Of a stretch of 64,000 bases of DNA, positions 1 to 64,000 are shown piece by piece. Made by a program: the position numbers and the translations under genes. Position 1 is the stretch's first letter, and every line of letters begins with the position of its first letter. Origin of the DNA: Ginglymostoma cirratum (taxonomy: Eukaryota); contig JAHRHZ010000110.1 in the NCBI GenBank assembly GCA_024137785.1, forward strand, positions 558,001-622,000. The letters are read 5' to 3'. The notes under the pieces are model-generated. The model had not been told where the DNA came from. It saw only the letters and a list, made by a program, of their open reading frames with translations, and ran no database searches.

Positions 1-658
1 GAGTGAAATTTCAACTTCCACAACAGAGCTAGAGATCCCAGTCAGACAATACATCGAGGAACCAACATGGAAGAGAGGCTATGGAGTGAAATAGGAGGGC
101 AAGTGAGGGACATGAAATGTTGGAAAACAGCACATGGGAACGGGAGAAAGAGCTACAGCTGGAAGGCTCATTGTGGGACCTAATTGGTCAGATTCTTCTG
201 CCTGCTATTTGAATGGACCCACTCAACAATCCTGTTTTAACAATGCAACTCGCTTCAATTTGAAACGTTCACGAATGTTGCTATCACAAAATGATTCAAT
301 CATTCGCCAATTGAGAAACATCCTTGGTTTCTGGGTTACTGTCACTCCTTAGACCTTTGTAAATCTCAGTGGAAATACCTGAGTGCATCTCTGGTAGCAT
401 CAAGTGGAGGATGATTGAAATCTTGATTGAACAGCTCCTTCAGTCAGTATCAAGCCAGTTGGTCAGATTGATCCAAGTGCAACAAACCGCTCCACACCAT
501 CTTCTCAGGGGAAACTGGGAAGTTGTAATAAATGCTGAAGTACTCACATTCATGGGAAGAATTTTTAAAAAAGAGAGAAGCTCAAAGTTTCTTCAGATTC
601 ATTAATATTCTAATTCACTGTAAACACTAGTCATGATGATTTGAGCACCTGAACTTCT

Positions 659-720
659 TGTGGTCTTAGGCGGTGGATTTAGTCTCTGTTGTGTCAAGGC
701 TTCGCATACCAGCCCTACCA
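659..720 (+). pseudogene. Highly decayed tRNA-Leu relic
   Basis: TGGTCTTAGGCGGTGGATTTAG...CTACCA resembles Leu GGTCTAAGGCGCTGGATTTAG. Positional paralog of the clearer Leu relic at 27155-27234. Confidence 0.4.
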
Positions 721-930
721 GAGTCTCTTGTGATGTACCCTGCATGGGAGCTGGGCAACGCCAAACTGTGTCGACTTACCTTCTCGGTCTTTGCAGTTAC
801 TGAGACCTTTGTCAGTTTCGGTGATGAAAGTGGTAAAATGGGCAACAGGGACTGAAAACAGTGAGAGCTCCAGCTGTACACTTCCTTCTCAGATCACTGC
901 TTAGCGACCTTGCATGCCATGTTGGCTCCA

Positions 931-990
931 GTTTCTGTGTTTCAATTGGTTAGTGGCTGAAAAAAATGTGGCTCGATACCACCCACATAC
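931..990 (+). pseudogene. Internally deleted tRNA-Asn relic
   Basis: GTTTCTGTGTTTCAATTGGTTAG...GTGGCTCGATACCACCCA resembles the Asn-GTT 5' and 3' ends. Paralog at ~26880-26939 (-). Confidence 0.4.
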
Positions 991-2667
991 AGAACCTCAG
1001 TAATTTCAGATCCAACAATTTACCGACCACGTCCTTCCATTTCACCCACTAGAACTGTACGATGAGATTGGATTGAAACAGCGCCATCGATGATTCACCT
1101 CAGCTCCAGTCAGAGTGGGATAGGGACAATTAACACGCTATGAATCCGCACTCTCAATCAGGGAGTGGTGTGACCCTTCGATGTTTTAGTTATAAATTCT
1201 GTGTCTGACACCTCTCCCACTAACACCTGATGCAGATATAGTGCTTCAGTTGCTTTGAGTCAAACAATTAAGTCTCCAAGTCCTTCCATTTAACCCATGC
1301 AAAATCCAAGACAAGATTGAATTCAACACACGCTATCAAAGACTCTCTCTTCCTCTGCTCCACGCAGAGTGAGACAGAGATAAGGAGAGGGAGTTGACCT
1401 CTCTCTCCAATTTCCGGCTGCTATCAGAAAGCGGCCACTGCAACTTCAATCAGCGGCTTCCTGCCCATCCCTGGGACACAATTTACAGAAACCTATTCCT
1501 TCTGCATGTTTTTTCTCGTGTGAAAGAGGCCAAATAGCTTTTGTTAAATTTTGCAACGACTGCAACAGCTCTCCTAGTCATCAGAAGCTTTTTGACCAAA
1601 TCCCTATCTCCAAATTAGAAGCGGCAAGATTTTGTGATGAGAACAGTGATATAAAATCGAATTCTGTTCACATTTAACAACAAGTGGGAAAAACACACCT
1701 TGTTTGAATAATGATGGAGCAGTGCTGTGAGGCGAATGTAGTAACCACTACTCTGCAGAAAAACAGCAGGCCCAGCGACCTATTTTACATTGTCTTTGTC
1801 TATTATGCACAGTCTATCCAGTCATCAATGACATTGCAATTTCTAATGCATGAGACCCTCTCTCAGAGGACACCCAAGCCTGTAGTGTTGGGTCTGTAGT
1901 TTGGTGATTAACCGAATGGCCGTGAGTTCATTTCTTTCTGGGGCCTGCGAGAATTGTCACCACCTGCTGCATCCAACATCCAAAGGAGATACTTAAATGT
2001 CGTTTGAAATTATTTCTGATACAACAGTATTAACACCACCATATCATTTCTCCCACCGTCCAGAAAAGCATTTGAAATGCCACATGTCTGTTTGACCTTC
2101 CAGATATTTATGAAAGATCTTTCAGAACCAGCTGATGTGAGCAATTTTCCAGTTTTGCAGGAAGACTGAGGTGGAGCTGTATAAACTGTAGAGTCTTCCC
2201 GGAAAAAATGGGGCAGTAACACAGACAGTGGAGCGGCCGAATGATTCCTTTCTTTGCTGTAAACAGACTATGCTTTTGAAGACTGAAATGGAACAATATA
2301 AGCCAGGTGGGTGAACCCCTTGCTTTCCGAGGGTTGGTCTCTACTGGGACTTCGTCTCTTCTAAGGCCTCTGTCACTAGCGGGGGAATGTGTCTGATTGC
2401 TTCCTTTTGTGGGTGAAAATGAGGTTCAGTTCCCTAAGGTGGACATGAACAATTTTACCATCTGAAACTTCAATCCCATTTATTGTGTCTTTTGACGTTA
2501 AAACATCACAGGTAAAATATAATGGACATGAACACTTGAAACATCAGGGCACACAAGGCCAATGTAAACACTGGGCGCATAAAAGCTCGATGATTCGATC
2601 ACTTTGCAAGAGAAAAGAAATTCAAAGGCTGCATCATCAAGTAATAATGCGTGTGCTTCTGTCCTCA

Positions 2668-2739
2668 TTCATGGTGGTCAAGTGGTTAGGATTTGGCACT
2701 TTCACCTCTGCGGACTGATTGTGATTCCTGATTAAGGAA
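2668..2739 (+). pseudogene. tRNA-Glu(TTC) pseudogene
   Basis: 72 nt colinear with vertebrate Glu-TTC (TGGTGGTCAAGTGGTTAGGATTTGGCACTTTCACC). B-box destroyed. Confidence 0.8.
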
Positions 2740-3239
2740 TCAAGATTGATTGTTCCTGACATGGACAATAGGCAAGGTAAAGCAGTTCTGACCGGAAGAC
2801 TTTCGGATCAAGTAATGTCCCCGAGAACATGAGAGTCAATGCACCAGCCTCTTAAAGAATGGAATGGTGCCTGAACTCTCTCTATTCAGTCAGACAGTTC
2901 ACCGTCCATTCTCCTCTGATTCTATTTCCCAAATAGATTCTGAACATTCTTGAAACTGAGACTGGGCAATTTGTTTTGTTTCCATGTCATTCCCTCGACC
3001 AGCAGTGATTGGGCCAATGGTTTTTGGAAACTGAAATGTACCCATGAGCAGCTTGTGGGACTATTCCAGCTTCCCTTTCTCTGACGAAGCCTGGGACATT
3101 GATTGTTGACATGTCACTGGTGACATTCACTGAGAGGAGACAATGAAAGCTCTATTTCCTGCAGAAATCAAATGTCACCGTGGCCTCAGAGAAGTGAGAA
3201 AGATTAGTTTGGAGGTGTAATATATTTGTATGCTGCACT

Positions 3240-3312
3240 GGAACCAGATAGGAGCCAAACCTACAATCCTCTGCTCTGTAATCAGGCACGTTATACATTG
3301 CACTCCTGGACC
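3240..3312 (-). pseudogene. tRNA-Arg(ACG-derived) pseudogene, anticodon now ACA
   Basis: Reverse complement GGTCCAGGAGTGCAATGTATAACGTGCCTGATTACAGAGCAGAGGATTGTAGGTTTGGCTCCTATCTGGTTCC, 73 nt, colinear with Arg-ACG. Confidence 0.7.
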
Positions 3313-4439
3313 GTTGTGTGCTTTCCCCTTACATGCTATAGTCATGATGTTAACACAGATACAAGTTGCAATGGTAACAATCGAAAGGTGAACAGCCAGC
3401 AAAGATAATCACAGTCACTGCTCCACTTTAGCAGCACCGACTTTGTGAAGCTGTGAGTTTCGTTGGCAAAGGAATCATACTTGTCCCCAGGGAAGTGCCA
3501 TTCACCTTATCGAGTCTGCTCAGCCACTCAATGAGATCACCACTGTTCTTATAAATCTCAACTCCACATTCCTGCTTTTTCTCCACAATGTGAGATAAAC
3601 TCGAGCCTACTCACGACACTGTATGCCCTGTTATTTTTCGGTAGTTTAGATTACTTTAATGACCTGTGCGTATTTACAGGAAATTGAACAATATGAAACG
3701 AGCTGAAAAGCTCAACTTATATCTTCGCAGTTAGGCCACTGAGTTTGTCTGGTTGCGGGCTCGGGAATTGGAATTATGTAATCGTCTGCAGCAGTGGTTA
3801 CTTCCCTTTGTGAGAGAACTCGTGAAGTAACAGATGTAAACCTTGAATGAGGAATTATATCCAAGGTCGTAGCCCACAAAAACTATATTATTTCCACCTG
3901 AATATAATTTACATTTACCAAGTGAAAATAAGAAAAAATGTTTTCATTTTGAGACATAACAAATGTGATACAACCACTCAGCCCATAGAGCCTGCATTCG
4001 CCATTCAATGAAATCATGGGCGACCTCCTACTTCAATGTCATTTTCCAGCGCTATCCCGTGAATTTTTGATGCTTTTAATCGAAAGGAATCTGTCAATCT
4101 CAGTTTTGTACAGTCTGAATGCTGGGCATTCACATCCTCCAAGGCCCTGAATTCCATTGACTTTCTCCACTCATTTCATTCTGCCATTTGGCAAGAATTT
4201 CTGTTGTGTTTCTGGTGCTCCTCCTGGCCCCTCCAGCACTGTGCTTATTTTGCTTTTCCTCGGGGATCGTTGTGAAGCTTCGTGGTCAGTACTCGAAATT
4301 GTAGCCACAGCAACCTTGGCTCAAATCCGAATCACAGTAGTGTTTATTGACCCCGTTTTCTTTTTTCTTAATATGTGCAATATTAATTCAGTAGAGGATC
4401 AATTACTATTGCAAGAAGGCATACAGAGGCGTGTGAAAT

Positions 4440-4680
4440 ACTGAGGTTGTGCTGACATTTGTTCAATGGTTATAGATTACCTTGATTGAGCAGATAAGGG
4501 TGTGGAATCTGTTTGGGTTGAGATGAGGAATAGTGAGGGAAAGAAGTCAGCAGTGCATGTAGTTTACAAGCCCACTAACAGAATACACAATATGAAACAA
4601 AACGTATAAGATAATGATATTGTGTGTGAGAGATAAAGGGATGGCAATAATCAGAGGTGACCTTAATTTCTCCACTCCCA
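4440..4680 (+). mobile_element. CR1 LINE fragment (AP endonuclease region)
   Basis: Translates to VESVWVEMRNSEGKKS..VYKP and IIRGDLNF, typical CR1 ORF2 APE motifs. Confidence 0.65.
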
Positions 4681-4726
4681 CTTCCGGCTCTGTTGCAAAT
4701 AAAGTTTGCAGAACCATAAACAATAT

Positions 4727-5086
4727 ATCAAATATGTCTTTTCGAACAACATTAGACACATCTTGGTTTTCGATTAATTTACAGACTACTTAGTTTCAAT
4801 CTTTTCCTGGGAAAACATCACTTTCATTGTGAGCATCAGGAAAGGAGACCATTAATTTGCCAAAAATTAAATATCATTAACCTTTGTTTGCTTCATGCAC
4901 AATAACATCAAATATGTCTTTTCGAACAACATTAGACACATCTTGATTTTCGATTAATTTACAGACTACTGAGTTTCAGTCTTTTCCTGGGAAACCATCA
5001 CTTTCATTGTGAGCGTCAGGAAAGGAGACCATTAATTTGCCAAAAATAAAATATTATTAACCTTTGTTTGTTTCATGCACAATAAC
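4727..5086. repeat. 180-bp tandem duplication (2 copies)
   Basis: 4727-4906 and 4907-5086 align without gaps; 8 substitutions counted by eye. Confidence 0.95.
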
Positions 5087-5149
5087 ACTCAGATTCCTCT
5101 GCACAATACCTTTTTTTTGATGCTTCTCTAGATTTTAATAGTAGCCTTC

Positions 5150-6010
5150 TTTTTCACTCTTTCTAGCGAGATACATGACCTCACACTCCCGGCATGAAAC
5201 TGCATATGCCAAGGTTTTGACCACTCACTCAACCGATCTGTTTCCCTTTGCAGATTCCAAAGTCGTCTTCATAACATGCCCTCCTAACTATTTTGTATCT
5301 TCTGCAAAATTGGATACATTATGTTCTGCTATTTCCTCCAAATCATTAATATAAAGATAAATAATTGCAACCCTCTAACTCACCATTCTGGCACTCCACA
5401 AATTACATCTTTCCAACTCGAAAAATATCCATTAATCCCGATACTGACTCATCCATTATTGAAACAATATGCAGCCCATGCTCATTTAGACTCTCAACTC
5501 CTACCTTGTGCAGTGACCTTTTATATGGCCGCTTATTGAGTGCCTTCTAAAAGTTCAAATGCACTTCACCCACTGGCTCCTTTAACAACTGTGCGTGGAA
5601 TATTACGGAAGATCTCCAGCAAAATTGTCAAATGTGATCCGCCTTTCAACAAACGTTGTTGACTCAGTTTGACTGTAATAACCTTTTCTAAACTTCCCCT
5701 ATTTCTTCCATTACAATGGTCTCAAGCATTTTTCAAATGACAGGTAATACATTGAAGCATACGGAAGTTATTTGGCCCATCAGGTCAAATACATCTTTAA
5801 ATGAGATCATAGCAGATTTGATAATCCTCCACTCCACTTTTCTGCCTTATCACTTTGGTCCTCGAATCCCTAAATGACTAAATCTCTGCCTGTCTCAGCC
5901 GTGAACACACAACACTCTGTTGGAAGAATTCCACAGATTTGTTCTCCTCTGAGCGGGACAACATCCTCCTCATCTCTGTCTTAATAGACAACCCCTTCCC
6001 TTACGCACCT
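5150..6010 (-). mobile_element. Old CR1 LINE fragments (RT region and 3' UTR)
   Basis: Degenerate antisense CR1 RT and 3' end motifs similar to the intact element at 58335-59160. Confidence 0.5.
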
Positions 6011-6303
6011 GGGTGTAAATCAGGGCACAGAAAACCCCTAATGTTAAGTATGAACTGGTGGCTTATCCAGCAACAATTGTGAGTATTTGAAACATTTTCA
6101 TTTTTAACCTTTGGTTAAACAAACTGCCCTGATTTGCACATTGGATTGGCCAATTACGAATCTGCTTCAAAAACACTTCAGTAGATGTGATTTAGATGGT
6201 GGTGAAAGGTGTTTTCAAAATACAAAGACCTCTTTCTTTCTAGATCCATTGACCTGACTCCTGATCTCTCTGCTCATGGAAATCGATCCTTCCCATTCAG
6301 TCA

Positions 6304-6830
6304 GAGATATAAAGAACTGCCGATGCTGGAATCAGCGATAACACAGTGTGGAGCTGGAAGAGCACAGCAAACATACAGCATCAGAGAATCTGGAAAGTTG
6401 ACGTTTCGGTCGGGACTCATCTTCGAGAATGGGGGAGGGTGAAGGGAGCTCTGAAATAAATAGAGAGGAGGGTGGGGCTGGGATGGTGATAGGTGAATGG
6501 CCTGTGATAGGCCTTGGGAGCAGACAATCCATTGGTCTCATTGTGGACTTTAACAGTTTCAAAATCTTCCCACCCTGGCCTCATCCCATGACCAACCCTT
6601 CCTCTCAGCCCACCTCCTTGACCTGACACAACCTGTCCATCTTCTCTCCCACATTTCCGCTTCTCCCACCTCACTGACCAATCTCCACCATTGCCTACCT
6701 CCACTCACCTATCACCATTCCACCGACCTTCCCCAGCCTCACCCCTCCTCTTGATTTATTTCAGACCTCCCTTCACCCTCCCCCATTTCTGAATGCTTCC
6801 CGACCTACTGTGTTCCTCCAGCTCCATTCT
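6304..6830. mobile_element. Penelope-like element 3' remnant with an inverted terminal copy
   Basis: 6304-6500 is the reverse complement of ~6700-6830. The middle encodes LGSRQSIGLIVDFNSF, resembling the C-terminus of the PLE GIY-YIG ORF. Decayed hammerhead-like GAAACGTC on the minus strand at ~6400-6428. Confidence 0.65.
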
Positions 6831-7081
6831 GTTAACAATGAAAACATTCCTAACGTTTGGCTGAAATCAATGTTGAAACAGGGAGTAGTCCGAAAGCATC
6901 ATAGGTACACTCTAGTTCTCGAAAATGTAGTTCAATGCAATCTCCCAGCATCCTCCTCCATTCTGATCAAAGAAAACGCGACAAGCAATACAAGAATAGT
7001 GGCACGGTCAAGATAAACCGAATGCTCATCTTTCCTATTTTAACCATTCCATGAGAAATATTAAACAAGACCGTTACCACT

Positions 7082-7163
7082 GTAGTCGGGGCCGACTGGT
7101 TAAGGTGATGGATTAGAAATCCTTTGGCGTTTCCCCATGCAGAGTCGAGTCCTGCCCAGCTCG
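7082..7163 (+). tRNA. tRNA-Ser(AGA), degenerate, probable pseudogene
   Basis: 82 nt colinear with vertebrate Ser-AGA (GTAGTCG...GGTTAAGGTGATGGATTAGAAATCC). T-loop and acceptor 3' strand mutated. Confidence 0.8.
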
Positions 7164-7450
7164 TTCAGCTTCGAGCTTGCTCAGCTTCGTTCAATGACTT
7201 CCTGAGGGGTAAGCTATCTCCCAAGCACTGGGAAAATCCTTCTCATGAACACACTTCAAATTCTGGTCATTTGTTGGCCTTCATGAAACATGAGTTCTGA
7301 ATAAGAATGCTGCCATGCTCAAAACCTTGCCTCTTCCTCTCTTTCAACAGATACCACTCAATATGTTTAGTTTCTGCAGTATTCTCTGAGTTTAATCTAC
7401 ACAAATGATCTTGCTTGAAATATCTTGAATCCCAGTCCCGTGGTAACTGA

Positions 7451-7650
7451 GATAATAGGTACTGCAGATGCTGGAGAATCCGAGATAACAAGGTGTGGAG
7501 CTGGATAAACACAGCAGGCCGAGCAGGAAAGCTTGACGTTTCGGGCCTGGACCCTTCATCTGATGAAGGGTCTCGGCCCGAAGCATCAAGCTTTCCTGCT
7601 CCTATGATGCTGCTTGGCCTGCTGTGTTCATCCAGCTCCACACCTTTTTA
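7451..7650. mobile_element. Palindromic PLE-derived mini-element with hammerhead-like cores and TSD
   Basis: Inverted arms meet at CCCTTCATC/TGATGAAGGG (~7560). Flanking 14-bp near-direct repeats at 7437-7450 and 7651-7664 (2 mismatches). Confidence 0.75.
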
Positions 7651-8421
7651 CCCCTAGTAACTGACCCTGCTCACTGGCTACAGTTTCTCCCGACATCATC
7701 CCACTCATCCCCACCGCTCCCTCCCCCACTGTGATAAACAGCCCCAGGAAATCTTCACTTAAACCTCTTTGCTCCAAAAAGGAACACTTCCGGCGTCGGG
7801 AATCCCTTCATTGAACGGGATTTCCTCATCCCTGGACATGTTGCATGGTGGAGCATTGTAAAAATATTTTGGGAAAATATTGTCAGTTGGTGGGGGACGG
7901 GTAGCGGGAATGTTAGGGAAGAAAAACAGAAAACCTTGACTCCAACTTTGCGAATATTTAGAAACGCTTGGGAACCGGAATCACAGGAGATTGAAGGGTG
8001 AACTTTCCGACTGAACACAAACAGTCTAGACACCAACCCCTTCTTTAAGGGTTCAGGACATTGACTCTGATGTTCTCGGGACATGAACTGACCTGAGACA
8101 TTGAAAGAATTCTCCTTCCTGCATATCAAGGATTCAAAACTTCATCTCGGCTCCGAGACAATGAGAGAACTCGGGAATAGACAAGACACTGAAAGGCTCG
8201 AAGGGAGACGGCCCCAGATGTAAGAGAGCGGTTCCAGGTGACGTAGATGTGTCTGCGGCGGGTAGGATCAGACTCTCCCCATGTCTCCAAAATGAATATG
8301 GCAGGCTTCATTTCGGAAAAGTAAAACTGATTGAGAACAATTGTCATTCCAAGAGAGGCAGGCCGAAGCTTGAATTCACCAAGAGCCTACTTTAAGGGAT
8401 CGTGCAAGTTACTGTTCGTTA

Positions 8422-8495
8422 ATCTCTGAGACGTAAGTGGTCAGCATATTCGGCTATTAAGTGAGAAGTCGACCATTCGAGGCCACATACGAAAG
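8422..8495 (+). pseudogene. Decayed tRNA-Asn relic
   Basis: 74 nt colinear with Asn-GTT (TCTCTG...GGTCAGCATATTCGGCTATTAA...TTCGAGGCCAC). Confidence 0.55.
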
Positions 8496-8951
8496 AACGA
8501 TTAAAGTTTTCTTTGCAACGCAGTTCCGGGTTTTTAATACTGTTAGGAAAGTACTCCTCAAATGGAAATCTTATCCAGTTAGTAACCACAAAGGTGTCTC
8601 AATGTTGCTTTAATGTCTAATGTAGAGAGCTGCGGATGTTGGTAATCTGTAACAAAAACAGATATTGCTGGAGAAACTCAACATGTTTGGCAGTACCTGT
8701 GGGAGAAAACAGAGTTCAGAAACATTGACTCTGATTCTCTGCCAGATCTGCTGAGCTTTTCTTGAAATTTATGCTGTTGTGTTCAAATGGATATTTATCC
8801 CATCTATTGGGTTGACACAGCCAGACTCATTATGCACTGAATTTAATCCTTGAGAAATGAGAGAAGTGGTTGGATTCAAACAAACCTAGCAATGATTCAG
8901 TCTTCCTCAGCCCCACAGGTAGAAAGACCTAGAAAGGAGAGGCGCGGAAAA

Positions 8952-9016
8952 GATTAAGGCAATAGCCGTGAAATCCATTGGGGTGTTCTGTGTAAGTTCG
9001 CATCCTGCCGACTACA
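8952..9016 (+). pseudogene. 5'-decayed tRNA-Ser(TGA) relic
   Basis: TTAAGGCAAT...TGAAATCCATTGGGGT...GTTCGCATCCTGCCGACTAC matches the Ser 3' two-thirds. Paralog of 57916-57998. Confidence 0.7.
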
Positions 9017-10517
9017 TTTGATTGCTTCAGGCAAGTAAGAAAGGAGTTTGGTCCCCGTCTTCTTGTTTGCGCAGGTAATCACAGGAGGTGGGGGACAAAA
9101 CCATTTCACTCAAATCGCCAACGGAAGGAATATGCATTTCGCCGCCTCTCAGAACAGAACCAGCAGAAACTCTCGTGTGCATCCCGACCTGAATAAAATT
9201 TCCAGTTCCTCTGATGCTGCCTGTCCTGCTGTGTTCCTCCAGCTCCCCCGACTGTGTTATCTCTGACTCTAGCATCTGCAGTTCTCACTGAATCATTTAG
9301 GTGGACATTTGCATTGCTTATCTTGTTGAGGCTATAAGCCAAGTGCTGGGCAGTGAAACTGGAACAGTCAGGGGCTGGAGTTCATCTGGCACAGACATGA
9401 TGAGCTGAATTGTCGTTTTCTTTGCTGGAGACCTCGATGGCCAGCTGTGGTCAGTTCAGCTGTGAAGTGATAGGACAACGTTTTCAAAATGCACCGGAGC
9501 GAGGAAGGGGTCAAACCGATTGCCCCCTGATCTGGCTGTCAGACACATTATCCACTGGGATTGGGGATAACTGGCTCTATGCATATTCCTGGAATCAGTA
9601 ACTGGGAGAATCAGGAAAATGCAATGCTGATGTCTCTATGCCCAGCAGTGTGCAAACCCATCGCTTCTCTCTCCCTTCCTTGTGCCTTACTTTCCCTGGA
9701 CCTGCTGTCAAGGTAAAGATTGACTTCACAATCTGCCTGTGTTTGTACCAAGCATCTCATTGACCTTGGAGCTGTGCTGTCAGAGACAGCTAGAGGTGAG
9801 ACACGGACACAGGCAGGAAGAGATGCGACATGAAAGTCTTTAGAGTCTGTCGTGTGTCAGTTGCTTTTAGTGAGGAATTTCTGCCGGGCGCTGTCCTGTC
9901 AGATTCCCAGGAGCTGCAGTAATTGGTTTGATGAGTTTTCGAAATGGAAAGTTGCACGTGAGCAGCCTGTGGGACTATTTCAGCTCAACTGTCCATTTTA
10001 TATCCCAGCTCATGGAAATGGTTCTCATTGTTGGGAGAAGTCACTTGTGATTCACCTAAGGCTGCCTTTTGTCGCAGGAACCTTTGTGTGGGGACGGAGA
10101 ACGGACGTGAAGGTCATCGAGCGGGTATAATCCTATGGTCTCTGTCACTCTCGGGGATGTGTCTGTGTGTTGCCCTCTGTGGGTGAAAATGAAGATGAGT
10201 TCTTCAAGGAGGGATTGACATAGTTTTACCATCTCAAACTATAGTCCCATTTGTTGTGTTATGTGAGATCACAGAGATAAACTCATTGACATTTGCCTTG
10301 TAAAGTCAGAGCACACAAGGCTATGAACCAAATGGTGGAAACTAGGACGAGAATGGATGGGTTTTGATGACCTGCACTGAAACGGTGGGCCGAATGGTCG
10401 TCTTTCACGCTGTAAAATGAAAATCTTAGGTGGAGAAACCGATCTGCAGCGAAAGTGATCACACATGAAAAAGCAAAAGCAGGTCACTAAGGAAAGACAC
10501 AACCTTTTTGGTCTTGT

Positions 10518-10589
10518 TCCCTGATGGTCCAGTGGTTAGGATTTGACAATTTCACCGCCGCGGCCCAAGAGCAATTCCCCGTAAGGGAA
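10518..10589 (+). pseudogene. tRNA-Glu(TTC) pseudogene
   Basis: TCCCTGATGGTCCAGTGGTTAGGATT...TTTCACCGCCGCGGCCC...AAGGGAA, 72 nt. B-box lost. Confidence 0.85.
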
Positions 10590-23800: not shown

Positions 23801-24824
23801 AATTTTCCACGACAGGAATACTTGACAAATAACGGATGGAGATGTGAGAAGGTCAGACTGGGACGAAACTTTGTACTTCGGTTACCCAGCGGCTGTGGGA
23901 GAGTCAGTCACTGAGTCTGTTCAAGACTGAAATATCAAAACATCACACATTTAGGGGTTAGTGCAGGAAAATATTGAAAATGCATTTTTCAAAAAGAAAT
24001 GCAGTTTAACATCGGTTACTTTACCAGATCCCTCACACAAGAAAGTAGCCACTGGTGCAGGTAACCATATAATCCCAGTTCCCAGGCCCGGAATCAGAGA
24101 AACTCAATGGCCCAGCCGCGAAGATACAACCGGAAATGGGGATGGCAACGAGCGCGCGGAGCAGCTTTAATTAACATGGACCAAGGGTAATTGGGATATC
24201 AGGATTTGGTAAAGCCATTTTAATCTAAAGCAAATAGTTTTTGGCAGCACAGATATTTGTGGATTGAGGGAGGATATGTCCATGAAAATGTCTCAATTAT
24301 AAAGAAAAATGCTGCAAATATTCATCCCGTAAAGAGAGATGTTTGTGCAGGGAGAAATGAAGGTCAGTTTTCTCTCTCTGAACTTTCTCATACGGTTGAC
24401 TCTGCACGGGGTTAAATTGCAGAAAGGGCCCTTTCGCTAGTTTCATATTATTCATTTTTGTGCAAACACACACAGGCCATTAATGTAATCTAAACTTGTG
24501 AGAAATAACGCGAAAATACGATGTTGTGATTGGGCTCGAGTTTTCCTCACGTTATAGAGGAAAAATAGGAAAGTCGAGTTGAGATTTATTAGAACAGCAG
24601 TGATCTCATTGAATAGCTGAGCGGACTGGATATGGTGAATGGCAGCTCCCTGATGACAAATATATTTTCTTTGCCAGTGAAACTCGCTGCATCACAAAGT
24701 CTTCAGTGAACTGAAGCAGTGACAGTGATGAACTTTGCTGGTTGTTCATGTTGTGAATGTTACCATTGCTGCTCATGTCAGCGTTCACAACATAACTGCA
24801 GTGTGTAAAGCCAAAACACAAAGT

Positions 24825-24896
24825 GGCCCAGTGGTGCAATGGGTAATGTACCTAACTACAAGCAGGTGATTGTAGGTTCGTTTCCTACCTGGCGCG
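24825..24896 (+). pseudogene. tRNA-Arg(ACG-derived) pseudogene
   Basis: GGCCCAGTGGTGCAATGGGTAATG...CTACA...GATTGTAGGTTCGTTTCCTACCTGGCGCG. Confidence 0.8.
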
Positions 24897-25385
24897 AGAG
24901 CGGTTAAACTTTATCGTACCTCTGAACTAATCTTTCTCACTTCTAAAAAGCTGAAGTGACGTTTGAATTTCTGAAGAAATGAGAACGCTTTCATTATCTC
25001 CGATCAGTCAATGTCACCAATGTCCCAGCGTCTTCAGAGAAGGGAAGCTGAAATTGTCCCAAAAGCTGCTCATGCCGATCTTTTGGTTTCCCAAACCCAC
25101 TGACCCAAACCCTGCAGTTCCTGGGAATAGCACGGAAACAAACCATCTCGCCCACTCTCAGCTTCAAGAAACTTTAGAATCTCTTTGGGAAGTGAAATCA
25201 GAGGAGACTGAAGGCTGAACTGTCTGACTGAACAGAGACAGTTCAGGTACCATTCCCATCTTGAAGAGGCTGGGACATTGACTCTCACATTCTCGGTGAC
25301 AGAACGTGTTCCGAGACACTGAGAGGATTCCCGTCAGAACTACTTTCCCTTTCCTATTGTCTCTGTCATGAACAATCAATCCTGT

Positions 25386-25457
25386 TTCCCTGAGCTGGAA
25401 TCATACCCAGGCCGCGCCAATGAAAGTGCCAAATCCTAATCACTCGATCACCAGGAA
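25386..25457 (-). pseudogene. tRNA-Glu(TTC) pseudogene
   Basis: Reverse complement TTCCTGGTGATCGAGTGATTAGGATTTGGCACTTTCATTGGCGCGGCCTGGGTATGATTCCAGCTCAGGGAA, 72 nt. Confidence 0.8.
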
Positions 25458-27154
25458 TGAGGGCAGAAGCACGTGAGTTGCTTCTTAATGAAGCAGCTTT
25501 TGACTTATTTTCTCTTCCAAAATCGAATTCTTATAGGCCCATCAATCGCAGTTTCCAGCACTCAGCCTGCAGTCTTTTATGCTCTGACGTTTCAAGTGTT
25601 CATCTCAGTAATATTTTCCCTGTGACGTTTTAATCTCAGAAGACTCAATAAACGGGATTGGAGTTTGAGATGGTAAAATGTGTTCATGTCCCCCTCAGGG
25701 AACGGAACCTCATTTTCACCCACAAACGGAAGCAATCAGATACATTCCCCCGATAGTGACAGAGGCCTCAGCAGAGACCAACCCCCAGAAAGCAAGGATT
25801 TCATCTACCTGGCATATATTGTTCAATTTCAGACTTCAAAAAGAGAGTCTGTTTCCAGCAAAAAAAGGGAATCATTCGGCCACTCCCCTGTCCGGGTTCC
25901 TCCCTCATTGTTTCCCCATCACTCTGCAATTTATACTGCTCCACCTCATTCTTCCTGCCAAACTGGAACATTTCTCACATCAGCTGCTTCAGAAATATCT
26001 TTCTCAAAACGTGGAAGGACAAAGAGTAATGTACTATTTCAAACGCATTTCTGGCTGGTGGAGGAAGTGACATGGTGGTGTTAATACTGTTGCATCAGTT
26101 AATAGTGTTGCATCAGTTAAAAATTTCTAAAGACAGCGATAATCTGCTGCAGCCATTGCCAAAAGTAACAAAAGCTTTTTCGCCCCTTTCACACGAGAAG
26201 AACCGTTCATATGGACTGAGATTCTGTAAATTCTGACCCAAGGATGGGCAGGAAGCCGCTGATCGAAGCTGCAGTGGCCGCTTTCTGCTGACAGTGGGAA
26301 ATTGTAGAGAGGGGTCAACTCCTTCTCCCTGTCTCTGTTTCATTGTGCGTGGAGCAGGGGAATAGAGATTCAATGATGGGTGTGTTTTGAATTCAATTTG
26401 TCATGGATTTTGCGTGGGTTAAGTGGAAAGACTTGGAGCCTTAATTGTTTGACCCAAAGCAACTGAAGCATTGTATCTGCATGGTCTCCAGCAAGCATCT
26501 TTTCAACTGATGCTGATCCGTTGACCCACGGAAACGGATATCAACAAACTGTGCAAAATCGCCTCATGCGGAGACGCCGGTGTTGGCCTGGAACATACAA
26601 AGTTAGAAATCACACGACACCGGAGTATCGTCCAACTTTCGTAGTCTCACTTCTCCATCAGGTCTTCGAGAGTGCGGTGTCAGACGCAGAATTTATTACT
26701 AAAAGATCAAATATTGGAGAGTACAGTGACATAGCCTGAAACTTGTCCTTATCCCTGTGCCTGTCCCTTTCCGCAGAGGTGATTCATTGAAGGTGCTGTT
26801 TCATTCCAATATTATCATAGAGTTCTCGTGGGTGAAATGTCGGTATGTTGTCGGTATAATTGTTTGATCTGAAACCGCTGAGGCTGCGTGGTCTCGAGCC
26901 ACAGCTCTTTCAGCGACTGACCAATTGAGACACAGAAACCGGCGCCAACATGGCATTCAAAGTCCCCACGTGGATATCTGTCGAGGCGCTGTGCAGCTGG
27001 AGCTCTTGCTGTTTTCAGTACCTGTTGCGCAATTTCCTGCTTTCCTGACCGAAACTGCCAGAGGTCCGAAGGAACTGCAAACACCAGGAAGAAAAGTAGA
27101 CATTTAAAAATTGGCATTGCCCAGCTTTTATATGAGGTGCATCTCAAGCAATTC

Positions 27155-27234
27155 TGGTAACAAAGCAATTTGAACCCCCAACTCATTACAGATTGGAGCA
27201 CAAATCCAGCAGCTTAGACCACTCAGCCACTCTT
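27155..27234 (-). pseudogene. tRNA-Leu pseudogene
   Basis: Reverse complement GTGGCTGAGTGGTCTAAGCTGCTGGATTTGTGCTCCAATCT...GGGTTCAAAT. Confidence 0.7.
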
Positions 27235-27552
27235 GCACAGGCCTTTCAAGTGCCAAAATCATCATTGATTAGTGTTATCAGTAAATTAGAATATTTGTTG
27301 TAGAATATTAATCAATCTGATTAGCGTGAAGAAACTTCGATCCTTTTGTTTTAATATTCTTCCCCTGGATGTGAGTACTTCAGTATTTGTTACAACTTCC
27401 CAGTTGCCTCTGAGAAGATGGTGGGGAGCGGTTTGTTGCAATTGGATCAATCTAACCAACTGGCCCGAACCTGACTGAAGGAACTGTTCAGTCAACATTT
27501 CAATTCTCCTTCAATTGAGACCGACAAAGAGGCACTTGGATGCACGTGCCGT

Positions 27553-27712
27553 GAGTGGCACGATGGCTCCGAGGTTAGCACTGCTGTTTCACAACAGCTT
27601 AGACTTCAGTTCGGTTACACCTCCCAGTGGCTCGCTCTGTCGATTTTACACATTCTCACTATGTCTGCTTGGGTGTGTTCAGTTTTCCTCCCACAGACCA
27701 ATGGTGTGCAGG
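27553..27712 (+). mobile_element. HE1-like V-SINE (tRNA-derived), degenerate
   Basis: GGCACGATGGCTCC..GGTTAGCACTGCTG head plus V-domain-like CACATTCTC..TGTCTGC..TTTCCTCCCACAG..GTGCAGG. Confidence 0.7.
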
Positions 27713-28912
27713 CGACATCACAGTTCATTGTAGCCTGCTTTCATGCCTGAAGCTGCGTAATCTTTTCTCACTTGCTTTCCATGTGAAGACGTCCTCGTTC
27801 AATGCCTTGTAGAAGCTTGCTTTTCTGGTGTCACAGTGCAACACGGATTCATGATTTACCCTCTCTTTTGAATGCATCTCAAGTTAGTCTCTGAAAGGTC
27901 TAATTCTGATATTATCTGCCATGCCTCAATATGTGTGAATCAAAACTAGAAGTCCTCAGTAACGTTTTAGTGTCGACAAACATGTTGGCATTTCTTAGCA
28001 CATGAGCGTCTCGTTCGGTCAACAACGGAAATGAATGGATTTACCGACTCTGAAAAAAGCTCTTGATTCACGCTCCGACACAGTCACGAATATAAAGGTG
28101 TGCTCTGAAATTTAAGCCATGTTGTAAATGAAACTGAGGTAAAGATAGTCAGACTACCTAATGACATTGTATCCATTTTTGTGATATCACAAAAAAGGCT
28201 GTGTTTCCCAGCTGCGTTGGTTATCGAAAGCGGAATGCCCCCAGCATGACATCGGGTACAAGCAGGCTGTACTGCTGCTTCATGTTACAGGCAACTTGCG
28301 TTGCTCATCCTCTTCACTGAAAGCGAATGAAAATTGTTATACCATTTCTGCGGTGAAATCAAATCCAGCATGAATTCTAATCGCAGTTATTTGCTGTGGT
28401 GGAGAAAAGGAGGCAATTGTGATGTGAAATTTTGTTAAATTTCTCTCATTTCCTTAATTTCTGACCTGGAGAAGGGAACTGATGAGACGCCTTCTCGATC
28501 CACTGCAATCGTTGCCATGCAGGCACACCCGCATTTTTGATCAGAAGGGAAACCCAGCCTCTTTGAGACTGTGATTGCTAATCGTCAACTTTCAGGGGTC
28601 ATTCTCATTCTGTTCTTTTTTTTCTTATTTGAGCATTTTCCGGAAAGTGATGTTGGACTAAACTCCCAGTATAATTGGAAGCGCAGTTTGGAATTACCGA
28701 GCTGCCACTTGTGTGAGTGGTTCGTGACACAGGCAAGTTGAGGTGTCTTACCGACACCTTTCGTGCTTTGGTGTGTCTGCAACTGCGTTTGCCTTCTCAT
28801 TTTGGCTTCGGTTGCAAGTTAAGAGCTGTTTGTTTGGGTCTTCGTTCAATTACTGAGGAGCGAACATGATTATCTTCCTGCAGCCAAAAAAGTTAAAGGC
28901 TAAGGAGCCCTT

Positions 28913-28986
28913 CCTCTCTGGGTGGGCTCAAATCACGAACCTTTCTGTTAACAGCTGAATGCTCTAACCGATTGCACCACAAAGCT
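28913..28986 (-). pseudogene. tRNA-Asn(GTT) pseudogene
   Basis: Reverse complement GTGGTGCAATCGGTTAGAGCATTCAGCTGTTAACAGAAAGGTTCGTGATTTGAGCCCACCCAG, 74 nt. Acceptor stem broken. Confidence 0.8.
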
Positions 28987-29479
28987 GTACTCGATTGTGC
29001 CTTGCAAACAAACAAATAAACCGGGGTTCAGCAACTGTTGCGTTGTCTGAATGGACAGCGTGAAAACAAACACTTCGGTGCACCTCAGCCATGCCGGCTA
29101 GATATGCTCAATACATTTAGCCCCATTTGCCAGCATTTGGCCCTTATCCCCCTAAAGACTTCGGATTCATGCACGCATCCAGATGCATTTGAAACGTTGT
29201 TATTTCACCAGCTTCCACAACTTCCTCCGTAAGTTCATTCCATTCACGCACCGCCTTCTGCGTGAAAAATGCCCCTCAGCTCCCATTTCATTTTCCCCTC
29301 TCACCTTCAATAGGTGAGAACACTATAGTTCTGGACTCGCCCAGCCGGTGAATAAATGCCTCGAACATTCACCCTCATAACTTTATAAACTTCTCTAAGT
29401 TCTCATCCCCCGATGTCGCAGGGAAATTTCGTCCAGCCTATTCAACTTAGCCCAACAACCCAAGCTGCACAACCCCAGC

Positions 29480-30810
29480 AAGAAAGTGATTGACAGATTT
29501 CTGCAGACTGGAAACATCAAAGGCTCAGGGAACCGTGGGAGAAAATGCTGAAAATATGCATAACAGTAATCAGACCAGTTTAGTACTCTGAGGTTCAGCA
29601 ATTTCCACAAAAAGTCAGGAACTACTTGTGAAGACGATCATATAATCCGAGTTCACAGCCGATTTCCCAACTAATAAGGGATAATTGGAAATATGGAGCC
29701 ATTTCAGTGTACGTCCCTCTAGTGGTACAGTTGGTTAACGCGCGGTGCTTAAATTTTAGTGTAGAGGCGTGTGCAATACCGAAATTGTGCGTTGAGGCAT
29801 CTACTGGTGCAGTTTTGATTTGTCGTGGGATAAGACGGTAAGGAGGAAAGTTAATTTTGATCAATGTTTATGTGTAATTGCCAGTTTCTGAGGATTTGAA
29901 ATGAGTCAACGATCGACAAACATCTTGGATATGTTGGAAATGGCAAGAAATATTTGCGGAGAGAGAATAAAAAATGTTTTTTTCTCTGACCCCAAACGTT
30001 TCTAGTATGACTAATGAAAACTGAGTTTAGTTGCGGGAAAAACGCAGTTTAACTCGCTTCAATTCATTCAATTTGCTGCAAACTCCACAGCTCATTGAAT
30101 TAATCAAAAAGGAATTCGATTTATCTAATTGAAATGTGCGAATGTTACATTCTATTTTGTTCAGAATTTTTATCAGCTTATCGTAAAGAGCTGCTGAGAA
30201 CAAAGGAGGGTTCAAAACGCAAAAAGACAGAGCCCTGTTTGTGGATTTCTTAGGTGGAGTTCAGACAGTATGAAATGTACCGAACATCATCGGAATGTGG
30301 TCAAATAGATAAGGCACTATTTCAAAGCGGGAATTGCGGCTCTGAGCGACTGTTTCCTTCCGACTCGACTGGGTCTACCTTTACTTTTTAATTGAAAAAA
30401 ATATTCAGTTTCATTTAAAATGCAATCTTATTCAACTGCAGGAGTACAATAAATTTCTTTACACGTGAAGTCAAAGAAAATCGAAACCATTCCCTCTCCG
30501 CCACATACTTTGTCCAACTGTTAAGGTTCCTCCTTAGGGTGTAGGTCCATGATTCTTTGAGGTTTACGTCACATATAGACAGGGTGGGTAAACAGGCTTT
30601 TGACACGCTTGCGTTTGAGTTTGGGAGTTGGACAGTCATGTTGAAACTGTACAGGATTTTGAGACCTCTTCTGGAATACAGTGTGCAGTTTCAATCGCAC
30701 AGTTGCAGGAGGCATATTATTAAGCTGGCCAGTATTTTGAAGCGGTTTACCAGGCTGTTGCCTGCTATGAAAGGTTTGATTTATAAAGAAAGGTTGGATT
30801 GACTTGGACA
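29480..30810 (+). repeat. Inverted duplication with ~49280-50615
   Basis: Colinear reverse complement, including the Ile-TAT relic and a CR1 fragment. Confidence 0.8.
29716..29811 (+). pseudogene. Intron-containing tRNA-Ile(TAT-derived) pseudogene, anticodon now TAA
   Basis: 96 nt = 74 nt tRNA plus a 22-nt intron at 29754-29775 (TTTTAGTGTAGAGGCGTGTGCA). Confidence 0.75.
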
Positions 30811-30990
30811 TTTTTCGCTGGTGCTTAGGATGTTGACGGGCGATCTGACAAAATTTATAAAATAATGAGACGTGTCGACAGTACTAATGGTATTAGTCTT
30901 TCCCCTAGGATGGGATATTTCAAGACTAGGGGGCATTTTTAAGTTGGAAGAAGATAATTTTAACAAAAGATACGAGAGGCAGAACTTTAC
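30535..30990 (+). mobile_element. CR1 ORF2 C-terminal fragment
   Basis: Peptide MLKLYRILRPLLEYSVQF...YKERLD aligns with the C-terminus of the 34981 ORF. Confidence 0.75.
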
Positions 30991-31246
30991 AATGACTGTA
31001 AATAAAACAACAGCAATTTCCAGCAGAGAAACAGGTGGCAGAGAAATGGGCGACAGTGAAGCAGGCATGTAAGTACAAATGTGTTTCGTTTGCCAGTGAA
31101 ATTCACTGCTTCACAAGTGGAGAACATTGAAGTCAAGCAGTGAAGATAATACCTTTGCTGGTTATTCACCTTGCGAATGCTTTTTTCCGCTGATATCCCT
31201 GTTAATATCAAAAGCGGACAAGATGAAAACTGCAGCAATACGTGTG

Positions 31247-31306
31247 GAACCAGTGGAGTAATTGATACGGTTTGGGAGATTGAAATGTTGTATCCTCTCT
31301 CGCTCG
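31247..31306 (+). pseudogene. Deleted tRNA-Arg relic
   Basis: CCAGTGGAGTAATTGATA...GAGATTG...CGCTCG at the same module position as the Arg relics at 34933 and 63559. Confidence 0.35.
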
Positions 31307-32003
31307 AGTGAAGTTCACAGCTTTTCTACCCTTGCAAATTGACAGTTGCTTCCAAAGCGGAATGTGTTCCTCGTGCTGTTTTTTTTTTTTTTGTCAGATT
31401 CCCAGCAGCTGAAGTGATTGGATCGCTGGGTTTTAGAAATTGAAAGTTACACATGAGCAACATCAGTGTGGGACTATTTCAGCTCACTGTCCATTTCATA
31501 TCCCAGTTCATGGCAACAGCTCCCATTGTCAGGGTGAACTGCTCGTCTTCTACATAAAGCTAGCTTTTGTAGGGGCACCTTTTGTAAGGCGACAGAGCAT
31601 GGATATGAAGGAGACAGAGTGCTTATAATCCTGAGACCTCTGTCACTCACGGGGTATATATTTGTGTATCTCCCCCTGTGGTTTGACATGAGGATAATTA
31701 ACGGGACTTTAACATAGTTTTATCATTTCGAACTTCAGTCTCATTCATTGATTACAGGGATGAACTCATTGAAATTTGCCCTCGAAAATTAAGAACACCA
31801 ACGGCGTTGGGTCAAAGGCTGGAAACTGAAACTAGAATAGATGGATGCCTGATAAAGCGCACTAACATAAATTCTGAATGGTCTCGTCCCACGCTATAAA
31901 AACTCGGAAGACAAGTAGAAAATGATCTTTCGCCAAAAGGAGCAATAACATGAACAGGCAAAACGAATGCCAGTGAGAAAAGATGCCAGGCCGCTCAATG
32001 CCT

Positions 32004-32074
32004 AACTTGGTAGTCTAGTGGTTAGGATTGGCACTTTCACTGCCGTCGCCTGCGTTCGATTCCCAGTCAGGGAA
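32004..32074 (+). pseudogene. tRNA-Glu(TTC) pseudogene with intact B-box
   Basis: TGGTAGTCTAGTGGTTAGGATTGGCACTTTCACTGCCG..GTTCGATTCCCAGTCAGGGAA. Acceptor 5' strand mutated. Confidence 0.85.
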
Positions 32075-33151
32075 TTCAAGCTATGGTTTCCTAGTTTTGC
32101 ATGACCTTATGCACTTTATTGCAAACGATAATCAAGTGAGCATGTAAAAAAGAACTACAGATGCTGGAAATCTGAAAACAAACAAACAAAAAAAATGTGA
32201 TCGACAATCTGAGAAGTTCTTGCAATTCCTGTGGAGAGAAACAGAGTTAATGCTTCGGATCCACTGAGGCTTGGTCAGAATCAGATTAGTTATGCTTTTC
32301 CACATTATAATATTGGCGAAATTATCACTTTTATCTGCCGTATCAACATACTTATTGAAACATCTCCTCAGATTCCAACCGATAACGTTACAACTTTAAA
32401 AGCACTTTATCATATCTAATGCTGCTTCTGTTGTCCTGAGGTGGGGAAAGGTTCTGCTAAAATGGTTGCCTTTTCCTTTCCTTTTCTTTCATTAACAGCC
32501 ATGTTGTTTGAAGAAGTGGTTCCTTTCAGTGTCTATCTCAATATGTGTCTCTAATTGCTTCACGTTGTCGTTTTGTATCCGCCTCAGCCTCTTTCATGTT
32601 CTCCCACTCTCCATCTGCCCATATCCGTCATCTGCGATTACTGCTCTTTGAAAAGTCCACAATTCGGAGAGTGCTTGAGGGTGGAAGTGATGATGGAGGT
32701 GCAGAAAGGGTCCCCCTCCCCTCCCCTCTCACCCCGTCTGACAGTAAAGTCTAGAATTGGGCTAATACTATTCGGATAATCCGTCTGTCCCTTCGGCCTG
32801 AGGAAAGGAGGCATTTCTTCCATCAAAGTATGATGATCTGTTAGACTTTGAAATAGAATTCCCAATCCACTAGCGAAGGACAAAAATGACTCCACCAGAA
32901 TCATGTGATGACAATGATGTCTCTCCTGTCGGTGTAAGGTGAATGAACGTTGACAGCAGAGAATGATCAGCTCGTCGTGTCTATGCTATTACCACTACAT
33001 TCTCCAATAAGGCTGTAGTTTATCTTGCCTCATAATGTTATTCTCCTAAACCCCACAAGGTAGGTTCAGTTCTACACAGCAACATCGCTGATTGGGTCAA
33101 CAATATGGCATTTGGGAGAAGTTTAAGTGAGAAATGGTAAGCATAAAGCAC

Positions 33152-33210
33152 AGGCACCACTGGGATTTCCTGCTTATTTACAGTCGATTTACCCACCTAA
33201 GGCAGCAACC
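33152..33210 (-). pseudogene. Deleted tRNA-Thr relic
   Basis: Reverse complement ends AATCCCAGTGGTGCCT, matching the Thr-AGT 3' end; remainder is weak. Confidence 0.35.
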
Positions 33211-34217
33211 CACAGTCTGCTGATTACTTTGCTGACACCGATACATACATTTTTCTAAACATGCAATCAGTAACTTTTTTTTTCTGCGTCAATTTTGCTG
33301 AGTGAAAATTTCAAATAAACTGTTTTTTGCAAAGTACGAGTAGTTCACAGCCGAACGCTCTCCTCTGAAAATGCACAGAAAGAGACAATCTCCTGTTGCA
33401 CTGGTTTCAAACTGACCATTTCACCTGATTGAGGAAAGAAATGTGTCCTTTCACATATTGGGGCAAGAAATGTCTCCTTTCCTCGGGCCAAAGGTACAGA
33501 CACAATTTCGAAATAATATTGGCCCAGTTCTACAGCTGGCGGGGGGAAATGCCTCTCTGCACCTTCACTCTCAAGCACTCTCCGAATTTGAGACTTTTCA
33601 AAGAGCAGAAATGGGAAATGCGGGATATGGACAGATGGAGAGTGGGAGAAATCGAAAGGGGCTTACGTGGATACACAAAGACAAATAGGGACAAACTTAG
33701 ACACATATTGAGGTAGACATTGAAAGGACCAATTCTTCATTCGACATGGCTACTAAGGGACAGAAAAGGAAAGGAAAAATAAAAAACAACAATTGAAACA
33801 TAACTGTCCCCACCTCAGTGCAATGGAAGCAGCATCAGAGCCACTAATTTCCTTTTAAAGTCATCAAGTTAACGGATGGAAACTGAGGAGATATTTTGAT
33901 AAACATGCTGATTCGACAGATAATAGGGATTATTTCCAAGCTTCACAATATAGAAGTGCATAACCAGCCTCGTTCTGACAAACGATCAGTGGATTCACAG
34001 CATGACCTCTGCTTATCTCCACAGATGCTGCAAGACCCGCTGAGGTTGTCTTATCGATTCATGTTTTTGTTTCAGGTTTCCAGCAACCGCAGATCACTGC
34101 TATATGTTGTCCTCAATATCGTTTGGGATGAGATAGGTTACCTCACAGCCTTTTCCTGCTTCTGAAAATTAGTCAGCAGTGCTGTGGTGACGAAAAACTA
34201 GCAGATGACAACATGCA

Positions 34218-34289
34218 TTTCCTAACAGGGAATTGAACCCGGGCTGCGGTGGTCAGGGCACTGGATCCTAACCATTAGGGAAGGTGCTG
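34218..34289 (-). pseudogene. tRNA-Glu pseudogene (5' end lost)
   Basis: Reverse complement CTAATGGTTAGGATCCAGTGC..ACCACCGCAGCCCGGGTTCAATTCCCTGTTAGGAAA. Confidence 0.75.
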
Positions 34290-34980
34290 CACATAGTGGC
34301 ATCTTTGCTCAGTGACGCTGCTTTTGCCTTTTCAATTTTTGCTCATTTTGACTGCCGATCAGTTTCTCCCTGTGTTCGAGATTTTATGGCGTGGAAGTAA
34401 GACCATTCGGCTCATCGTGCCAGTGCGTGTCATTAGGCACCCATCTAGTGTAGTTGCATTTTACAGAATTTGACCCACCGTCTTGTGTGATGGTTAAAGG
34501 GTAAATATCAATGAGATTCTCCCTGTAATCAACGAATAAGACTGAGACATCTTGATAGTACAACTGTGTTACAACCCACTTGAGGAATTCATCCTCATTT
34601 TTAGCCACACAGGGAGACACACAGACGCATCAGAGAGTGACAGAGGCCTCGGGACTATCCTCGCTCCATGTGCTTCATGTTCACTCTCCGACCCCACACA
34701 AGTTTCCCCAATAAAAGGCTGCTTTCCGTGGAACACAAGCAAGTTCCCCAGACAATAAGAACTGATGTTGTGAGTTCGGATTTGAAGCAGACTGTGAGCT
34801 GAAAAGGTCCCACACGCTGCTCATGTGCAAGTTTTAATTTCCAGTTACTTCAGATCCTGGGAATCTGACAACAAAAACGCCCAGCACACATTCCGTTTTC
34901 GAAACAAGTGTCTAAAAACTATCGAATGCACTCGAGTCGATTGCAGGACTTAAACCGACAATCGTCTAATCTGAAGTCAG

Positions 34981-36600
34981 ATGCGTTATTTGCTCAACAA
35001 ATATTTCTCATCTGTTTTCACTCAGGAAAAGGAGAATATTGTCGAAGAGAAGACTGAGATACGGGATATTAGACTTGAAAGGATTGAGGTTATTAAGGAG
35101 GAGGTGTTATCAATCCTGGAAGGTGTGAAGGGAGATAAGTCCCCTGGGCTAGATGGGATTTTTCCGAGGATTCTCTGGGAAGCTAGGGTGGAGATGGCGG
35201 AGCCTTTGGCCTTGATCTTTGAGTCGTCATTGGCTACAGGTTTAGTACCAGAGGACTGGAGGATTGCAAATGTTGTGCCCTTGTTCAAGAAGGGCAGTAG
35301 AGATGACCCAGGTAATTATAGACCAGTGAGCATAACATCTGTTGTAGGAAAAGTTTTGGAAAGGATTATAAGAGATAGGATTTATAATCATCTAGCAAGC
35401 AACAATTTTATTGGAGATAGTCAACATGGATTCATCAAGGGCAGGTCGTGTCTCACAAACCTCATTGAGTTTTTTGCAAAGGTGACCAAGCATGCGGATG
35501 AGGGTAGGGCAGTTGACGTGGTGTACATGGACTTCAGTAAAGCCTTTGATAAGATTCCACATGGTCGGCTATTGGAGAAAATGCGGAGGCATGGGATTGT
35601 GGGAGATTTAGCAGTTTGGGTTAGAAACTGGCTTTCTGAAAGAAGCCAAAGAGTGGTGGTTGATGGAAAATATTCAGCCTGGATTACGGTTACTAGTGGT
35701 GTGCCACAAGGATCTGTTTTGGCACCACTGCTGTTAGTCATTTTTATAAATGACTTGGACGCAGACATAGGTGGATGGGTTAGTAAGTTTACAGATGACA
35801 CTAAAGTCGGTGGAGTGGTGGACAGTGTGGAAGAATGTTGCAGGTTGCAGGGAAACTTGGGTAAACTGCAGAATTGGGCTGAAAGGTGGCAAATGGAGTT
35901 CAATGCAGACAAATGTGAGGTGATGCACTTTGGGAAGAATAATAGGAAGGCAGAATATTGGGTCAATGGAAAGATTCTTGGTAGTGTGGATGTACAGAGG
36001 GATCTTGGCGTCCAGGTACATAGATCCCTGAAAGTTGCCACCCAGGTTGATAGTGCTGTTAAGAAGGCATACGGTGTGTTAGGTTTCATTGATAGCGGGA
36101 TTGAGTTCCGGAGCCGTGATGTCATGCTGCAACTGTACAAAACGCTCGTGCGGCCTCACTTGGAATATTGTGTACAGTTCTGGTCGCCCCATTACAGGAA
36201 GGATGTGGAAGAATTGGATAAAGTGCAGAGGAGAGTTACCAGGATGTTGACTGGCCTGGAACGAAGTTCTTATGAGGAAAGGCTGAGGGACTTGGGTCTG
36301 TTCTCATTGGAGAGAAGAAGGCTAAGAGGGGCTTCAATAGAGACCTACAAAATGATCAGAGGATTAGATAGGGTGAACAGTGAGAGTCTTTTTCCTAGCA
36401 TGATGACGTCGGCTAGTACGAGGGGGCATAGATGCAAATTGAGGGGTGATAGATTTAAGACAGATGTCAGAGGCAGCTTCTTTACTCAGAGAGTGGTAAG
36501 GGCGTGGAATGCCCTGCCTGCCAATGTAGTTAATTCAGCCACATTAGGGGCATTTAAACAGTCCTTGGATAAGCATATGGTTGATGATGGGATAGTGTAG
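34981..36600 (+). CDS. CR1-clade LINE ORF2, reverse transcriptase domain (5'-truncated, lacks endonuclease)
   Basis: 539 aa with KSPGLDG, NYRPVS, QHGF..GRSC.TNL, DFSKAFD, GVPQGSVL, FTDD (FADD variant) and the CR1 C-terminal LERRRLRG..IETYK. Confidence 0.9.
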   Translation: MRYLLNKYFSSVFTQEKENIVEEKTEIRDIRLERIEVIKEEVLSILEGVKGDKSPGLDGIFPRILWEARVEMAEPLALIFESSLATGLVPEDWRIANVVPLFKKGSRDDPGNYRPVSITSVVGKVLERIIRDRIYNHLASNNFIGDSQHGFIKGRSCLTNLIEFFAKVTKHADEGRAVDVVYMDFSKAFDKIPHGRLLEKMRRHGIVGDLAVWVRNWLSERSQRVVVDGKYSAWITVTSGVPQGSVLAPLLLVIFINDLDADIGGWVSKFTDDTKVGGVVDSVEECCRLQGNLGKLQNWAERWQMEFNADKCEVMHFGKNNRKAEYWVNGKILGSVDVQRDLGVQVHRSLKVATQVDSAVKKAYGVLGFIDSGIEFRSRDVMLQLYKTLVRPHLEYCVQFWSPHYRKDVEELDKVQRRVTRMLTGLERSSYEERLRDLGLFSLERRRLRGASIETYKMIRGLDRVNSESLFPSMMTSASTRGHRCKLRGDRFKTDVRGSFFTQRVVRAWNALPANVVNSATLGAFKQSLDKHMVDDGIV

Positions 36601-36689
36601 GGGGATGGGCTTAGATTAGTTCACAGGTCGACGCAACATCGAGGGCCGAAATGCCTGTTCTGCGCTGTATTGTTTAATGTTCTATGTTT
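34990..36689 (+). mobile_element. Young 5'-truncated CR1 LINE with 3' UTR and (TTCTATG)-like tail
   Basis: Uninterrupted RT ORF, then GAGGGCCGAA..CCTGTTCTGCGCTGTA..TGTTCTATG 3' end. Flanks rejoin into a tRNA. Confidence 0.92.
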
Positions 36690-38684
36690 TCCATCATGCC
36701 ACGGGCCCAATACACAGAGCCCTCCACTACATCTTGTCAATTCAGGATGTCAACAGGGAGCAAAGGAGAAATGTGATTCTCGAGGCGAACATCAGCAAAG
36801 GTTATCGCCGTCACAGCTTCACTTCAATGAGCCCCGCTTTGTGAAGCTATGAATTTCATTGGCAAAAGAAGCACATTTGTCCTCAGATGCCTGCTTCGCT
36901 GACGCCTGTTTCTCTGTTGGAACTTGCCATCGTTTTATTCACAGTCACTGCGCTCGTTTATGACCCAATCCAGTGAAACGTACTTTCGTGCTTTGAATCA
37001 TGGTCTCTGCGAGCCAAGACTGTGAACAAATTCAGTGAGAAGCCTTTGTTCCTTTCTAGCCACAGCTCTGGAATCAGGTGAGTTGAATGATGCCTTTAAT
37101 CGGGTCGCCCCTTCACTGCAGCTCAGCGCCTCAAAACAACCTCCTGTATGCATCAGCCTGTTTGTACCTTGTTGCAATACATCTACTGAACAACTTCAGA
37201 TTGTCACAGCTCCGCTTTCTTCACATTGAAACTCAGGGTGATAATACAAACTGTTTCGAAGCTTAGATAGAGAAACTTTTCTGGTGAAGTTGGTTCTGAT
37301 GTGAAGAATGTACCAAGAACATGTACAAGTTGGGTCGCAAATGTTACTGTCAATACATCTCATGTTCCAATAGTAAGTATTCAGAGCTTGCATCGCCCAG
37401 CCCTGGATGCAGTTCTTTCAGGAAATAAAAGTATCTTCCTCTTGTGTGAATTATCCAACTAAAAATGATTTCCTGGTCACACACAGAATACACTCTGAAT
37501 CGGCCAGAATCAGTCCTTTGCGAGTTTGCTTCTATCTAGAAAGACAATGACAGCAGATACATGAGAAAACTACCATCCACATTGCCGCCTCTAAACATCT
37601 CATCATTCTCAGTTAGAAACATAACACTGTTCCCTCAGTGTCGCTGGGTCTCAATCCTGGACTCCCCAGACAACTGGCATAATGGCTGTCCTTACGTGCC
37701 ATGAATTACAGGAAAGTGACTCATCACCTCCACCCATGGAGTAATTAGAGACGGAGAATGAAATTTCAAATTAAGATTATGATTTGACAAGGAGAACCTT
37801 TGTTAGTTTCACATTTCCAGAATAAGGTCTGGGACATTAATTGTGGAGACACGGAAACAGTCTGATCCCACCCACTACAGAGACATCCGTGTCACTAGGA
37901 ACAGGCTCCCTTGCAGCCGGTGCCACCTCCCTTCGGGTCTTTCTGCTTTTTGTCTGTTCCCAAGTATCTGATTGTGCCAGATCCTAAATTTTTACATTGA
38001 TTTCTGGTTATTTCAATATCTCAAATCAAGTAATGGCATCGAGAACATTAGAGTCAATATCCCAGTGTCTTTAAGAAGAGAAAGGTGCTTTGCCCAGCTT
38101 TGCAAAATCAGACATTTCACCCTTCACTCTCCCCTGAGTCTGTTTTACAAAGTGTTTTGAAAGATTTACGAAGCTGGAAACAGGGTTAACTGTTTTATTT
38201 TCTTATTTTTTTATTGTCCAGCTACCAACTGACAAATTTGGTGCTGTTTATAATGTTGGAGGTGGGTAGCGGTGGGTTTGGGCAGTTTGATTAAGTTGAC
38301 AACGGGAAATTCTTTCCACTGACCAGGGTCAGTAAACTGTGTACTTGCATTTAAGGACAGTTAAAGGAGACATGCTTGTATTTGTATAGAGCTTATCATC
38401 GCCAATGGGGAAGCCAGTTTACCATGAGCAGACATCGTTTAAAACTTGATTCATTTTCCTCCAAATGTGATATAAAGTCAAAAGTCACACGACACCAGGA
38501 TATAGACCAACAGGTTTATCGAAAATCACAAGCTGTCAGAGTACGTCTCCATCATCAGGTGAACTCGATACATGTGATATATTCACAGCAAAGACCCTTT
38601 CGGATCATAGACCCAAATCAATTTCATAATGAAACACCCCCATGCTCTCCCAAAGAGAAAAAAAAATCACCTCAAAGGCAACAA

Positions 38685-38769
38685 AGCCTCATACAGGATT
38701 CTAACCTGCTACTTCTCACACTTACGGCATCCGACTGAAATGAGAATCAGACCACGAGACCAACGACCT
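38685..38769 (-). pseudogene. tRNA-Pro (CGG-derived) relic with a 13-nt insertion at the intron position
   Basis: 36-nt exon AGGTCGTTGGTCTCGTGGTCTGATTCTCATTTCAGT | CGGATGCCGTAAG (38721-38733) | 36-nt exon TGTGAGAAGTAGCAGGTTAGAATCCTGTATGAGGCT. Confidence 0.7.
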
Positions 38770-39998
38770 AGTCTGCTGAAGACCCCCTTAACAATAAATC
38801 AGATGCTTCTAAGGCAGTGATATCGTCCCTACATCAGATGTAGGACACCAGTATTCAAGTTCCAGCTGCTGCAGAAGTGTGTAATGACATATCTGAACAT
38901 GTTGATTGGACAATTATTCCCCGTTGCTTCAGGCAGTGAAAGCAGCAAAGAACATCTTCTTCTCGTTATGTCTCCCTGTTCCTGGGATTGTGCTATTTGT
39001 CCCTTTCGCTGGGAGAGGGTTCTGTCCATTGGCAGACGCACTAAATCATTTCCCTACATGAGCAGGCAGTGCTGGGAGATGGTATATGATACGCAGCTCC
39101 CGCTCAAGCATTGGAAAATGGAAGCAGCATAAACGGTGGAAACAGGCTTGTGCAGCAAATTGTAAATGGCAATTTGGAACTTTCGTCAAATGACTTTTAT
39201 CAGAGACAGACAGAAGATTGGAAAGCTGCTGAGAAAGACAGAAGACGAAACTGGAGATTCGTCCCTTCAGCAACTTAAAATGGGATTTTTCTGTGCAGCC
39301 TTTTTCGCATTCAGAATTTGTCTGCACACAGAAACACTGCAAATAAAACGTTGGCAACTGTGGTGTATGTTCGTTTGCTGCATCCAGAGCAGGAGTTAAT
39401 ATCTGACACGAACAGTCCCTGATTAATTGAATACGAGTGAAATGCTCACGCACTGAGAGTCATCCCCAACGGCCCTGAGTTGCGGGGCTGCAGACAGTAA
39501 CACGCGGAAGGGCGGGTTAAAAATCAGCCATTGTTTCTCCCTCTCCCGCTTTGTCACAGAGACAGGGAGAGTGATGTCATAAACCCGTGGCGTCATTCCC
39601 GTGCAGAAAGAAGCCGTTCAGCCCTTCGGGTCCACTGTGACTGTCTGTCTCTGAGGTAATTCACAATCGGTGATATCTGTCCTCATAATGGTGAACTGTG
39701 TCTGTGTCATGATGCTGTCTCCAACATGGTGATCCTCTTGTTAATCACGTCTGCAGCAGTATGTGCAACTACTGCAGGTCTGACAATAAAAAAAAAAACT
39801 AGAAGTAATGTGTTTCAGCTTCTCAGGTTTAATCCCAATTTAGAGAAGACCAATGGTGAACATGAGTAAAGTATTGAGACCTCGCCAAGGGTGTCACCTC
39901 ACCTGCCTGTCAGTTTGAATTATTTATTTCAGACACGTGACGCAGAAAGCTGATTATCATGGAAATTGCAGAAAGAAATATGACATGCCGGTAACGAA

Positions 39999-40070
39999 TA
40001 GGAGAGGACAGCCTCGATATATCAAGCTTTGGACTAAGAATCCACCACGCTTTTGCTGCGCCACACTGCT
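39999..40070 (-). pseudogene. Initiator tRNA-Met pseudogene
   Basis: Reverse complement AGCAGTGTGGCGCAGCAAAAGCGTGGTGG...ATCGA..TCCTCTCCTA, 72 nt, with the iMet-specific ATCG T-loop. Confidence 0.75.
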
Positions 40071-40949
40071 TGGTTGGTTTTCGCATTTTCTAGGTTTTAA
40101 ATTTGACTTGTGGCATGTACCTTCAAGAATGAATGCAAAAACCTTCATTGCTGTTGTGTAATGCTCTGTTGCACACGTGTGTCTCACCTGTGTAAACCTT
40201 TGTCTAATTTCCCACGTTTTGTTTGTTCCACATTCTAATTTCATTAAGAATCACAACATTTGTCACGACGCAGATGGAGGCCATGCAGTCCAATTTCGAT
40301 GTGCCACTCTCCGCAATGAGTAAATGGGAGTCTATTGCAATATAATTCTATTGCCTTCTCCATGTAACTCTACCCATTGTTACTTGTGACATAACCATCA
40401 AATTCCCTTGTGTATTGATTGAATCTGCGTCCTTAGTACTGTTAGACTGACCCTACCACCCTCTGTTCAAAACTTGAAACTGGCCAGCTTTCTGTTCTCC
40501 AAGGAGAGCTTTCCCAAATTTCTGATCCATCTTCATTGCTGACATTCCTCATACATGGCATCATTCACCTGAATCTGTGAAACACTGTCTTCGGTCACTT
40601 CACATCCCCGCTTCCAGAATTTTCACGCCCAGAAGTGAGCAATAATGCAGCTGGACCACACATTCCGAGTCAGATTGGTTGGGCGAACATCCTGAAGCAC
40701 TTGCTTTCGCTTTGAACATGTGGTTCTTTTGGCCGTAGTCACTACAATCCTACCTCTACCCCATCCCCACTTCAGACAACCCAACCTCATTTAACGAAAC
40801 TGTTTTATCGGAAAGCTCTAGCAGGAAGCCTGGGTTCGTCCTCTAGTTGAACCCAGGTCTTCTCGTTTGTTATTACTTTACCCTTCCTTAGGCGAGAATC
40901 AATACCCCTAGTCCAATGAGCCTCACACAGTTGAGGCAAAGGTGAGCAC

Positions 40950-41265
40950 GATGGATTCGTGGTACTTTTGTTGGCCTTCTCATCCAAAGATCCGTTCTGG
41001 GGACCCGGGTTCGAAACCATGGCAGATCGTTGGAATGTGAATACAATACATTTCGATAATTAAGAATGATGATCCTGAATTGATTGTTAGGAGGAAAATC
41101 TCATCTGATTCACTAATGCCCTTTCGGGAAGGAAAATGCCCTCCTTACGTGGTCTGGTCTACCTAAGACTTCAGATCGACAGGTAATGTGATTGGCCATG
41201 TGTCTGAGCAACTGGGAATGGGCAATAAATGCTGGCCTAGCCAGTGACGCTCTCATCCCGTGAAT
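40950..41265 (+). mobile_element. tRNA-derived shark SINE
   Basis: B-box GGGTTCGAA, internal TTCACTAATGCCCTTTCGGGAAGGAAA, tail GGGCAATAAATGCTGGCCTAGCCAG..CATCCCGTGAATG. Confidence 0.65.
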
Positions 41266-42689
41266 GCTTTTCCTATGAACGAATTAAAAAATAAATATTC
41301 GCCGCAGAGACCCTGAGGGATCTCAGGCTGAACTCGATCTCATCAAAATTCGGCCACCTTATTGAAGGATAGAGCGAGATACTGAACACCGCAGTTCACC
41401 AGTAATTCGAATGTGAGAGCTGTTCCTATTTCCTCCATACATACTGAACAGGAATTATACCCCGAGACCAATGAACCAGCAACAGCTCAGAGCCGTTAAC
41501 ACTGAAGTAGCACTGAGTTTTAATAACAGCTTGTTTCCATTCTGAACTCCTGCTCCCAGGAGGCTCTGTGAGTTCCCTCTCCTGGGACCAGGCTCTCTCC
41601 ATTGGTGGCTGGAGCAAACCATCTTCCACTGGCACGCCGTACTGGAAGAGAAGAGAATGAAGGCGTTCTTTAGCTCCCTTTCAAACACGGGCTTGTAGGA
41701 CAGGGGAGGGGGTTGTGGGATTAGGAGATTTGGAAAGCGTGAAAGACTGTGCAAAAGGGAGATTGTACATGAATAGAAACTAACAGAATGCTTGGAACCT
41801 TGTACAAATTACTGCATCAGAGACAGCGCGAAATATGCAGAGGTGCTGGGAAAGAGAATCTCTCCCAACAATGGGAATCTGTGTCTGTATCCTTCTCGAT
41901 GTTACAGGAAGGGCGTAGCTGTCTGATTCAGCTTGGGGTGTGACTGAAGGGAGTCCTTTCTCTCAGACACATTGCAACCGTTGTGTATAAAATGCAGCAC
42001 ATTGTTCCCAGTTCAGAGAATAGATTTTACTCTTCAAATAATCCCAGGGTGACACAGAACGGGGTTTGGCAATTCAGGCCATCATCTTGACAGCTCCTGG
42101 AGAGAAGTGGGATGTGTGAGAGCGGACAGTCTCAACTAGTGCATGGTTTCATCATTTACAAACTTGCCCTGTATAACAATAAAATCAATTTGAGAGATCG
42201 ATTCAGTTACAAATAACAGGAAACTGTTGAGACAGTTTATCGTGTATCTGTAAACTTCAAGCCTGCCTCGCCATTCATTGAGATCATAAATGACCTTTTA
42301 CTTTAGCATAATTTTTCTGCACTATCCCCAGACATCTTGATGATTTTAATCTGTAGCAATCTATGAATCACAATATTTTACAGACTCAGTTGGAGCCTTC
42401 ATAACTTCTGGAGCCACGAATTGCAAACATTCTCCCCATTCCGAGTTCCCAAATATCAATCAGCTGTTTGCGAAGTATGCCTATTGTGTGTCTGGAGCTC
42501 TCTCGTGCTACTTGTTTTCTGCTTTTTGAATAGTCTATTGAGTAGCTCCGTGTTCATATAGTTGTTAGGATTTTGCATTGTGATCACAGTAACCTCTGTA
42601 ATCACTGTTGTTCCTTTTTTCCCCTCTTAGCATGTGTTAACAGAATGCAGTAAGGGATCAATTAATTAACTGTTTGTTGGTACATAGAA

Positions 42690-42925
42690 TTGGACCCCAT
42701 ATACACAACCAGACAGATCAAAGCCGGCAATGACATTACTCACCATGACGGTCCGAACAGTATAAATTCCAAGTGGATAGAAGAACATTGCTTCATCGGA
42801 GGCTCCACTGATGATGTCACCTAGCATGGTGATGGAACGTGTGAACAGAAACAAGCCAGTTTGGCGAGCAAGTCAACAACCACATCCACAATCCGAGCTA
42901 CATATCTTTGACAAAACTTTAAACA
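42690..42925 (+). mobile_element. Second PLE-like terminal fragment with a hammerhead-like core (inverted relative at 60420-60690)
   Basis: CTGATGA-T-GTCACC-TAGCAT-GGTGAT-GGAACGT at 42808-42840. Reverse-complement homology with 60420-60690. Confidence 0.6.
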
Positions 42926-43314
42926 TGAAGATGAATTAGTCGTAAGTCACGTGGTGCTGAACCATTCAATGAAATGTTATTACATCTCCATGTATTTACA
43001 TTTGTACATTACAATCTCAGACACTTCCGCGTCTGGAATCAAGTGAAGCAATCCTTGGGATTCCATATTTACATTGATGATATTCATGACGCTTTTTCTT
43101 AGTGAAATTAGATAAATATTATGTTTTGGTGGCTGAATTTACTGAACAATTTTCGGAAAGAGATGTTGGAATATGGTCAGTTGTTTCTTCCCTCTCAGAT
43201 CCTTTCACTCTCGTTATATTTGAAGGAGGATCGAAAACAAGCCCCAAATCCCCCTTCTGACATAAAGAATTAATCTCCCAGTGTCCTGCAAACTCATAGC
43301 GGTACATATGGAGA

Positions 43315-43470
43315 AAAGTAGAGGACGAGGAGAGAGAAGTTGAGACATTAAAGAAGAGAAGGGCGGAATGAAGGAGACAGAGGGACAGACAGACAGGCAG
43401 AGAGATAATGAAGAGGAGTTGAGAAAGAGAGAGCGAGAGGCAGGACTGATGGTTGAAAAGAAAAAGAGCA
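43315..43470. repeat. Degenerate (GA)n purine-rich low-complexity tract
   Basis: GAGAGA/GACAGA runs. Confidence 0.7.
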
Positions 43471-43563
43471 CTATCTTTTGACCTCCTTTGTCAACAGCAA
43501 TTTAAAAATCATTGTGGTGAGATCAACTACCTTAATCCTGTACAGTAAGCTGTCAGAATGTAT

Positions 43564-43635
43564 GAGTTTGTGGCGCAATGGTAGCGCGTTTGGCCCAAGA
43601 TAACAACGCTCCCTGTTTGAATTATGTCCCGCTTA
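43564..43635 (+). pseudogene. tRNA-Trp pseudogene
   Basis: GTGGCGCAATGGTAGCGCGT...AGAT..GCT..TGTTTGAATTATGTC, 72 nt, colinear with Trp-CCA. Confidence 0.65.
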
Positions 43636-44210
43636 CACTGCTCATATGCAGGCCAGTTTCCCTAGAATATATGTTAAACAATGTTTCACGTCTGTGGCTT
43701 GCCCATTGTTTGAGTAAATGCTCGCTTACCCTAGTGTAAGAAGTAAAACACAAGCTCTTCATCATGGGATTTAATTGCACGTTCACCTCCCTCTGGGCAG
43801 CAAATTCGGTCAGTTGGTTACGGCACGGTCTTAATGATGTTATACTGATATTTTATTACTTAGCCTAGAGGCACCAAATTTTATTTTTCAATTCATCAGG
43901 ATTTTCAAGCTCCTCCTTTGCAGCAGAGTGACAGTGAGTTCAAAAAGAGATGTCCCTCATCAACAGCAATTCCTTTCCTGTTCCTCAACAGAGTTGCAAT
44001 GATTTTTCTCCAACAAGAAGAGCTGAAACCACAGTCCCACAACCTCTCTTCACATTAACAGTGAGCCTGAATTTTACACTCTGTGTCGAGAGCAGGGAGA
44101 CAGAATGAAGATGCTCTTGAAATTCTTTGCTGAATCCCAAGAGCAACGTGGAATGTATTTCAGTCTCAGTGAGTCTTCACTGCCCGGGCTGCTAGTGACA
44201 GCACACCAGG

Positions 44211-44301
44211 GGCTCGTTGGTAACGGGGTATGACTCGCCTTTTGGCTGTAGTGCAATGCGAATAAGCAGAGAGCTCCCGGGTTCAAATCGTGGACAATCC
44301 C
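44211..44301 (+). pseudogene. tRNA-Pro(TGG) relic with 19 extra nt after the anticodon
   Basis: GGCTCGTTGG..GGGGTATGA..TTTGGC | TGTAGTGCAATGCGAATAA | ..GAGAGCTCCCGGGTTCAAATC..GGAC..CCC; 91 nt vs 72 canonical. Confidence 0.75.
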
Positions 44302-45341
44302 TGCTTACTTGTGTTCGTTTTTTGCCAATTTGCCTGATGAGCTTTCCGAAAAAAAGTCATGTTCAATTCTGTCGGACTTCCTGACTTCGGGATGGTGTAG
44401 AGGTGACATTGCAGCCAATAAGGCAAAGGGAAACACATACTGAAAGCGAAAACAAGCGTCTGAAGAAGTTTACGTACACAATCAGACATTCAATGAATAC
44501 TCCAGAAAAAAAAATTCTGGTGAAGTTGAAGCATATTAATTGCAATGTGTTCGATGGTCAGGACGCCTTGCTGCTTCAGACAGCAGCTTCCTCCCGTTGA
44601 CATGGAAATTTGTGAATTACAAGATGATCATGACAACAATAAATGAAATCAAATCAACCTAAGGATCAGCATATCAGAGACAGAATCAAAATGCAGGCAC
44701 CGTCATTACGACAGATATCATGCTCCTGAATAATGCCAGAGAGTTTCCAGAGGCTCGATGTGCTGAACGGCTTCTTTCTGCACGGGAATGCCGCCACAAG
44801 TGAGATTTTCACTCGGATTCGCTTAATCTGGGATTGTTCGTGAAAGATATTAACTCCTGGCAGGCCGCAGGAAACAAACTGACTCCTGCATTGTATTAGT
44901 CTTTTGCAGGATTGCTGTGTGAGGCCGAATCCTGAACATCAAACAGGCTGCACAGAACAAAAAAATCTCAAACCGATTTAACTGAGCGATGTCTCTTGTG
45001 TCCGTTTCTCTCTTTCCCACCAGCTCAGCATCATTCTCTATCTCGGATGAGAGACATTTGGAAGAAGTTGGCAATCAAATTTGTCAATTCCCACGCATGC
45101 ATGTAACTGACCTCCAGGTGTTTGGGAGAGAGCAGAAGGACGTATGCACGCTTCCCTCCCCCTGTACTGCTTGCAAATGGAAGAAAATGGTTTCATAATC
45201 TGCCACTGGAGAGTGCCCTGTCCCAGGGCAAGGGACAAACAACACCGCCAGACAGTATAGAGACAGAATCAAAAGAAAATGTTCTTGAATTTCTCTTCTG
45301 CTTCAAACCCGACTCCGTTGTAGAAATGCAAGTGTTTTACT

Positions 45342-45430
45342 GGTTCGTTGGTCGAGACGCATGATTCACGCTTAGGGGTTTGTATTCAACTAATATGTGA
45401 GAGGTCCAGGCTGAAACGTCGGACGAGCTC
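45342..45430 (+). pseudogene. tRNA-Pro(AGG) relic with an 18-nt insertion at the intron position
   Basis: GGTTCGTTGGTCGAGACGCATGATTCACGCTTAGGG | GTTTGTATTCAACTAATA (45378-45395) | TGTGAGAGGTCCAGGCTGAAACGTCGGACGAGCTC. Confidence 0.8.
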
Positions 45431-45599
45431 TGCTTGTTTGATATTAGATTTGCCAGATCCGACCGATCAGCCTTTCCAAAAAGGCACTGCATTTCATGAG
45501 GTCGGACGTCTTGAAATGAGACTGAGTTTCGGGATCTGAGTGAGCGTGGAACACGTGTTGAAAGTGTAAACAAATGTTTCCGAATGCTTGCCCACGCAG

Positions 45600-46170
45600 T
45601 CTGACGTTGACTGAATCCTCCATCTGGATTATCGCAAATATTTGAGGGATAGCATCAGGAAGCGGGGATACAAAGTGACTGGAGACAGCGCTGAACAGTT
45701 GGATGTGAATGGTGCTGTGTCTGAGCAATGGCAGTGATGAAGATAGATTGGAAAGATGGGACAGTTCTCCGTGGAGAACAGAAGGCAGAAAGCAGGTCTG
45801 TTTCAAGATTTACAAATCATTATGGAGCTACATAGAGTCAATAAGGAGAAAATACATGAAAGGATGACGAACGATTAGGCAGAGATTTAAAATCATTAGG
45901 AGAAGAGGTAAAAGTGACAGGCGGTAGAATATTTCCACACAAGAGACGGTTAGGGTCTGAAATCACTGTCTGAACATCTTAAAATGGCAAGTTCAATCGA
46001 GTCATTGGAAAATAAATTAAATGGTTATGCTAAAAGTATAAAAAGGAGTAGAGTTACAGGAAGAAGTCAAGAGACTGACATTAAAAGATATAACCATTTC
46101 TTCATTGTGGAGAACCGGCACAGCGAAGGTAGGCTGCATGGTTTCTGTTTGTGTTGTGTCAGATTTGTGT
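45600..46170 (+). mobile_element. Old CR1 3' fragment
   Basis: Degenerate LGQFS.E.RRQ-like segment and CR1 3' UTR motifs. Confidence 0.45.
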
Positions 46171-48205
46171 TTCTGAGTGAGATCAGTGTTCGACCAACAG
46201 AATGTGGGAAGTCAGACAAAGGTGATATTGACACAGCCTGGTCACATCTGCTCAATAGAATATTACACAACAAGTACATGTCATAGGGAGGTCGGTGTTC
46301 TCTGAATCAGATTGGGGAAATACTGTAGAGTGGCCTGTGGATCAGACATAGTGCACGTTATTATTCAGGTCATGCTCGCGTGAGAGAGCCACAGAAGTAC
46401 AACCGGTCTATCATACCTATGTGAGCTCGAGTGGGACTGGGTGTACAGAAGATGCGTGAAAGTGGAAATACGTGATAGGTTTGTGTGGGTTTGAGACGTT
46501 TATTGGAAGCACGAAGTTGGGGAAGATTTAAGGTAAAGCTGTTGCAATCTTACTGCAGGAGCAGCAAATACATTGTACAGCGCATCGGAAACCTTTCACG
46601 TATTGAACTCCATTGATGGGCAGTCGGCTTTCACTAGGCCAAACTTATAGTACATCATTGGCTTTCATCGTTGTGATGTACTGAGGTAAATATTTCGCTG
46701 TTCATCAGTGTAACACTGCAGGAAATTCATTTTCCCAAAGTGAAAGAAGTCTTTATATAACAGAGGTTATATAAAGAACTCTGTCACATAAATAATTACA
46801 CTCCACCTCAGTGCGTTGCTTGTCTCCTCAGCACTTCATCTGTCATTCTGCGTGCCGTGAGGTACTTTGTACCTTCTGCGTTTATATTTGCCCGAGCCTT
46901 ACCTTCTGCATGGTGTGACGCAGTGGAATTGTGAAACCTTAGTCAGGCTGCAAAAACATGTGCTCATTGTCAAAAGCGATGGAAAAGTGACAAAGTAATT
47001 GGAGTATTTTGAGTATTTTGAAATATCTCCTTAACTGTCTGCTGTTGATTGATATTCATACTGACTTCATACTGAAAGCATTGCCCTTATTTAGGTATTA
47101 AGTGATCATTTGTGGTCCAAACTCCCTCAAAGTAAACCTGAAGTTCAGTCACACTGTGATCACTTCTATGTAGGGGTTTCTACACTGATGTCATTGATTT
47201 CTCCTCTTTCATTTTCCTGGGTGCTTCTAGAAAGAACTGTTCTAATAAATTAATAATTTATCATGATAAGCAAGCAGCACTCTGAAAACTCGCCATTTCA
47301 AATATACCTGTTGGTCTATAACACGGTATAGTGAGACTTCTGACTTTGGCCACACAAGCCCAATATCGACACCTTCACATCATAATCAGCAGTGGGATTG
47401 CTTGAAACAGCTGGAAAAGTAAGATAAACTAACAAATTACGTGATATTAAAAAAGGGATGGAAAAGGGAGAACAAAGAATGATAGTGTTCAGACAAATTT
47501 CAATGTCATTGTATACGATTGAGGAAATATTACCATTCACAGACCGATGACAATGAGGAATGTGACTGCTGGAACAACCTTTGCTGGAATTAGATTGTAA
47601 CAATTGGATATGAATGTCTTGCTGCAAGTGTCTTGCTTTTAACGAGCAGTAAAAAATGTACTCCAGTGCAATGATGATCTCCTTACTGGAAATAAGGAAA
47701 TGCTTGTCTGCGAGGTCATATCAGGAATGTTCACTGGATTCAGTCCACAGACGACAGGGCTGTCCTCCGGGAGCATACCACTCATATCAATCAATGTGCC
47801 ATGGTGTTTGGGATAATGAGAATTGAGGAGAATGTTTCCGTTCACACATAAACCATTGGTAGAATTCAATACAGAGGAGCACGAAGTGTTGCACGAAAGG
47901 GACACCAGCATAGAAAGACGGCACGCAATAAATGGGTCAGTTTGTTTTGAAAAGTCCAGGTTTCAGAATCATTTTGACGTTTGGTGAAGGAATTTGCTGT
48001 CGTTATCCAGAAGACACTGGAAGTGACTCTCGCCCCACAGTGAGGTGGTTGAATCTCAGTTACCTTTTGAATTAGTTGAGAGTCACTCAGTCCACGGGGA
48101 TTGACATAACAAGCCATTCCCACATTTCATTAAAGTATAAAAGGAAGTGATTAGAGAGGTCTTGGTCCCCGTGAAGAGGATGTTCATGATGTGGTTAGAA
48201 AATAA

Positions 48206-48420
48206 GAGATAACCAGGTTTAGAGCTGGATGAACACAGCAAGCAAAGCATCATCAGAGGAGCAGGAAGGCTGACGAAATTCTTCAGAATTTCTGAAGAAG
48301 GTTCTAGGCCCGAAACGTCAGCCTTCCTGCTCCTGTGATGCTGCTTTGCCTGCTGTGTTCATCCGTTTCTGCACCTTGTTATCTCAGATTCTCCAGCGTC
48401 TGCAGTTCCTACTATCTCTA
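48206..48420. mobile_element. Palindromic PLE-derived mini-element with TSD
   Basis: Inverted arms centred at ~48290. Flanks GTTAGAAAATAA (48194-48205) and GTTAGATAATAA (48421-48432). Confidence 0.8.
48292..48319 (+). ncRNA. Minimal type I hammerhead ribozyme motif (PLE-type)
   Basis: CTGAAGA-A-GGTTC-TA-GGCCC-GAAA-CGTC: complete core, palindromic ACGT helix III, GUC cleavage triplet; one mismatch in helix II. Confidence 0.55.
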
Positions 48421-48999
48421 GTTAGATAATAATTTGGGTTAGTTGAGTTTATAAATGGAGAAATCACATTAAATAAACAAAGAGATCACAGTTCAACTGT
48501 AATATTTGTGATTCAACTTCATTTGGAGCATTGTATGCAATCTTGGTGCTCACTATTCACCAAAAATGTAAAGAGTCTACAAAGGACCCACGCGGGGTTT
48601 ACTGGGATACAAAGATATCATAAAGGACCCAGACGAGGTTTACTGAGACATAAAGTCATGAGAAAGGCCGCAGGTGGGGTTTATTGGAATTGTAGAAAGA
48701 ATGAAGAATTTTATTCATGAGATGTTGGAAATACTGTCCCAGAAACAGGGAAGAGGAACGGAGATTTTCCAAATGACGCGAGGTTCCAAGTAACTAAATA
48801 GAAAGGAATTCCCTCTTTCGGGTGAATTAATTACCAGAGTCAGAGATTTAAAACCGTGAATGATAAAGAAAACATTACAACAGAGTTTCTTTCACTCAGA
48901 GTGTTATTTAATCCCTGTACGATTTTTTCAGAAACAAAATACAGAAGCTGATTCCAGAATGTTAAAAAAAACACACACACATGAGCGTTGAGTCATTGA

Positions 49000-49590
49000 G
49001 TCGTACATCGCGGAAACACATCCTTCAACCCAACCAGTCCATGCGAAATAGAATCCCAAGATAGGCTAATCTTACCTGACAACTCCTGTCCCATATCATA
49101 GCAACATTTCTTATTCATCTATTTGTTCAAACATCCTTTAAATATTGTAATTTCACCCGCATCCACCACCCTTTATTTAAAACAGAAGTGTCTCTTGTGT
49201 CTTCTTTAAAATGTTCTCTTCTCAACATAAAAATGTGTCCCAAAGTCTTGAAATCTACCATCTTTGGGAAAAGACAACTACCTCAGCAAAGTCCAAGCCA
49301 ATCCAACCTTTCTTCATAGCTCAGACCGTCCATACCAAGTAATATCCAAGTAAATCTCTTCTTAACACTCACCAGCTTAATAATATGCCTCCTATAAGTG
49401 TGCGGCCGGAACTGAACGCGGTATCCCAGAATAGGCCTCACTGACATCCTGTACAACCACAAAATGACTTCCCAACTCCTAAACTGAAACGACTGAGCAA
49501 TGAAGGTAAGTGTGCCAAAAGCCTTTTTAACCAACTCGACTAAATGTGAGGCAAACTTCAAATACTATGTACCTGCACCCCTAGATCCCT
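49000..49590 (-). mobile_element. CR1 ORF2 C-terminus and 3' UTR fragments
   Basis: Peptide LYRMSVRPILGYRVQF...LSYEERLDWLGL. Confidence 0.75.
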
Positions 49591-50288
49591 CAGCAGGCAC
49601 CTTAACAGTGTGACAATGTCTGTGGGCGGGCGGAAAATAGTTTCGAATTTCATTGACTTCACGTGAAAAGAAATGTATTGAACACGCGAAGCTGAATAAG
49701 ATTGACAGTTCATTCTCCGTGAATAAATGGAACTAAAAATTTTTTAAAAAATAAAATGCAAAGTTAGACCATCTCGAATCGGAAGGGAACCGTCCCTGAG
49801 AGACGCAATTCCTGCTTTAAACTGGTGCCTTAAAGATTTGACCACATTCCGATAATGTTAGATCCAATTCATACTTCATGAACACCATCCAAGGAATCCA
49901 GACACAAGCCTCCATCTTTTTGCATTTTGAATTCTCCCTTCTTCTCAGCAACGCTTCATTTTAAGCTGATAAAAATTCTGTCCAAGATTGAATGTAACAT
50001 TCGCACGGTTCAATGAAATAAATTTATTCATTATTGCTTATTTCAATGACCTGTGTGAGTTTCCAGCAAAGTGAATAAATTGAAACGAGTTAAGCAGCTT
50101 TTTCCGGCAATTTAAATCAGTGCAGTCAACCATGTCAGAAAAGTCTGTGAGCTGAAATAAATCACCTTTTTTCACTCTGCAGATATTTCCTCACATTTTG
50201 AATGTTTGCTGATAGCTGAGTCATTTGCCAATACACGGAAACTGGATTTTCCCTTAAACCTTGCTCAAAATTGCACTTCCTCATAAAC

Positions 50289-50384
50289 TGCTCCAGGTGA
50301 GGTTCGAGCTAAAAACGTCAGCACTGCACACGCCTCTATACTGTCATATATGTACCGCATGCTGACTGGTTACGCCACCGGAGC
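50289..50384 (-). pseudogene. Intron-containing tRNA-Ile(TAT) pseudogene
   Basis: Reverse complement GCTCCGGTGGCGTAACC..GCGGTACATATA | TGACAGTATAGAGGCGTGTGCA (50325-50346) | ..TCGAACCTCACCTGGAGCA. Confidence 0.85.
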
Positions 50385-52743
50385 AACACACTTGGCCCCA
50401 GGCTTCATATTTCCGTTTATAACTTAACAGTTAGCAAATTGCCTGTGAACTGGGATAATATGATCATCTTCAGCAGTGGCTCCTAACTTATTTGAGTAAC
50501 TTGCTTAACTACAGAGTGCTAAACTGCATTGATTATTGAAATACGTATTTTCAATATTTTCCTCCACTGTCCCCTGAGCCCTTGATGTTTTTACTCGGTG
50601 GAAATCTGTCAATTGCATTCTTGAACAGACTAAATAACTGACATCTACAGTCTCTGAACAGAATTCCAAAGCTCCACCTCACACTGAGATCTCTCACCTT
50701 AGTCTCCTGTTTGGGAAGTGTACCTATTGTGGGAAATTTACTTCACCGTGTCTGTAGTGCTGCTCCCAGCATGGCCTCTGGAACTGCCTTCTTTTTACTC
50801 TTGCTCAATTTTTGCGTCGTGGCTCCGTGTCACAAGACTCAGGAAAAGAGCACAAAACAACGTCTAGCAAAATGCATTTTATTGCTTAAAAAGCAGTACA
50901 CGAGGCTTTCTGTGTTCTTCAGTTTACTTGCAAGATTTGCATCATTTAGAATTTTGAAACTGTGCAGGTTATACACAAGTGGGGTTCATTAATACCTGTC
51001 CAGAAGAGAGGTTGGTGCCAATACAAACTCTTGGGAACCGCACTGTGCATCCTCATTCAGTCAGGAAAACAATTCCTCACAACGTTGCAACCCCGCCGTC
51101 ACTAGGCTTTTCATGCCACAAAATTCGTCACAGAATTAGATTCAGCAACAATTCCCCAACTTCGTTTGGAAATTTCAAACAACTACACCCACCGTCATCA
51201 ACCTTCACCATTACTTCACTTCAGGACACGTTCCAAGATTTTCATGACGAGCGAATGCGTAAGAATGTAACACAAAGGTAATTTGAATTTCAAATTTAAA
51301 ATTGTAAATTAGGAAGAGTCCAGAGCTGGATTTAGAATGTCAAAATATCATGTTTAGCACCACAGCCAGGACGCCAGTGAGGCAAGTGAGAAGTCTACAC
51401 CTGAATTCCCAACATCCACATGGCAATTTGCTCCATGTGGCCAGTTGGGACCTACGTGGATGAGCATGTTGTCTGATAGAGCGCCCGCAAGCATCCTCCA
51501 CTGCCTTACCGAAAGCAACAGGAGCTGTCTATTCCAGTTGTGAGAGCGGTGGCGTAAAGGTGAGAAACTTGATATTCAGTGTTGTCGATTCACCATTCTC
51601 ATCATTGTGGTAGCAACTTTTAAGATTTAGGCAGACACATGAACAGGAAAGAAATAAAGACATACGCGACGATGGGAAGGCAAATGAGATCAGCTCAGTT
51701 CAGAATGGAGGTCGACACAGACCTGTGTTATACTGTTGTATGTTCTACGTTATTGTTGACAATTATCTGCCTAAAACAACACCGAAAGATGATAACATAG
51801 GAACACGACGAGTTCATTCAACCCGACTCCACTGACTCGCCGTTTCTGATATCATGGCTAATCTAAAACATCGATGATTTTTCCCACCCCATCCTTCCAA
51901 CCCACATTGAGAATTTGAAAGTTATGGACCTCTAAATATATTAAAAGTGACAAATCAAATGTGTAACTTGAATGCTACGTTGGATTTCCTTATCAATTTT
52001 GCAGGTTTGTCGGATGAGCAGACGTTTCTTTTCGAACTACTCTCTGAAAATTTGCGTGAGATGACAATGAAAGTCCTCTGGTCAGCAGCAGGGACGGGGA
52101 TTCCGGACTACAGGAAGTGCTGATGAAGCAGTTTGCACCGAACACCAATGATTCTTTTGGAACCTGAAATGAAAGTCGACTGTGGGGGCAGGGTTGGTGG
52201 GGGGGGGGGAGTGGCCGTTGGAAGCAGTTTAAATCCACGTGAACTTTAAATCACAAATCTTTCGCGATCCAAAGCGCTGTCCTTTGCGACAAGAACCACC
52301 CCATGTTGCCCTTGGCTCATTGTGTTCGCGTCTTTCATCAAGCATCTGTCTCGCCGTTGGTTTAGTAAGGATGGTGTGAAATATTTGTCAGAACATTTTG
52401 TCGAATGTTAGTTTAAAGTACTTATCAACAATCCACACTGCATAAACCTGTGTTGCTTATATTTCGCTATTTCTTTCTTATGCTTCTCTTTCATTCGAAG
52501 TATGTTCATAGGAAGACAAATTGGAAGAAAGAATCGGCCTGTAAGTCGCGTTCCTTTTCATTATCCCAACTCAAACGACATTTTGAGTCAGTTCAGACGA
52601 CACGTTCCAATTACTGATTTCGACTTTACCGTAAAGACGAATGGTCAAGAATCTGTGGCAATATAAACTGACAAGAATCTGATTTCAGTTTCTGTTTATC
52701 GAGAACTAGCGAGAAACAACGAAGAATGGCAACAGCGAAACGG

Positions 52744-52825
52744 CGATCAGAGTGGGATTGGAAACCTCGCATGCAGAGCACAATGGATTGACAATGCTTT
52801 GCCTCAATCTCTCGGCCACCTCGTC
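52744..52825 (-). pseudogene. tRNA-Ser(GCT-type) pseudogene
   Basis: Reverse complement GACGAGGTGGCCGAG...AATCCATTGTGCTCTGCATGCG..AATCCCAC, 82 nt. Confidence 0.85.
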
Positions 52826-53905
52826 ACATACGGAAAAATAAGGCGTCAAGACCTCGTGTTTCTCTCAGTTAAATGAATTGTGCAGAGCGGCAAGAATCTA
52901 TCCCTCGTATTAGTGAAATAATTTGAGGCAGAGTATGATTTCCAGAGTATGATCGGTGGGTCACTCCCACTGCGACACACTGCCTGTTTGAGCTGTACGC
53001 AAATGAAGAAACTACTTACGGACAAGATCTATTGAATCGAATTCAATGAAGATTTGAAGTCGATGGAATGAACAGCCCCGTGACAGAGGGGATGTAACAC
53101 TGACTGTGAGGAATTGTTTTCCAAATTTGATAAAAGTACACACTACTGTTCCCCGGAGTCTGTATTCGCACCGCCTCTGCTCTCGACAGATATCAATATC
53201 TCCTCCTCGTCCACTTTCCTATATGCTCGGTAATGCCCGGCTAAAACATCGGTTTAATACCAGATGCTGATCGCCCTTCAATCAAAACAAATACCAACGC
53301 AAAGCTGAACGCATCTTGTGAGATTCAGTTGAACAACAAATGTAATGTGCCTGTATGAAAGTATATTCTTTTATGCTTCAATGAAGAACACATGACTGCA
53401 CCACATTTCCGGGTTCACGCAAATCACTTCTGTCACACGAAGAAAAATCAGTGTTTCTCCTCTGTTATCGAGAATAAAGATTTTATTGAGTAAACACACA
53501 CGGTGACAAAGGAAGGTAAATTTCCTTGTGAATTTGATATATTTCAGGTATACTTCACTGGCTTTTTTCCGCGGAATCCTCTGAATCAGTTAATTCTGGC
53601 TCAGCTCCATTTGACGTGAAGCCATCCAGGAAATGGCCATTCTCATTCTGTGACTCTGAACGGTTTGTTGGTGGAGGATTGGATTAGGGCTTGCCCTTTT
53701 GAAATATCGTTTAATGTATAAGCGGCTGCACCTACAAACTGATCTCTGGGACTCCCAGGAAAACGAAGGCAGTTTTCACTCACAAGATGGAATCCGGTAT
53801 CTTAATAAAACCAGCATGAGGGAAACCATGTTTTCGGGAGTGACGCTGCTGAATGAATGAAAGGCTCGGCGTCACCTCAGAAAATGAGGTTGCAGGAAGC
53901 AAAGA

Positions 53906-53978
53906 CGCTTCACATAGGGCTGGAACCCACAATCCGGAGACTAATAGGGTCATGCTTTACCAAATTAGCCAAATCCAC
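53906..53978 (-). pseudogene. tRNA-Lys pseudogene
   Basis: Reverse complement GGTAAAGCATGA..TTAGTCTC..TTGTGGGTTCCAGCCCTATGTG. Positional paralog of 13072-13144. Confidence 0.6.
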
Positions 53979-56472
53979 GTGCATCCTGTTTGCTCCGTGC
54001 TGAACGTGATACGTCTAGAAATTCTCAAGTTTCTCGTTCATTCCTCTCAATCACAAATAACATCATTTACATCTTCCAATTTTCAGCTGTTTTCACCTTC
54101 AGACCATTATAATCCAAATTCAGCGTTTATTCCGGGATTTAACATTCAAAATTCATATTTTAATATCGGTGCCCTCATTCCTCGGCAGCCCATGTGACTC
54201 TCAGTCAGCCTGTGAGATGGTGAATATGCTTCAATAAGCAGAGTCTTTCCTTTGACATACTGCGTGAAATGTGCATCTGTCTGCCAAGTACCACTCAACT
54301 CAACACTTTCAGGAGTTTGTTCAGTACATCAGCAACTCCTGCTGCTTCGCATCTGGGGAATGGATTTCCACGATTTGCTAAAGGAAGAGGCGAAGGTCAA
54401 GAAGAATTTCCTGCAGCCGTTCTCAAATGTAAGAGGATTTTCGTCCCTTTTCCATATGGGAAGAAACGTTCATAAGGAGTACGTTTCCACCAGTTGTATC
54501 AGCTGGGACTTCTCAAGGGAAACTCAAAGAAAGTTTGTGCCAATGCTGCTATGAGGTTTATTGAGCCGGAGAAAATCTCCCTGTGGTTTTCTGAGCCTGT
54601 CCTCTGTGCACCGGGAGGTTGGGCCCCGACTGGAGAATCTTATCCCCCAGTATTGGGCAGGAAGCGTCTGATCGAAGCTGCAGTGGCCGTTTTCTGCTGG
54701 CAGTGGGGAATTGGAGAGTGATACTCCTACTGTTTGTCCTTGACTCATTTCATGTGGAACTGTGTAAGAAAGAACCAGTGATGGGTTTGTTTGTTTTCAA
54801 TCTCTTCATAGACTTCTATGGATTAAATGCAGGTACATAGCCGATTTACTTGTTTGATCTTTTTGTTGAGAATTACTGCATTTAAAGTTGTATGTCTGAG
54901 GTCTGACATGATAACGGTGGAGCTGACAAAGTTTGGAAGGAATCTGCTGAACATACAATCTCGGTTGAAACGTCTTTGCGTAGTAAAACAGAACAGCCTC
55001 TGTCCCTGGGTTCTCTGGAAACACCAATTCTTCTCTTAATAACAAAATATGCTGACCGACTGCACCACAGAAATAGCAGACTCTAAGGCCTTCAAAAGCT
55101 CCTCTACAGCAGGGAGTCAACCTTGCTGTGCAACTGATGCTCTCTCAGTTTTCAGAGACTGCCTCCTCTGATGCTGCCTGACCGGCTGAGTTCCTCCAGC
55201 TCCACATTGCATTGACTCCAATTTAGCTGTGATGGGTACATGCGGCTAACGTGTCGTGTTAACACGGACATTAACAACAATAGTGGCATCCACATTGTGA
55301 ACAACCAGCAAAGATAATTACCGCCACTGTTTGAGGTCAATGGTCCCCACTTCGTAAGGTGATGAGTTTTACTGGCAAAGAAAACATATTTGTGTCCAGA
55401 AGGCTGCTTCAGTGTCACCTCATTTTCTGTTGGATTCATCCCGAAGTTCCTTTCCACTGTTCCACAAGAATTTCCACTTCTGCTTCTCGTCTTCTTCTAT
55501 TCTCACACTTTCATTCCCGTTTTCCGGGAATAACGAGGTGAGGCGGGATAATCTGCAGATGTCGTGGGGAACACTGTGGCAATGGTGCAGATAGATCACC
55601 CTCATTCTCTGTTGTCACCATTCATCCATTTCACACCGACAAGTAAAGACAGCACTACAATTCTATAATTGGAGTGGAAATATTCTTTTTTTTTTACTAA
55701 TGGAAGAGGAATTCTTTTATAACTCTAAAGATTCACAATTTTTGGAGAGAAGAAATGTCTCCTTGCTTCAGTCCTTAGTAACAGACACGTATTCTGGGGA
55801 TTGTAAGTCCAGTTCTAGCTGCTCCAGCCAGGTGGAAAAAGCCTCTCAGCAGTTCCGCTCTGGAATTTTCTCCTAATTGCAGACTTTCCAACGAGCAGTA
55901 ATGGTAAATTAGAGATATGGACAGACGGAGAGTCAGAAAATGTGAACGAGTCTGAGGTAGATACATAATGACAAAGAGAGACAAATAGAGATGCACATTG
56001 AGGAAGACTATGACAGGACCAATTCTCCATTCAACATGGATGCTAACTGAAAGGAAGGAAAAGAAAAAGACAAACATTTAAGCAGATCCTTCCACCACCT
56101 CAGGGAAATGGAAGCAGCATTACAGCCGATTAAATTCCTGTAAAGTTGTAAAGTTCAAGGTTGTAAGCTAATGAAAGAGAAAATTTTGACAGATTAAAGC
56201 TGATAATTTCTCCTTCGCATTATAATATAGAAATGCATAATTAACCTAGTACTGACCAACGGTCACTGGATTTGAAACGTTAACTGTCTTTCTCTACACA
56301 TATGCGACCAGACCTGCCGAGTTTCTCAATCAATACCTGTTTTCTGTCATATTTTCACAGTTCTTTTTTTAAAAATCTGAATAAGGTTTGGGACAAAACA
56401 GATTGTCGTTCAGGTTATGAAAAACAAACCAGTCAGCAGTCACCACGTTAAATTAATACAGCAGGGCTTTAA

Positions 56473-56544
56473 CTTCCTGACCAGGAATTGAAGTCAGGCT
56501 GCAGCGGTGAAAGCAAAGAACCCTGACCACTAGACCACCAGGGA
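56473..56544 (-). pseudogene. tRNA-Glu(TTC) pseudogene
   Basis: Reverse complement TCCCTGGTGGTCTAGTGGTCAGGGTTCTTTGCTTTCACCGCTGCAGCCTGACTTCAATTCCTGGTCAGGAAG. Confidence 0.85.
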
Positions 56545-57915
56545 GAGCGACAAAAACTGTTGTGTGTCTTCTCAATGACACATTGCGTTGCCATTTGCGA
56601 TTTTGCGTTGCCATTTGTGATCATTTTGTTGCAGAACAGTTTCCCTGTCTTCGAGTTTTTACAACGTGGAAGAAGATCATTCTTCCCATCGTGTCACTGC
56701 AGATTATCAAAACTCCATCTATTCCAGTTCCAGTTTCCAGCAATTGACACGAAGCCTTGTGTGCTCTAACGTTTCAAGGGCAAATGTCGATAAGTTTATC
56801 CCTGCATTCTCAAATGACACAATGAATGGGACTGAAGTATGAAATGGTAAAACTGTGCTAATACCCTCTTGAGGAACTCATCTTCATTTTCAGCCACAAA
56901 CGGAGACACATAGATACATTCACGAGCGTGACAGATTAAATCCGCTCCATGTGCTTCACGTCGACTCTCCATCCCCACACACAAACTACTCCGACAAAAG
57001 GCAGCTTTATGTGGAAAACAACCGACTTCTCCAGACAATGAGAACTGTTGCCGTGAGCTGGGATATGAAATGGGCAGTTGAATCAAAATAGTCCCAGAAG
57101 CTGCTCACGTGCAACTTGTGATTTCGAAATATCACTGACCCAATGACTGCAGCTCCTGGGAATCTGACAGGACAGTGCCTGGCAGACATCCATCACTAAG
57201 AACAACTGTCACTGGGCAAACTCTAAACACTTTCATGTCACACCTCTTTCTTCCTGTCTCACCTCTAGCTCCCTCTGACTGCGCACCTCCGAGGTCAATG
57301 AACTTTTTGATGCAGAAACAGGCAGATCGTGAAGCCAATCTTTACGTGGAAAGCAGGGCCTTGGAACGTAAGCCACAAGGGATTGAGAAACGAATCGTTT
57401 GCCCACGGCTGGTTAAAGAGACATCAGTACCGCATCTTCCTGATTCTTCCAGATACTTATTCCAGGAACATGCCCAGTGCCAGTACTCCTCGATTCCAAT
57501 GTCTCAATGGATAACGTGTTTGACAGGCAGATCAGTGGAGAGTCAGTTCGACGCCTTTTTTGTTCGGGTGCACTTTGCAAACGTTGTAACTTCACAAACT
57601 GAGCTGACCACAGCTGATCATAGAGTTCCCCAGCACAGATAAAAGACCCTTCAGCCCATTGGGTCTGTGCCGGTCGAACTCAAGCCCCTAACTTTCCTAG
57701 TCTTCTTTACCAGCACTTGGCTTACAGTCTCACCAAGGTAACAATGCAAGTAGATATCTAAACGCATCTGAACTTGTACGAGGGATTCCACCCTGACTGG
57801 CAAGGTGATGTATATGCCCACCATTGGCATTCTGGGTGAAATGTTTGTTTTCCCACCTCCTGTGATTCGTCTCGCAAACACGAAGACTGGGAGAAATTTC
57901 ACTTCAGCTCTCAAC

Positions 57916-57998
57916 AGCAATCGGCAGGATTCTGAAGCTACACAGGGGCAACCCAAAGGATTTCAAGTCCATTGCCTTAACAACTCGGCCATGACTAC
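57916..57998 (-). tRNA. tRNA-Ser(TGA), degenerate, probable pseudogene
   Basis: Reverse complement GTAGTCATGGCCGAGTTGTTAAGGCAATGGACTTGAAATCC...AATCCTGCCGATTGC. Confidence 0.8.
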
Positions 57999-58334
57999 AG
58001 AAGCATACGCCTTGCTTGCCTTTCCAGATCTCTCTCCCTGTGGAGCTGAGGAAGAGTGAATCATGACGAGGTTTGTTTGAATCCAAACACTTCTCAGATT
58101 TTAAAAGGGTTAAATTCGGTACATGGTGGGTCTGGTTGATCCATCCCAATAGACGGGGTTCACGTTCATTTAAGAACAAAACCGTAAGCTTCAGGGAAAT
58201 ATCAGCAGATCTGGCAGCACCTGTAGGCAAAGAATCAGATTCAACGATTTAGAACTCTGTTTTCTCCCACAAGTACTGCCAAACCCTTTCGTGTTCTCCA
58301 GCGGTTTCTGCTTTTGTTTCAAATTTCCAGTGGA

Positions 58335-59160
58335 AGGAAGGCCATTCGGCCCATCGAGTCGACTCCGCCATTTAATCATGGCTGATGGGCATTTCAACTC
58401 CACTTACCCGCACTCTCCCTGTAGCCCTTGATTCCTTGCGAGATCAAGAATTTATCAATCTCTGCCTTGAAGACATTCAACGTCCCGGCCTCCACTGCGC
58501 TCCGTGGCAATGAATTCCACAGGCCCACCACTCTCTGGCTGAAGAAATGTCTCCTCATTTCCGTTCGAAATCGACCCCTTCTAATTCTAAGGCTGTCCTC
58601 ACGGGCCCTAGTATCCCCACCTAACGGAAACAACTTCCCAGCGTCCACCTTTCTAAGCCATGCGTTATCTTGTAAGTTTCTATTAGATCTCCCCTCAACC
58701 TTCTAAACTCTAATGAATACAATCCCAGGATCCACAGCCATTCATCGTATGTTAGGCCAACCATTCCAGGGATCATCCATGGGAATCTCTGCTGGACACG
58801 CTCCAGTGCCAGTATGTCCTTCCTGAGGTGTGGGGCCCAAAATTGGACACAGTATTCTAAATGGGGCCTAAATAGAGCTTTATAAAGTCTCAGAAGCACA
58901 TCACTGTTTTTATATTCCAACCCTCTTGAGATAAATGAAAACATTCCATTTGCTTTCTTAATTACAGACTCAACCTGCAAGTTAACCTTTACAGAATCCT
59001 GTACTCGCACTCCCAGATCTCTTTGTACTTCGGCTTTGCGAATTTACTCACCGTTCAGAAAATAGTCCATGCCTGTATTCTTTCTTGCAAGGTGCAAGAC
59101 CTCACATTTGCTCACGTTGAATTTCAGCAGCCATTTCCTGGACCACTCTCCTAAACTGAC
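58335..59160 (-). mobile_element. CR1 LINE 3' fragment (end of ORF2 plus 3' UTR)
   Basis: Peptides LLRLYKALFRPHLEYCVQFWAPHLRKD..LEFRRLRGDLIETYK and FFSQRVVGLWNSLP; frameshifted. Confidence 0.9.
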
Positions 59161-59319
59161 TAAATTTACTAGATTTAGATTTACTAGATTTACTACTTGT
59201 CTAGATTTACTGCAGGGAGTGCAGAACATCGAACACACTGCAATTTATGTGCCTCAAATTCATTAGTTTTTTATGGGGGTTTCATTCAGAGTCGGATTGC
59301 TTGCGAAAACATACTGAGA

Positions 59320-59410
59320 GGTTTTCTGAAGAAGGGTCCTGACACGAAATGTCAGCTTTCCTGCTAATCTGATGCTGCCTGGTCTGCTGTGTTCCTCCGG
59401 CTCCACACTA
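59320..59410 (+). mobile_element. ~90-bp PLE-derived insert starting at a hammerhead-like core, 5-bp TSD TGAGA
   Basis: CTGAAGAAGGGTCCTGACACGAAATGTC at 59326-59353; TGAGA at 59315-59319 and 59411-59415. Empty-site paralogs near 40690 and 62800. Confidence 0.7.
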
Positions 59411-60185
59411 TGAGATACCTGTTTTCGCTTTCAACACGTGTTTCCTTTGCCCCATCCTCACTTCATGAAGTCTGAAGTGATAAAACGCAGAACTTTTTTG
59501 GGTCAGCTGATCGGGCGATTTGGCAAAATGGCGACAAGCAATACGGGCGCACGTGGCATTTGAATCCATAACCTCTCGCATAACCTATCACACACATCAC
59601 CCAAAACAAAAATGATACCACCAGACCAACGAGGCATTGCAGCTGATTTGCACCGAGCCCTGAACCAGCTGAGACTCACTCGGAATATAGTGCATTCCAC
59701 GTTGATCCTAGAATTCAAAAGTGCAAAAAGTTTCAAGAACATCTTCTCAGTCTGTCTGACAACTGTGTCGCAATGTGCCGCCACCTATGTTGGGTCTGTT
59801 ATGAAGGTGGAACATAATGTATCCAAGGATGGTGATGGTGAATCTGGGGCATTGCCTGCAAGATATCATTCTGTGAATTTGAGATTGATCGTAAATTTAC
59901 AAGAATAACAACTGTCCTTTGCCAGTCTTCTTCTTAAAAAAAAGTCTGTGACTTTCATTGTGGAGACAAGGAAACAGTCTGATCCCACCCCTGCAGAGAC
60001 ATTTGTGTCACCGCGAACCAGCTGTTCTGAAACCCCGGCCATTTCCCTTCGAATCTTTCCACTTCTTGTCTGTCCCCAAGTGTCCGGTTATGCTGCAGCA
60101 GAGATTCCGTTTGATTTCCTGATCTTTTCAAATATTCCTCATTATCTCAATATCTGAGATCAGGTAATGACACTGAGAACAACAG

Positions 60186-60283
60186 TTCTGATGAAGGGTT
60201 TAGGCGCGAAACGTCACGTTTTCCTGCTCCTATGATGCTGCTTGACCTGCTGTGTTCATCCAGCCCCATGCTTGTTATCTCAG
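60186..60283 (+). mobile_element. ~100-bp PLE-derived insert with a hammerhead core at its 5' edge
   Basis: CTGATGAAGGGTTTAGGCGCGAAACGTC at 60188-60215. Absent from the paralog at ~38045. Confidence 0.7.
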
Positions 60284-60419
60284 CGTCAATGTTCTAGCGT
60301 CTTAAAGAACATAAAAGTGCCTTGACCGGCTCAGCTCAATCAAATCGTTCATCCTTCACTCCCCACTGAGTATGGTTCGCATAGAGCTTTGAAAGATTCA
60401 CGAAGGTGGATACGGAGTT

Positions 60420-60690
60420 TTCTGAGACTGTTGAGCTGACTTGTTCTCGTGCAGATGTTTCGTCACCATGGTAGGTGACATCGTCTGTGAAACCTCCAAT
60501 GAAACAATGCTATTCTACTCCACTTGGAATTTACACTGTCTGGTCCGTGATTTTGAGTCCTGTTATTTCTGGTATTGATCTGTATGGGTTTGTATGGGAC
60601 TTGATGGGAACGGGAGTGTATATTGACTACTCCAACATATTGACCTCAACCACAACCCGAGCTAGAGATCTTTGCCAAGACATCTAAACT
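60420..60690 (-). mobile_element. Second-family PLE-like terminal fragment
   Basis: Reverse complement CAGACGA-T-GTCACC-TACCAT-GGTGAC-GAAACATC (60454-60487). Homologous to 42690-42925. Confidence 0.6.
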
Positions 60691-61094
60691 GGGTTTTCTG
60701 TTTTGTTTCCTTTCCAAGTTTCCAACAACCAACAGACAATTTTGGCGCTGTTTACAATGATGGGGGTGGTAGCTATGGGATTGGGCAGCTTGTTTGAGCT
60801 GACAATGAGGAATTCTTTTCCACTGAACAGCGTAAATAAAAATAACACTTGGATTTAAGGAAGACACGCTTGTATTCAAATTGCGCTTTCCCAAAACAGC
60901 GGCAAAGCCGGTTTGCCCATTGGCAGTTGCTTTTTAAAACTTGATTCCTTTCTGAAGATATGATATATTCGCTGCAAAGACCCTTTGAGATGTCAGGCAG
61001 ACAGCAATACATAAAGACTCCCCTTCACATGTTCTTGAAGTTTTTCTTGAGAGCACGTCAACTAGCAAGTAAAGAAAAGAGATGGAGATAATAA

Positions 61095-61165
61095 GAGCTC
61101 GTCTGGGATTTCTCACATTTTCCACATTGCCCAATGTAAGAAGCACACCTCTAGACCAACGAGCC
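61095..61165 (-). pseudogene. tRNA-Pro(TGG) relic with a 12-nt insertion at the intron position and a T-arm deletion
   Basis: Reverse complement GGCTCGTTGGTCTAGAGGTGTGCTTCTTACATTGGG | CAATGTGGAAAA | TGTGAGA-(deletion)-AATCCCAGACGAGCTC. Confidence 0.75.
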
Positions 61166-62511
61166 GCCCATAGATTCAGCTTTTAATAGCACACTAGGTG
61201 ACACTAATACAGTGATATTGTCCCTACCTTGGATGCTGGAGACCCGGATTCAAATTCCAGCTGCTCCAGATGTGTAATAACGTTTCTGAACACGCTGGTT
61301 ATATTTGTTACAAATCCCAGGTTCTTTGGCCAATGAAAGCAGCAATGAACAGCCTCTTCCACTCTGTCTCCCTGCTTCTTGGAGGCTGTTCCTTGCTCCT
61401 TTACCCTCGGATTGGGATCTCTTCATTGGCAGATGGATTAAACAGTTTCTCTCCAAGGTCAAACAGTGCTCAGAGGTGGTATATGCTCTGAAGATCTCTC
61501 TCAAACACTGGAAGGCGTAAAGAACAGAAGAGGCAAAATCAGATTTGTGTAGGAAAATATAAAAAAAATTGGGAACTTCCATCAAATGGCATTAATCAGA
61601 GACAGAGAGAAGGATGCAGAGATGCTAGAAAAGAGAGAAGTCGAAACTGGAGACTATTCCATTTAGGAACTTAATATGGGATCTTTCTGTGCGGACTGTT
61701 TGATATTCAGGATTCGACTTCACACAGAAATCTCGCTGAACGACATTTCCAACACAGATGTCCGTTGCTTTGTTGCGTCCAGAGTAGGAGTTAATAGCTG
61801 ACACCAACAGTCCCAGATTAAGAGAATCCGAGTAAAACACTCACTCACTGACAGTCATTCCTTATGGCCCAGAGCTGCGGGGCTGCAGACAGTTCAACGC
61901 GGAAGCAAGGTTTTAAAATGTGTCGTTTTCGCCTGCTCTCTCACAGAAACAGTGAACAAAGTCAGAAGTCACATGATACCTGTTTATAGTCCAACAGGTT
62001 TATGTGAAATCACACACTTTCATAGCGCTGCTCCTCCACCAGGTGAACTGACAATTTTCACCGGCATCTCCACGTCACAGAGATAGGTAGAGTGACGTCG
62101 TAAACACATGGTGTCATTCCCGTGCGGAAGGAAGCCGTTCAGCCCATCGAGTCCAAGGCGACTCTCTGTCTATTATATTTCTCGGAGTTCATTCACAATC
62201 GATATCTGTCCTAATAATAATGAACTGTGTCTGTGTGGTGATGTTGTCTCTGACATGCTGATCCCCTTTTCGTTCACGACTTTTCACTTCACCGGGTGAT
62301 CACTGCCGTCTGATGCAGCATAGGCGATTACTGCATGGCATCCTGTGCACGGAACACACCACAAGTGATATGTGTCAAGAGAGAAGAATTATTTCAGACG
62401 CATGGAGGTTCAGGAAGCAGATTAAAATGCAGCACACCACACAACGGAGGTCTGTGTCGGAAGAGCACAGGCGGGGATCACTACACTCACACAGCAACAT
62501 GGAGCTTCTAA

Positions 62512-62583
62512 AGAACCTAGGGTGTTTTCATCTAACAATCTTTAATTTACGGCCCCAACATGCTTGCGCTGTCCCACTGTGCT
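62512..62583 (-). pseudogene. Initiator tRNA-Met relic
   Basis: Reverse complement AGCACAGTGGGACAGCGCAAGCATGTTGGGGCCGTAA. Positional paralog of 39999-40070. Confidence 0.55.
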
Positions 62584-63558
62584 AGCGTAGATTGCTGCAT
62601 TTGCAGACAAGTTCAAGCTTTTCATCTGGTGTGTGACACGTGCATTTGAGAATGATGTCAAAAGACCATCACAGTTGTTCTATAATAATTTCCTGGCTGT
62701 GTAAATATATCCTTTGTCTATCTTCCCCATTCTGTCATTCGAACTCAGATTTCACGCAGAATCACAACAATCACGAAATATTCAGAGTCGGATTGCATGG
62801 GCATCCTGAAACACTTGTTTTCCCTTTCAGTAAGTGTTTTCCCTTGCTGTATTCACTGCACTGATAGCTGTGCCCCATCCCTGCTGCAGGTGTTCCGGAC
62901 TCATTTAATGAAGCTGTGATTTTGGAAAGCTGTTCGGCGATTTGGCAAAACTGCTGAACAGAAATCAGGAGTCAGTACTGGGACTACCCTTTTCCTGGAC
63001 AAATATTAATGACACGCACTTATGAATGGGACGGATGAAACCAAAATCCTAAAATGAGGCAAAACTCACAAACGAACTGACAAATACAGAATTCCATTAG
63101 AACTGGTCTTTTCCAAAGAAGTCTGTTTCATTTAACATCGCTCTATGTCATTTGCCTGAGCCTGATGTTCCAAGAAATACTGGTCCATGTTAATAAATGC
63201 TATTCTGGGTGAGGTTTATACTCAACCTCGCATTTCACATGCTTCTGTTTGCACGTGTTCTTGCAATATTAATTGATGCCTTACTGTGTTCCTTTAACAC
63301 ATGCTAAGAGGAAACAAATTGAGAACAACACTGATTACAACGCAATATCCTAACAAATATGCGATCGCGAAGCCATACAATAGGCTATTTGAAAAGCTTC
63401 CTTTGCCACTGAAATTCACCGCTTCGCTAAGTGGAATCCATTGAAGTGAAGCCGTGATGGTGATTATCTTTGCTTGTGTTCAAAGTGTGAATCACATTTC
63501 CACTTTTCTCCGTGTAACATCACAACTCGGCAAGATGTAATGCACAAGCTTCTCTCTT

Positions 63559-63631
63559 GGGCCAATGGCATGATAGATAATGTGTCTGACTTCAAATCAC
63601 AAGATTGTAGGTTTGAGTCGTACCTGGCTCG
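63559..63631 (+). pseudogene. tRNA-Arg relic with anticodon TCA
   Basis: GGGCCAATGGCATGATAGATAATGTGTCTGACTTCAAATCACAAGATTGTAGGTTTGAGTCGTACCTGGCTCG, 73 nt; anticodon at 63592-63594. Confidence 0.8.
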
Positions 63632-64000
63632 AGCACAGTTAACAGTTTAGTACATTGGCAAATTGACGCGTCCTTCGACACAGGAATGTGTGCCGGGTGG
63701 ATTCCCAGGAGTTGAAGTAATTAAAAATTAGAAGTTGCACGAGAACAGTGTGCGGGACCGTTTCAGCACACTGTCCGTTTCATATCCGAGCTCACAACAA
63801 CAATTCTGATAGTTTGGAGAACTTGCTTGTGCTACACTTAAAGTTGCCTTTTGTCAGGGATAAGTGTGTGAGGTCGGAGATTGAAACTGAAGCACAAAGA
63901 GTGGGTGTAATCCTGAGACCTTTGTCACCCTCGGGGATGTTTCTGTATGTCTCCCTCTGTGGCTAAAAATGAGGATGAGCCCAAGAGGTGGGTTGTAATG

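Follow-up and report, generated by a model that had tools for sequence, protein, structure and literature searches.

A dead copy of a probably spliced, intron-bearing tRNA-Pro gene family in the shark Ginglymostoma cirratum

Vertebrates are usually described as having four intron-bearing tRNA families, and older human listings include a single Pro-AGG entry with an intron, of low score. What keeps tRNA introns in place, and how they come to spread through gene families or vanish from them, is an open question. Passages of PMC10275265 name the human families as Tyr-GUA, Ile-UAU, Arg-UCU and Leu-CAA, and describe the eukaryotic tRNA intron by an A-I pair (C32 or U32 with the third-last intron base, a purine) and by pairing with the anticodon loop. 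The shark tRNA-Pro genes described here resemble the families of those passages in having one short intron, placed between N37 and N38, with an A-I pair and a sequence that varies among genes, and resemble human Arg and Leu in mixing genes with and without introns. They differ in isotype (proline, with all three anticodons, is not among the human four) and in their spread through a large array and a family of retrocopies. The other close precedent is tRNA-Pro(UGG) of Saccharomyces cerevisiae, for which the relevant section of PMC4090602 gives ten intron-containing genes. There, too, the proline isotype has a canonical intron, but it occurs in all genes of one isoacceptor and with near-identical sequence, whereas in the shark AGG, TGG and CGG genes are affected, the introns are diverse and intron-less genes coexist. 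According to a review passage (PMC10275265 or PMC4090602), isodecoder families tend toward all-or-none for introns.

Closest in taxonomy is the Squalomix preprint (10.1101/2025.06.08.657570), whose text reports abundant intron-containing and clustered tRNA loci in shark genomes. That text names no isotype and holds no test of intron position, pairing or gene intactness; Fig. 3A or the supplements may already show Pro. A literature search returned no publication that describes introns in tRNA-Pro genes of sharks or of any other vertebrate, and Pro introns are absent from passages of PMC2680898, PMC8044555, PMC8450103, PMC12530127, PMC13079951, PMC11574265 and PMC1693877. The sequence evidence supports a canonical-type tRNA intron in an isotype new for vertebrates: the mechanism is known, and the occurrence would be new or at least undescribed in the literature searched.

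The window analysed is a stretch of 64,000 nt (C110:558001-622000) in an assembly of 4.36 Gb and 289 contigs. Within it, the sequence at 45342-45430 is very probably a dead copy of an intron-bearing tRNA-Pro family whose precursors would have been spliced by the ordinary tRNA splicing enzymes (Table 1). Its 5' exon shows five differences from the intact exon found on contig C46, and its insert has the length and the place given in the original prediction. Three bases of the insert would find a partner in the anticodon loop: A at -3 (with U32), T at -5 (with A34) and C at -6 (with G35). The copy itself is a pseudogene, because the B-box/T-loop is destroyed and a base of the T arm is lost. It lacks the cloverleaf of a functional tRNA gene, its folding is at the level of shuffled sequences (z 0.03), and neither ARAGORN nor Rfam calls it.

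Table 1. Proline tRNA relics of the window (positions 1 to 64,000) and the two intact intron-bearing genes on contig C46
Feature	Position	Strand	Details
Decayed tRNA-Pro(AGG)	45342-45430	+	36-nt 5' exon, 18-nt insert, 35-nt 3' exon
5' exon, positions 1-37	45342-45377	+	Ends in anticodon AGG and G37
18-nt insert at 37/38	45378-45395	+	Directly after G37
3' exon	45396-45430	+	One base missing (T arm), T-loop/B-box destroyed
Decayed tRNA-Pro(TGG), pair partner	44211-44301	+	19-nt insert; 1.13 kb upstream of 45342
Spacer of TGG/AGG pair	44302-45341	+	84-90% alike contigs in run X5 (records 10, 11, 13)
Decayed tRNA-Pro, anticodon CAG	38685-38769	-	13-nt insert; from CGG (C109 paralog reads CGG)
Decayed tRNA-Pro	61095-61165	-	12-13-nt insert, 13-nt deletion in 3' exon; by alignment to paralog L174
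Decayed tRNA-Pro(AGG)	16750-16837	-	About 18-nt insert; 3' exon mostly gone
Decayed tRNA-Pro	40831-40922	-	18-19-nt insert; absent from the original prediction
Decayed tRNA-Pro(TGG)	59545-59635	-	19-nt insert; absent from the original prediction
Intact Pro-AGG	C46:19769922-19770005	-	12-nt insert; T-run terminator
Intact Pro-AGG	C46:19771021-19771111	+	19-nt insert; T-run terminator

The window represents a multi-isotype tRNA array in decay, in which segmental copies are numerous, both direct and inverted (60-84% identity). All seven of its Pro relics that retain a 5' half have inserts. In the five of these named beforehand the insert does begin one base 3' of the anticodon, as claimed, at lengths of 12-19 nt; that of the relic at 16750-16837 belongs to the commonest intron family. 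A two-exon scan with 17 templates finds inserts in every Pro match (4/4 within the window, 8/8 in flanking loci) and in none of the ten non-Pro relics of the window (Lys, three Asn, three Ser, two Arg, and a Val that served as its own template); the insert is thus tied to Pro and not to the array. Nor are the Pro inserts of the window chance matches, because the reversed window yields no match with any of the 17 templates and because exact junction patterns run over the whole genome find 77 insert-bearing Pro matches against six in the backwards control. ARAGORN and Rfam call no Pro relic in the window, and a relaxed ARAGORN run makes 114 calls, mostly spurious.

The weak intron-less Pro relic that had been placed at about 15790 is doubtful. 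It aligns to Pro over just 44 nt, all in the 3' half (score 37), and to the Val relic of the window over 68 nt (score 34); the weak relic at 15779-15849 and 27747-27814 fits Val about equally to Pro. More decayed intron-less tRNA relics lie at 3313, 7082, 8421, 13072, 15431, 24817, 28987, 32004, 52825, 53978, 55075, 57998 and 63558, their types (Arg, Ser, Asn, Lys, Val, Glu) set by eye or by template. The last is not a selenocysteine tRNA: it reads TCA on a body that is Arg-TCG. The CpG observed/expected ratio is 0.57 over the whole window versus 0.24 around the C46 genes.

The relics at 44211 and 45342 form a TGG/AGG pair that recurs on the small contigs C101, C102, C108, C109, C110, C127, C134 and C163. 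Paralogs of the AGG member (L005-L018, L025, L026) have D-loop damage in common, and many read GGG in place of AGG; because of this common damage, the pair is one that was copied repeatedly once already dead. A DNA run of another species (run X5, organism B) yields 204 records on the pair. Three pieces 84-90% like the spacer stand at a depth of 956-1009 and others at 10-12. Such contig depths do not translate into copy numbers; coverage of the tRNA parts is almost nil, and a filter drops some records. The contrast in depth fits a homogeneous array with copies in the order of 100 in the relative, and the window would be a decayed offshoot of it. Spacer segments 44731-44824 and 45154-45247 reach a summed depth of 5,000-17,000 in the same run, which suggests that parts of the spacer are a cassette repeated beside many array genes. 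Raw RNA runs on window positions 44120-45520 give one partial read (X21) and zero reads (X22).

Over the whole genome, exact junction patterns find just four insert-less Pro matches (control 1), one of which (L112) is a chance match. A pattern for the 5' core that is blind to the insert finds 21 loci, 15 with insert and six without, and a DNA search with an intron-less copy finds 17 insert-bearing, 11 intron-less and two partial loci (30 loci from 41 matches). With exact patterns for these anticodons no additional intron-bearing Arg family emerges: Arg-CCT is intron-less in 12/12, Arg-CCG in 1/1 and Arg-ACG/TCG in 6/7 (the seventh is no tRNA). The positive control, Tyr-GTA, has 13-18-nt inserts in 6/6. 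All genome counts are lower bounds, because the patterns are exact and the assembly has N runs near tRNA genes. An Rfam search of the genome, in which 63 of about 403,000 candidates were scored, was used only for reference tRNAs. In all, 135 distinct Pro-like sequences were collected, 132 of them with inserts of 9-24 nt (18 nt in 87/132), most loci having come from searches that require the insert.

The original prediction cautioned that all copies of the window are decayed. This is true of the window but not of the genome, where two intact intron-bearing Pro genes are found. A perfect Pro 3' end occurs at seven loci genome-wide, and two of these are Pro-AGG genes that stand head to head on C46, 1015 nt apart, with identical 72-nt exons (72/72) and differing inserts. 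Their exons are one base from intact intron-less Pro-AGG; the exons of decayed copies have a median of nine differences (SINE-fused copies) to 15 (others). The 200-nt flanks of the pair show no likeness beyond that of shuffled sequences (out of 200 shuffles, 45 and 171 score as high), so the exons have been kept constant while all else diverged. Exon-limited gene conversion is possible as the source of the identity, and would itself point to active genes. The combination of C20 with AGG occurs here only in these intron genes, the intact intron-less AGG genes having T20. The spacers of the C46 pair and of the intron-less C16 pair are unrelated. In the surrounding 50 kb, 115 open frames give Pfam matches in four, and these are only reverse transcriptase/RNase H remains; broken remains of that kind lie near the genes at L053:3010-3954, L054:8030-8593 and L171:418-648.

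Rfam (RF00005) gives the 12-nt C46 gene 45.4 bits and has no match to the 19-nt gene at E<=0.1. ARAGORN types the latter (L054:6021-6111) as Leu-TAG and an intron-bearing Pro on C109 (L060:777-866) as Lys-CTT. Such mis-typing, together with the Rfam miss, means that automated annotation may hide intron-bearing Pro genes.

Intact intron-less Pro genes also exist, AGG on C16 and C264 and TGG on C16, so splicing is not needed for all Pro tRNA. One further intron-less TGG gene is readable only in part. The intact TGG gene on C16 (L057:751-822) has a swapped 31-39 anticodon-stem pair and stands head to head with the intact Pro-AGG. The two intact intron-bearing genes, both AGG, are the only ones found; no intact TGG or CGG intron gene was found in the assembly, the best candidate being L028 with three differences including A21. 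Nor was an intact CGG gene of either kind found, although intron-less and intron-bearing CGG relics are present; the assembly therefore seems to lack working genes.

The inserts have the marks of TSEN-type introns: the 37/38 site, short length, the A-I pair, complementarity to the anticodon loop and, for some, an intact gene around them. In a scan left free over 36 sites, 37/38 is among the best junctions in 116 of the 132 insert-bearing sequences, and in both C46 genes the insert lies exactly there, as predicted. The introns fall into 22 sequence clusters over AGG, TGG and CGG genes with differing leaders and trailers, which bears out the expectation of several distinct introns; the largest cluster holds 50/116 sequences, and many of the 18-nt introns have a few end bases in common. 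A purine at -3 (the A-I pair) is found in both C46 genes and in 109 of 116 well-anchored inserts (the 135 sequences minus 19 that are intron-less or poorly anchored). By cluster it is present in 21/22, versus 52% purine over intron bases.

The strongest pattern concerns base -5, which faces N34. Among 85 inserts of 18 nt it is T in 39/43 AGG genes and a purine in 17/20 TGG genes. The copies are related and counts over copies overstate significance, so the tally was repeated by cluster: T stands at -5 in 6/7 AGG clusters versus 0/11 TGG clusters (p 3.8e-4; tallied by hand, 4/22 clusters with other anticodons dropped, and the clusters still not fully independent). Over the same 85 inserts, positions 32-35 pair with -3 to -6 at rates of 0.94, 0.95, 0.86 and 0.82, and among the 18-nt inserts none of five slid registers yields four pairs in a row. 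In the predicted fold of the 19-nt C46 precursor the anticodon-intron helix is extended and the 3' site lies in a 3-nt bulge (fold z -2.0); the 12-nt precursor forms the A-I pair and little other pairing (z -1.1). Covariation of -5 with N34 is the best evidence that the inserts were under selection as TSEN substrates. Together with the intact C46 pair, this anticodon-intron pairing supports the prediction that the lineage has, or had, spliced tRNA-Pro genes.

Directed by the A and B boxes inside such a gene, RNA polymerase III would begin some 7 nt upstream of it and stop at the T run, after which the ends of the precursor would be trimmed. TSEN would measure from the tRNA body, aided by the helix of 4-6 bp between 32-35 and -3 to -6, and cut after G37 and before U38; RTCB would then ligate the exons to a normal tRNA-Pro. 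On this model the window would descend from a multi-isotype array whose working copies probably lie mostly outside the assembly, as an offshoot that has decayed and undergone segmental duplication. The dispersed copies would be pre-tRNAs that became fused to a SINE as reverse transcription switched template from SINE RNA.

Dispersed copies of this kind make up 49 of the 135 sequences, each joined in the same sense to a SINE head, on 40 contigs by manual count. The upstream flanks of 25 copies in the largest cluster resemble one another no more than background up to -8 and abruptly more from -7 on, and these copies have about 10 nt of trailer in common; the junction to the SINE falls 4-25 nt behind the gene, at varied places. 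Likeness from -7, trailer, SINE head and dispersal together are what a retroposed pre-tRNA/SINE chimera would leave, and the 49 copies, with their 7-nt leader and trailer, are likely fossils of germline pre-tRNA. A search for target-site duplications gives only scattered 9-15-nt matches with mismatches, which do not establish such duplications (no null was computed). The insert is kept in 48/49, a share inflated by the way the copies were fetched. Passages of 10.1101/2025.02.02.635956 describe comparable small RNA/LINE-1 chimeric retro-insertions, tRNA/LINE-1 among them, in which a Pol III RNA is likewise fused to a retroelement and dispersed. Those chimeras contain tRNA halves, mostly antisense, with target-site duplications, whereas the shark copies are whole unspliced precursors with leader and trailer, in the same sense and with a SINE head, and target-site duplications are not detected.

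Spliced precursors may also have been caught. One intron-less SINE-fused retrocopy (L044) shows C59 together with an AGG trailer, both characteristic of the main intron family (C59 in 15/25 of its members), and possibly derives from a spliced precursor (n=1). It could also come from an unseen intron-less gene, because intron-less source genes outside the assembly must exist: four other intron-less SINE-fused copies (L211, L215, L216, L220) have A59 or G59 and T-rich trailers, two being of CGG type, and their source genes were not found in the assembly. In L234 (C100) a Pro precursor is represented by its 5' part alone, which ends a few bases after G37 and is fused to a SINE head; it could be a cleaved precursor.

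The alternative that survives best, though we think it improbable, is that the inserts belong to unspliced Pol III tRNA-like repeats of the SINE-head type, and that working tRNA-Pro comes entirely from intron-less genes. Most copies are indeed decayed, many are SINE-fused, intact intron-less AGG and TGG genes exist, and no spliced read was seen. Against this, the C46 pair retains every exon base while inserts and flanks differ, a repeat has no reason to keep -5 following base 34 across unrelated clusters, and SINE junctions at many places are unlike one master element. Still less credible is an origin of the inserts in a single chance insertion, suffered by one pseudogene and then spread by segmental duplication and retroposition. 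Segmental duplication is strong in the window, and both the dominance of one cluster and the common end bases of many 18-nt introns would fit, but the 22 clusters span 9-24 nt on genes with three anticodons and differing leaders and trailers, the insert covaries with the anticodon, and the two intact genes outside the array have dissimilar introns; the C46 pair largely refutes this account. That the 19-nt C46 gene is an unspliced tRNA with a long variable arm, as its ARAGORN call of Leu might suggest, is scarcely believable: the Pro gene beside it has the same exons, these differ from intact intron-less Pro-AGG in one base, and the extra bases lie in the anticodon loop and not in the variable arm.

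The preferred reading, a family of tRNA-Pro genes with TSEN-type introns, likely adds proline to the spliced tRNA types of vertebrates, over and above the human four. A broader version, which we offer tentatively and consider rather doubtful as a whole, is that most shark tRNA-Pro, with all three anticodons, is made by way of intron-bearing precursors whose genes form a high-copy array, a fifth spliced family of vertebrates gained in, or kept only by, the cartilaginous fishes, and that SINE-fused retrocopies preserve both unspliced and spliced precursors, so that gain, spread and loss could be dated. Intact intron-bearing and intron-less Pro genes, more than 100 datable dead copies and retroposed precursors in one genome would permit direct tests of intron gain and loss. 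One and the same mature tRNA, arising both from genes with an intron and from genes without, would offer a test of intron-dependent modification, and an anticodon-intron helix that covaries with the anticodon would offer one of what TSEN requires of its substrates.
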